Notes: generated by a model from the sequence alone, not told the origin. Shown: positions 1-63,988, numbered from the whole stretch's first letter. The stretch is DNA of 63,988 nucleotides, filler included, from Gonapodya sp. JEL0774 (GCA_027604505.1; 8 parts of 8 records of this genome joined end to end with filler, not necessarily neighbours in it), one strand, 5' to 3'. A program made the numbers and translations.

Positions 1-2525
1 TTCGAGGTGCTCGAATCTGGACTGCCTATGGTCAAAATCCGACTGCCGATGTGATCGTGATCTCGGAAACTGGTAGAATTCTGGAGGTGGGAAGTGCAGG
101 TGAGTGTTCATCAAACCGATATGCGGAATCGGAACCAATTGCATAGTTTTGACCCCGAGCTGTGCTTTGCCCGACACAGAATCTGCAATGAAAACCAGCG
201 GTGCAGACAAGGCGGAAGTCATCGATCTCACAGGGCGTGTGATACTGCCAGGATTTGTGGAGCCCCATATGGTGAGAGGTTTCGGCGTGTCTGTTACTCA
301 CAAGAGTTTGGGTTGATATATCCATGGATCTTTATCGCAAATATCATTATATGCTTTGAGATAGCATCCTACATTCGGTGCGGCAGTTCTTGCTCAGTTT
401 CTGGACGTTTATGTGAGAATTTGATCGTTGGCGCTGGCCACCGAGCTCGAAGTGATGAAGGAGTACTCCATACTCCACCCCACTATAAATCAGCCATTCA
501 CTGTCAAGGATATCGATCACGTCTTATCTGTTCTTCGTGCCAGATGCGAGGAAATGGATGGGCAGGGACTTCCAAACTCTGAATGGTGGGGAGAAGTTTG
601 CCGTTCTGGTTTCCGACCACGTTCCTAGAATTATCGCTGCCACGGCTTCTCATCTGGCTTATTGCGTAACACAGGGTGTGGGCTTTCGGCTTCGATCAAG
701 CTTTGACTCCTCCGTGTCGCCCTCTACTTGTGGAGGACTTGGACAAAGTCAGCACGACCAGACCCATTTTCATCATTAGTAACACTGGTGAGAACCACGA
801 ATTTGCTCATTTACGAAAACTCTGCTTACTGACCTTTGGCCATTACAAGTACACACCGGCTATGCGAACTCGGCAGCTTTTGCTGCAGCGTCTATCACGG
901 CGTCCTCTCCTGGCCTCCCGGGAGGGGGTGAGTTCCTCAAAACGACCTCGGGGTCTCTTTCTGGTGTTGTTGTGGAGTCCGCCTTGGGTCCTTTCCTGGC
1001 TTTCCAACCCAAACTAAACTCCGAAGAGTATTCTGGGGCCTTATTGAACTTCCTGATGAAGGCAAGCAAAAAGGGTGTAACGACGATTGTCGATGCTGCC
1101 ATGAAACTTGAGCTACCGGAAGGGTCGGAAAACCTTTTGGATGGAATGGTCGGAGTGAGTTTTATATCTCAAATTTATTTACGTCCGGTGTTCGATTGTT
1201 TTAGAAAGATAAAGCCTCAATGTCCTCATTTTCGAAATCAAGGCCTACGTGCAACTCGACAAGTCCGACCTTCTTCCAACCCGTGTGTCTCTGTCGCCCA
1301 CATACCCTTACCTTGACCAAGTCGTGTCTGTTGCCGCTCGGATGGGTCGCCAGAAAGCTCCGGGCCACGTTGTCTACCTGTCCGAAAACACGGACATGGT
1401 CTCCTTCCACGCTATCAAATTTGTACTAGACGGTACCAACCAGACAATGACCGCTGCGCAAACTGTACCATACATAAATGGAGATGGAACAAACAAGGGA
1501 GAGATGAACCATCCTGACACAGAGAAATTGATTCACATCGTCAAAAAAGTCCGAGAAGCTGGTTTCTGTAAGTAGCCCATATACAATTGGGGTTGATTTC
1601 TTATCGGATCTCGATCCCTGACAGTCATTTTGATTTAGCTTCGATGTTCCATGCCAACGGTGACGCAGCCCTCGATCAAGCCCTAGAAACATACGAAAGA
1701 GTTTATGGGAGGGTTGCACCTGAGAATGCATATACGGGGAGCGGTTTCCGTGGCCGAATCGAACACTGCACTATCACTCGCGAAGAGCAGGTGACCTTCT
1801 TGGCGTCCACGAGCGTGGTCTGTCGCGCGAAATGACTAATTTTCCGATTCCACGACCTTGATACTTAGATCGCTCGCATGAAAGCACTCAACGTCATTCC
1901 CTCGTTCTTGATGCAGCATCTCCTGTATTGGGGCTCGCGATACCATGACGTCAGCTTGGGTCCAGCCCGTGCATCTAGGATGGACCCCGCGGGAGATTGC
2001 GTTAAGTACGGGATTCCTTGGAGTATGCACTGCGGTGAGCTGCCATTTTTGTGTTCTCTTCCGAGCAAACTCTGTTATGACAGTATCCTGCTCTGACCCA
2101 ATTTCCAATTATACTATCCACCTCCGTTATTTAGACATGCCCGTCACTCCTGTGCAACCGCTTCAGTACATCACCACCGCCGTCACCCGCACAAACTTCT
2201 ATGACGGGAAGGTAATTGGTCCGGAACAGTGCGTCTCTGTCGAGGAATCACTCAAGTCCGTGACGATCTACTCCGCCATACAATGCGGGCTTGCGGATAT
2301 TTGTGGTAGTCTCGAAGTGGGGAAGAGCGCGGATCTTGTCGTGCTTGACGCCGACCCATTGCAAGTTGACCCCAGTAAGATCAAGGTGAGTGTATTGTGT
2401 TTGTGTAGGCAGCGCAGCTGGAGCGTTTATGATACATTGAACTATTCCCTGGCTCTTTGGAAACCCAGGATATCATTATTGAAGAGACATGGATCGCCGG
2501 AAAGCGGATACTCCACCTCATGTAG
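1..2525 (+). CDS. Metal-dependent amidohydrolase, YtcJ-like (Amidohydro_3); multi-exon, 5' end truncated by the window edge
   Basis: Exons encode VIDLTGRVILPGFVEPHM|HPT (HxH split by an intron), IKFVLDG..TAA, MFHANGDAALD, RGRIEHC, MHC|DMPVTPVQPL and GSLEVGKSADLVVLDADPL. Stop TAG at 2523-2525. Confidence 0.9.
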
Positions 2526-2694
2526 CTCAGTCTGGGCAAAGATCCCGATAGGTTTCGGATGCCAGAGCAGTTCCAAAATACATTTTGAAAACCTCGAAGT
2601 AGTGTTTTGATCTTGATTCTCCCGCGGTTTCCTGCCGACTCCCATCCACACACTTGTCGCACCAGGCCGAAATTTTCAACCACCTACAAATCTC

Positions 2695-5516
2695 ATGGCG
2701 AATCGCAGCATCACGGACGTCCTACCGCCTGAGCTTCTCACGAGAATTCTAACTTTTCTTCGGGCATCGGATATCGGACGCATCGCTCAGAGTTGCAGGG
2801 TCTTTTGTGACGTTTCTCGCGAATCGACACTGTGGAGCTCGCTTGTGATTGCAGGAGTAGTACTGGACGTTCCAAAAGGCCGTCTATCGAGCCAAAATGA
2901 TAATCCAGACGACGATGAAGAGAACATTTTCGGCGATACGGCTGACATATGGCCCTCTGTGACCAGATTGTCCGCGTCTCTGCGATGGCCAAAGACCATG
3001 CACCTTCCCGCGCAACTTGAACCGCCACCATTTGAGACGCTCGGGCAGGTGATTGGCAGCAGCAGCGGCTCAGAGTCTGACGGGAGGAGCGCTCCGGATG
3101 AAGACGTCCTCGAGCGACGCTACCCAACCACCCCGATCGCTGTGTCACTTCACGACGTCATCACACCAGGAACAGAACGGGAGCTGTTTCGCGCTTTATG
3201 TGAGCTCACGAGCGCTTGCTCTGTTTCACGAATGCGCACATATGAAACGTCGTTTTACACTGCTTCTGCAAAACAGACGCTTTAACGACAAACCCACCGC
3301 TTCCTGTCGACATTATCTCACTCGGAGCGTTTGCATCCTCAACTGACGACCCCTCACAATCTATTGCGCGGACACTGGACCAGTCTGTCTTCTCGTTTTG
3401 GTCTTCCACAGGATCTCATCTGTCGGAGCCTGGCCTCGCTCCTCGCGAGACTCTAATATACCAATTCCTGGGACCATCATCTGTGCAGGAGGTATCAGTG
3501 CACTGGTTTACAGCCTTGTTCCAACCGGGAACTCCTTGGTACGGTCCGAAATGGGTCCAGTTTTCCATTGGGCTTCATGCTCAGCGTGACAGCGAGAATA
3601 CAACGGTCGGTGGCGGTCAAGAACAAGACGAGTCAGCTCGTCGTCTACCTGCACACTATGTCTCCCCTTGTATTCGCGTGGAGGAGAGGCAGGGTGAGTA
3701 TTTGTTCCCGCCATAGCTTCGGAGGGTCTACATTCGCAACTTCATTCACAAGTTTGACTTTCACCACGTTTCATGATAGCCGTCACAGTTTTCCGTCCAC
3801 CTATACTCGTTGCAGGATGTTACTTGCGTATCGACATGTTCGGTCGTGTTGGAAAGCAGCCTTCGGATTCTTTGCTTTATGTCGTGGTTGGCAAGGTGGA
3901 ATGCCTTGGATGGCCCGGTGAGCTTGGACACTTTCACCGCCGCCAAAAGTTGCGTTGTGTGACATATTCCATTCAAAACCTCTCCACAAAGTCTCAAGAA
4001 GGGCATCAGTGTTCAACGACGAAGCCCCACATCCTTATGAAACTGTTCTCGTACCTGCAATACAGCGCGTACACCGACTCCTCACTGCTACAAGTGCTTC
4101 CTACCAAGTTGACAATGACAGGTCAGGTGCCGATTGGTTCGGTTGGTTGCTGAATTGGAATATCTTTTCTGAACGACGCGATGCCACTGCGACCTTGGTA
4201 AGAGGGATTCGAGGAGCTCTACGCATGATAGACGAGGCTCGCTCCGCGGAGAGTTTGGAGCACAGACGAGAACTGTGGCTTTCTGCCGCTGGGAAAGTGG
4301 TGCAGGTGCGTTGTTTGGTCGGGACTTTGTTCTGATTTGGTTTTTTTTTTGAATGCGTTGATATTAAAGTTGCGCCACATTGCGGTTGTGCACATGAAAG
4401 CTTCCCAAAACAGTGCGCTCCACGCACCTCCTCCCCCGGTTCCTTTCCGCTCGCAAGCGTGAGCTGCATCGTCTGAGGACGGTTCTGGAGCAAACCACCT
4501 CCGGAGACAGCACTGCAAAGCCGTCCACGCTGTTTGAGAAACTCCGCAGCTTGAACAACAGAGGTCACCCATCTTTCGATCCCGCTCGACCGGTTCAACT
4601 GTCACCGGAGGACGACCCGACCGAGTACTACTTCAGGATGGTGGCGAATTCGGGGCAAGATCTTGATGAGCGAGAAGGAGTGGCTATGGGTGAGGATACC
4701 TGAATTCGTCATTTGGAGGAGTGTACGAGACTGATCGAGGGTCGACGCTTACGCATGACACTGCGCGGTCATTTGGCATGATTTTTAACTTCATTTGCGC
4801 CCAGTCCGTCTGATAACGTCGCATCCGACGTTCAACGCAACGCACTCCACCCGCCTTGTAACTTCACCCATGGGCGCCAGGTTCCATCGGCTCCTATCAG
4901 AGGGCAGAGTGCACTGCGGGTTGGAACTGGGTCAGGTGCTTTGGGATGCAGGGGACCGAAAGACCGCGTCGGCGGTGTGGTTTAGGGGAAATGTTGTGGA
5001 CAAGGTTTGTCGTCCATCAGATGAGATGTGGCGGGCGCAGAGTACTGACGGGCGATCGCTCGCACACACTCTCAACAGATTATCTTTTCATTACTTCGTC
5101 TCCACTCTTACGCCTCCCTTGTGCAATACATCCTCGTGTCGCTCCCGTCCCCTGCAACTGAGATCGCCAACATCACCGGCGACCTGGCAGCCGAACGAGG
5201 CTACCGAGCTGCTTCCCGATTCGCCGCAACCGCCATCAATGTGGACTGGACGTTGAGGACTGCGGTGTGTGAAGCGTTGGGATTGGATGTGGGGGAGTTG
5301 GAGAGCAGGGCGCGGAGTGGAAATTCGAGCAGTGGTTTATTCAGTGGCCCGCTGTCGTCGCTTTTGGGTGGATCGGGGATTGCGATGACGAAAGAAGTGG
5401 AGCTTTGGATGGTCGAAGAGGGAGCGCGACGGGACATGATGGATGGGAGAAAGCAGTTGGAAGGTGATATTGACGATGAGCTGGCGACCGAATCAACTGA
5501 AGATGCATGGTCTTGA
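2695..5516 (+). CDS. F-box protein with an At4g00755-like domain and a C-terminal clathrin-heavy-chain-linker-like segment; multi-exon
   Basis: N-terminal F-box LPPELLTRILTFL..SCRVF..LW. After intron 3200-3276: ASSTDDPSQSIARTL..FWSSTGS..ETLIYQF..FTALFQPGTPWYGPKWVQFSIG, later PILVAGCYLRIDMFGRVGKQPSDSLLYV. C-terminal exon boundaries are approximate. Confidence 0.75.
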
Positions 5517-5888
5517 GAACGGGTTGATGACCGTAGAATACACGTAAGCCTTTCAAGTCGCATCGGGAGTTTTTAATTCATGGATTTGTATAATGTACTT
5601 GGATCGAATCCTTCATATCTTGGGCACGAGTCGTTATCAGTTACTGTCCCAATTCAATAAATAGTACACATTCGTTTGGAATCCAAACTTGTGACTCTAG
5701 ACTCGGTTGTTTGGCTTCAAATTCGCGAATCTGACATCCTCATTCACACGACTTCTACCCGAGGTCAATCCCTGGGCGAGCAGTTCAGACGGCGCGGGAA
5801 GACAGCATTCGGGTGCTAGTACGCACAAAGGCTGAGTGAGCTTGGGAATTGCAAAACTCTATCTGTAGGTCTTGGTGGAGGAAACGGC

Positions 5889-5894
5889 AAAAAA
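5889..5894 (-). terminator. Pol III oligo-T terminator of the tRNA-Lys gene
   Basis: T6 on the minus strand immediately after the discriminator base. Confidence 0.8.
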
Positions 5895-5976
5895 CGCCCT
5901 CCGGGGGACTCGAACCCCCAACCTTGTGATGACTTCACGTAAAAGTCACACGCTCTACCGATTGAGCTAGGAAGGC
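5895..5976 (-). tRNA. tRNA-Lys(UUU) with a 9-nt intron at position 37/38
   Basis: Minus strand: GCCTTCC-TA-GCTCAATCGGTAGAGC-G-TGTGA-CTTTTA[CGTGAAGTC]A-TCACA-AGGTT-GGGGGTTCGAGTCCCCC-GGAGGGC-G. All four stems pair; 73+9 nt. Confidence 0.95.
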
Positions 5977-6404
5977 CTAGGCTATCGACTCAAAGTGCTG
6001 TTTGGCAGTATCAATATATTTTTATTGGAGCACTTTTCAAATCATGACTCACTGCCAAATCGAGATTTCAAATTGCAACATATTTTCCACTTGCCGAAAG
6101 GACAATCAGAGAAAGTACGGTATTCTTAATAAATGCCGACATCAAAGCTCCACCATTTCTAATTTTGCCCTCCCAAGTATTGTGCGATGGGGACCGGGGA
6201 GAGGTAAAGAAATTTAAGCAGTTGGGACTCGCCCAGTTCTGATTCTTTTGGGAACGTAACAAGAAGAAAAGATGGACATTTGAGACAGAAGAAGAGCCAA
6301 TGTTGATGGCATGGCTGGGAGAACGAGAGGGGAGAGGACAAAAGAGTGTGGATGTGGCGGGTACATACGGAGGGTGGAAAGGGGAAAGGGGAAAGGGTTC
6401 AATG

Positions 6405-6454
6405 TTTTAAGTGAAGTCATCATAAGGTTGGGGTTTTGAGTCCGCCGAAGGGCA
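6405..6454 (+). pseudogene. Inverted 3'-half copy of the neighbouring tRNA-Lys gene, intron retained
   Basis: ttttaagtgaagtcatcataaggttggggttttgagtccgccgaagggca matches the anticodon loop-intron-T arm-acceptor 3' strand at 43/50 nt by manual alignment. The 5' half is absent and the T-loop TTCG has become TTTG. Confidence 0.85.
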
Positions 6455-6758
6455 CTCTTTTCGATGTTGCCTGTTGACTTCAGCGCAATAAGTACGTAGT
6501 TGCATTGTACTGGTGCTGCAGCAGTTCCGGTCGCCGCGCTCTTCTGAGCACCGATTGAGCAAGGAAGGCTTATCAGTTATCACCGCTATTACATAACGAG
6601 GAAACTCTCTGCTTTGGACATCATGGATGTTCAGTAGGTCGTTCTACTCCTTAATCACACTTCCATCCGCACACTAATGGATCAGCTCACTTCTAAGGTG
6701 AGGGTTCTGTAAACTATTCTGATGCCAATCCACATACATGATAAAATTTATAATTTAT

Positions 6759-8115
6759 CTAATATTGCGTCATTGCTGCATGTTGCTTTTTACCCCACAA
6801 AAATCCTGCAGATAAGATAACAGTCCAGGCTGTGAAGGCAGTGGTGAGAGCTAGGAGGAAGGCAATGTAGGCTGACGCATCAAGCCCAGAGAATTGGAGA
6901 ATTTCTGAGACAGGCAGAATATAGGTGGCGGATTGGAACACGGACCCATGAATGAGTGCTCCCAATCAACAATAAGAAATTCAGCTCATGTCTCACCCAT
7001 AGCTTGCTCATGTGCCCCAGCCAAGAGCAACCCTCCACAGATGACAGTCCACAATGCAATTAAATCCCATGCTGCACCCTTCCTCCCTCGAACCAAGCCA
7101 CCTGTCGCCCCATGTGACCCATTAGCAACCCACACCACCCTCAATAAGCCTGCAAAGACCAGGGCCCATCCAAAGTAGGAGTGAATGCCAACTGCTGCCT
7201 GTCTCTCCTGGGCATCATGTAGAGTCATGTGAAACCCAATGAGGGACAGAGAAAGGCCTGGGAATGGGTTCAAAGAGTGGGAGGTTGACAGATGAAATGC
7301 AAGGGAAATGAAAGACGTTGAGAGGGTCAGAAGAGCTGAAGCCTATGTTTGGTTGGGAGCCATGCAAATGTTAATTCTCGAGAGCTTGCTCTTTGAAGGA
7401 GTTGGATAAAGTAGAGAAGAACTCAAAATTCACCATATGCTGCTGTTGCATCATGTCCATGACTGGTCGGTACTCCGTGACTATCTCAATCACACCCATG
7501 AGAGCCAAGAGTATTGTTTCGACTCGCTGTTCATGCCTGACGGACCGCAATTCCGCGTCATTGCCACGGTCATCAAAAACGCCACCGTTCGATGATTCAA
7601 TGTGGGTATCCAACTTGTCGAGTGGAGAGTAGGAGGTGTGGCGGTTGACAGTTTGTGACGGAGAAGTTGGAAGGAGTCGCCGCGAGAGTTCCCAGCAGCC
7701 AAGAGAAACAAGAACGCCGCCCTTGACAAAGTGGGCCTGCCAGGAGATAGGGCGATGACGTTTGTGAGAATGGGAGCTTGGGACTCCGGATGTTCACAGC
7801 CTTTTCTTCACATGAACAACGCACCACGCACTGCGGGAAGTAGTTTCCATCATCCCAAAAGCACCATCGTCGCAACGCAATGATCCCCAGAGTTGCTACG
7901 ACGATGGGATATACCAACAGTGTCCGAGAGATTGCTCGGACTGCTTTGTCAAGGCCGACAGTAGTTGTGACAATCCGGGATGATTCCGAATGATCACGTT
8001 GAAGACTGGTCCACCGAGCGAGGTTGAGAAGTGTGGTCGATTTCGCATCTTGACCGTGTAGCGTAGAAGAGCTTGTCAAGCTGGAACTCTCGTGGCCGTC
8101 AAGGGAAATGACTTC
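6759..8115 (-). CDS. Ytp1-like multi-pass membrane protein; multi-exon, 5' part cut by contig end
   Basis: NPFPGLSLSLIGFHMTLH..IHSYFGWALVFAGLLRVV..ICGGLLLAGA resembles the Ytp1 C-terminal TM block; the other exons are hydrophobic. Confidence 0.6.
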
Positions 8116-8215
8116 NNNNNNNNNNNNNNNNNNNNNNNNNNNNNNNNNNNNNNNNNNNNTTAATTAATTAANNNNNNNNNNNNNNNNNNNNNNNNNNNNN
8201 NNNNNNNNNNNNNNN
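8116..8215. other. Artificial contig spacer (first of seven; others at 16331-16430, 24509-24608, 32613-32712, 40708-40807, 48784-48883, 56831-56930)
   Basis: Identical 100-nt N-run/TTAATTAATTAA/N-run linkers with stops in all frames. Internal contig lengths fall monotonically: 8115, 8078, 8004, 7995, 7976, 7947. Confidence 0.98.
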
Positions 8216-8679
8216 ACCGAGCGACTCTCAGTAAAGGGTTCACGTATTATCAATTCAGAAAATTCTTAATGGATCGTGTTGCGCAAGGACATGTGGATAT
8301 GAACCAAGTACGGGAAGTCTTCGTTGCGGCTCTTGAAGATGCTGAAGGACAGAAAGAGAAAATAAAGATTGAGAAGAAACTGCGCTGGATCAAGTCCGAG
8401 GAATTTCTTGCGTCGGATAACATAAGCACTTTCCGAGGCCCTAAGTTGGAGGCGGCTTTTGACCTCTTGCTTGAGCCAGTGGTGAGTTAAGCCTGAAGTC
8501 ACCCGTCTTCATTGAGAGTTGATTGTCTAACTATTGCAACGAAGGCACAGGCTCAGCAAAGTCAGGCTCGAAAACGGTCTGATCAAGTCGCAATGAGTGA
8601 GAATGACGAGTCGCTGTCCGACGGTGATGAAAGGCCCAGCAAAAAGACGAGACTGGAAGTGGAGAACAGCGATGAATAG
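8216..8679 (+). CDS. 3' end of an unidentified protein gene (two exons)
   Basis: Open frame ..FTYYQFRKFLMDRV..LLEPV, a GTGAGT donor, then an acidic/basic tail ERPSKKTRLEVENSDE*. Confidence 0.5.
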
Positions 8680-9472
8680 GAGTGATGTTGATTCTCCCAC
8701 TCAATTTAGTTTTCATTTTTGAAGTATTGCTCTGGCATGGACAATTATCGACGAACTTATTCTAATGTGGGATGGTATACTGCATTTCAAGAGTCAAACT
8801 GCGCCACAGAAATAAATTTTGATATGTTTGTCGTATGGGTATGAGTTCGCCTCTGCCGTCATAAGCGTTGCTGTCTTGGAATAATGTTATGTTCTCGAAT
8901 TTCCAAACATTATATAATATGCCACGACATTTTGTGGCGTGCACGGATTGCGGACCCAGCCTCGGGAAACGTGACCACCTGACCCTCAATCGCGTAAGGG
9001 ATATGCGACAAGCATCGACGAAAATTACCAACGGTTCTTCCTTGTCGCCACCTTCCATCGCAATTCTCGACTTGCCATCGCCTTGCAGAGCGGCTCCCTT
9101 AAACTCCTTAGTAAAAGCACCAAACAGCAGTAGCAAGCGAACTCTCGATAGCAGAGTGCTCCCACGGAGACCGGACAGTTAGCACACTCGGACTTTGCCT
9201 TCATCAGGTCCGTGCATCGATGGGTCCCGTGGCGCTCTTGGTTTTGCCTCGGTCCCTCTTCTGGAAGCAGATAATCGGAGGCTCCTTGAGCGGATGGGCA
9301 ATCCTTTGTCACTTGCCCCTCTCACTTCCATTCTAACTAACTTGGATACATCAGACTCGCGAAACATTGACTTGACCTAAACCGACGTATTCTCTCTTCG
9401 CAGAACCTTTGCTTCTTCCATCTCCACACCCCCTCACCCTCCCGTCTGGCACCTCAAACTAGGCCAAACCGA

Positions 9473-10903
9473 ATGTACGAAGAAATTCAACAAGCGGCCA
9501 CCTTCTTATCCCGCCACTTCGCCCCACGTCTCTCTGACGAACAAGTTCGCAGGTTCATAGACAGACTTTCGGAGCTTCTCGCCGAGAGATATGCCCACCA
9601 TTGGTATCCACAGTTGCCCTCCAAGGTAGGCTGAAAGCGGATGAACAAGAAGCTCTATTGTGCAAGGAACAGATGCTTCGGGATGTTCGTCCACTCTTGC
9701 GAGTGGATGCATTCACCTTCGGACCACTGCGCGGCGCCTTTGGACAATCATATGGACTCACATGCTATTCGAGATAGTGTTTCGCCTACTCGCGCACGTT
9801 CAACAATGTGGCCCGCACTTTCTAATGTGGACCCCCTATTTCGCCTCGCTGTGCGTCGTCTATCCAGGGAAACGCATTTCGTTCGGTGTCAACATTCCAC
9901 GGACGGCCAGACCCTGCTATCCTCGCAGCCCTCGAAAGCATCCGGGATTCCACATCAGATACCGATATAATGGAACTTGCGGAACTATTACCCGGGGAGT
10001 TGGTTATCTGGATAGGTGAGTTCTTCGACGGCATGTCCTTCACTTACGGGCCCAGGAGGAGGTCCTCCAGGAACGGAGCCGAGGGGGGAGGTATAGTTGG
10101 GTGCGTGGTTATAAGCCACCAAAAGATGTACAAGGGTAGGGAATACGCGCTAGCTTACTATTGTCGAGCACGTACTCGAAGCCTGAAGGTTTCCTGGTTC
10201 GGGCCTCATTCCTGCTCTTCGCGCCTTCTACCCAGACCCCCACTCAGTAGTCTATCGCATCTCTGATCGCGGAAACACAGTTGTTATCTATGAGCGCCGT
10301 CAGGCTCTCGAGTTTGAACGGCGCCTCGCTGGCAGAGGGATAACCGTTTCTGCCGGTCCCCGATCGGACGCACAAGGATCTTCGCCATCGGAAACGCCGG
10401 TTTCGAGTGCATTCCAAGGCTCGGAACGGAACCTGTTGCACCTTCAGCAACCTCCTTCGCGATTCCGTTCCGACGAGGATGCCTTTGGCATCGGCCAACT
10501 TCCACCAAGCTTCTTCCCCAACTCTGCTCCTACCACGTCTATCAGCTCGCCCTCCTCGTTCATGCGCCACCCTTCATTGTCGTACCCGTCCAATAGCGCA
10601 TCCGCCATGAGCAGCGATCACGCCTCTGACTCTGACTCCTCTTCGCACGACGCAACCCTTGCGGGGTCGGAAATGTTTGGAGGGTCCAGTCCAGCCATGT
10701 CCCACGCTACGGCTGGATCATTTGCCGTTACTCGCTCCTCATCCGGTCCTGGGATTCAGGGAACGGCCGGAATGTCTGGCAAGGACACATGGGGAGAGAT
10801 GGCTTGGTTGGACGGAAAAGGCACAGTCAGAGTTGCAGCACCGGCGGCGTCGGGTGCTTGGACGACGCAGGCGCCGTGGGAGGAGGATTGGCGAGCCGTT
10901 TAA
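9473..10903 (+). CDS. BTG/Tob (APRO) family protein, 3 exons (9473-9625, 9868-10015, 10236-10903), ~322 aa
   Basis: MYEEIQQAATFLSRHF..LAERYAHHWYPQLPSK|GNAFRSV (Box A) and LPGELVIWI|DPHSVVYRISDRG (Box B). GT-AG introns have consistent phase. Exon 1 is missing from the ORF track. Confidence 0.9.
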
Positions 10904-11284
10904 GTGGAGGAGATGGGTAGTCTTCCGTTCGTTTGTACCGCTCGCCAAGTCTGTATATACTGTAGCTTGTCGGCTTTCAACGTCTCGAGTAGCTTAGTGA
11001 GTTTTTCTTGTACTACTGTTCTTTCCATTTTCTTTCGACAGTGATTAGGATGATCAATGTTTGGGATGTCGTCGAGACCACTGATGGCCGGCCACAGCTG
11101 AGTAAGAATAACTGTGTTGGGACGATGTGCGAGCAACCACTTGGTGTTTAGTTGGCACTCGCATTTCTCAGTTGGCTGCCTCGGCTGCTGCAGGTTAATC
11201 TGCGAATGGTGGGTTGAGGGTACGTACACGATCAACCGCGGCCGATTTCATCAGATCTAGCGACCACCATTAAACTCCCAATTT

Positions 11285-12638
11285 ATGCCTGATGGCTCAG
11301 CGCTCTCGGAAGTCTCATTTGATGAGCCCTGGTCTCTTGAATTTGAGATCCTGCGCTTCTTGCACTTTGCACTCTCCTGCCTGGGATTATTGGCTCTGGC
11401 CGTCTTACTTCCAAACTTTATTCGCGTAAAGGTGTGAATATTCTTTCAGTTATTCAAGCTGTCATTCCTGGATCGGGAAGTTCATCTGATTCTCGAACCC
11501 AATGTGCCGCTGGGCCTCTGCAGGATTTTGGAAGGGCGATCAATGTAATATACGTCAGTCTCTTTGCCGGAAACACCTTGGCGCTTGTCGGCATTGTTGG
11601 AGGATTCACAGCTCGACGAATCACTGGATCTTCTCAGCTGCCCTGGATTGGCTGCCTGTTGGAAGGATCCATCGTGTACCTTGGGAATACTGTCACCCTG
11701 GCTGCTGTGGCGCAAATTGGTGAGTCTCCTCTATGTTATCCATCTAGTAAGTCAGTCTTCAACTGACCTGGATGCTATACACTTTTGGTCTGCTTACTGG
11801 TAAAATGACTAGCATGGGAACGTTACTACATCGTTGCTCACCATGTCAGTCACTCGCTCACCACCCACAAAGTCATTCTTGCTATCGCTTGGATGTACAG
11901 CACCATATTGCTTGCCCTGAGTGCATTGCTTGGAGGAAACTTGGCCGACCATGATCCCGGGAACGTTGTGAGTACCTAGTCACATCGCCACTCGAAAACC
12001 TCGCTGATTCGTTTGAGGAATCTTTCTGTGCTGCGCAGATTTGTTCTCCCATATGGCACTCTCGCGACCCGCCACAAATTGTTCTCACGGTTCTGAATGG
12101 TGGCCTTTATGCAGGCGGGTGCACTTTATCTGTCGCTTTTGCATATACCTCAATATGTCGTCAAGTTCTTCTGGTGCGATTAGAATTGAACTCTATTGCG
12201 GATTCTTCAACGCATGAAGATGGACCTGTGCGAAGGAGATCCTCTTTCAAAGTGAATTCTGCCGATGTCAAGTTGGCGGCAACATCCTTTACAGTTGCTG
12301 CCATATATCTGACATTATATGCACCATTTGTGGCTGGTGTTATTTTGCGCGGATTGCTTTCAGGAGAGCCGCCGAGCTCTCCCTTCCTGGCAGTCAGTTT
12401 GCAGTTAGTCGCACTGGTACACCTGTGCTTTGATATCGCGATCGTTACATGGCTAGATCCTGCACTATGCAAAGGATTTTTGGCAATGATCTATTGGAGC
12501 AAGAATGACTCGCAGAGTGCATTCAAAGGAAATCCTTTGGTGAATGTTTCACAGACAAAATCTGACAGCCGAAAAAGGGAGCCTTCAATTCCAACGCCAG
12601 CAATAATTCAAGCTTCCCAAACTGCTGACGATCTTTAA
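11285..12638 (+). CDS. Class A (rhodopsin-family) GPCR, paralog 1; multi-exon
   Basis: Seven hydrophobic segments; TM3 GCLLEGSIVYLGNTVTLAAVAQI|AWERYYIV (ERY motif); TM6 IYLTLYAPF; TM7/H8 HLCFDIAIVTWLDPAL. Confidence 0.8.
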
Positions 12639-12841
12639 AATCTATTGTTCTTTGTGGATACTTGCAAATAGAATTAAGCACCTTCAAGTATACAACAAAC
12701 TAACACAATTGCCCGAAATGCAATTGTCCCTTCTTTTCGCGGGGCAGGTCGCGAGGCAGGTCCGTAGGCGAAGGTTTATATTTGCGAAGGGTGGGTCAAA
12801 TCAACGCACACAGTTACGAAATAAGACATCACCAAGACGTC

Positions 12842-14244
12842 ATGACCGATTGCTCGCAAAGTCCCCAAGAGATCCCAGCCACCGCCTCACCGTGGACCCT
12901 CGAGTTTGGGATTTTGAGTGCTCTGCACTTCGGACTATGTTGCTTGGGTTTAGGAGCGCTGGCAATCTTAATACCCAACTTTGTTCGAGTAAAGGTTTGT
13001 CCTTCTTTCCTGCTGGGATTGATTTATCTGGCCCTTGGCAGACTCTGTCAATCAGAAAAGTCTCATCACTCATGGGTGATCGATCATGGTTTTCAACATA
13101 CACACAAACCCCGATCAGAATCTCCGAAAACCGATCAACATGGTATACATGAGCCTATTCACTGGAAATTTTTTGTTTCTTGTTGCTGTACTGGCAGGAC
13201 TTGCTGCCCGAAAGTGGACGGAATCCACGCACTTGTCCTGGTTTGGGTGTCAGTTGGAAGGTTCGGTGATTTACATCGGGAATACTGTCACCGTGGCGGC
13301 GTTTGCGCATATTGGTGAGTTCTATTGGGTCGAATGGTGGCTTTCATCTGTTTGAGCATCCCATCGGCGATTAGCGTGGGAACGATATTTTATTGTTGTC
13401 CGGCGAGTCAGTCACTCGCCACATGCACACATTATATCTATAGCCATTTCTTGGTGGTATACGACTGCGTTGACCACGGTTTTTGCAGTGATGGGAGGGC
13501 AAATTCAACATCCTGGGACCCTCGTGAGTTCACGTTCTTCAAGCGTGGGAACGGTTGGGAAAAACATCGAGTGCGACCACAAATTACGTAATCCGATGTT
13601 CTTTTGTGGAATCACAGAATTGCACTGGGAACTGGATCTCGCGTAGTCCAGGACTGTTGACGCTAACAGTTCTGAACGGGGGTCTTTATGGCGTCGCGTG
13701 CACGCTGTCCGTGGCATTTGCATACACTGCAATAAGTCGTCAGGCCCTCGTTGTGGAAGTCGGATTGAACTCGTCCATCAACACGTGTGGCTCAGCAAAT
13801 CTCAGTCGTAGGCGATCATCAACCGCTTCATTCAAACTGAAGCGAGGTGATGCCAAGCTGGCAATCACATGCTTTGCAGTTGCTGCTGTGTACTTGGTGC
13901 TCTACGGACCCTACGCCGTGGGACTGATTCCGTTCGAGGTAACTTCAGGAAAGCATCCTGCCTTGCCTTTTCTTGAAGTCGGTTTACAACTGCTGGTGCT
14001 CGCGCACGTGAGCGTCAACATAATCACCATTACATGGCTTGATCCGGCACTTAATGCGGGATTTCGTGCTTTGGTCAATGGGAAACTGGTACACCCCGAG
14101 GAGCTACAGACGTCCGGCGGAGAACTGGGAACACTCAGAGTGTCAGAGCATGGAGCAGGCAAAATGACGCTTGCGAAACGAATGTCGTTGCAAATTCACT
14201 CAGCTCAATCCGATATCCATGATGATGCGTCAGAGATGTATTAA
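12842..14244 (+). CDS. Class A (rhodopsin-family) GPCR, paralog 2; multi-exon
   Basis: ICL1 NLRKPINMVYMSL; TM3 GCQLEGSVIYIGNTVTVAAFAHI|AWERYFIV; ECL2 ESQNCTGNW; TM6 VYLVLYGPYA; TM7 HVSVNIITITWLDPAL. The first two introns match paralog 1 positions. Confidence 0.8.
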
Positions 14245-14426
14245 GTTGATAGAGACTGAGACTTGCATCAAGATATTCAAAGCTAACCATACCATGTAAT
14301 AGCATACATTTCTAGCACATCATCATCAGAATTCATACAGAGAAATATTGTGTCGTGCTAGACATAAGGCGCGTTCAATGCATAATGCTGTTTACAGATG
14401 AGTCAGAAAGGGTTTAACCGTTTGAC

Positions 14427-14477
14427 CGAAGCAACTCGAAACTTCGCGAAACAACCATCTAAGCCCGGGTATATATA
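14427..14477 (+). promoter_or_regulatory. Heat-shock element plus TATA box upstream of HSP104
   Basis: cGAAa-cTTCg-cGAAa at 14437-14451 is a perfect 3-unit HSE, with an in-phase GAA at 14428-14430 and TATATATA at 14470-14477. The ATG is at 14617. Confidence 0.8.
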
Positions 14478-14616
14478 CACATGCATATCGGAACAGAAAC
14501 CGATCATTTGATTTCAACTAAGAATTACTTTATCGTGGATACCCGATTTCCCAAACCCGCCAGTTACTCTGATCACCTACCATCCGACATCCGTTCCACT
14601 TTGAATTATATTCACC

Positions 14617-16330
14617 ATGTCTCTGAACCCCGACAACTTCACGGACCGAACAAACACTCTTCTCTCTGGTGCTCGCGATGCTGCATTGGAAAATCGACAC
14701 GCCCAGCTTTCTCCGGTTCACCTCGCCTACGCTCTTGCGAACGATGATGATCGCTTTCTGCCCAGTTTGATTCAAAAAGCCGGCGGCGACCCACAACTGG
14801 CATTGAGAGAGATCAACAAACTTCTTGTCCGTTTACCGAGTCAAGATCCGCCCCCAGACGAAGTCTCCATGGCACCCTCCACGGCTCGTGTGCTGAGATC
14901 CGCCGTCGATGCCCAGAAGAAACAAAAGGTGAGCATCGAGTACAGTCATTTTGGACACTCGTGCCAGTGTTCTTTTCTTGGGGCGATCATTACTGATACT
15001 GGTACTACTTCGTCTGTTAGGATACTCACCTGGCTATCGACCACATCATTCTTGCTCTCGCGTCGACGCCAGAGTTCCAGCAAGTGCTGAAAGCAGCAGG
15101 CACAACGCCCCAGCAACTGGAGGAGGCAATCAAGCAAACTCGAGGAAATCGCAAGGTTGAGTCAAAGAGCGCCGAAGGCACATATGACGCATTGAGCAAG
15201 TACGCTATCGATTTCACCAAAATGGCGGAGGAAGGGAAACTTGATCCGGTGATTGGCCGAGACGAAGGTGAGCATATCTTGCATTGGTTACTCTGTCGTT
15301 TCATTACGTTGTACCGCTGCTGACATGAATCCTTGTCATCGCGGCAATGTTCCAGAAATCCGCCGTGTTATTCGAGTGCTCGCCCGTCGCACTAAAAATA
15401 ATCCAGGTTAGTCGAAGCGATGAATGTGTAACAATCAAGTTCTTATCTCAATTCTATTTTTTGCGTTGTGACAGTCCTTGTCGGCGAGCCTGGCGTCGGA
15501 AAAACCGCCATCGTCGAAGGTCTCGCTCAGCGTATCGTGGCCGGCGACGTACCTCAGAACCTGCGCACTCGCCTCTGGAGTCTTGACATGGGAGCACTTG
15601 TTGCTGGTGCAAAATACCGAGGAGAATTCGAGGAACGGCTCAAGGCGTTGCTGAAGGAGGTGGTGGACGCCCACGGAGGTATAATTCTCTTCATCGATGA
15701 GATGCATCTCGTGCTGGGTGCCGGTAAAGCTGAAGGCAGCATGGACGCAGCCAATTTACTCAAGCCGCTGCTTGCCCGCGGAGAACTGAGGACCATCGGA
15801 GCGACAACACTGGATGAGTATCGAAAGTACGTGGAGAAGGACGCGGCTTTCGAGAGACGGTTCCAACAAGGTATGCTGTCACCATTGCAATGAGTGAGCG
15901 TGATCAATATGTTAATCGTCCCATCCTCCTAGTCTTTGTTGGCGAACCATCCGTCCACGACACCATTTCCATCCTACGTGGGCTTAAAGACCGATACGAA
16001 AATCACCATGGAGTCCGAATCGCGGATGGTGCATTGGTGTCTGCAGCCCAGCTTGCGGCTCGGTACATTACGAACCGACGATTGCCGGACAAGGCAATTG
16101 ATTTGGTAGATGAAGCGTGTGCGAATGTGAGGGTACAATTGGACTCGCAGCCGGAGGAGATCGATGATCTGGAGAGGAAGAAGTTGCAGCTTGAGGTTGA
16201 GGAAACTGGTAAGTAACGCTCCCCTTTTTGCTGGGATTCTGATATTTCTCCCCGTGATGCAAACTCACGCGAACATTTCACACCTCCCAGCGCTTGCGAA
16301 AGAGAAAGACCAAGCCTCCAAGGAACGTCT
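14617..16330 (+). CDS. HSP104: Hsp104/ClpB AAA+ disaggregase; multi-exon, 3' truncated by contig end
   Basis: Clp N-domain; [27 protein letters not shown]; Walker A GEPGVGKT; Walker [60 protein letters not shown]. Confidence 0.97.
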
Positions 16331-16430
16331 NNNNNNNNNNNNNNNNNNNNNNNNNNNNNNNNNNNNNNNNNNNNTTAATTAATTAANNNNNNNNNNNNNN
16401 NNNNNNNNNNNNNNNNNNNNNNNNNNNNNN

Positions 16431-16757
16431 CCCCAGCGCGGGTGCAAGGAGACCCGGCAGCAGGTCATGATATCTGATCTGATGGAACGGTCGGATCGGA
16501 TGGCACTCGGGATTGGAAGGAACGGTGGTGGTGGTGGGACAGGGGATGACCTGCCCCTACCTCTTCCCCACCTCGCAAAGACCATTCCTTCCCACTCAAT
16601 CGCCGAGCAGCTCGAGGCCATCGCACACGGTGGAGGTCTGGGACTGCCCGAGAAGAGAACGACGAAGTCGCGGTCGGTCCCGATTGCGATGCGGAAGTTT
16701 GGTCAGCGGGGGAAGCAGGGCGGGGCGGAGAGGATGGGCATGGAAGTGCAGGTTTAG
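16431..16757 (+). CDS. 3' end of an unidentified low-complexity protein
   Basis: GC-rich open frame from the contig start to TAG at 16755-16757, followed by AT-rich sequence. Confidence 0.4.
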   Translation, partial: PQRGCKETRQQVMISDLMERSDRMALGIGRNGGGGGTGDDLPLPLPHLAKTIPSHSIAEQLEAIAHGGGLGLPEKRTTKSRSVPIAMRKFGQRGKQGGAERMGMEVQV

Positions 16758-17045
16758 TGAGGGGTTTTGCATGGTTTTAGAGTCGTGATCTATGTGATCG
16801 CAAATCGCAAAACGTGTTGCGCCGGTTCCCGAAGATCAGAATTAGTCGTGAAAATCTGCACGAGGGGACTTCAAAGAGTTCGGTAGCGAGCTCTCCAATA
16901 ATATTCTTTTTGATTAAAAAATACCATATCTCATAATTTTGAATTCATGGTTATTTTGAACTGTCCATTGGGTGTCCACGTCCTCTGCCCCCCCCTTGAA
17001 TCATCCCGCCACCTAAAAAGAAGTCGTCAAAGAAAGCACTCGGAG

Positions 17046-20000
17046 ATGAACACCGACGCAATCATGAGGAGTTGCGTGGTAATATCGCGCCTTTGAATCT
17101 TCCTGGGCGAACATTCGTTAATTGTCCCAGCGTTTCCCACAGCCGATGACGAGGCCGTCAAATCGTACGGACCCAAATTACTCAAAACTCCTCAAAATCA
17201 ACGTTGAGTTTCCAATCAAGCTCGGCGTCATCGTTTTCGGAGCTCCGTTTGGTGGCAAGACGACCGCGTTGAAGGCCGTGCAAGCCAAGCTCACTGGGAC
17301 GGAGGACATCGCGTTCTTTTACTATGGTGAGGAGCTCCGGGCACTGGGAAACTCGCGAGCAGACGCAGCAAAGGAGTCGCAGGTCGATCAGAAACAGCAG
17401 TCCTTACTCGAAAGCGATCGTGCAGTGGTGGTCATTGATGGGGTGAAAACTCTGAAACAGTTGACATCGACACTTCAAGCTTTCGAGAAGAGCCAAAGAT
17501 CAGCGCTTGCGATCCATATCAAGTTGGACAGAATGGCAGATGCGCTGAACCGCTTGCAGTCAATACAAGGCCCACCTGCCGCTCAAAGTCGCGGTCACCG
17601 TGGAGGTTACTCCAGAATTGCAGATCGAAAGGAGACAAAATACGAGCTGGAATCAAGATGGAGATCTTGGTCTCGGGAATCTCCGAATATTCTGGCTATC
17701 TTGAGGGATTCGGAGATTCTGTTGGAGTTGGATAGTAATCGTTCTACCCCGGGAACTAGTTCCCTCGAGGAATTGCAAAGGTTGCTCTACAGGGAGGTAC
17801 ATTGGTTACCGAAGAGCACTTCACCAATCGGCTTTACGCACTCAGATGTAGGAAAGGCTATTTCGGCGCAAGCGAGGTCCCTCCTTCGTGTGGATTCATT
17901 TGCACTTTGGTCTCCTTCTCGAGTTTTGCTGAATGACAGGGACTTGAAGGTAAACACAAACGATTGTTCCTCTTACCATTGCAACTCTCACCTGCCAAAT
18001 AGTGGCTTATGCAACCAGGGAGCTACCATTTCTACCGGGCGTTCTCTGGTAATCCGGGATTCCTTTTCGTCACGAAGGAGGTTGCACTGTTTGGTGTCAA
18101 CTCACAGCAAGGTGTTTGGACCGCATTTCGCACTCCCACAATAGTTCCGGATGAGACAATTCTGGCGGGCACTTTGGTGACAACCCCTAATGGCAAGAAG
18201 CTTTTCGTGTGTGATGACATCGTTCTATGTGATGGCAAGATCACCTGGCACCTTCAACTCCCCCAGCGAGCTGGGATTCTTGAACGAGTTGTTTCAGATA
18301 TGGTGAACGCCTTGATGTGGAGTGAGACAAGAAATGAGGACTTTGGAGTAGTCAGAGTTTGCAGGACTTCAATCCAATCGGTTTTGCGAGACTCGCTCGA
18401 ATGTGCGATAACACAGGAGGACATTCGGCCCTACAGCAACGGCTTTCACTTCAAAATGTCCTCGTCATATTATAATTTTGGAACTGATGATATGGGCTTT
18501 CTGTGGTCTCCTGAACAGAACGGTCTGTTTGTGGTTGGGATGCGTTCGCACCTTCAAGGATACTCGGGTCGAATCACTACAAGTTCACTTCTTACCTTAG
18601 AAGATTGGCAAGCTGCTGATTTTGACAGTTTTGGGCAGCGCGTCATATCCAACTGTGTTTCATTGGATTTACGGTTACCAACCTTCCCAACCAGTTGGAG
18701 AGACAACTTAAACAGCCCTCGGAGCCTTTATCTGGTAGATGTGGGCACTTTAGTTTCACGGCCAAAAGTCTCCTCCAAATATGTTTCTCGGGCGGGTTCA
18801 AGCTCGAATGCACAAAGTGCCATTTGGAAACCATTTGAATCAAAGCCAATTTGCACAGCTTTGATGAAACAGATAGCTCAAGCCCGTGAGCAACCTTTCT
18901 CTGAAGTTGAATTTTTGGTAAAGCTTGGTCTTGCTGAAAAGAAGCTAAACGGTAAGCGGATCACTGGAGCTCATCATTGTAGGTAGTGCCCCAAGTTTGA
19001 GATCAAGTTCGTTCCACTGTTACTGCAGCATCAAGCTCCTATCGTTCAAAAGGCGAACCGCATCCCAGTGTTGGGCGAGAGTTTGACTCAATCTACAAAG
19101 AGGCCATGGACCTTGAAGCTGCCGGGCTTGTGGAAAGAACTTGCGATGAAGAAACAGGGCTGGAGATCTTCAACTACCGGCAGTTGGCACCGAGAACAAG
19201 CTCCATCTCTTTGTATCGTGGCCTTGTTCTCCACCCCGCCGAGAAACGGGTCATCACCCACCCCTTTGTCAGATTCTTCGAGTCTAACCACACAACAGCC
19301 TTCGGCAATGATGACAGTCATAACAGTGTTCTTGAGCAACCTACCTCGACAGAATCCGAAGGCTCGAGTGCCCAGGTAGAGGCAACATCCAAGGTAGACG
19401 GCAGTTTGGTGATTGTGTTCAAGTTTCGTGGTAAAATACTCACTTCGACCCGCCGGAGGATGAACTCTGAGCAAGCTCTTGCCGCAAAATCATGGATATA
19501 TTCCCACTGCTCAATTGCAGCTTTTCAAGAAGCAAAGACGTATCTTTTTGAACTTGTCGGCGGCAACAATCAGCTTGTGGTGCAGTATCCATTCGAAGGT
19601 CTTGTTCTTTTGGCTGTTGTGGACGAAAATGGATTGGAATGGGATCGTGGTCGTCTTGTGTCGCTGGCCAGCGCACTACAAGTTCCTGTCACACCAATGC
19701 TCAAAGGTCCTCTCTCTGCGTTTCGGGAAGATCAGGCAATGCACTCCGAAAGCCTAACAAAAGGTGCCACTCCTGTCCGAGAAGGTTGGGTCATTAAGTT
19801 TGGAAATGGGTTGCGAGAGAAACTTGTTTATGACGATTGGAAGGAGGCGTGGTTTCTTGGTCGGAAAGCCTCGCCGTTGGAAGTATGGAAGAAGCTCCGA
19901 ACAGGCAAGTTTGACGATTGGCTAGGAACGCTCCCACTCTTCGTTGCCCAAGAAGCGCTGGAACAAGCATGGGCATTAATGATCAGGTTCCGCAAGGTCA

Positions 20001-20605
20001 TTAAGATTTTGGATGCGGAGATTCCTGACGCGGTAAATCTTTCACCAGAAGATAAACTCGCGTTTTCAGATACTGCAGAGATGGAATTGGAAAATCTTGG
20101 ATTGATCAATGTTGCGCATAAGCTTTTCCCTTTGGGGCGAGCAGGTCCCAATCATGTCAAGGAGATGATAGCTGGAAGTAATACGATCCAGCATTTCCCT
20201 TCGTGCCCTTTATGTGGCTCTGTCATGGACTCAATCCGACCTGATAGTCAGAGTATTCCTGGTTATTCACCATCTCCGAGCTTCAAACAGAACTGGTCAA
20301 AGGGATGGCAAAGTGAGGTGGTACAAATTTCCAGTCAGCCCAAGTCTTTGCCTTTGGAAATTATTATTCGTTGTATGGAGTATCTCCCTGTGCCTGTGCT
20401 TTTGCATACGAGGACTGTTTGTCGGTGGTGGGAGGTGGCATCACAGGAACCCTCTCTTCAGGTGGCAGTGACATCCTTCAAGATAGAGATACTCCGTCGA
20501 CAAGAGGCTATCGCATACTCTCCATCCTACAAGAATTACAACAGATCACCTTCTCCACCAGATTTTAGCAGAAGGTCATATAGATGTGGGTATGGAAGTG
20601 GCTGA
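17046..20605 (+). CDS. Multidomain protein: adenylate-kinase-like P-loop + degenerate mRNA-capping GTase-like domain + T4 Rnl1-type RNA ligase + C-terminal F-box (~1,125 aa)
   Basis: ORFs 17122, 18009 and 19106 join in frame through introns 17950-18002 (phase 0) and 18952-19028 (phase 1); probable first intron 17079-17130. Motifs: GAPFGGKTT and VVIDG; TILAGTLV, FVCDDIV, SNGFHF..GFLWSP; EIFNY, YRGLVL, KVDGS, TYLFEL, EGWVI, EKL; LPLEIIIRCMEYL..VCRWW. Confidence 0.85.
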
Positions 20606-22047
20606 CCTGCTCCAACGTACTCAAGATACTCAGGAGTTGGGAGTTGTCGTTGTTGGTGCTGTCGAAACTTTGATGATTGACAGATAGAGAGCTTTCGGTG
20701 AAAACTGGGACAATTTTCAAATTCTCTTTTGGTTTGAGCTTTGATCGTGGAGGATGAAGGTGTTTGCCCCGCCGTGGCAGAAAGGACATGAGCTCCATTT
20801 GCACTTTTCACGAATATACATTGTACGGGTCTGAGGAACAGATTCGGTGCAGAAACATATGTACTACAGTGGACGGTCACCTGGAAACTCCCAAAGTTCC
20901 CCAATACCACCTTCCTCTCCGGCAACCGACCGCCATGCCAATTCTCGAACCGCGTAAGTTAGCGATGAGCATCAAAGGAAATGTTCCTGTTCTCACGCTC
21001 AAGTTCGCGTTTCAGGCATGTACTTGCCTCTCCCTTGACGGGCGGGATATCGGAGCGTTCGCACACGACAAAGGACGTTCGAGTCCGGACTCTGTCGCGC
21101 TCCTTCGTTCCGATGGTTCTCCCACATCCCAGATGGGGGTTGGTTTCGGCCAGGATTACTCGTACGGTTCGTTTAGTCCCTCGGTGAGAACTCGCAAGGC
21201 AATGCCCGCGCGAAGAGGAGGATTCGGCGAAATAAATGAAAATACAATGAATATTCGGGATATGGGTGGATTAGAAGGGCGATGCTGAATGAGCTGGAGT
21301 TCGGGATGGAGGACGGGAAATCCCAGGGTGGGACGTGTGGACGCGCTATGCAATGGGAGGAGCGGTGCTACGAGACGCTGGAAAAACTCAATGAAAGATG
21401 TTGGAGGACTACGGGAGATGGATTGGGGAAGTGTCGTATCTTGTTATGGGGACCGTATAATGGGTTGGTGCCTGTGTTACCTTTTGAGCTTTCAACTCAT
21501 CTTCTCATACCATGCATTCCGTCTCCGTGCCTTTTTCCTTACAGTGAACACCTCCTCGCGGTGGTCCCCGGACAACGGTGCAGGTTCTCCTGCAACGGCC
21601 AACGTTCACCGAAGGTTTGTCGCAAGAGTTTATTTGAGAGTTCTGTCAGAGGGGCTAGGTTACATAGAGTCTTTTGTAAAGCACAATATCACAGATTTTT
21701 TGTCGGAATTTCAGTAAAGAATGCTTCCGTCAATGTGAAACAGTATCGTCAGGAGGATGCTTGACGTCTCCGTCAGGCACCCGGCTTGAAATCAATCGGT
21801 CAACGTGTTCCGACTGAACGGGGGAAAGCAGAATGATATTACAAACGGGGGGAATAAAGCTTGTGGTACAAAGAGAAAAAAGAAAATGGAGAATGTAGCT
21901 AACGTAATCGGTATCATAAAGATTCAATCAATATGACCAATACCAGAAATATCGCCAAATGGAAGCATTTCAATAATGCAGGGGTTGCGTGGGTGTCAAA
22001 TACTCTCCACAGAGCCAAGCAAGCGCCTTCTCAGCAATTAAAAGCAC

Positions 22048-24508
22048 TCAAACTGCAGAGGATGCTGTAATTTTTGCCTTCCAGTCCATAAGACGCCTTC
22101 CCTCATCTTCGAGTTTCTTGCCCTCATCTATCCAGTTACGCACACGCTCGGAGTAAGTCCACAAGGCAACATTGACACTCGAGCTCGAATCTGTGGGCCA
22201 GAACGATCCCGACCTCGACATTGTGGGAGAGGAAGGTGCATAGGTTGCCTCAGAATCGGACTTGATGGGTCCTGCTAGGAAGCCATTTGCGCCGGGGCTC
22301 TTCATAGTTGACACTCTCGGTATGGAAAATGTCATATCTTCAACAAAATCGCCACTCGATTCGATTCCACGTTGCCCTTCCACATAATCGCAGGTCGATT
22401 GTGGTCCACCATCCCCTATCATGCCACCGACCGTGCTGGACTCGTCGTCGTTGCCGTTCATATCACTATCTGAAGCAGCATTCCCATCATTGTCTCCGTC
22501 GGACATTTCAGAGCTTGCTCCAATCGACGAAAACTGTTCTCCAAGAATGGTTGCTCCGTTCCTCAAGCTGGCAAGTGTCCTCGCAACACTTGACATGGGC
22601 GACATGGTTGGAACTCGGTCATATGGATCGGGTGCCAAAACATTGCGTTTTGGGCTACTGGGAATGACGAACGATGAATGGCGGAAATTGGCGGGAAGCG
22701 GGGGAAGAATTGGAGAGGATGAAGTTGCAACTGTCGAAGAGGTAGCGGTGAAAAGGAGTGGTTGCGCATTGGTGCGTTCCATCGAGAGTGCGCTTTCCCT
22801 TCGTCGCTTCCACCTCACAGCAATCTCCATCTCATTTGCGGTAGCGGAACCCTCCTCGTCATCGCTCGTAACTGCGATATCCTCATTAGACGAATGACGC
22901 TGATCAGCAGTGGCTACGAGAAGATAGGTCGATGGTTGCAAAGGTAACGATATATTCTGCCACGAGGTAGTCGGGCTCCCCGACGTTGCTCGACGCTTCC
23001 GAGAAGGCTCCTCTGCCACACTAAGATCTGAATCCGAATGTGAGAAGGATAAGCGCTTGGCTCGAGATGCAGACCCTCCAAACACCGGCGCCTCCACGTC
23101 AGACTCGCTCTCGTCGTCTACCCCACCATCACTTCCTTCCTCATCCGCAGGTCCATTCCGCCTTGCTCGCCTTTTTGTCAACACAGGCTCAGCAGACGGG
23201 TCTGTCCACATCCAGCCAACCTTTCCCCTTCCCAACCCGCCACCCTTAATGCGACGCAGATGGCCCTCGTTCGCACGTGCGGCGCCCCGAACCATCATAG
23301 AGAAGCGATGAAGACGTCGAGCTGGAGTGTAACCAGGGTGGTACGTGGCGGCAAGAGCAGGGGGTAAGTTATCTGATGAATGCCATTTGAAGAGCGCTTT
23401 AACATGGTTCTTTGCCAGTGAACCCCAACAAGGAAAGGTAAACAAACGTACCCCAAATACTTTGATATGTCATGCATTTACCGCAATTGATTTTCAAAAT
23501 ATCGAGAACCGCAATCCTGAGGTCTTTGTTGGAGCCTTGATGCCCGTCAAAGCCGTCAGCTGGGTCCACTGAGTTTTCGCGGGAGGCGTCCGTTGAAGCT
23601 CTTTTCCGCTTACCACTACGCCGACCTCTCTTTGGGGTGTTGTTCATTGGCCTGGGGGTTGCCGCTATAGGAGAGCTTATGAGTGGTTGTACGCGTTTAG
23701 GTGATGAAGAAGGAGAGTGCAGATACTGGTGGAGATATGGTTTGGATGAATGGCGGAATTCGTAATCATGAGAGCTCAATGCTGCAACGATTTCGGGGGG
23801 AACTCGAAGACCGTTGAAAGAGTAAGGCTCAAGCTCGGGAAGGGACGCTGGAGATGCAGACCGTGATGACGGATTCGCGCGGATAGTGCCGACTTGGTAA
23901 CGGCCCCGGCTGACGGTAACCCGAGACACACGCAAGACCGAAACGCAGGACTCGGAGGTAAACATCGGACTACGTGGGGGCGAGCTCATCATTATGTCCA
24001 CAAAGGCATCAGATTTTGGAGTTGACTCAAGTTTGACGGTTGAATCAGCAAGAAGGGGTACTGTGATGTCTGCTTTGTCGTCATCAGATGTGGTTCCAAC
24101 CCAAGCCCAGCGAGTTTCGATATTCTGTTTGGGGAAGCCATTGAAGGAATGGGTAAGCTTTGGCTGAGTGCTTCTGATGGGTTTTGATGGGACCGTGATA
24201 TCTTGCACCTCCGAGTCTACTGGGACAACACGGGACTGGAAGTTGGAGCGAACAGAAGGCAGAGTGGCGATATGTTTGATGAGGGTACCGAAAATAGACA
24301 TGCGCTTGGTATCATCTGGGTACGGGAATGCTGCCCGAATAGGGTTGGGCAGGTCATCTGCAAGTGACGAATATGAATCAGATGCGGATGACAACGTTGA
24401 GGCATCCATTCAAAGCAACATACTCCAGATGGTATACGGAGGGACGAGCTTGCCGTTCCTAGCACGGAATGCTGCTAGGATGGCATCGATGAGGGCTGCT
24501 GGTGAATG
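22048..24508 (-). CDS. Uncharacterised Ser/Pro-rich, largely disordered protein with basic NLS-like stretches; 5' truncated
   Basis: Long ORFs 23399-24409 and 22048-23445 can be joined by a GTACGT..AAG intron near 23397-23451. Contains PKRGRRSGKRKR and RKRR. Confidence 0.6.
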
Positions 24509-24608
24509 NNNNNNNNNNNNNNNNNNNNNNNNNNNNNNNNNNNNNNNNNNNNTTAATTAATTAANNNNNNNNNNNNNNNNNNNNNNNNNNNNNNNNNNNN
24601 NNNNNNNN

Positions 24609-25512
24609 TTTGGGAACAGCGTCAACCACCCAAATGACCACGTCGTAGATCATGATCGCACCCTTGTGTAACATATCAAAACGAAGAGTGAAGAGGTGAT
24701 CACGGTCGATCGGCGTGGACTCTGACCACTCACCTCGTACCGTTCCCCGACCATCCACAGCAACAACCCCGTCTTTGCGAAATACCAAAACGGCACCACG
24801 TGGAACACCTTGTCGATCCACATTGGATCTTTGACTACGTTTAAACACGCCACGGCGATGATGAAAGTGATCCACTTTTTCTCGAGGTAGGCTCGACCAG
24901 GTGGATCGGTGGCGGTGGGTGAGTGAAAGGCCGGGAGGGCGAGGTACAGGGAGGCGAGGTTGGAGATGGGGTGGGCGGCTCTGTAGGGAGTAGCGAGGAT
25001 CATCGAACTAACGTGTGAGATTACATACCGGGCTCGCGCGAGAGTCACGATGCAGCTTTGATGGTCTCACATGTTGAAGTAGAACGACAAGAACACAACC
25101 ACAGCCATAAAAGTGCCAATGTACGCCTTGGGTATCCCGGTCTCCCGCTCTAGATCCTATAAGTGACCACACAACAAAGATCTTTCATGAACGCTTATAA
25201 TAGCGAACCCCCAACGCGCGCCACGGCACTCCGCCCCCATAAATCTCCCACCTTAAACACACGAATGTCCTCCAGTTCCACATCGAGGTGATACCTCCAC
25301 TCCTTGGCCATCTCCACCGTTTCGGGCCCGTGAACTCTCGTCCACGAGGTGATGACGTCAACGACCTTGTCGAGCTTGCTCGACGTGGATGGATCAGTTG
25401 CTGTCTCATGGAGCTGATTGTCCACTTCGGACTGTTCGACAGCTGTTTTGAAACATCTGGTTGGTGCGTTTTTGGTCAGTTCACTCGGGAATCCCAGAGC
25501 GTCAGTTTTCAT
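24609..25512 (-). CDS. TB2/DP1/HVA22 (YOP1/REEP-like) ER-shaping membrane protein; multi-exon, 3' truncated
   Basis: ETGIPKAYIG..; KKWITFIIAVA..VPFWYFAKTGLLLWM resembles the YOP1/REEP core. Confidence 0.7.
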
Positions 25513-25974
25513 CCCCTTACAAACCGTTCAGGGGAAGGAGACTGCGATCTCACGCGATAATCATCTTCAGCGGAAGTGCGAGAATGCTTCTTGGTGTAGT
25601 TCATGTCTTGGAATTGTTTGTGAGTGGCATCACCACTCAGAAACAGACTGGGTGATATGCTGGGCGGAGGTTCGTTGCCAGTGGGTAGAATAGATCACAC
25701 AATTTGCGGTGGCTTACAATCCTCAGCGGATTATGAGTTGTGATTGCTGGAGTCGTGGGTACAATCGCCACGTTATTTGCAATACTACGAGACATGACGA
25801 ATAATGGTACACTCAAAATAAAGGATCATGCGATCACAGTTACACTCAAAACCAGCATAACTAATTTCCTTCGTGTGGTGCCGTCACTGAAGAAGCATTT
25901 GCTACGGAATGATCCAGATTGGTGGACGAATGCCGCATTGGTCCATGTTCACCGGTGTTCGGTCCGTGTGTGAA

Positions 25975-28410
25975 TCAGTTACCACCAAACAAACCAAACC
26001 TTCTATTCGACTTCTTCCCCTCGCCAGAGTGTCCATCTTCCGGAAACCCGCCCCCGAACCCAACCAGTGGATTCGTAGTTGGCCGCCCGGGACTCTTTGC
26101 AACGACGGGCGCACCCGTCGCCCCCCGTTTCAACGATCCAAACCCAGATTCAGCTGCGGGCGACAGCATCGAGGGTGCTTCTGACGATCGCGGCACTTCA
26201 TCGCTTCCGTTGGTCATTGTCGAGTCCCGCGTGGGGATGGGTGATGGGGTGGAGAAATCAGCGTACGAGGGAGTCCGATCGAGCATCGTAGGAGCTCGGG
26301 GAGGCGAGGTGCTGAGGAACTCTTTCAGAGTCATGGCCCCGGGAACTGCCCCTGGTGTTGAGTTTCCGTTCGGTCGGCCGCCGTTGGGCATAATGATTGG
26401 AGCATGGGTCGATATCAGACTACTTTCAGCAGATTCAAACGCATCAAATGCGCCATCTGATGAGAGGCCCGGATTTGTAATGGGGGGTGTAGGTAGACCA
26501 CTTCGTGGTGGGAGGATGGTGGGTACTGGCACTGGCGATGTTGGAAATGTTTCCGAGTACGTGGCACCTGGACTACCTTGCGCTGAAGCTGGACGGCTCG
26601 CTTGGGAACTTCCCGTGTGCGACTGTCCGCCGCGAAGTGCGAGTGATGAGGAGGATCGATAGGGGAACTGGTGCTGTGGAGTTGAAGGATTCGACGGATG
26701 GTGGGGATCATACCCCGTTGCTTGGCGCGTGTGAGAAGTTTTGAGACTGGGGCAAACGAGCAAATGCAAGAGTAGAGAATACAAAACAGCGATGGTTGCA
26801 TCAGCTCAGATTTATCTATCTGCTATTGATGTCCGAAACGGTCGCCAACTCACAGCTCCAACATCGCTTCCATCATAATATCCGAAGGAGCGACTCTCTC
26901 CCTCGACGCAATTTCCAGATGCTGGATCTCGAATCGCTTGAATTGAACTGTTCGCCACATCGATTCCGTGGCGGGGAGACCTGCCATCTCCGTGTTCGCC
27001 ATTGACCATGCCTTGACCATCTCGTACTGTGTTTGTGGCGACAAGAGGCCGGAATGCACGCCGTGCTCAAGTACAGATGTGACGAGATCCAGCGAGGCGT
27101 TGCTCATGTCGCTGGGATCAAGAGAGGCGATCATACATACTGCGTCCAGCACATCCGAGACTGGAACTTCGGGATCCTCGAAGCCACTCTCAAGATCCGC
27201 GAGCGGGGCTGCGTGGAAAGGCACGAGATTCCAAAGCGCGGTACATGTCTCTGGTGAGAGTGGAATAGCAGAGGTACGCCGTGCGTCAAGATAACGGCGA
27301 ACGAAGGCGAATCTTCGAGTTTCAGGAATGCTGGGTAGTGCGAGGGAGACTGCCTCCGGAGGCGTGGACACCAAGAGAGGATCTGTAACAGCAGGAGATG
27401 CCAGGAGTGAGGCGAGTCTTTTCGAGACACGGCGAGTGAGCTCAGGTAACTCCCAGGCCCGCGATTCGAGAGCTATCAAAAAGAGATCCGAGGGAGAGGC
27501 CTTGATATTTCTCGATTGGGCGGATGCCGGGGTCGCACTGCAAAATTTGCAAATTGTGTTACAGAGTCCACAGTACCCTTGGCCTGAACAGTTTACTCCA
27601 ACTCACGTTACCACTTCCATGTTGGCTTCAACAAGCTCGGTTGCCTTCATAGTTCCACTTTGACCTTCGGGTGAACTTGCTTCTGCTTTCGGCGCAGTCT
27701 GATCTTGTGAATCATCCCTCCCTTTTCCCTTCTGAACGTCATCCGGTTTGGCGCTAGACGTTTCCGGCTGATCTGTGCTTTCAGTCTCTGAGTCACCAAG
27801 AGCATCATCAATAATGTTCCGTGCTTCCGTGGCATACTCGGGAAGGTCAAGTAGCAAGGCTACCTTCATCACGCCGACCACTTCGTCCCACTTCCGGGAA
27901 CTTTCGGACCCAGTTGGAGAAGGAAAGAGTGGCTGAGGCTCTGGAAGTGCTTCATCTAATGTATAAAGTGCCCAAAGAATCTTCCCGACAACCTCGTGCA
28001 GGGAACGGTGCGGCGGGAGAACAGGAAGCTGAAAAACGGGAAGCCCTTTGGAAGAAACCTCCTTCGGCGGTGCATTGAAGAGACCCTCGAAGAAGGATGA
28101 GCGCCAGCCCAGAATCACACGATGGGCAGGGACAGATGTCATCTGATTGGGTGGAAGTTTTCATCGTCTCACTATTCACAAAGCAATAGTAACGCCAACT
28201 CACTTTGCCATCGGTTGTCTTGATTTTGAGAAGTACGTCAGCCCATTTTGCCGCCTTCAGAAAAGCGTGGAACCCGTTCCTCCGATAAAGTGTCGATCTT
28301 GATTGCCGAGGAGGGGAGGATAAAACAGCGGGGCTGCTGACGGAACGATCCACGGCTTGCTGTGAGACGTTCGGAATCGCAGCTGCGTCGATCACACCGT
28401 GCGATGCCAT
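25975..28410 (-). CDS. BTB/POZ domain protein, paralog 1, with BACK-like helical repeats and a disordered tail
   Basis: KWADVLLKIK..|VPAHRVILGWRSSFFEGLF..ILWALYT; later FAFVRRY..LWNLVPF and MWRTVQF. Confidence 0.8.
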
Positions 28411-29086
28411 GTTCTGCAGTTCGTTTTGCCTTGGTGAGCGAGTACGTTCGATTCCTGGGATGGCTTGCCAGTCGTTGCCCTGTGTTTCCCGAGAACCTCA
28501 GTCTCTCCGTCAGACGAGCTTGGCAAGATGGACTTGATGAAGCTTCGTTGGTTTCAAGGAAATGAGCAATACGGTCGAAGGATTCACCCGCACGCGGTCA
28601 TCTCCCTTGCGGTGGGCTGAGACAAATATATGGCACCGTCGCTCCTCACTTGGGATATAAATAAGTTTACGCCACCACTACTAGTTCTCCTTCAAAACAC
28701 CGAGCGTCGGTAGGCAAGATTCGGCTCCTTGCTATCGGCAAAGTTTTCGGCCCCCGAAACTTTAATGGTCACTCTGTGCTCGCTCAAAGACATAAAAAAT
28801 CTGCGCCTAACCACACGTGTACATCTCTCAACGAAGCTTCTTGTGCCTATTGGCGTAATCCTTCTCCCGATCCTTGATCGCACAGCTGTTTCGGGGCTTA
28901 ATCGCGGAGGGTGATTAACACTACATGGAGACAGCACGAAGGGAAAGAAGTACATGTTTTACTCAAGATGTGAGACTGAAGGAACATGTTCCTTGTGAGG
29001 GACGTGATTGACATTAGGTAAACGACAAAGCTACAAAACTCCAAGATATAACTCCAAGAACGAAACTATCAAGATACGTCACAGCT

Positions 29087-32000
29087 TCAATTGGTGTACA
29101 TATCTATCACATTATCACCGTTGCTCAGAGTACTGTCTGAGCTCGATCGCTTGCGGTCCGCCTGAGAACGACTCGCCGCCTGCGCCCAGTGGTTGTGCGA
29201 GCTTGATTGCCGTTGCTGCTGCTGGGCCGAGTACTGTTGGTGCTGATCCTCCCTAGAGATAGGAGTAATACCATACTTGGGAGGCACGGGCGGTGGGCCA
29301 TCGACGTCGACGATCTCGTCTTCAGGGGTTGCGTCTCGACCACTATCCACTCGTTCGTCACCATATGCCGCCCGTGCTTGTTCTTCCAAAACATATTGCT
29401 CTACCATCTCGGGTGTCATGTTCTCCATCAGACCCCTCTCCGCCAACATTGTCAATGTGGCGGGATCCAACGGGACTCCGCTCGGCCCGACAATCATTGC
29501 ACCGTCCACGTTATTAGGATCAAGAGAAGCTCGCCAGCGAATAGCTCGCCGCATTACAGAAGGTCGCAATTGTTCGATGACTGCATTATTTGCGCTGACC
29601 AGGGTCTCTGCAGTACTCCGACCGTCCAGAGATGTTCGGCCAGAGAGGATAGAAGTAGATCCTTGACGGCTCAGTGACATTGGACGAAGTCTGTACAGTA
29701 AAAAACGTACAGGAATATGAGCAAGTCAACTAGAGTTCGGTACGACGCCAACAGACACGACCGACACAAACACAACAATGCCGAACTCACTTGAGCACCA
29801 TCGCCGACAATAACGCAGCACTCGGGGCCAGTCCCTCCTCGCCAGCATCTGTAAGCTCCTCGAGAGTCAGGTCGCTGAACTCCACCTTAGACCACAAGTC
29901 CTGCTTGATATCCTGGTCGAGCCCACCGTGGTTCATGACATAGGTGCGGACAGCGCGATACGATTCCGAGGCCGACCATGTTCGCATGGGATGACCATCC
30001 GCACGGTTGGGGTTCGTCGCCGCCTCGAGGGCGGAGTAGAACAGGTCGGGACTGAACGCCGTGAGAAGCTGAGCACCATCCTCGGACGAAATGCGGCGGG
30101 CAGCAGCACCGGCGACGAGATCAACGGGAGTGTTCTCGTCGAGAAACGCAGCTTCTAGCTCTGAAAGGGGCATGGCGTCGAAGTTGACTCGGAGCCAGAG
30201 TGCTGCGCGCTCTTCCTGGCCGAGATGACGGCCTGCCTGGTACTGCACGCTAATGTACCTCCGAATGAAGTCAAAGTGGCTGCTTGGATCTACACTATCG
30301 AGTAAAAAGCCGAACTTCTGCGGCGTGAGTCCTGAAAGGGTCGAGTCCGCAGTGCTTGGCTCCCTAAGGAGTGTTATCAGCCGGTTGGTCGCCAGCATGC
30401 TGACATCCTTGAGCTCCCACTTGCGTGCCTCAACCCCAATAGAGGCCAAATCGGGGAGGGTTGTTGCAGGACTTGAGATGATCTCGAGGAGAAGGGTATC
30501 AGCCTGCTGCTTGAGACCGGTGAGTTCAAACATGTCAGACAGCCTTCGAGTGCCGGCAACAATGTCCCATCTAGGGCCACTCAGAGTTGGGTCAGTCTCG
30601 AGCATGGAGTAAGCCCAGACTAGAATACGATAGACGACCGCGTGTAAAGATTTGTGCGCGGGGAGTATCGGCAGGGCGAAGATGGGAAGTCCGTGTGGGG
30701 TGAGTTCGGACGGTTGAGTTTCCACGAAAAGCTTTTTGAAGAACGATGAGCGCTGCGAAAGCACAATTCGGTGGACAGGGGCAGTAACGATCTGATGGTA
30801 CAATGCCACGGATTCGGAAAGGTCGTAGTGAAAATCCCAAACATGTCCGAAATCACACAGAACTTGTTCTCACCTCGTGCTCCGAGTTCTCGATTTTCAA
30901 GGCCGCATCTACGAAGAGTGTGTCCTTCATGTAACTCAAAAACGAATTGGGTGATTCGGTTGGAGCTTTAGGAGTCCCATCCAAACTCGTGATGCTTCCT
31001 CTTTGGGGTACGAGAGTCGGAAAAGACGTTGTCGCCGAAGTCACGCGGGTGGACGGAATACGGAGGAGTGGCTTCGGAATCACTGGCTGATCTGGCGGAG
31101 CACCGACAGTTACACTGCCGAGGCCCACACTTGGTGCCTGCTGTACGATGGGACTGGCGTGGATCATTGTTTCCCCTGCGTCCGTCGGATCCACATCAAT
31201 CGGATCAGGATCCACCGATACAGTAGATAGACGGTTGTTAAAGGGAAGGGGTGGCGATTTAGACCGGTCTGGCCGTTCTTGTCGCGCGACCGTCTCTCGA
31301 ACCGTCTGAACAGTGACAGGTTCCGGAGGTACACGACGCTGAGATTGTTTTGGAGGTGGTGGCGGTCCACTTATAGGTGGATGTGTTCGCGAGCGGCTGG
31401 GCTCCCTGTTCGATCCTTGTGGTGGGAGTTCTCCTCGAGACCCGCCCGTCGATTGATCTCGCTGTTTCCGCGGTCCAACAACATCCACGGTTGGACCCTG
31501 GGGACTCAGCGGCTGCTCCATTGGACGTCCTCGGCTACTGTCACGGGAAGGTGCCCGAGACCCCACCGGAGACGGGGGTTGGCGACCTCGACTCGGGTCC
31601 CGTTTCATCTGATCCGAGGATGGCTGCTTCTGAAAGCGCCCTTCACGCTGCTCTTGGTTACCATATGACTGGACTTGCTGTGATGGTGGTGCTCGGGGGG
31701 TCGGATCCGTACGCCCGTACGCCATCATCACCACGGGCGGTGCACCTTGAGGACGTTGGTGGCCAGGGGGGACGTACGGAGGTGGTACGTTTGAGTTGGA
31801 TGATTCCCGTTTGTGTGTCGGACCCTGGTCTCGTGCACCAACAGTGGAGTTGCGATTCGATGAAGTTGATGGTCTTGGTGCCGACATGGACTGACGAGGA
31901 GGGGCTTCATCGCTAGGGCGTGAAACCGATGGGGATCGCCGGTTCAGCGAGTCAGTAGGTCTTTGCTGCACGGCAAGTGAGGCGGCTTGGCGAGGAGTCT

Positions 32001-32463
32001 GAAAGTTTGGCGCGGCAGACCCCGCAGGGACCATATTGTTGCGCGAAGCAGACATGGACACTCTAGATGGTGTTTCGGCATATGAAGATCGAGGCGAGGT
32101 GACACTGGCAGCACCGAGGCTCGACGAATCAGGATGCTGCTGGAAAGCTCCGTGGGGAGGACCTTGGGGAGTGTTTGACCGGGAAGCATTATACATCGAG
32201 ACTGCGTTTGCTGATTTCTCCCGCTCGTTTATATTCGATTGTGACACGGCTCGTCTGAGGATGGTACCAAGTATAGGTCCACTGTTTGTATTGCGTGGCT
32301 GGGTTTGGCTGGTGTACGAGTAAAACGACGCAGTGTGTTGAAGGCTGGTAGGAGAACTGATAGACGAAGCCAAGCGCGCGGACTGACTCTGCCCTGTGGG
32401 CGGTGGCGGCGGTTCCTCCGTGCGGGAACGTCGGCGTACGAGAGCTGACGGAGCAGAGGCCAT
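29087..32463 (-). CDS. BTB/POZ domain protein, paralog 2, with a long Pro/Ser/Arg-rich N-terminus
   Basis: LFVDAALKIE..|APVHRIVLSQRSSFFKKLF..ILVWAYS; FDFIRRY..LWLRVNF and LWSKVEF. The intron within the BTB domain is at the same position as in paralog 1. Confidence 0.8.
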
Positions 32464-33384
32464 TTGAGTTTCGGCGACAACACAAATGCGGTGAGGCTGA
32501 TGGAGGACATTCGTCGTACAACAAAATGCCCAGAGCAACCCACTCACCTTTCAAAGGATTCTGCCATGATCGAAAGCTCAGTCTGCCACTCCCGGTTTTC
32601 GGTGGGTCAGTGNNNNNNNNNNNNNNNNNNNNNNNNNNNNNNNNNNNNNNNNNNNNTTAATTAATTAANNNNNNNNNNNNNNNNNNNNNNNNNNNNNNNN
32701 NNNNNNNNNNNNCGATGACAGAGGGGATCTGTTCGAGTGGTTGAACACACGGTGCAACGTGATTTGAGCCACACACCAGCACTCAATCCATGGAAGGAAT
32801 TGAATTTGCTCCAAATCGTTGTTTTGATACTGGGTAGAAGCTCGTGGAGGATGGGACCTTCGTTGTTCATTGTGAAAATTGATTTTATTCAACTGGGAAG
32901 ATGGAATGGGAAGCCCTGTGACTCAGAACCCTTCTGATTCCACTATAAATTCTATGACTCATTCCAATAGTAGTACAAATGTCGATTCTAAGAGCGGAAG
33001 GTGACTGAAAGATACAATGGTGTCACAGAGCACTGTAAATGTGTGTGCTCGAAGTCAAGTTTGGGAGCCTGTGGAAACTCGGAGATGTCACCGGCGGGGA
33101 CATGGCTTTTTGTGAGTCTGGACCCAACAGGGGAGAACTGTTTTCCCTCTGCCCCGAGGCGCGCTGACCACGGGCGTGAGGAGAAAGGTTGATTGAAAAA
33201 AGTGCCCACTTTCGGGACATGTCACCATCCCACCTGAAATCGGAACCCAGGTTGGAAAAAAACTTCGGCACAATTTGCACAACTATTATATCTATATATT
33301 TTCCCCCGGAAGTATCTATGTTACAGTTGTGGTTCGGGCTGAAAAATTGCTAATCTGAGTGCCGCTGTGGTGGCTCTCCGGCTT

Positions 33385-33795
33385 GGACCACCATGGTCGC
33401 GAAAGGGTTAATTGACTTTTTCGTAGTATGAGGAGGAGTTTCTCCCTACCATGTTGGGATGTAGTTGCAATATTGTGTTGCCCACAGCCCAAGTGAGGTA
33501 CCTGTTGCATGACTCTGTTCCCTGGACACTGGAAGACCAGGTTCTTGTGCAAATACCATGGATTGTGCATGCAAAACTCCTCTATGCATATCAAGAAGTA
33601 TGCGAGGAATGAGCAAGTTCTCACTGGGTTGTTCCTGTTTGAATGGCTGTCTGGTCAAAGACTGGTTGTTTCTAACCAGAGACCAATGCATCCATTCACA
33701 TCTGGCCACCACTGTGTTGACCACATGGTTATGTTAATAGAAGGCTGAGGAGGAGTTTTCCCCTACTATGTTGGGTTAATGTAGCTGCACTATTT
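33385..33795 (+). repeat. Degenerate direct repeat inside a CpG-depleted, probably transposon-derived tract
   Basis: tgaggaggagtttctccctaccatgttggg-atgtagttgcaatatt (33429-33474) versus tgaggaggagttttcccctactatgttgggttaatgtagctgcactatt (33746-33794). Both are preceded by gaccac(c)atggt. Confidence 0.7.
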
Positions 33796-34988
33796 GATCC
33801 AGTATTATGTATGTGACAAAAATTACAATGAAGGTGTCATTGGCCATCAAGATATGGAAGACTGTAAAACCACTCAGCTGCAGGCCAATTGCATTGATCC
33901 TGTGGACATTCAAACTCCTTTACACATATCCAAAAGTCCAGGCCTCAGAGGATAATTGTTGTTTGATTTGGCTTCATGTGGATGCAGGACAATATAACTA
34001 TTGTTGCACCAGTTCATTGCCACAGGCCTCCTTGTCAACACCACAGTGGATCTGAAACTCAGTGCCCAACATCTATACATCTGCTTCAGACTTCAACTCC
34101 AACAACAAGATACAATATATATGATTTCTCATTCTTCTGTATTCCATAACTTGTCCACATTCATTGTCACTGACAGTCCCGTCACAGAGCATTCAGACTT
34201 CAAAAGATGTGGCCAGCCAGGAGCTTGGTTTGGATTGTCTGACTCCAAAACTCCACCTGTGCCACTGTGGTGGTTCCCGGCGGAACCGGTGGGTTTCTGT
34301 CCCGAAACTCAATGTATGTATGTCTGAACTCTAGTACAGTGTGTCGCCAAGCAGTCACAGCCGAGCCGCCAGCACAACTAAGGTCACTAGAAAAATCTAA
34401 AAACTACTCTATAAGCATCTATAAACTAATAGATATCATATCTATCCAAGGAATGGGTGCCGCGACCAGGGGTGACGCGTGGAGGTGAACGGGGACGACA
34501 GTTGTTGTGCTCGTGGGGTCACGTGACTCCGGCTAAACTCCCGCTTTTAGCCGTCGTCTCACAACAACACCACCCTTGATGCACCTGGCTCTCAGTTTCC
34601 GTTCACTTGCATGGGCAATGGCAAGCGCCGCAAGGCTGATAGATGCAAAAACCACAAGCTTATAGATTTTCACTAATGCTGGCAAGGTCCATTGGTCTGG
34701 GTCTCAATTAACTGTATGAGTGGAATGTTTTTCAGCTGTAATGTACGATATTGATTGAGTATGTAATAATTTCTGCCATAGTACATAGAAAACAACACCA
34801 GTCACCAACACAACCACATATTAAAAATTGTAATTGTTTGTAACCACCATGTCAAATATCCGGTCTTGCCTATATCATATATGGACACTTCATAATTTGC
34901 AACCAGCATAATCACACTTCTTTTTATCCACCCAATAAAGTCCATTGTCCATTCTGCTTGCTTGCGTGTCAGCTGCAAATGACATCCA

Positions 34989-37900
34989 TTATGCCGTAAA
35001 CAAATCATGATCCTTGACCACTCCATTAAGTTTGTCAGAGGCATTGACATGAATGCGATAGATTTCCAATACCCACGGCATGGGAAGATCCCACACACTG
35101 CTTGTCCTTGTCCCAGGAATCTCTCGCATTATGGGAGACTTGGTGCGTCCATGTTCAGGAATCCCCTTCTTACATTGAAAGAACTTAGGTTTTGAGTTGA
35201 TATTCTTCTTGCAGTCCCCCCGAAAGACGATCCTTGGGCACACCGAGCACTTGACTTGAACTACAACCCCATCCGGTGAGACAAGAAAGTTCAAGATCTC
35301 ACTCAGCTGCTTCCCTTCTGCCCTCAACTCCGCGTTTGGTAATAGCTGTGTCAGCTGAGCATCCAAATTCCGCACCTCAAGTTGTGGAGCAGCATTTGTG
35401 AGCATGAGTGTTGGACGTCCACCAGTCGGCATCAACTGAATAAGGAGGTCCAGCATCTGCTCACGGTCAAAATCATTTACAAGCCGTGTTGTGTCCGTCA
35501 AAATAGAGGCATTGGGGAACACGTGTGCAAGTGCAGTGAACTCAGGTCCAAGAGAGTGCCACGCTTGGGAGCCCTTGGGGAAGACCTCTTTTGCAGTTCG
35601 ATAGCCAAATCTGGAAAACTCGGGGAGAAAGTGGAGACGAACATGACTGAGAATACGTACGTCATGTGGGTAATAAACAAGGTTGTACGGCAGTCCTTCT
35701 CCAGAGCGTTCCTTCTCCTCCAAGCAAGTGTGAGTTGTTTCGGCCTGAGTTTCACTCCTCTGCAAGTACGCAAAGCTGCACTCGGGATCTACTGTCCAGC
35801 GATAGAACTTCCACCGCGACCGGTCTCCCTGTAGATACTGTCTCTGCGTCAATTTCAGTATGGCCCCAAGGAAGAATTGATGGTAACGGGGTGACGTGGG
35901 GTTAGCGCATGCACCCGCGGTTCGTGTTTGCTGCTGCCTCACGTATTGAGACGGAGTTGACTCCTTGTCCTTCTTGGTTCGTTTGCTTGCTGGGAGTTCG
36001 TCAGGCGCAAAGTCGAATTCACGTTGTACCCTGTGATTCGTGGTGTTGTCAGGTTGTGACAACTCGTTCTGACAAAGACCGTTTGCTGAGCGGAAGTAGG
36101 TTGTTCCAGTAGGGAGCGAGAGTATCCAGAATCGGTATTCTTCATCATGAGGAGTGATGGCACCCCAACTTGGAATATGGGGTGGCACCAGTGGAATACC
36201 ATCCCAAGCGCCCCGAGAACGTCCACCACTTGCCTCGAAAGCACCAATGTGCGCCTGTAGATCCAGCATACGAGTGCTTGAGAAAGGTGCGCCATTTGCT
36301 TTAACTGGCAGGATTGCTGGGTTGCACGCCCTGGTGAAAGGGGGCCGGGCACCGAGGATTGCGGTTGGTGATGCGGACTGTCCCGGTGAATCATCCCACG
36401 TCGGAGAGGTTACTGCAGTGACGGGAGATGAAATCTCTGACAAGGGCAAACTCGGCGAGAGACTGTTGACTGTCGAAATTGTAGGCCGTGATGGAATTGT
36501 CCTCGGAGCTCCGGCCACTCCGCAGTGTTCGTCCAACTGCTCGCCTAAAGAAGTCCCAACGTTCCAGTCAAACTCATTTACTCCACCAAGTTTCCCTCTG
36601 TGACTTGCTGAGAGAAATCGAAGCGACAGAATGGCTTCCGTCCACGCTTGAAGCTCTGATCGCATGTCTTCCAAGACGACACGAACCTGATCCACATCGG
36701 GCAACCTCTCGAAACCGCTAATGATGTCTCGGAGAATCGATTTATTGATAGGGACATCGTCTGGCTCGGAGGCAGTTATGTTGTTGGGACAAGAGCGTTC
36801 CTGGTTAATTCCGGTTGTAAGGATCAACATTAAAACCTTCCAACAAACAACTCCCCAGTCTTTGAGTCTTTGAACCACTCACCAACATACGGGATTTCAC
36901 TCGTCGACACAAAACCACTGCAGCGTACGCATCGAGATAAGCCGCTAGTAACGAAACAACAGCGTATAGTTGAAGCTCAAGATGAGCAAGTGTCGGGTCG
37001 TGCTTCATTTTCCCAGGATGAATATTTGGCACCAATATGGTCCAGTCCGAATCTTTCGTACCAAACTGCCACATATATGTTTGACCTGCGACGGTCAAAA
37101 TGCTTGTGCCAAACTTCCGAAATCCAGTGTTGCCCTTGGTTGCGGTGATGACACGAGTTCGTGCTGGCACTTTACGATCGTCCCGGAGAGAAGATCCCGA
37201 AAGCTTTGCCAGTTCATCCACTGCTGCTTCGTCCAAGCCCTCCAGTTTCGTCATTCCATTGAAAGCTGCTGCAATTGGCGTCTCGCCCATGACATGAACA
37301 GACACGGGGCATAAAACGGAAAGACGACGACGAAACAGGAGAGTCCAGAAGAAGATGAGTGCGAAGTGCACGAGAGTGCAGAAGAAGTCCATGAATGGTG
37401 GGAATATAAATGGAGAGCGGTGGAGAGCCTCTTGTGAGATTTGTCGATGCTCGAGTGAGACTTTTGGAGGTTGCTGATTCACATCGATCTTCTCCGTTTC
37501 TTCATCCAGCTGACATACATGAATCAAAAGCTGGATTTCGCGGGCAATATTTGGGCCGATCCCGCCGCAAGGGTGATCGAATGGAGTGTTCAAGGCAAGT
37601 GCATTGACAGTCACATCCTTCCCGACTCTCAGTTGCGTCACCCGCCCATCCACCACAGTGGCCGTTTCTGCCATCTGCGATGCTACAAGCTCCAAGCCAA
37701 GAGGTCCGCATGCCTTTCTCGCCCAAGATGGAAGTCCTGCCAAAATGTTCTCGCCATTCCGACCAAATTCCTGATAGAGACGTCCGAGAAGTGATTGTCG
37801 ACCACGTTGAAAGTAAGAATCTGCCGAGTATTGATTTCGTCCGATGGTGAGGGTTTTAGAAACCACGTCGAGTGATACTCGATTTGACGAGGATAAGATC

Positions 37901-39427
37901 GCTCACCATCCAATCCCTTCTTTGCCTCCGCCCATAACTTTGCAATTTTCGGGGCTGAATCCATGATCAACGCTACAGTATTGTCGCTGATGCGGAGATT
38001 CCTTGAGTCCCCACCCACAGCCGAATTGAGGGATCGGTCAGCGGAGAGAAGGATAAGAGCTTGTTCAAGGTGAGCGATCCATGGCAACTGATCCGGGTCA
38101 TCGCGAGCAAATGATGGAACTTCAAACCGAAGAACCGTCACCGCTGGCACTGATGGCAAGGGAGCTTCCACTTCGAGTTCAAGTTCAGCATGCTCCAACT
38201 CCCCATCCTCGGAATCCGTGTTCTTGCTTTCTTCTTCCGGAACCACCAAGTCTTGTGTCTCCATTCCATTTTCAGTACCGTCCAATGCCAGTGAAATGCT
38301 ATCAATGTCCGGTACACTCAGTAATTGCGAGACACCACGTCCTGTCTCTTGATGTGAATCCACCTGCTCACGCATTACATGATTCCCTCCAAGAGCTGTT
38401 GCAGTGTTGGTTGTCACTGGCACGGGGTCTTTCAGCGAGATCTTTACAAAGTTGACGAATCGAACCTTGCTCTCGGCCGTCAAGTCTGCCTCACCGCGGG
38501 TCTCTCCATCGGATCGGCATGTCTTCCCAGCATAAAGAAATCGGAAAAATGAGGACCGTCCGTCCGAATCGGTGGAGACTGTTGAGGCGATTGTTCTGGA
38601 CATGGTGAGTGCGAATGCCGAGTCAGCCGGAAACAGGTTGTGGTACGTGGAGATATCTGTCGCTGCCTTGGTGAGAGGCATGGAGAGCTGCCGGATATAG
38701 AAGCTTGCATAGACGCGGCCTTGTCTGGAAAGGCATAATGTAGATGAATAGAATGACACATGTCACTTGATTGACCAGTCACTCATTTGTCAACACACCT
38801 GGTTTGATCTGAGTCCTCTTCACCTTCGCAGTCTTTCATCAACTCATACCATTCACTGGGGTCGTAGAAAGGTAAAGAATTGGGGAAGGGAGGGTCGGCG
38901 AGACTTTCAATGAGGTGTCCAGCACCACGAAAGTGAGAGCGCTCATGTTGGTTACTTGAAGGTTCTTGCGACAACTCTTTCAAGGCGTTTGACTTCAAGT
39001 AAAACGTGGCGGAAGGGAGTGTCAAAGCGTCCTGCGAATCGAGTAGAGCCAAGTCGAGGAGAGACGGGGCGAGCGGTCCAAGGAAGGAAGCCACCACGCC
39101 CGGCGGGATGGACTTTGCGATCTTCTCATGTGCTTCTTCGAGAGCTGCAAGAAGTTCCATGAGAAGCGCAACGTTGGCCTGCGGATCGCTGGTCCTGCGG
39201 GTTGGTTGGTTCTTTGACCATTCCTCTCGAAACCTGGCACGCACAGCACGGTCAGAAGAGGCACGTCGGACTGCATCCTGAACGTGTGGTCGCAAGGCTT
39301 TCAAGAGATCCGGGATGCGAGAGTTCGCCTCCTCTGTTTGACGATTCCGCTTCCTATCCCGTTTCTCCTCCGCAGCCCTCTCTTTCCCTCGAACCCCATC
39401 GTTCAGGGTTTTCGCCAGGGATGCCAT
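34989..39427 (-). CDS. Large uncharacterised protein (~1,398 aa, 4 exons) with GIY-YIG-like, UDG-like and Cys/His-rich segments
   Basis: ORFs 38783, 37683, 36805 and 34989 join in frame through GT-AG introns 38725-38798, 37821-37906 and 36801-36882. Exon total is 4197 nt from the ATG at 39427. Confidence 0.75.
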
Positions 39428-41946
39428 GGCAGAGCGACTCTGTGAGGGAGAGGGGGGATTGGGCGTGGAGGGTGAGGAGTTTGGGATGGGAGTCCGAGAC
39501 AGGTCACGTGTGCAGGTGGATCGCCTGTGCTCTCGTGGAAGACGGAAAACCCCATTCTCACGCATATAAAATTCTCGCACAGAGAAATTCTCAGAGCTAA
39601 ATCCGAGTTCGAAAGGTCGAATGAATCGACTTGCTGGTTAAAATTATGGAGCAAGATCCTCAACTCATCGATGTTACTGGGATCGTCGCTGCATGCCGGC
39701 AGTGTGTTTGCCCGTTCAACAATCACCGCAGTGTCATAATCCCTGAGAGCAAGTTGCTTGTTGCCAGCAAACAGGTCGAAATTGGATAATTGAATATTGA
39801 AGGAACAGCCGGCCCCTCAATATGGTGGGGAGCAAAATAAAAGTTGCGACTCACGCGCTCTCTGGACATTGCACCAAGACCGGCAGAGAGTGACGACGTT
39901 GAAGCATGAAAAAGATCGATAAACCTGCTGGAACGCTGCGTATCTGAGCTCTGGACCCGAGTCTTGGCTCAAGTGCGGACTTAAGTGTCACATCTGCAGC
40001 GAGAATGTGGACAGAGTTCTAGTGTCCACCATAGCCACTGGTTGAAACATGGCTTACGGAAAAATTGGTGTGCCGAGAGCTCTGTGATTGAGCTGCTGTG
40101 GAGTCTCTTCGACCATTCAATCGCGATGTGACTGGTAGAAGGATGACGTTGTACAAAGGATTATATTCATTAATTTACATTGAGTACCATCTGAAAAAAA
40201 AAAAAAAAAACCTGCCAGCCGCCAAGGGCGCCGACCTCCAAGAGAGGACGTGAGGAGAGATGTCGAGGGTTACGGGGGATGATCAGTATAAGGGGTGGAG
40301 AGCAAAGAAACAAAAGAGAGAAAACGACACACACGAAAACAATGAAAGACGGCATTGTCCACACACACACGCTGTGCGCCACCCACTTCATCACCACACA
40401 CGACCAAACCGCTACTCTCCCATCTCCTCTACCTCCCCGAGCCAACTCCACGAACCTGTCACACTTTGTGGAGTTCGCTCTGAACTTCGCAGCAGAGGCC
40501 TGAAGTGAAGGGTGATTCCACGCGGGAGAGATCACCCATACTGTTAGCAGCATGCATGATGTGCTAATGACAACCACCCACCCCCGAGGTCCGAGAGCTC
40601 ACGCCACACCTCTCATAGTGGGTGATCCTCGTGAGCGGGAACACGACGCCGGGAATCCCCCGCCCAGAAAGCCCCCGTCACAGATTTCTGCACCACATTC
40701 ACCCACCNNNNNNNNNNNNNNNNNNNNNNNNNNNNNNNNNNNNNNNNNNNNTTAATTAATTAANNNNNNNNNNNNNNNNNNNNNNNNNNNNNNNNNNNNN
40801 NNNNNNNATAGGACTGCAGCCGGCAACTATAACTCTACACTACAACTCACGAGACGGAGGTGGCGGAACGATCACGGGTGGAGGTGTGAATACATCTGCG
40901 TGCTTGGTGCTCGCGAATTGATTCCAATCATCGCATCTGGCATCCTAGTGAGCCTTGGTGGAGACGGTGCTGTCACTGTTGAACGCCGTGCGATCGGTTG
41001 GGGCGGGCAAAGCTAGTAGTGCACTGCGAAGATCCGCGGAACGTCACCGCGTCAAAGGCGACACATCATTAGATCCAATGAATATCGAACGGCGCCAATA
41101 TTGGTATCCTCCTTCGTCTAACTTGATCCCAGATTCCTAAAATGAGGACAGGTCAGGTCGGCCCGCATGGTGGTGTGCACTTGGGAGGGCGACCATCTGT
41201 GGCCCTAAAGGTGGAACACGGGACATGCGCGGGGTGGTATATTCCCGACAAGCATCAGGCGTTTTAGACGTTTTTGTTGGATTTGGTGTGAACCTGGCGA
41301 CGGCAGGAGGGCAGCACGGCGGAGCGGAGCGGAAAGCGTTATTATGTAGCACATGAGAACGAAAAAGATACATGCAAAAAAGCAGCTCCCTGCTGCGATC
41401 TGCCTGCGAGAGCAGTCGTCTCCGGTCTGTCCGAGGGATCGGCACCCGAGGCGTGCTCCAAAAAAGCACACCCTTGGGCTTCTTCACCCCCGTCGACCAT
41501 TGACACTCTTGCAGTCGCGATATCCTCCTCCCATCGAGGAGATTGAAACTCACCAGATACCCAGACTTTCCGCATAAGTTCTCCCTATTGAGAGGCTGAT
41601 GGGTTGGAATCGGTTTCCGCAAAGTTTTTCTGCCGCATTTATTGTGTCATCCGGCCAAAAAAAAGGGGAACGGACCATCAACTCAATTCTCGGGTGCAAA
41701 TGCGCAACAGATCTGCATTGTCATCCAAAAATGGCTAATGTACTATGAGCAGAGAACGGCGTACTACCTGGTGGTTTGTGGTCACCATCCAGTCTGTTGC
41801 GAACTAAAGAATTGGCATTTCTCGTAACCGACCGCTTTCTGTCACTTGGATTGCTTGATCACCTACTTTGTGGAATATCTTGTTATATACGTAGGCGTGT
41901 TGAGAAAACGGTACATGAATAAAATTTGTAATACTACTGTTTGCTG

Positions 41947-44900
41947 TCAAATGTTGTCGTTGGTTGTATTGTCCATGTCTTTGCGCAGATGATCCATCCC
42001 AAACCGCGACAGAGATTTCCAAATGGGGTCGCTTTCCTCACCCTCGCCATCTTGAATTGAGATCAAACACTCCCAACCGCTTTTCATTCTCGTGGTTTGC
42101 CCCGCTGGATCCACAAAGCTGTCCGTCGCACCACCAACATTCATGGACCAGGAAGAATTGCTCCCGGATGACGGACCACCTGTGCATTCCGGTGCCAGCT
42201 CCTTGCTTCGCGACTCTTGCTCATCTGCCACGAAAGAATTCCGGGAGGAATTGCTGATTACTGGACCAGGAGCAAAATCCTCGTCCTCGGTGTCACTACA
42301 CTCTTCAACAACAAGTTCGAAATCTCATTACGATAAGCGTGTTGTTCCGTTTAGTGGATCCAACGTTGACGGAAAGTGAGAGCACAGATCCAATCGCGCA
42401 GCACAGAAGAGCATTGTCAGCGAAATCCACGGTTCTTTGTCAACCTACGTACTCACCATCTTCCGTGCCACTTTGCATGCTGTCCTGATGTCGAGGTTCT
42501 GCCACTCGGATGTAGGACTTGCGGTCCGCCTCAGCCTTCTCAATATGTGTTGAGCTCCATGTGTAAGGGCGTGGGTCCATCTGCCACTTCCAACTGGTGA
42601 GCGTTTCAAACCGACGGAGCGTGCGTTTCACTCGTGTTGCGAAAGAGCTCGTCACTGCATCAAATTTTCTGTTCGCCTCTTCCTCTGTGCACCCTTCGGC
42701 CCGTCGTTCCATAAAGCCGTATTTCACACCTTCAAAAATCTTCTTTATAGGAAGTGCTTCACGGCCACCGCCAGAGCGGATTACTCGAAATCCATATTTC
42801 TGAAGAACGTGTCCAAGACGTTGTAGCATTGAGTCAGAAAAATTGAACTTGTGGAGAGGATGCAACTTGACCATGTCGTTCGGATGAGGTAGGAAACCTC
42901 GGCTCACAAGCTTTTCAGCCGCGGCAATCCTGAGCTCAAAAGTCAAACCACAGAAACCGACATCTGCTGGGTGATCCCCTGCCTCTGCCAAAGCTTGGAC
43001 AGCTTCCGGGAACGTTCCTTCCGGTAGTAGCGACTGGCACCATGGAATCTCAACTGGTGTGAAACCTCGTAGCCACAGGTGACCTTCACAAGGTGTGTCT
43101 TCATTTTCTGCCGGGACCAAATGTTCTTTCCCAATCATCTCTGCAACAACATCACATAACTCCTCATTAGTCAATCGAGACATATCACAGGGATCTGAAA
43201 CCCCTTCGCTGCTCCTGGCTGCGTCTACCAGGCTCCAGCACCGCACAAGTTTCTCTGTTCCGCGATTTCTGGCGCGGGCAAATTTGGGCATGTGTTCCAA
43301 TGTCCCACCAAACAGTCGACTCACAAATCCATCAATTGACAATGCTTGCAGACCAACCTTCGCCAGTGTCGGATTGATCCGCCGTCTTCCTACGCTGGCT
43401 AGTGATTTTTGATATGCCAGCGCCCTCTGAGTAGGGGTCCTCTGCATGTGAGCATCTAAGACGCGGAGCTTTTCATGGTCGATAAGGTCCACTTTCGGCA
43501 AGAGGTCCATCCGAATACTGTTAGCGACACGGTGTGAATGCTTGTGTGCTGCGAGAGATTGGCAAATGGCATGGAAGTAGTGTCCTATGGAGAGTGCGTA
43601 CGATCTCATTCCTGCTCGTTGCAGTACGGCACAAATAGTTGTGTACCCTGACAGGTACCCAAGCGCTAGTACGCCTTCCGCAGTCCTTGGGTTTCCCGGA
43701 AAACCACCTCTGGAGAGATGAGACGCGACAGTCATTCCTAGGGGCCCAAACCGGTCCCTGGTTTGGTTCGCAATGCGTGAGTTCAAAGTGTGGCTCCACT
43801 GCCTTCCGAGTTTGAACTCTTCCATCCCAACCATTACCCTGTCGGCAATTCTATCCGGCAATCCCCGACGCCCGTCCTGGCAAAGAAGTTGTGCTGTTTG
43901 TACCGCAACAGCTCTCACGCCAAAGAACTCGTAGCAACCGGTCCATGCAATGAACGCCATGTGTCTCTCCAAGAACCCAGCTAGCACGGAATCAATGCGT
44001 GGAAATCGTGTGCTTTTTGCTGGCAATGAACAAGCACTCCATTTGTGGCACCTAGATACGTCGCAGTACTTTGCTTGGTAAGTGCAAGCTGGTGCAACAG
44101 CTGTAATTGTTGCAACCCCTATGCCCGCTTCCTGTGCTACTGTTCGCCATGCAGACATTGTGACCGATGCGAGTGTGGAGTTGGTGAGCTCTTCATCAGC
44201 ACACATATGTTGGAACGCCGCATGGCCAGTTACACAGTCAGTAGCGAGGATTCCCTTGCCACACTGCCCCACTAGTAACGCCGCTGGTACTGGTGCCCCT
44301 GGGGCTCTGGGAGGGTGTCTGAGAGCGAACTCAACGTACGTCCCCAGAAAGGTTTTCCACGTTCCCATCTCGCCAAGCCTACCAGTAAAACACAATGACG
44401 TGGCTCCTCCTGTGACACCTCGGAAGTCCGAATCTTTTCGCCTCCCCTGCTCGACCAGAAGCTTCCACGAGTCCTTGAAACTCTGGTGATCGACCCATCG
44501 GAAGGCGGCCGCTATGGCCACGGCAAACCCATTTATATCCATCTCCAAAGTGGGACGCGATTGAAAGTAGAATTTGATATATATGTCCGTGTACGCGTGC
44601 GTGTAATTGATGAATAATCTGTGATACAGTTCCGCAAAGTCCTGGTTGTCGTGCAGGAATGTCAACAAACGCTGGAACGGCTTTATGGTCAATAGTTCTC
44701 CATGTGAATCTCCTGCTGCAGCGGTCGTGGGTGGCCTTCCATCATCGAGCCTGACCCAGTCCCCATACCCTCCTGGAAACAGCTTTATCACAACACGCGG
44801 GGGGATACCACCAGTGTTGGACTTCCGAGTGAGAGCAAATTTCATCTCGTTGAGAATTGGGCAAACATCCCGGAGGTCCTGTTGTCTGGATTGCTCTGAT

Positions 44901-45016
44901 ATGTCTTGTTTTGCATGATTCGAGAGAGCAACCAGGATTTGACCGGAACCATTCGCCGAAAGCGATTCCATTATTCGATGCTGAAGAAAACGAAGGGGAT
45001 CCGTGCGATCTGACAT
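41947..45016 (-). CDS. Orphan protein with one ~2.56-kb intron-free exon and a short acidic last exon
   Basis: ORF 42440-45466, likely start MSDRTDP at 45016. GTGAGT donor at 42456; the last exon reads DFELVVEECSDTEDED.. to 41947. No family recognised. Confidence 0.6.
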
Positions 45017-45208
45017 TTTTAATGTAGGATGTGAGCAGTTGTTGTCTTGAAGAAAACCAGTCTTCTCATTGACCAGAGTAACGTGCATAGTCGAGCGTGC
45101 GAATCCTGGACATTTTCTAGCACAATCTGACATAAAACAGGTACACTTCACGACCAAAGACAGCCTGATTGCTGACACGACAACTGAATGAGTATTCTGA
45201 GCTAGGCA

Positions 45209-48200
45209 ATGTTCAATTCGCTCCGTTTTGCATCCAATGAGCCGCGTGGGAACGCCAAGACCCAGAACACAGAACAACGACAACCTTGTCCAAACCCATT
45301 GGAAGGACAGCACAACAGCTCTATTGCTCGCGGACAAAGCTCCGGTCATTCGGTGGTGAGAATGTCTGTTCACTGTGTCAGCAACATCTTCGCTGGAAAT
45401 CTCTACATAGATGCGAAGGCCACCATTCGCCGATTGCGACGGTTCCAAGGCGTACGGGACGCTCACATGGAAAATCAGTCTATCTGACTATTGCAAGTGC
45501 TGGAGACTGGAGCTCCCCCAATTACAGGATGAAGGATTCTGGAGTGGTGCGGATGTCGATGAAGATAGTGAGCAAACCGGCGGACATTACCCACGGATCC
45601 CGCACTGAGGTTATTCAAAACTTATTTGTCAGGACTCCCAACTTTGGTGACGGGCCTGATGAATGATGGCCACCGCTCCCCCCACAAGTTGGAGCCCCAA
45701 CACTTGGAGGATCTGGTAGCAAACTCGTTGTCCATCATGGACAAATTCAAGCTTGAGGAGTCATTTGTTACGAGTAAAGCATTAAAGTTCCTGCATGTCG
45801 GTGAGTTGCAAGGCTGGGTACGCAAGCGGGACCAGGAAGGAACAGTTTACGTATTCATTCTATATCCAGTGTACGACATCTTGTTCAACAGTCGCACACC
45901 AACAAGTGAGCATACCATCCTCAGGCTCCTCCCTCATGTCTTGGAACAACGACTGCTCATACACATGGCTGACGGGGACCGCAACGGTCTGTTCCTTCCT
46001 GACGCCATCCTATGCCTTGGATTTCTCGCAACGGCATCGTCAAAGACCCCAACGCCGCTTCTTCAACTCATGAACTTGGCCGTCCAGAGGGCTGAGTCGC
46101 ATGCTGAGGACGAGTCAGCGGTCTTGAGGTATAGACAGGAGGCCAAACGGTTGAAAGATGATCTACTGCGAGGGCAAGGCGAGGTGTTGACATTGTCGCA
46201 GCGTCTGAGAACAGCAGAGACGGAACTTGGGGACATGAAGAACGGCAGAAGCAACATGCAGAACTTACTCAATGACCATGTCGAGGAAGTTCGCCGCGTG
46301 AGAAAAGACAATGACAACTTAAAAAAGTCACTTGCTAAGTCAGAGGAAGAGAAGATGCTCTTCGCGGTGGAGGTGGCATTAGCTGCACTAAAGAGCAGGG
46401 CAATGAGCGCGCAGGAGCCCATGACAGACACTGACGTGGACGAAGCCAGGGAGACCTTGGAGGAATGGGTCGGTGAGTTCAGTCAGTACGAGGATGCAAG
46501 TCTTACCTGCTGATGACAGGTGTCCCCAGGTTTACGATCCTGCAAAAATGCCTCTCCAGATGCCCCTCAGAGTGATGCGGAAAGCAATTCTTCGTCTAGG
46601 ATGGAGTCTCCTGCAAAACCGGAAAGGCAAAGTCCCACGGTAGCTGCAAATCAGACTTACACACCTGCCAATCCCGCTTCTCATCATCATCCTGTTCGAG
46701 CCCCCGTCCCTGCCATCTCCGGTTCTGGTCATCAGCTTGTTCGAGCCCCTGCGTCTGCCATCTCCGGTTCTGGTCGTCAGCCTGTTCGAGCCCCTGCGTC
46801 TGCCATCTCCGGTTCTGGTCGTCAGCCTGTTCGAGCACCTGTGTCTGCCAACCCTGGTTCTCGTCATCAGCCTGTTCCAGCCCCCACCCCTGCCATTTCC
46901 TTTCTGCGGCCAATCCTCCAAGGTGCGCCAAGAGTACCTCTCTGCGTCAAGGACGGAAACACAACTAGTCCCGCAACGTCGAATCAACAGGTGTAAGTGG
47001 CAACGTATTCAGACTGCACACTGTCGGATGCTGTGCAAACTAACCCTTCAATGCTGCTCAATTCTGCTTTTTCCTCATACAGAATTGTACACCCCACCGT
47101 GATCAGCGAGCGCGAAAAAGAACTTGATGCATGCAAATCGGAGCTTGCTCGAGTCCAATCAAAGCTAGCGGAAAAGGAGATCCAGTGTGTTCGAGTTATG
47201 TCGCAGATGGAAATTATGAGGTCTATGCTGGACGACAGGATTGGGGCAAATGGGAAATTGAGAGAGGAATGCGGGGGCGCCAAAAAAGCTGTCGAACTTT
47301 TGAACGCGGAGGTGGAGAGGCTTCACTCCGAGGGGCGAGCGAAGCAGAGTACCATCACGCGCTTAGAGCAAGATGTTAGTCGCCTGCAGCATGACCTCCT
47401 GGAGCAGGAAAGGAGAAAAACGACCCTGAAGGCGGAAGTGCCACAGCTGCGACAGCCTGCACCTCTCTTGCGAAGCGATAGCTCGAGCTTGGACATTCAG
47501 GATCTCTTCCGTCGCGATAATTCAAACTTAAACGTTCAGGATCCACAAGAGGAGACAAACGTCTCACCGAGAACAAGCTACAAAAGAGTGAGTGAACAAT
47601 GAGAGAGAGAGGTGCGTGTTTACATCAATCCACAATTCTTGCCTCTGCCATTTTAGAACACCTCGGCGATTTCCCCTCCTCGCGATGCACCCCGCACCAA
47701 GCTGGCCCGAGCCTTGCACGAATATGCAAGCAGGAAGAAGAGCATGCGTGCGTCTAGGATGACAATTGAGGATTCTGATTCGGATGGCACTGATACGCGT
47801 TCCCGGAGTCCCGAGCTCGGGTGTCCCAATCCACATGTGAGTTGTTGGGCTTTGTTGGATAACCGCATGAAATACTGACTGGGGCTGGTGAATTGTGAAC
47901 GAGAACAGCCTCTGCCTCTCATGAACGTACATAAACCTACAAGCTCAAGTTCGCGCGTGATTTCGAGTGGACGTGGGAAACAGGCACGCAACAGAGCAAT
48001 GCCTGCAGCTGATCACGACAGTATTTCTTTGGATTCTCATTCAGCCTCAAGAAGAGCTCGGAAAGGAAAGACAACTGATCCGAATGCGAACACCAATGAC
48101 AGTCCAGCAATCCACATTGCTCCGATTTCAATATCGCAACCAAATACAATCTCGGCAGCAATGGCAACAACCTTGTTCCGAGATCTTGGAAATTTTGCCA

Positions 48201-48607
48201 ACCTCACGAAATCAAAGGGATTATCTGGAGCCGGGATTGATGAGATTGCAAAAGTACGGAACCTAGTTGATATTGGAAACAGTGAATTTCAATTCAGTGG
48301 ATTGACGGAAACAGCAAAGTCACTCACTCAAGATGAGACAAAACTGACGCAACTCAGCAATTTGTGGCGACATGATTTGGCGGAGGCCAAGAGCAACAAG
48401 TCTAAAAAGACATTATTGAACAAACTTATAAACGTGGGGTGGATCACAGTGCAGGTGGAAAAGGATGGGTCACCGGAGAACTTTGTCAATAGATGGCGGT
48501 TGAAGAGTAAGAATCCCGAATGGCTTGGATTGAGAAATCTCGCCTCTGTTCCACCCCACACTGCTCAAAAGCAGTTATTAGGACAAGTAATTTTTACAAT
48601 TGGTTAG
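45209..48607 (+). CDS. Orphan coiled-coil protein with an internal 15-aa repeat; multi-exon, ends uncertain
   Basis: ORFs 45626, 46520 and 46997 join in frame through introns 46473-46529 and 46993-47082; heptad-rich E/K/L/Q/R segments. Links to the 45209 and 47888 ORFs are tentative. Confidence 0.55.
46685..46900 (+). repeat. Coding minisatellite, ~5 x 45 bp ((H/R)QPVRAPASAISGSG)
   Basis: Units start at 46685, 46730, 46775, 46820 and 46865; consensus cgtcagcctgttcgagcccctgcgtctgccatctccggttctggt. Confidence 0.92.
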
Positions 48608-48890
48608 CGAAAATGTAAATAGCGTCGGTGGTCAGGGAGATTTTTAAGGTTCTCCAACTCGTGCTGTGGCAGTGTCCTCCGAAGCCAATTTGTTCCCCCT
48701 CCACTTCCCGCTGCGAAGCGGCAGTTTTGAAAAATTTATTCGTAGTTCGGCCATCAATCAGTTCGACCGATCGCCCGCTTTGCNNNNNNNNNNNNNNNNN
48801 NNNNNNNNNNNNNNNNNNNNNNNNNNNTTAATTAATTAANNNNNNNNNNNNNNNNNNNNNNNNNNNNNNNNNNNNNNNNNNNNCAGAAGT

Positions 48891-50573
48891 CTAACTCAAA
48901 CCTCTCCTATCTACAACCCATCGTAATATATCGCTGATTGTCACTATTCCCTTCAACTTCCTGCCACTGCCTTCTGGAACCCGCTCTCCGGGTGCATACG
49001 CCCTCCTAACTTCTGGCCGACCTTGCCCCTGCCCCCCCGAGGATGTTTCACTAGCGGAAGCTCGGACGTTGGATTCGGAGCCACTTTGCGATTGCGCAGC
49101 TGTTGGCTCGACGACCACAAAGCGGTGAACCTTGTGAGAAGCGAGTGTTTGCAGAAGGGAGAGGAGGGTATCGGATGTTTGGCAAAGATGAACGCGGAGG
49201 TGGTCCTAGAGTTCAGGAGGGACCAAATTATAGAAAGGGCGTAAACGTTCTTAGAAGCCTCTGCGCACTCACCATTGAACTACGATATCGTACCGCTTCG
49301 CCAACAGGAGCGTCCCAGTCCATGATAACGTTCGTATGGCGCAACACTGATAGAACATCATACTTTTCAAAAACATCGAGGACTTCGTCTAAGACGGAAG
49401 AATGGAATGGGATGTTATCGAAAGGTCACGAAGACATCCCCATCAATCGTCGGAGGCCCCAGGTTCCCCGCTTTTACTGGCAAAGCAACTCACCATTTTC
49501 ATCTACAATCGGGACTGCAGATATTCCCCTCTTGGTGAATAAATCTACCACAGCCCCGACTGGATGCTTGAACGTAACCGACGCAACGTCTGGTACGAAA
49601 GTTCCGATGTGCATGTCCGCCAGAGTGATTTGCCCGAAAAGTTCGGCGTTGAGGAACTAAAAAGGGATTAAATAGACAAATCAGCGTCCTCGGGAGGAAC
49701 ATTTGCAGCAGTCATCAAAGCAGTTTCTTTGGAATACGGATGGGTAGTGGACCGCCCAATCAACGCATACGCGCTCATTCCGATAAGAAGTCACTGATTC
49801 ATCGGGAGACATGGTAAGTCCCGATATACTCACGTTTTGCGCGATGTACTTCACTAATCGGAACTGAGTAACTAGTCCCACCACGTTTTCGAATCCTTCC
49901 GCGTTGTCCACAACAGGCATACGATTGACGCCATTGATCAACATGACCTCACACGCCTCGAGGAGCGACTGATTTGGATGTGCGGACAAGAGGTGGAGAG
50001 GAAGGACCCTAGTGTTGTATAGGATCTCTGCACGCCACGAGCGAACAGGAGTGGACAAAGAGTGAGGACCGCATATCCATAGCACGAATGCCGTGTATAT
50101 ATGGGCCGAATATCGAAAGTGAGGTTGGCTCGAGGAACACACACATTGGAGTTATTGTACCTTTCATTCGATTCACATCCATGTGGGTCACTTCATCACG
50201 GGCGTCTTCTATCGGTGTCTGAAGCCTTCGATAGTACTTGGCAAGCTGCATAAAATCGGATACAGTGAGCATTCCGGCACATGTTGACGAGGTGCTGTTC
50301 CAAAGAGGAGCGGCATGTAGAGAATTCGCTACTAGCGCGGCGACCGACTTGGTGACGGGGAGCGAAACGTCGAAAACACAGAGCTTTGCGGAGACAGGTA
50401 GAAGATCATAGCTTGATGATCAATCGATGTGAATTGTGATGATGGAAACGGTGGCTTGAAAATCGTAATATAAACGCGATCGCATAGAGTGACCCGCACC
50501 AATTTTTTCTCCTCAGATTCTCAGTGAGATACTCTCGTGCAGCCTGCGATCGCTTTCGTGTTTCAACGTCCAT
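48891..50573 (-). CDS. SNF4: AMPK/SNF1 gamma subunit (CBS domains); multi-exon, start codon uncertain
   Basis: YDLLPVSAKLCVFDVSLPVTKSVAALVANSLHAAPLWNS..GMLTVSDF; VNRMPVVD; ISAVPIVDENG; KLKGIVTISDILRWV. Confidence 0.88.
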
Positions 50574-50680
50574 TGCGACGTCGAGGATTTGGGGTGAGAG
50601 TGGCCATGCGTGACAGGGTCTGACAATACGACTGTGCATAACACTCGTGCTTCAATCTGGAAGTACCAAGTAAAGGCAGC

Positions 50681-53600
50681 ATGACAGACCCTCCAGCAAC
50701 ATCAGGACGTCTCAGCCGCGCGTCGGTAGCCGCTCCGGAGCCTGCGCATTTCCCCTCGGTTGAACCACCCGTCTGGCTCTCGTCTCTCGCTTCAGACTTA
50801 TCCTCTGGCATGTCGTCAGTCGGCAGCACCCTAAGAAGCTTACCTGATAAGCTTCCCTACTTGCCAGGTGTAATTAGCGTCCCATTTTCTGCAGCTGGAC
50901 CTGCTACTGTAGCAGAAACTCGGGAGTCTGAGCTTGAAGAAGTCCCTCGTCGGGACAATGACCTCAGTCATTCTGAGTCTGCCACGGAACTACGCTCGGT
51001 TCTGAATGGAATGATTGACGGTCATCAGGTGGATAAAGGGTCACCGGACATTCGAGAAACGGAGTTGGATGTGGAACCAGACCCGCCAGTACCACCAACA
51101 CATGCAGGCACTCTGAGGGGAGAGGAGCGTTGGGACGATTTGAGCTGGCTTCCCCCGATCATGTCTCATCAAAAACCAACATGTGGGTTCCCGACCTCCG
51201 TAGCGTCCATTTGCGGAACCACGTTGTTCAATTCTACAACCAATGAATTGATTCATCAGCTGGCCGCCTGCACATCTTCGTAATTCGTGTCTCCATGGAT
51301 CAAAAACTTGTGAAAATCTCTAGCCCGTACATCAGCGTGACGCTCGGCGACCAGGTGTACGAGACTGTTGTTTCTGGATTTCCGGATGGACGATGGTGAG
51401 TGTTCGACCTGTAATCTTCCGAACAGGATCGACCTCAAGAATCTTACTGTAACATTTCAGGAATGCCGGTTTGTACGCAATGACCACGAGTGATCACGGC
51501 AACGAGCACTAATCGCCCCCCCCTGCTGTTGCAGGCTTTGACTTGGGTGTCCCATTACACTTTCAACTGTTTGGTTCGATTCAGCTCGATCTCTTCAACG
51601 CCAATTCGTTTCTTGCAGATCGTCATATCGGTCGCGCGGAGATTCGACTGAGCGAGTTGGAATGCATGCCAAATGGTGAGAGCTTCCAGTCGGTCTTTGC
51701 CAGTTGCGAGGCCTCGCCAAATCATTTACGGCATTTTCCCAGAATTTGTGAGCTGGTACGAAATCTGGGACAAAGAGAAGAGTCTCAGCAATATTAGTCA
51801 CCCGGCACTTCAGAAACACTTGGGTGCGAGTACCAACTTAGGTGCGTGAAAGTCGTCATGAGGTGCCACCAGGACCTAAACTAAACGTACCAGCTATGTT
51901 TTGAGGCGCTGTGCAAGTCCGTATTCTTTACCAGTATCAGCACCTATCGCCCGTGTCACCAGCGCCGCTCCCGACTCCCGACACCACAAATTCTGCTCAT
52001 GAACGCTCGAGTATCCCAAACCCCACTGAAACATCAACCAGTGAATTGATGGCAGAAGCTAGCACCACGGCTACCGCAAAGGATTTGATGATGTCTCATC
52101 CTGTTGGCACACCATCAAACCCGGATGATCCCAAAAAGTCCCGGAACGAAACTTCACCCTCAGCGTTTGGGGTGGACCTTAAATCGACTTCATCTGATCG
52201 AGCCCGCGCACCATCGGAAAGTCTACAGTCGGCGTCAACCACTGAATCGCACATCTTCGTGGATCCCATCTTCAGTTCCGGATCAGTTGATGACGGAACG
52301 CTCACCACCACTATCTTGGACGGTATCGCGAGTGCTACCTCCTCTACTGAGCTTTTGTCACTCGTCCGGGTGGTGGCCAAGCTTCTAGCTCTCTTCGGGC
52401 AAGGTGTGGAATACACGAATCTGGAGCTTTTCGGGGGACTTAAGTTGCTTGAGAAGTACTACAGAACATACCACGGAGGTAGGAAGGTGGGAAGGGACAA
52501 GGGACTCAAAGAGGTTAAGAAATTGGAAGCGATGGCGGAGGCGAAGTGGAACTGGAGATTTGCAATGGCTGCTTGTGAGTCAACTACTGGACTCGCACCG
52601 TTTCGTCCGTAGTGCTGGACAAAATCGCGATCCTCAACTCGCAGACGGATGGGTAGGCATCACGTTCCAGACAAATACCAACGGAGCAGCGATTGCAGCT
52701 TTAACACCTGGTAAACTCCTCACGGCAAAACCAGACGCGGCTTCTGTGGTGGATTACCTTCAAATACCTAAGGAACACCTATTGGATGGGGTGTTCAATG
52801 ATAGCAAAGTGTTCATACCGGTGTACTACGTTGCGGTCGGTGAGTGCATAGTTTCCGTCGACGAGGTGCTTGAAATCTCACGCAGAATTATTAAAAACTT
52901 GATACTCAGATCAGAGCAAGGAAACGATAGTGTTTGCAATCCGGGGATCGCTTGTCAGTGCTCTGTGCAGCTAGTTGCAGAAGGTCCATTAGTGGTGACA
53001 GTTTATTCCTCGTTTCCAGTCCGCTCGTGACGCGCTCACAGACCTCATCTGCCTATATGATCGTTATAATGGTGGTTTTGTCCACTCCGGCATGCTTCGT
53101 GCTGCGCAATGGTTTCTAGCGAACGAGATACCCAAGTGTCGACAATATCTGAAAACGTGGGGATATAAGAAGCTCAGGATTGTGGGACACAGCTTAGGTG
53201 CGGGGACGGCGACTTTGCTGGCGATGTTAGGTGAATTTAAGTGTGTTTGAAGCCCCTCTCGGACCACTTCTCAAACTTTTGAGCTGTAACTACTCGAAAC
53301 AGTTGTGGATTCTGGTCCGTCCCTTTGGGTTGATCACACTGGAGAAGGTATCGACGGAATCGAAGTGTCATGCTGGGCCTTTGCTGTAAGTAACTACAAT
53401 ACTCATATGACTGACCGGGGCTTACTACATTTTACACCCATACGAAGAGTCCCGCTGTTGCAAGCAAAGAGCTCACCTGCAGGCCAGAGTACAAAGCTGT
53501 TATTAAGACTGTCGTAGTTGCGTATGATCTTGTACCTCGGTGAGTGGCATCGAGTTTGCACCGCATTGCTGTTTATAGTGGTAAATGACTTCGAGCTCGG

Positions 53601-54362
53601 TCTTCCAGAATGAGTTATGGTTCCTTTTCCGATCTAAAAGCGCTTCTGATTTGTGCCGTGGAGGCGAGCCGAAACGACTCATCTTGGGACCTTTTGAAAG
53701 TGCGTGAGCTTTTTTGTGGCTATCTCCAGGTCAGGATATGCACCCAGATCGCTGACCGTGTACTGTCGGCTCAGTTTCTCTCATCAACCCCGTCCAACCC
53801 ACCGCGAACCCTTGAAGACAAACTCTCGCTTATCCACGAGTGCCGGTATCGCCTCGGAATCGACCAGCCATCAGCTAAACCTTTAAACCCCAAACTCTTT
53901 CCCGTTGGTGAAATTTTATACTTGCTCAAGCCGGAGGACGAACCGGGTTACCATGGAAAAGCTGGAAAGGAAGAGAATATAGTTGGTGCTGGTTCAAGTA
54001 TAGCGGCAGCACAGAAGGCTAGGCAGAGAGGGGATTGGAGATTGTTTACCGTTGACGCGACCGAGTTTGATGAAATTATTATCCGGATGAGGTCTGTTGG
54101 TTCACACTCTCTTTGCGTCTCTTGGAGATTCATTTCGTCTGTAATAATTCGATCGACTCCCCGCACCACACATTTCAGTATGTTCGTGGATCATTTCCCC
54201 TCTACTTACGACGGTGCTTTCACATCAGCGTTCTACGCAATGATGATCCGCAGCGGTCGGCTCCTGAGGGATGAAAACAAGGACGAGGAAGTGGTTCTGG
54301 ACGAAATGGAATTAAAAGACTTGAAGGGCCTTGGACGGTCCACTACGGCGAGTTCGAGGTGA
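50681..54362 (+). CDS. C2-domain + class 3 lipase (DAG-lipase-like); multi-exon
   Basis: C2-like IQLDLFNANSFLADRHIGRAEIRLSEL; VFAIRG; GGFVHSGM; nucleophile elbow IVGHSLGAGTATLL; MFVDHFPSTY. Confidence 0.8.
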
Positions 54363-55012
54363 TAGTTGTACTATCGCATTTGTAGATAGGAAAGGCGACT
54401 TTCAGCTCGGATGAGAGCTGGAGTTGCGGAGCTAATGCGGCGCTGCATTGAATCGTGACGTTTGAATAATCAGCGGCCGGGGAGGCCAAGCCATCTCATC
54501 ACCAATAATGCATAGTTTTGTAATTATTACTCATATTGTCGAGTACAAAATGTCTAAGTTTTGTTCAAAAACGCCACAGAACCGATGACGGAGGATGCTC
54601 GTGAAATGCAACGTAATCTTCGTCCCTTCCACCTCCTCTGTTTGGAGCTTCGTAAGCGAGATTTCCAACTAACTGTTTCATTGGCAATCGGGTAGGGGCG
54701 AGCACGATTTGCTTGAAAGTGCAGCTGTACCCTGTCCCTGTCCACAATGAGTGAGGACCCTCTCCCTCCTCCAGTTATGTTGAGGGCCCAAAGTCAAACA
54801 AGTGAGTCACCCGAATAACGAATCGAAAAGCAGTTCACACAAACCTCCTACTAGTCTTCGAGTGGTTCTTAAGTGAGATGAGGCGGTTGCTGTCGAACCC
54901 CCGTTTATCCGCTGATCGCAAAATCGCACCCAGGGATTATGAAAGTGCGTGAAAAGGGGATCAGCCGTGTCTCATCACAACTACAAAGCTTCAACCAAAT
55001 TACAACCTTCGC

Positions 55013-56279
55013 ATGGCTCAATTGCGCTCGATAACCAAAAAGTTCGGCGCTAAACCGACAACAGAGGGTCCTGGTGTCGCCATCTATCGCTCCGTTGGTG
55101 ATCTACCACTCAAATACTTCGACCCTTTCCTGCTACTTGACGGTAACACATCGAATTCTTCGCCTGGTGCTGTCAAACTTTTAGATAACATCTTCCTTCG
55201 TATTACATCCAGAATTCTCCGTCGGTGGTGGCCCCGCAGGCTTTCCGGATCACCCACACAGGGGCCTCGAAACGCTCACGTACTTGTTTAAGGGCAAAAC
55301 TCTGGTACGTGAGATGCATTCATACTTATTTGCAGAAACGTTTCTTGATACATCATTGCGTATTAAGCATGAGGACTTCATGGGCAACAAAGGTGTTATG
55401 ACTGCCGGCGGCGTTCAGTGGATGCGAGCTGGAAAGGCAATTGTCCATTGCGAGGGTCCCGCTGACATAGACAACCATGGAATGCAGTGAGTTATCAAGC
55501 GTGACTGACTGACCGACAGTCCCTGTGTCATCACTCTATCTCCATTGTAACTGCCAACTAGGCTCTGGGTCAATCTGCCGAGCCGTGCAAAATTCATCGA
55601 TCCCCACTTCTTCGAGTACAATGCTTCTGAGCTACCAACTCCAGCTCTTCCTAACAATGCCGGCAAAGTTAAGATTATCGCTGGTGATGCCTTTGAAGAA
55701 ACGGCAAGAATTAAGCATGTCACTCCGGTAACTTTCCACCACTATTTCCTGAAGCCGAGCAAATCCGTTGAAATGGTAAGATTTCAGCTGCAGTTGCCAC
55801 CCAACAAAATTGCGACGAAAGCGGTGGCTGCACTTGGGTGACTGTTATACATTCCATGCCTGGCAGCACGTTCCATCCTCATACAACGCCCTCATGTACG
55901 TATTGAAAGGCAAAGGAAAGTTTGGGACCAACTCAGTCGAAGGCCACCCTCGAGAAACATTGGTCGCGGAACAAGACGGTGACACCATCCTCGCAACAGC
56001 TGGTGACGAGGATTTGGAGTACCTCCTCCTTGCTGGAGAACCATTGAACGAGCCAGTAGTATCGGTAAATATTGTTGCCCTTCACAAGGAATTTTGAATC
56101 ATATTTGCTAACGTGTTTTCCTCTCTTTGCGTTGCTGACAGTGTTAGAGAGGACCCTTCGTGATGAATACAAACCAAGAAATCCTTGAATGTATCGCGGA
56201 TTTCCAAGCAAAGAAAAACGGGTTTGAGATGGCAGAAAACTGGCAGAGTGATCTGAGCAAGAACATGTGGGTTGATTGA
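55013..56279 (+). CDS. Pirin (bicupin); multi-exon
   Basis: DPFLLLD|EF, GFPDHPHRGLETLTY, HEDFMGNKG, VQWMRAGKAIVHCE, LWVNLP, LLAGEPLNEPVV, GPFVMNT. Confidence 0.95.
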
Positions 56280-56930
56280 TTTGGCGGGTCTCCGTTCGCC
56301 CTACATGCTGATCCGCCCTTGCGACAGGGGACGCGCACCCAGAAAGAATTGGCCATAATGTGGCGATTTGTAGGCAGAACCCGATTCGGAATGGGATATG
56401 ATCGTTTATCGTAGAGAATATTTGGTTGTTTTCATTACTCAATATAATGTACAGGAGAACACCGGACCACGACGAGGTCCTTCCAAGTGATATGTAGACA
56501 CCAAAGATTGCAAGTCGATTTCAAGCGCATTTTGTGCTGTGACATCCCGATGCTGTGTCATGGGCTGACAATGCAATACAATTTACGAGACTTTTTCCCA
56601 ATCAATTCTCACAATGAACATCACCCATCTCCCAACCGAAATGTTCGAGCATCTTATCTCCTTCGTCTAATACCGTGACCTCTTGTCCTGTGAGCTTGTG
56701 AGCACGCAATGGCGAGCGATCGTGTTGGGATCGTGGGTTGTCTGGAGCCGAGAAGCAGCTGAACGACGGAAGATGAGAATTTCCTGATAGCTTTCGATTG
56801 TGAGGGCATTGTGGCAAAGATATGGATGGGNNNNNNNNNNNNNNNNNNNNNNNNNNNNNNNNNNNNNNNNNNNNTTAATTAATTAANNNNNNNNNNNNNN
56901 NNNNNNNNNNNNNNNNNNNNNNNNNNNNNN

Positions 56931-57207
56931 ACTGGGGATCGACGGATGACACCAAGGATGATGAATCCTTTGTCATCAGCAAATGAGCGGTCAAATGAGT
57001 GCGAGACGCACCCATCGCAACCTCCAAAGCAAAGTACATGGACATGACCATGGCGACATACGCCGCCACGAGCTCCCTCCCTGCGATTCTGATTCCACCC
57101 AAGAGATACCCCTTATCCTCCAGCCATGGCTTCACGGCGTACAATCCGCCGATCGCTGCCCCAGAAAGAATCAGTGATGTAAGAAGGGACCGTCCAGATG
57201 ACGTCAT
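56931..57207 (-). CDS. 5' part of an unidentified membrane protein, cut by contig start
   Basis: MTSSGRSLLTSLILSGAAIGGLYAV..LVAAYVAMVMSMYFALEV has two hydrophobic segments followed by a GTGCGT donor. Confidence 0.45.
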
Positions 57208-57500
57208 TGTTCTCGTGTGGGAGACGGAAGAAAGGTTTGTTTGGTTGGGTGGATGGTTCGGTGCCACAGTTGTCCGTGCCGATGCTTCGCCGAGGAGTTT
57301 CAGGAACGACGAGCGGTGCTTTATTATATATTATATTGCACACTTTGCGTATACCACATGCGTTCCCCGGAATCATTATTACTTATGAATTCGGGGCAAA
57401 TGACTGAGAATTGTTTTTGGTCATGTTGCGGGTTGCAGATTGCCCCGTTCAGGATGTGACCGCTCATGCTCAACAACAGAGAGAATATGTCACAAAACCT

Positions 57501-58507
57501 CTACTTTTTGTCCAGTACATCACTGGCGACATCTACTGGGAGTAGCGCTTGCACAGTCCGCCGACGTCGATGCCAAAGGAGTAATCCCACGAAAATGCCA
57601 GTGACCACACAGGCACTGACAACTATCCCAGCAATTGCTCCTGTACTCAATCCAGTGGTATCTGAAGTACCCTTGACGAGGTTTAATCGGACGTTGGAGT
57701 CAGTGTATGAACTTTCCGAGTTCACGCAGGTTCTCATGGTTCCATTGTTACACATCCCCGTGTTGAGTGGTTCCGAGGTGCAGTTTCTCTTGCACTCCGA
57801 GTCGGCACATGTTGTCACTGTGTCGCAATCGTATTTTCGCCATGAACTTGCAGAGATAGTGGGATTCCGAGAATCGGCCTGGACTTTGTGTACTAGTACA
57901 CAAACGCCAGTCCGAAACCCACTGCGTGAGAAACGACTGATTGAGTTCTCGAAAAGTGGGCACTCCTGTTCGCTCGAAGAGTTGCTGAGGGTTCTGTCTA
58001 TAAACACAAACGGCTGTGCTGTCAAGTGACGGACCATTTGAGTTTAGCGGAATGCCAAGGACACATGATCATTCAGTACCTACATGCCCAATCAGGGGAG
58101 CCCAATGTATTCCTCAGAAAGTCAGTGGAGTTTGAAACAGGAAGATCGATGCATCCTACTCCGAGGCTGAAGGTTAGGTTTTGCGGATTCGACGAACTGT
58201 TCTTGTAGATGGTTTGTACGTCGAGACATCCAGACCCTGTGAAAAGTGAATCCAGGCGTTCACATAGTGTATCCAAGACGCCGCGGTAATCTACATCAAT
58301 TGAGAAGGTCTGCGGGATGCCTGTATCACGATTGACAGGAGGAATCGTCAGATCTAATGATCCAAGGTCACGTTTATCAGACCTTGTTTCATGAGAGAAC
58401 CTACCGGTGCAGTTTGGTTTGTCGTACAAAAGTGTGATGTAGTTTTTCAGTCCCGAGATGGGTGTAACGAGCACCACGACCAACACCAGGGGAATTGTGC
58501 GTTTCAT
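57501..58507 (-). CDS. Single-pass type I membrane protein with a Cys-rich ectodomain
   Basis: Signal-peptide-like MKRTIPLVLVVVLVTPISG, multiple Cys and N-x-S/T sites, TM GLSTGAIAGIVVSACVVTGIFVGLLLW followed by HRRRR. Confidence 0.7.
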
Positions 58508-59071
58508 ATTGGCCAGCAGTGGGAGAACGGTCCTTGGAGTGAAATGGTGCGACTTTTGAACCGAGATACGGTGCCACGAGTAATTTCCTCTTGTAATGTG
58601 CTTTCCTTAGTTGTGCTTGGTCGCCTCCTCAGGCATGTGGTCTCCCAACACAGTTCCCACTCAAAGGATTGGTGGTTGGGATTGGCAATCTTCGATGTCA
58701 ATAATAGCGAGTCAAGCCTTTTTGTGGGAATTCATTCTCAATCCATCACAAGGCCGGCTCCCACGGTGTAGCGAAAGTCCAGATGGGTTGCACCGATGAA
58801 TCGTCCCGTGGTTGAGAACCGGAATCTTTCTTGTTCCCGCCAAACTGCCAGTATCGTCAGGTAGCAGGAGCGAGTAGTGTGCTCGTGGTTAGTTAGTCAC
58901 TAGTGTCCCAGACTCGCAAACGTCATCAGTGCCATTACATAAAGCACTTGTTACCGCGCTCCATTTGTTCTTGTAATTTGGACAACAATGAATTGACGTC
59001 GATATGCATACATATGAACGAAATTCAGCAAAGGAGCAAGCACTAGTCCCACTCATCCCTCATCCACCACT

Positions 59072-62000
59072 ATGCCTCGGAACCTCCATCACATTGCAAG
59101 GTCCCTGCAGATGGGGGGCTCCAGCAAAGCACAAAGCTCTAATGGCTCAGTCTCGGGGCTTCTCATCGTCGGCAGGCTAGCGCTGGTGCTGGTTTTCATT
59201 GCACTGTCCGGTCACACGGGTCATGCATCACCCATTCACCATCAGCGAGGAGGACGCCCATTCACAGCGGTGGATCTTGTCACGGTGCCAAGAGTTGGGG
59301 GTGCTGGTCAGTTTTTTAGCCATAGTGCTCTTCGATCATGAACCGAATCGTGCCAGCGCTCAACTCTCTCTTCCGTCCTTCGGCATTTCGACATTGCCTC
59401 AAGTCCCGTCTCCTGACGGCCTTCTAGCGGCATTCACAGTCTATCGATACAATGAAACCGACAACTCCAAAACCCGAAACATCTGGGTAAGCCCCATCGG
59501 CGACTGTGTCGCGGTTTCACACAAGCTGGAGTTGATAAACGAATCCCCCTCAAGCTCCTCAACCTCGCTACCGATGACGCTTTTCCCGTGACAGAGGCTT
59601 GCACGTCGCACGACGATAGCTCGCCCGTGTGGCTTGCTGCCCGCGAGCTCGCATTCTTATCCACGAGGTCAAAGAGCAGTCAATTGTGGGTGGTTACGGT
59701 GCCGGAGAGTCATGGACCGCTGCCGGCAGCGACACAGCTGACAGACTATCCCGTCGGTTATTATCAATTGAAATCGTGCAGTACTTCTGGGGTGGCCTCA
59801 CTTCATTGTTCGTAAATTCGACAGATATCGGCAATCCCAAGTTCCGCGCTGCCCCAGCGAACATCCTTGCATTCACCGCGACCGTGTACTCAGATGGTAG
59901 CATGGACAGTGGGTTTTCGGTCCGCGTCTCTTCCAGTGTTCTTCGTAATCCCTTCACCACTGCTCGTTGCTCGTGTGCTTCTGTCAGCCGCCGCCGCAAA
60001 GAACGCCGTCCTCGCCGCCCAACACTCCTCGGGCGTGGTTTTCGACTCTCTTTTCGTCCGCCACTGGGATACCTACGCAACACCTGGAGCGTTTGAACAA
60101 CTCTTTGTCGTGCCGGTCTCCCTTTCCGGAGGCAAAGTGGAGCTTGGCGGTCAGCCACGCAACGTTATGGCCGGAACCGGTCTAGAAACTCCGGTGAAGC
60201 CGTTCGGTGGAGAGAATGATTTTGATATCGCTCCGGATGGGAGTCGGGTGGCATTTTCCGCGAGGCCGAATGATGGGAAGCAGGTGAGAAACGCAAAAGT
60301 TTGGAACAAGCGCTTGGTTTATCCCCAACGACCGTTCACCCTCCTGCCAACAGGCCTGGTCCACTAACACGGACATTTACCTGGTCAACCTTCCAAGCAA
60401 CCTCGCCGACTTGTCAGTCGCTTTACCTCCGCCGGTGTCCATCACTTCTGCGAACTTAGGCTACGACACCAACCCGTCTTTCTCACCAAACTCGAAGCTC
60501 CTAGGTGAGTGGATTATGGTTTCGATGTAGGCTGCGCGAATCTCAAGCACACTCCACTCGCATTTCCAATGTATCAACTCGAAACAGCCTACCACGAAAT
60601 GACCACTCCAGGCTTTGAAGCTGATCGGTCGCGTCTCGTTCTCAGGGATCTCTCCCAACCGGGGCCAGTGGCACTGACGGAGTCGTGGGATCGCAGTGTC
60701 ACGAGCTCTTTGTGGAGCCCAGATGGGAACAGTCTGTACGTGACAGCTGAAGAAGAAGCGAGGGGTAAAGTGTTCAGGGTGGGTTTGAATGGGGAGGTGG
60801 TGACACGTGAGTTCCGCAGATACTGTGCTCGTGAGCCCCTGCTTTGAGCTGACACTGTGGCTTCATCCCGTAGTCACCAGCGAAGGCACTTGCTCCTCCG
60901 TTTCCTTCCTCCCCAGCACCGAACCAACGCTTCTGCTCCAGTGCTCCACTGCCCATTCGCCCCCCGAAATCTACACCCTCTCCCCATCATCCGAGTCGCT
61001 GCCAAGGCAGCGCACACACATCACGGACCCTGCCATGTCCGGCTTGTGGACGACTCCATTGGACGAACTTTGGTTTTATGGGGCGGATTGTCAGGGCAAA
61101 CTAGAGTGTGATTTGGTGCATGCGTTGATTTGGGAGCCCTACGGTTACTGGGAGGAGGAGAATGCGGACAAGATATGGCCCGTGAGACATAATTCGTCGC
61201 CGCATTACTGTAAATTGCGCACGAGGACTGAATCAATTATCTGCAAAACTACAGGTTGCGTTCCTTATCCACGGAGGTCCGCAAGGTGCATGGTCCGACT
61301 CCTGGTCCACGCGATGGAACCCGCAGATTTTCGCCAGCGCGGGCTACTTTGTCGTCGCTGTGAATCCCACCGGGTCAACGGGCTACGGGCAACACTTTAC
61401 CGACGGCGTCAGCAAGCACTGGGGCGGTGCTCCGTTCAAGGATCTGATGGCCGGATTGGACGCTGTGATCGATATCTGGGGTGCAAAGGTACAAGAAATG
61501 CAGGGTATGGACGGTATCAGACTCGTGAGTGTGGGGAAGAAGGGTGCAGGTGCCACAGAGGATGCTCGAGTGAGGATCGACCCGGGTCGAGTTTGCGCTC
61601 TGGGCGCATCGTACGGCGGATGTGAGTTGGGATAACCTTGACTTCGTTCGCTCGTTCGGACCTGGCTCCACACAACCTGAAATCAACTCTCTCGCTTCGC
61701 ACAGACATGATCAATTGGATCAACGGCCACACCGACCGCTTCAAGTGCCTTGTCAACCACGACGGCATTTTGAACACCGTAGCTGCATACTACGGTACCG
61801 AAGAACTGTGGTTCCCCGAGTGGGAGTTTGGTGGTCCTCCATGGCAACACAAGGCGCGGAGTCTGTACGAGAAGTGAGTGCAGCCCAATTACCATCTCGC
61901 ACGTACGTGCGGCCAACAATCTTACTCCTTTTTGTAAAGATGGAATCCCGAGCACTTCGTCCACAACTGGAAGACTCCCACGCTCGTTGTTCACTCCGCC

Positions 62001-62180
62001 CGTGACTTCCGTCTCCCACTCACCGAGGGTCTCGGCACCTTTACCGCGTTGCAGAGGCGGGGTATCGAGAGCCGGTTACTGTTCTTCCCAGATGAGAACC
62101 ACTGGGTTCTGAAACCTGCAAATGGATTGGTGTGGCACCGGGAGGTAGTGGGGTGGTTGGATCAGCATCTCAAGGGGTAG
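59072..62180 (+). CDS. Dipeptidyl-peptidase V-like S9 serine peptidase; multi-exon
   Basis: [39 protein letters not shown], nucleophile [26 protein letters not shown]. Stop TAG at 62178-62180. Confidence 0.93.
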
Positions 62181-62635
62181 GCAGGTGGATGTACAACTCC
62201 TGAATACGTTGCATATTTTTTGGGGGGTATTCTATTCGCTTCGCTTCCACTTCATACATTTACAGCTATACTGTAGTCGTAATATAAGGAGCTTTCACCA
62301 AAATACTTATGTTCGTCCGGCACAGAACCAAGCTATACGCGCCCTAGCGGGGAAGCTGATATAGACGTGAACCAAAAAGAGAAAAAGAAACAAGGGAGGG
62401 GTATGAAACTGAAGATAGGATGACAATACTCACAAGCGCGAAGAACAACATGGCGGTCTCGAGGCCGTCCGAGCCCACCCGCGACACCAACCCCGCTCTC
62501 AGGCAATCTTAACCAGGCAAGCACAAGGGCCTTGCCTTTCCCAGGGGGTCAAAGTGGACCATCAAACCTGATTGATGAAGGCCTACCACCGGCCAGGTCT
62601 TCCAGGACTCCAGAGACCGGCTTTATCCCAGTTAC

Positions 62636-63101
62636 GGGCCGATTACCACATCGGCCAAGATGAGCGGCGTTTGTGGCAAGAGACGCGGAGAGCGAGGTTC
62701 AGATGTCTCGAGTGAGCCTGTGGAGTGAGAAAGAGGTGAAACGTGGACGTTAGGAATGTGATATCAAAACTGTTCCGGCGCCAGGCTGGGTGTTCGGGGA
62801 GGAGCTTTCGTTTGGACCGCAAAGAGGTTCGATTCACCGAAACTGTCCTGCAAAAAGGTCCTCACAGTGCTGACGGCCCAAAAGCATGCGCCGAGGAGGG
62901 GCAGGTTGATGAGGGATTCTGTCGAGACCGAATAGTACCACTCGAGGGCGTGAACGCGCCTTTGACGTGTGTCACAGAGTGAATGGTGGCATCCCAGCCT
63001 TGAGCGCAAGCAGCTCGATTACTGTGGGCCGGGTACCACATCGGCCAAGGATAAGTGGCGGTTGTGGCAAGAGACGGGTAGAGCGATGTTCGGATGTCTC
63101 G
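62636..63101 (+). repeat. Degenerate ~70-bp direct repeat about 390 bp apart
   Basis: taccacatcggccaag-atgagcggcgtttgtggcaagagacgcggagagcgaggttcagatgtctcg (62644-62710) versus taccacatcggccaaggataagtggcggttgtggcaagagacgggtagagcgatgttcggatgtctcg (63034-63101). Confidence 0.8.
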
Positions 63102-63988
63102 TCATGAACTTGGAGAGTCGTAAAATCGAACGACCGGTTGAGCAATGTGGGTCTGGTGGTCCCACTATCCGTCAAGAAGGTAATGCGGCACGGAATTGAG
63201 GATGGGAAAGTTGATCATGAGATTGCTTACCAGGGCGGATACGCTGCGCTCGTGAGGTGGTCTGCGTTGTGTATTTCGATGAGGTCGTCTTCTCATTCAT
63301 TCACGATGACTGGGCATTGGGCAATACAAAAAATTTGAACCTGGAAACTTGAGCCGCTTCTAACCAACAAAGCTGCACAGGTATTATGTACTCATTTGAT
63401 TTATTCTCTCCATTCTCCGGCCCCTTGGCTCTGGAGCGTCGGTGCGCAAGCAACAGAATATTGGACGCGCATCAAAAGTCCCGACGAACTATTTGGCAAG
63501 AAGAGCCAAGAAAGAAAACTTAATTTGATATTCAACATTCGCAGTCGCATTTATTTGAATATGGGGCACTGTGGTCGTCACTTTACTTTGGGGTATACTC
63601 CACACGCTCAAGGCAACATCCATCCATCGGACCGGAAACTTTCAGCACCCGCACAGGTGGGCGACTGAGACTCGATTCATCGCATTTTCAATCGCACCAA
63701 GATTCTCAAACTCTTCTTGTCAAACCGAATTACGATTCCAATGGACTCAATTGTTTCCCAAACTCGATGATATTTTCCAACTTCGGGGGAATTCCCATTA
63801 TCGACACGAAAAACGAAAAAGTCTTCTTCTTTACGCCCCTGAATCTCTGCAGAAAATGGTCCGGATTTCCGTCTTGGTGAGTATCTGGAGACATGGACAC
63901 GAGAAGCGGAGAGCTGGGAGACCGGGGACCTGGGGACTATGGGATACCGGGAACACTTCCCTTGAAGATCTTTGAACTGCTGGACCAG

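Follow-up and report, generated by a model that had tools for sequence, protein, structure and literature searches.

A spliced Gonapodya gene for a four-domain protein with kinase-like, capping-enzyme-like and Rnl1-type ligase domains and a likely F-box

Between positions 17,046 and 20,605 of the window (the whole stretch of DNA from Gonapodya sp. JEL0774 analysed here, 63,988 nucleotides with filler included) lie three open reading frames, and these raise the question of whether one protein is made from them and, if so, what a chain that starts as a nucleotide kinase, continues through a capping-enzyme fold and an RNA ligase and ends near an F-box might be for. The first-pass annotation, made from the sequence alone, had proposed a single spliced protein of a kind not recognised as described, active in the healing and sealing or the sensing of RNA ends and possibly directed against ribotoxins or viruses.

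One gene in three exons

The three frames (17122-18144, 18003-18986 and 19001-20605) fuse in frame and with no stop via two introns, 17950-18002 and 18952-19028, just as first proposed. Both junctions are used by P0001, a 944-residue database model named for Gonapodya sp. JEL0774 with an identical ligase exon, and the first of them aligns free of gaps to a profile built from homologues with the Gonapodya protein left out. The third frame has no ATG before 19106, yet a conserved HP motif of the ligase is encoded at 19061, so that the frame needs an upstream exon. One spliced gene with two introns and a four-domain product is thus confirmed at the level of sequence. From the ATG at 17146 its product is 1,109 residues long; the large spliced protein of the first-pass annotation therefore stands, whereas its start at 17046 and length of about 1,125 residues need a third, then unlisted, intron (17079-17130), which is possible. 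The features are as follows.

17146..17949, plus strand: exon 1, from an in-frame ATG; the start of P0001 is identical
17950..18002, plus strand: intron 1, 53 nt, GT-AG (GTAAAC...TAG), phase 0; same junction in P0001
18003..18951, plus strand: exon 2, from ORF and splice analysis
18952..19028, plus strand: intron 2, 77 nt, GT-AG (GTAAGC...CAG), phase 1; same junction in P0001
19029..20605, plus strand: exon 3, ending at the stop codon
17212..17733, plus strand (residues 23-196): adenylate-kinase-like P-loop domain, from the family profile (E 4e-10) and a fold match
17803..18551, plus strand (residues 220-451, across intron 1): degenerate capping-guanylyltransferase-fold domain, from the family profile (E 1e-23), alignment and fold
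18552..18951, plus strand: stop-free stretch at the place of the homologues' capping OB domain; family OB profile unmatched, pLDDT below 50
19058..20284, plus strand: whole phage-type Rnl1 RNA ligase with its C-terminal domain, from PF09511, hhalign and fold
20321..20461, plus strand: likely F-box, C-terminal; Pfam F-box-like E 6e-4, below cut-off, and family profile E 7e-3
20588..20602, plus strand: C-terminal GYGSG, corresponding to the GYGS[Y/W]-like tail that 17 of 25 four-domain homologues carry

P0001 additionally splices out 18322-18858 and some 40 nt near 20586-20625. The longer stretch holds guanylyltransferase motifs IV-V and matches the profile by itself at E 1.6e-5, and the shorter removal costs P0001 the GYGS end. 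Since conserved motifs are deleted in both cases the two extra introns were rejected, and the model of two introns and three exons suits the homologues better than does P0001. A smaller in-frame intron within 18520-18858 is possible.

Its neighbours in the window, one gene of Hsp104/ClpB type and others unrelated, give no functional context for the Gonapodya gene.

Four domains and their active sites

All the motifs quoted in the first-pass annotation are found, with the P-loop at 17239 and the KVDG of the ligase at 19391. The reading of domain 1 as following the adenylate-kinase pattern is borne out by the family profile, by an alignment of a family kinase with adenylate kinases over the full length (the STGDxLR and DGFPR regions included) and by a fold match to adenylate kinase (VIA Z 16.5, rmsd 4.0, 176 aligned, on the P0001 model with its mean pLDDT of 59.6), while a Pfam scan of the Gonapodya protein gave weak P-loop matches. 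In both sequence and fold the best matches are adenylate and UMP/CMP kinases. Against 24 distinct phage kinases that adjoin stand-alone ligases only 24 columns align, at the P-loop only, and an origin of the kinase from phage together with the ligase was rejected on that account.

The Gonapodya kinase retains the P-loop Lys, the NMP-site Arg and the Lys of DxxK. Across aligned members the P-loop Lys is conserved in 34 of 34, those with a degenerate guanylyltransferase included, and the NMP-site Arg in 28. In 11 of the 34 there is an Asp three residues before the Arg, at what we take to be the general base position of polynucleotide kinases, and the Gonapodya copy has a Glu there; the full-domain similarity and conserved Asp of a Pnk-type 5'-OH kinase were not found. 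With the Arg so widely kept and the Asp so seldom present a 5'-phosphate acceptor is favoured, and judged by its sequence the kinase is of the NMP type and not the Pnk type.

The second domain had been called capping-enzyme-like, and the family profile together with a capping-type fold agrees, but the loss of its catalytic residues in the Gonapodya copy had been missed. Four of the five are gone (motif I Lys, III Glu, IV Asp and V Lys are all replaced, and the IIIa Asp is retained), and the Pfam mRNA_cap_enzyme match is weak at E 0.085. The model of exon 2 matches the cap-binding domain of snurportin-1 (Z 17.2, rmsd 3.3, 166 aligned) about as well as it does 1p16, the capping enzyme of Candida (Z 16.5, rmsd 2.7, 176 aligned), a tie in fold that in itself shows no function; by sequence the domain groups with the guanylyltransferases of the family. 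The m3G-cap-binding domain of snurportin-1 is a non-catalytic cap binder of guanylyltransferase fold. An OB domain is found in homologues, and in the Gonapodya copy the family OB profile gave no match at the corresponding stretch (18552..18951). In a census of 53 proteins with guanylyltransferase and ligase the motif I Lys of the guanylyltransferase is kept in 32 of 39 aligned members, and three chytrid copies plus some protist or metagenome copies are degenerate like the Gonapodya one, in which the capping step is predicted to be absent.

The call of a T4 Rnl1-type ligase is well upheld: PF09511 (RNA_lig_T4_1) scores 29.6 bits in the Gonapodya protein against a cut-off of 28.3, the fold matches T4 Rnl1 (VIA Z 22.3, rmsd 2.6, 232 aligned, P0001 model), and stand-alone phage-type ligases align with it from end to end, through the C-terminal domain (hhalign E 9e-44). 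The KxDG of motif I, the motif III Glu, the EG of motif IV and the first Lys of motif V are all present and in order, and among fused members the motif I Lys is kept in 53 of 53, the motif III Glu in 52 of 52 and the motif IV Glu in 49 of 50. The motif set first reported is right for motifs I, III and IV, but a change running through the whole family at motifs Ia and V had been overlooked. Motif V is KxK in T4; its second Lys, which presumably contacts ATP in T4 Rnl1, is Val in the Gonapodya copy and Val or Ile in all 51 fused members compared, whereas 52 of 53 stand-alone ligases have Lys there. Where the stand-alone enzymes have K/R-G-S at motif Ia, the fused family has R-R-R. The extra motif Ia arginines may compensate for the lost Lys or change the reaction. 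Given these two replacements ligation may be altered or incomplete, and RNA ligation by the family is likely though not certain. According to the available part of PMC7824862 such ligases require 5'-phosphate and 3'-OH ends and otherwise act on ribotoxin-type breaks in company with kinases and phosphoesterases.

At the C-terminal end the Gonapodya F-box reaches 19.9 bits where the Pfam cut-off is 24.3. Four homologues (P0002, P0003, P0012 and P0074) carry an F-box above the cut-off, and nine of the 12 long homologues have one at E 0.05 or better by Pfam, so that the link to SCF ubiquitylation proposed earlier is strengthened by the homologues and held back by the weak match of the Gonapodya copy. 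No ordinary substrate-binding domain lies C-terminal to the F-box.

A scattered family and its relatives

The ligase exon as query found 12 further long proteins; it also matched 1,858 representatives with E values of 0.001 or better, and the best 150 of these were listed. All four family profiles (kinase, guanylyltransferase, ligase and F-box) are matched by 25 of 154 other proteins examined, and the guanylyltransferase and ligase profiles together by 52 of 154, counts that are partly circular since the profiles were built from those members. Independently of the family profiles, Pfam finds mRNA_cap_enzyme in 11 of the 12 long homologues, and the Gonapodya protein, which was excluded from the profile build, scores 4e-10 for the kinase, 1e-23 for the guanylyltransferase and 7e-3 for the F-box. 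A profile of 11 members, Gonapodya included, matches capping enzymes (1e-27), T4 Rnl1 (1e-9), adenylate kinases (9e-8) and the Fbw7 F-box (1e-3). A single four-domain fusion of conserved architecture, as had been suggested, accordingly fits both the profile counts and the Pfam matches.

An architecture search across fungi, protists and giant viruses had been advised at the outset; the fused core is found in algae, corals, amoebozoans, a cryptophyte and chytrids, and family copies also lie on virus-like contigs. Several family members are partial; those with names are from green algae (Volvocales, Cymbomonas, Haematococcus), octocorals (Paramuricea, Dendronephthya), protists (Physarum, Arcella, Rhodomonas, Dinobryon) and chytrids (Nowakowskiella, Globomyces, Obelidium). 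In transcript-derived members such as that of Physarum and those of MMETSP records the fused core occupies a single ORF. Edaphochlamys has four family sequences, and coral-like copies are many. No domain for healing a 2',3'-cyclic phosphate or 3'-phosphate was found in Pfam scans of family members, nor a CPDase family match in the Gonapodya protein or the 12 long homologues by Pfam, nor a signalling domain in the family.

In trees the stand-alone ligases of about 390 residues form one side of a well-supported branch; two short proteins initially binned with them fall inside the fused family and are probably fragments of fused members. The copies of Nowakowskiella, Globomyces and Obelidium cluster together in all three trees, and that of Gonapodya has long branches and no settled position. 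A quick tree of the ligase gave a fungal clade of Gonapodya with the three chytrids at SH-aLRT 90, but the careful tree did not settle this grouping and the quick full-length tree lacked it, and the clade was not upheld.

Intronless family copies occur at nine metagenome loci, on contigs that are densely packed with genes and also carry TBP and numerous ORFs of no known family. From their compact intronless ORFs, TBP and many unassigned ORFs these contigs may be said to resemble those of large eukaryotic viruses; no viral hallmark gene was found on them. Their family copies nest among algal sequences in trees, copies with an intact guanylyltransferase are among them, and on two such contigs a Tpt1-domain fusion lies about 1 kb from the family copy. 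Scans of IMG/VR with P0065, P0074, alignment A2 and the neighbouring TBP gave no match, and a scan with alignment A1 matched 153 stretches, with the fusion in none of the 80 loci kept; in 45 of these 80, by a loose motif scan, P-loop ORFs adjoin the stand-alone phage ligase and are mostly Pnk-like. Prokaryote genomes scanned with one motif yielded nothing, the full architecture is in no BFVD or annotated-phage match, and the ESM Atlas has no four-domain cluster among its clusters of 50 or more members.

The front half of the family, kinase plus capping domain, resembles TbCe1 of Trypanosoma brucei, whose kinase we take to be adenylate-kinase-like, the homology being drawn from one language-model search with half of a homologue. 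In that search the first 530 residues of a coral member had as their top ESM Atlas match a mostly Euglenozoan guanylyltransferase cluster (score 0.96, 199 of 256 features; AAA_17 on 51% of members), a match that concerns the coral half and not the Gonapodya protein, and in a resource whose error rates for partial proteins are unmeasured. A search for shorter relatives gave one fragment. As described in the available part of PMC11417388, TbCe1 is a cytoplasmic RNA kinase and guanylyltransferase that takes pRNA to ppRNA and GpppRNA; it is a cytoplasmic recapping enzyme (PMC11417388 and PMC5027499, both in part), and TbG5-IP, with NTP hydrolase and guanylyltransferase domains, is structurally similar to it (PMC5750579, in part). 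Both trypanosome proteins share with the family a kinase and a guanylyltransferase in a single chain. Unlike TbCe1 the family also has a complete Rnl1 ligase, the F-box and the GYGS tail, and the Gonapodya copy differs further in its missing guanylyltransferase lysine and degenerate second domain.

With T4 Rnl1 and the stand-alone phage ligases the family shares the fold and motifs I, III and IV, and it has the same C-terminal domain as the stand-alone relatives of about 390 residues; it departs from the T4 Rnl1/Pnkp pair in its lost motif V Lys, its motif Ia of RRR, its fusion, a partner kinase not of Pnk type and no phosphatase. The order of domains in fungal Trl1 is ligase-kinase-CPDase. 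Like the family, Trl1 combines a P-loop kinase with a ligase of Rnl1-type fold (Z 19-20) in the same chain, but in the family the kinase comes first, no cyclic phosphodiesterase was found, capping domain and F-box are extra and the ligase is nearer to the phage enzymes. The order kinase, capping, ligase, F-box, the want of a CPDase and the NMP-type kinase thus bear out the earlier view that this is neither the Trl1 nor the T4 Rnl1/Pnkp arrangement. The architecture was also said not to be recognised as described, and no description of it was found in the full-text literature, with supplements and the likeliest review outside the search; the available part of PMC13533422 has no mention of Gonapodya or F-boxes, and that of PMC9283932 nothing further on the architecture. 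Apparently the family is undescribed, though its modules are known.

What the protein may do

We favour, at roughly even chances, a scattered eukaryotic family that rescues RNA ends bearing a single 5'-phosphate by re-capping or ligation, with the Gonapodya copy acting mainly as a 5'-end-binding ligase that is likely tied to a ubiquitin ligase. In an intact member decapping or slicing would yield pRNA, the NMP-type kinase would turn this into ppRNA and the guanylyltransferase would then add GMP, as in TbCe1; by the other route the Rnl1 domain would adenylate the same 5'-phosphate and join it to a 3'-OH, and either route would protect the RNA end against 5'-to-3' decay. In the Gonapodya copy the dead guanylyltransferase fold may serve as a 5'-end or cap binder in the manner of snurportin-1, with the kinase binding or phosphorylating the 5'-phosphate and the ligase as the working enzyme, and the F-box would recruit Skp1-Cul1 either for the protein's own turnover or for the marking of proteins at damaged RNA. 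As both catalytic arms would begin at a 5'-monophosphate, the missing fused 3'-healing domain would be explained, and the NMP-type kinase together with that missing domain indicates 5'-monophosphate RNA rather than ribotoxin-cut tRNA. This reading is weakened by the P-loop Lys, which persists even where the guanylyltransferase is degenerate, an oddity if the kinase has no task other than to supply capping, and by ppRNA ends, which would be poor ligase substrates; and because the kinase is intact where capping is lost, 5'-OH healing and a sensor both stay alive as readings.

Healing and sealing of ribotoxin-cut RNA would have the kinase act on a 5'-OH and the ligase seal, with 3' healing left to another enzyme, and we consider it unlikely. 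The catalytic lysines of kinase and ligase are kept in all aligned members whereas the guanylyltransferase decays in several, the P-loop ORFs beside phage ligases are mostly Pnk-like, and the Tpt1-domain fusion on the two virus-like contigs is in keeping with it, but the kinase itself is adenylate-kinase-like, matches those of phage at the P-loop only and has the Asp in a minority of members, no healing domain was found in the Pfam scans, and a guanylyltransferase intact in most aligned members is left unaccounted for. What survives of the first proposal is a non-Trl1 RNA-end family, its anti-ribotoxin part being weakened by the NMP-type kinase and the lack of a 3'-healing domain.

An immune protein that marks or senses RNA ends appears similarly improbable. 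Here the ligase would halt at AppRNA or circularise foreign 5'-phosphate RNA, and the binding of RNA would trigger degradation, by way of SCF, of the sensor itself or of the proteins bound to it. It would make sense of a ligase active site remodelled family-wide, of an F-box with no ordinary substrate-binding domain behind it, of guanylyltransferase catalysis repeatedly lost with the fold retained, and of the four Edaphochlamys sequences and many coral-like copies; against it, no signalling domain was found, and for the intact copies on virus-like contigs RNA protection fits better than flagging. That the kinase does no more than phosphorylate nucleotides, recycling the AMP released by ligation, in a loosely coupled and horizontally acquired fusion of minor role in Gonapodya, is very unlikely, for although its best matches are adenylate and UMP/CMP kinases and the Gonapodya copy has long branches and an unsettled tree position, the constant order of four domains across distant eukaryotes and the TbCe1-like pairing of kinase with guanylyltransferase both speak for a coupled function.

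Returning to the rescue of 5'-monophosphate RNA, the patchy spread, paralogues and virus-like copies make a role in host-virus conflict likely. A bolder form of it, tentative and with the chances against it, would be a eukaryote-wide, horizontally shuffled enzyme of 5'-end triage, in which one chain re-caps, ligates or adenylates 5'-monophosphate RNA coupled to SCF ubiquitylation, is used by hosts from chytrids to corals and by algal giant viruses, for example in undoing decapping or RNAi slicing, and has seen its capping domain become a snurportin-like sensor in several lineages.

Recapping of 5'-monophosphate RNA by one characterised enzyme is described for trypanosomes, whereas in mammals the kinase that serves recapping has yet to be identified (PMC11417388). 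In algae, amoebozoans, corals and fungi a module of recapping type beside an RNA ligase offers clonable candidates for tests of recapping, and in the same groups the family provides candidates for RNA ligation that is neither Trl1 nor RtcB, with natural active and dead capping variants and a family-specific ligase active site on offer. An RNA-end enzyme with an F-box would tie RNA damage directly to protein degradation.

C-terminal features and domain additions in the family

A GYGS[Y/W]-like C-terminal end is conserved in 17 of the 25 homologues that carry all four domains, and the stretch preceding it is usually an acidic or Gly/Tyr-rich tail. Upstream of the C-terminal motif of the ligase the window copy also carries a CxxC motif, which by eye is present in the Nowakowskiella and Globomyces copies.

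20204-20215, CxxC motif
20588-20602, GYGS[Y/W]-like end

Two Edaphochlamys proteins (P0014 and P0021) have consecutive locus numbers; the capping motifs are partly degraded in both, and in one of them the capping-ligase-F-box block is doubled. Among the homologues P0008 adds a cytidylyltransferase-like domain and a RanBP zinc finger.

Other genes in the window

14605-16340 (+), Hsp104/ClpB-type gene just upstream of the fusion gene, entering the N gap
34989-36878 (-), intronless ORF, 629 aa stop to stop
42440-45487 (-), intronless ORF, 1,015 aa stop to stop

The two long intronless ORFs, unusual against the intron-rich remainder of the window, gave no match in a Pfam search and are possibly of mobile or viral origin.

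Possible RNA-repair genes on virus-like contigs and a possible link to cap binding

Small AAA_33 kinases of about 130-160 aa, lacking a phosphatase domain, often adjoin the stand-alone phage-type Rnl1 relatives (loci L010-L089). Two virus-like contigs (L003 and L004) carry a Tpt1/KptA-domain ORF beside TBP, at a distance of about 1 kb from their copy of the fusion gene.

L004:13714-17715 (-), Tpt1/KptA-domain ORF, 1,333 aa (PF01885, E 1e-17)
L003:5220-9221, further occurrence

Following this domain, ligase-like, P-loop kinase-like and two-histidine phosphoesterase-like motifs were recognised by eye, and a sequence search of the 1,333-aa ORF against the PDB returned no match; the ORF could be a one-chain tRNA-repair enzyme. 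Within the family itself, a weak MIF4G match in the homologue P0019 (E 0.002) hints at a connection to cap-binding complexes.
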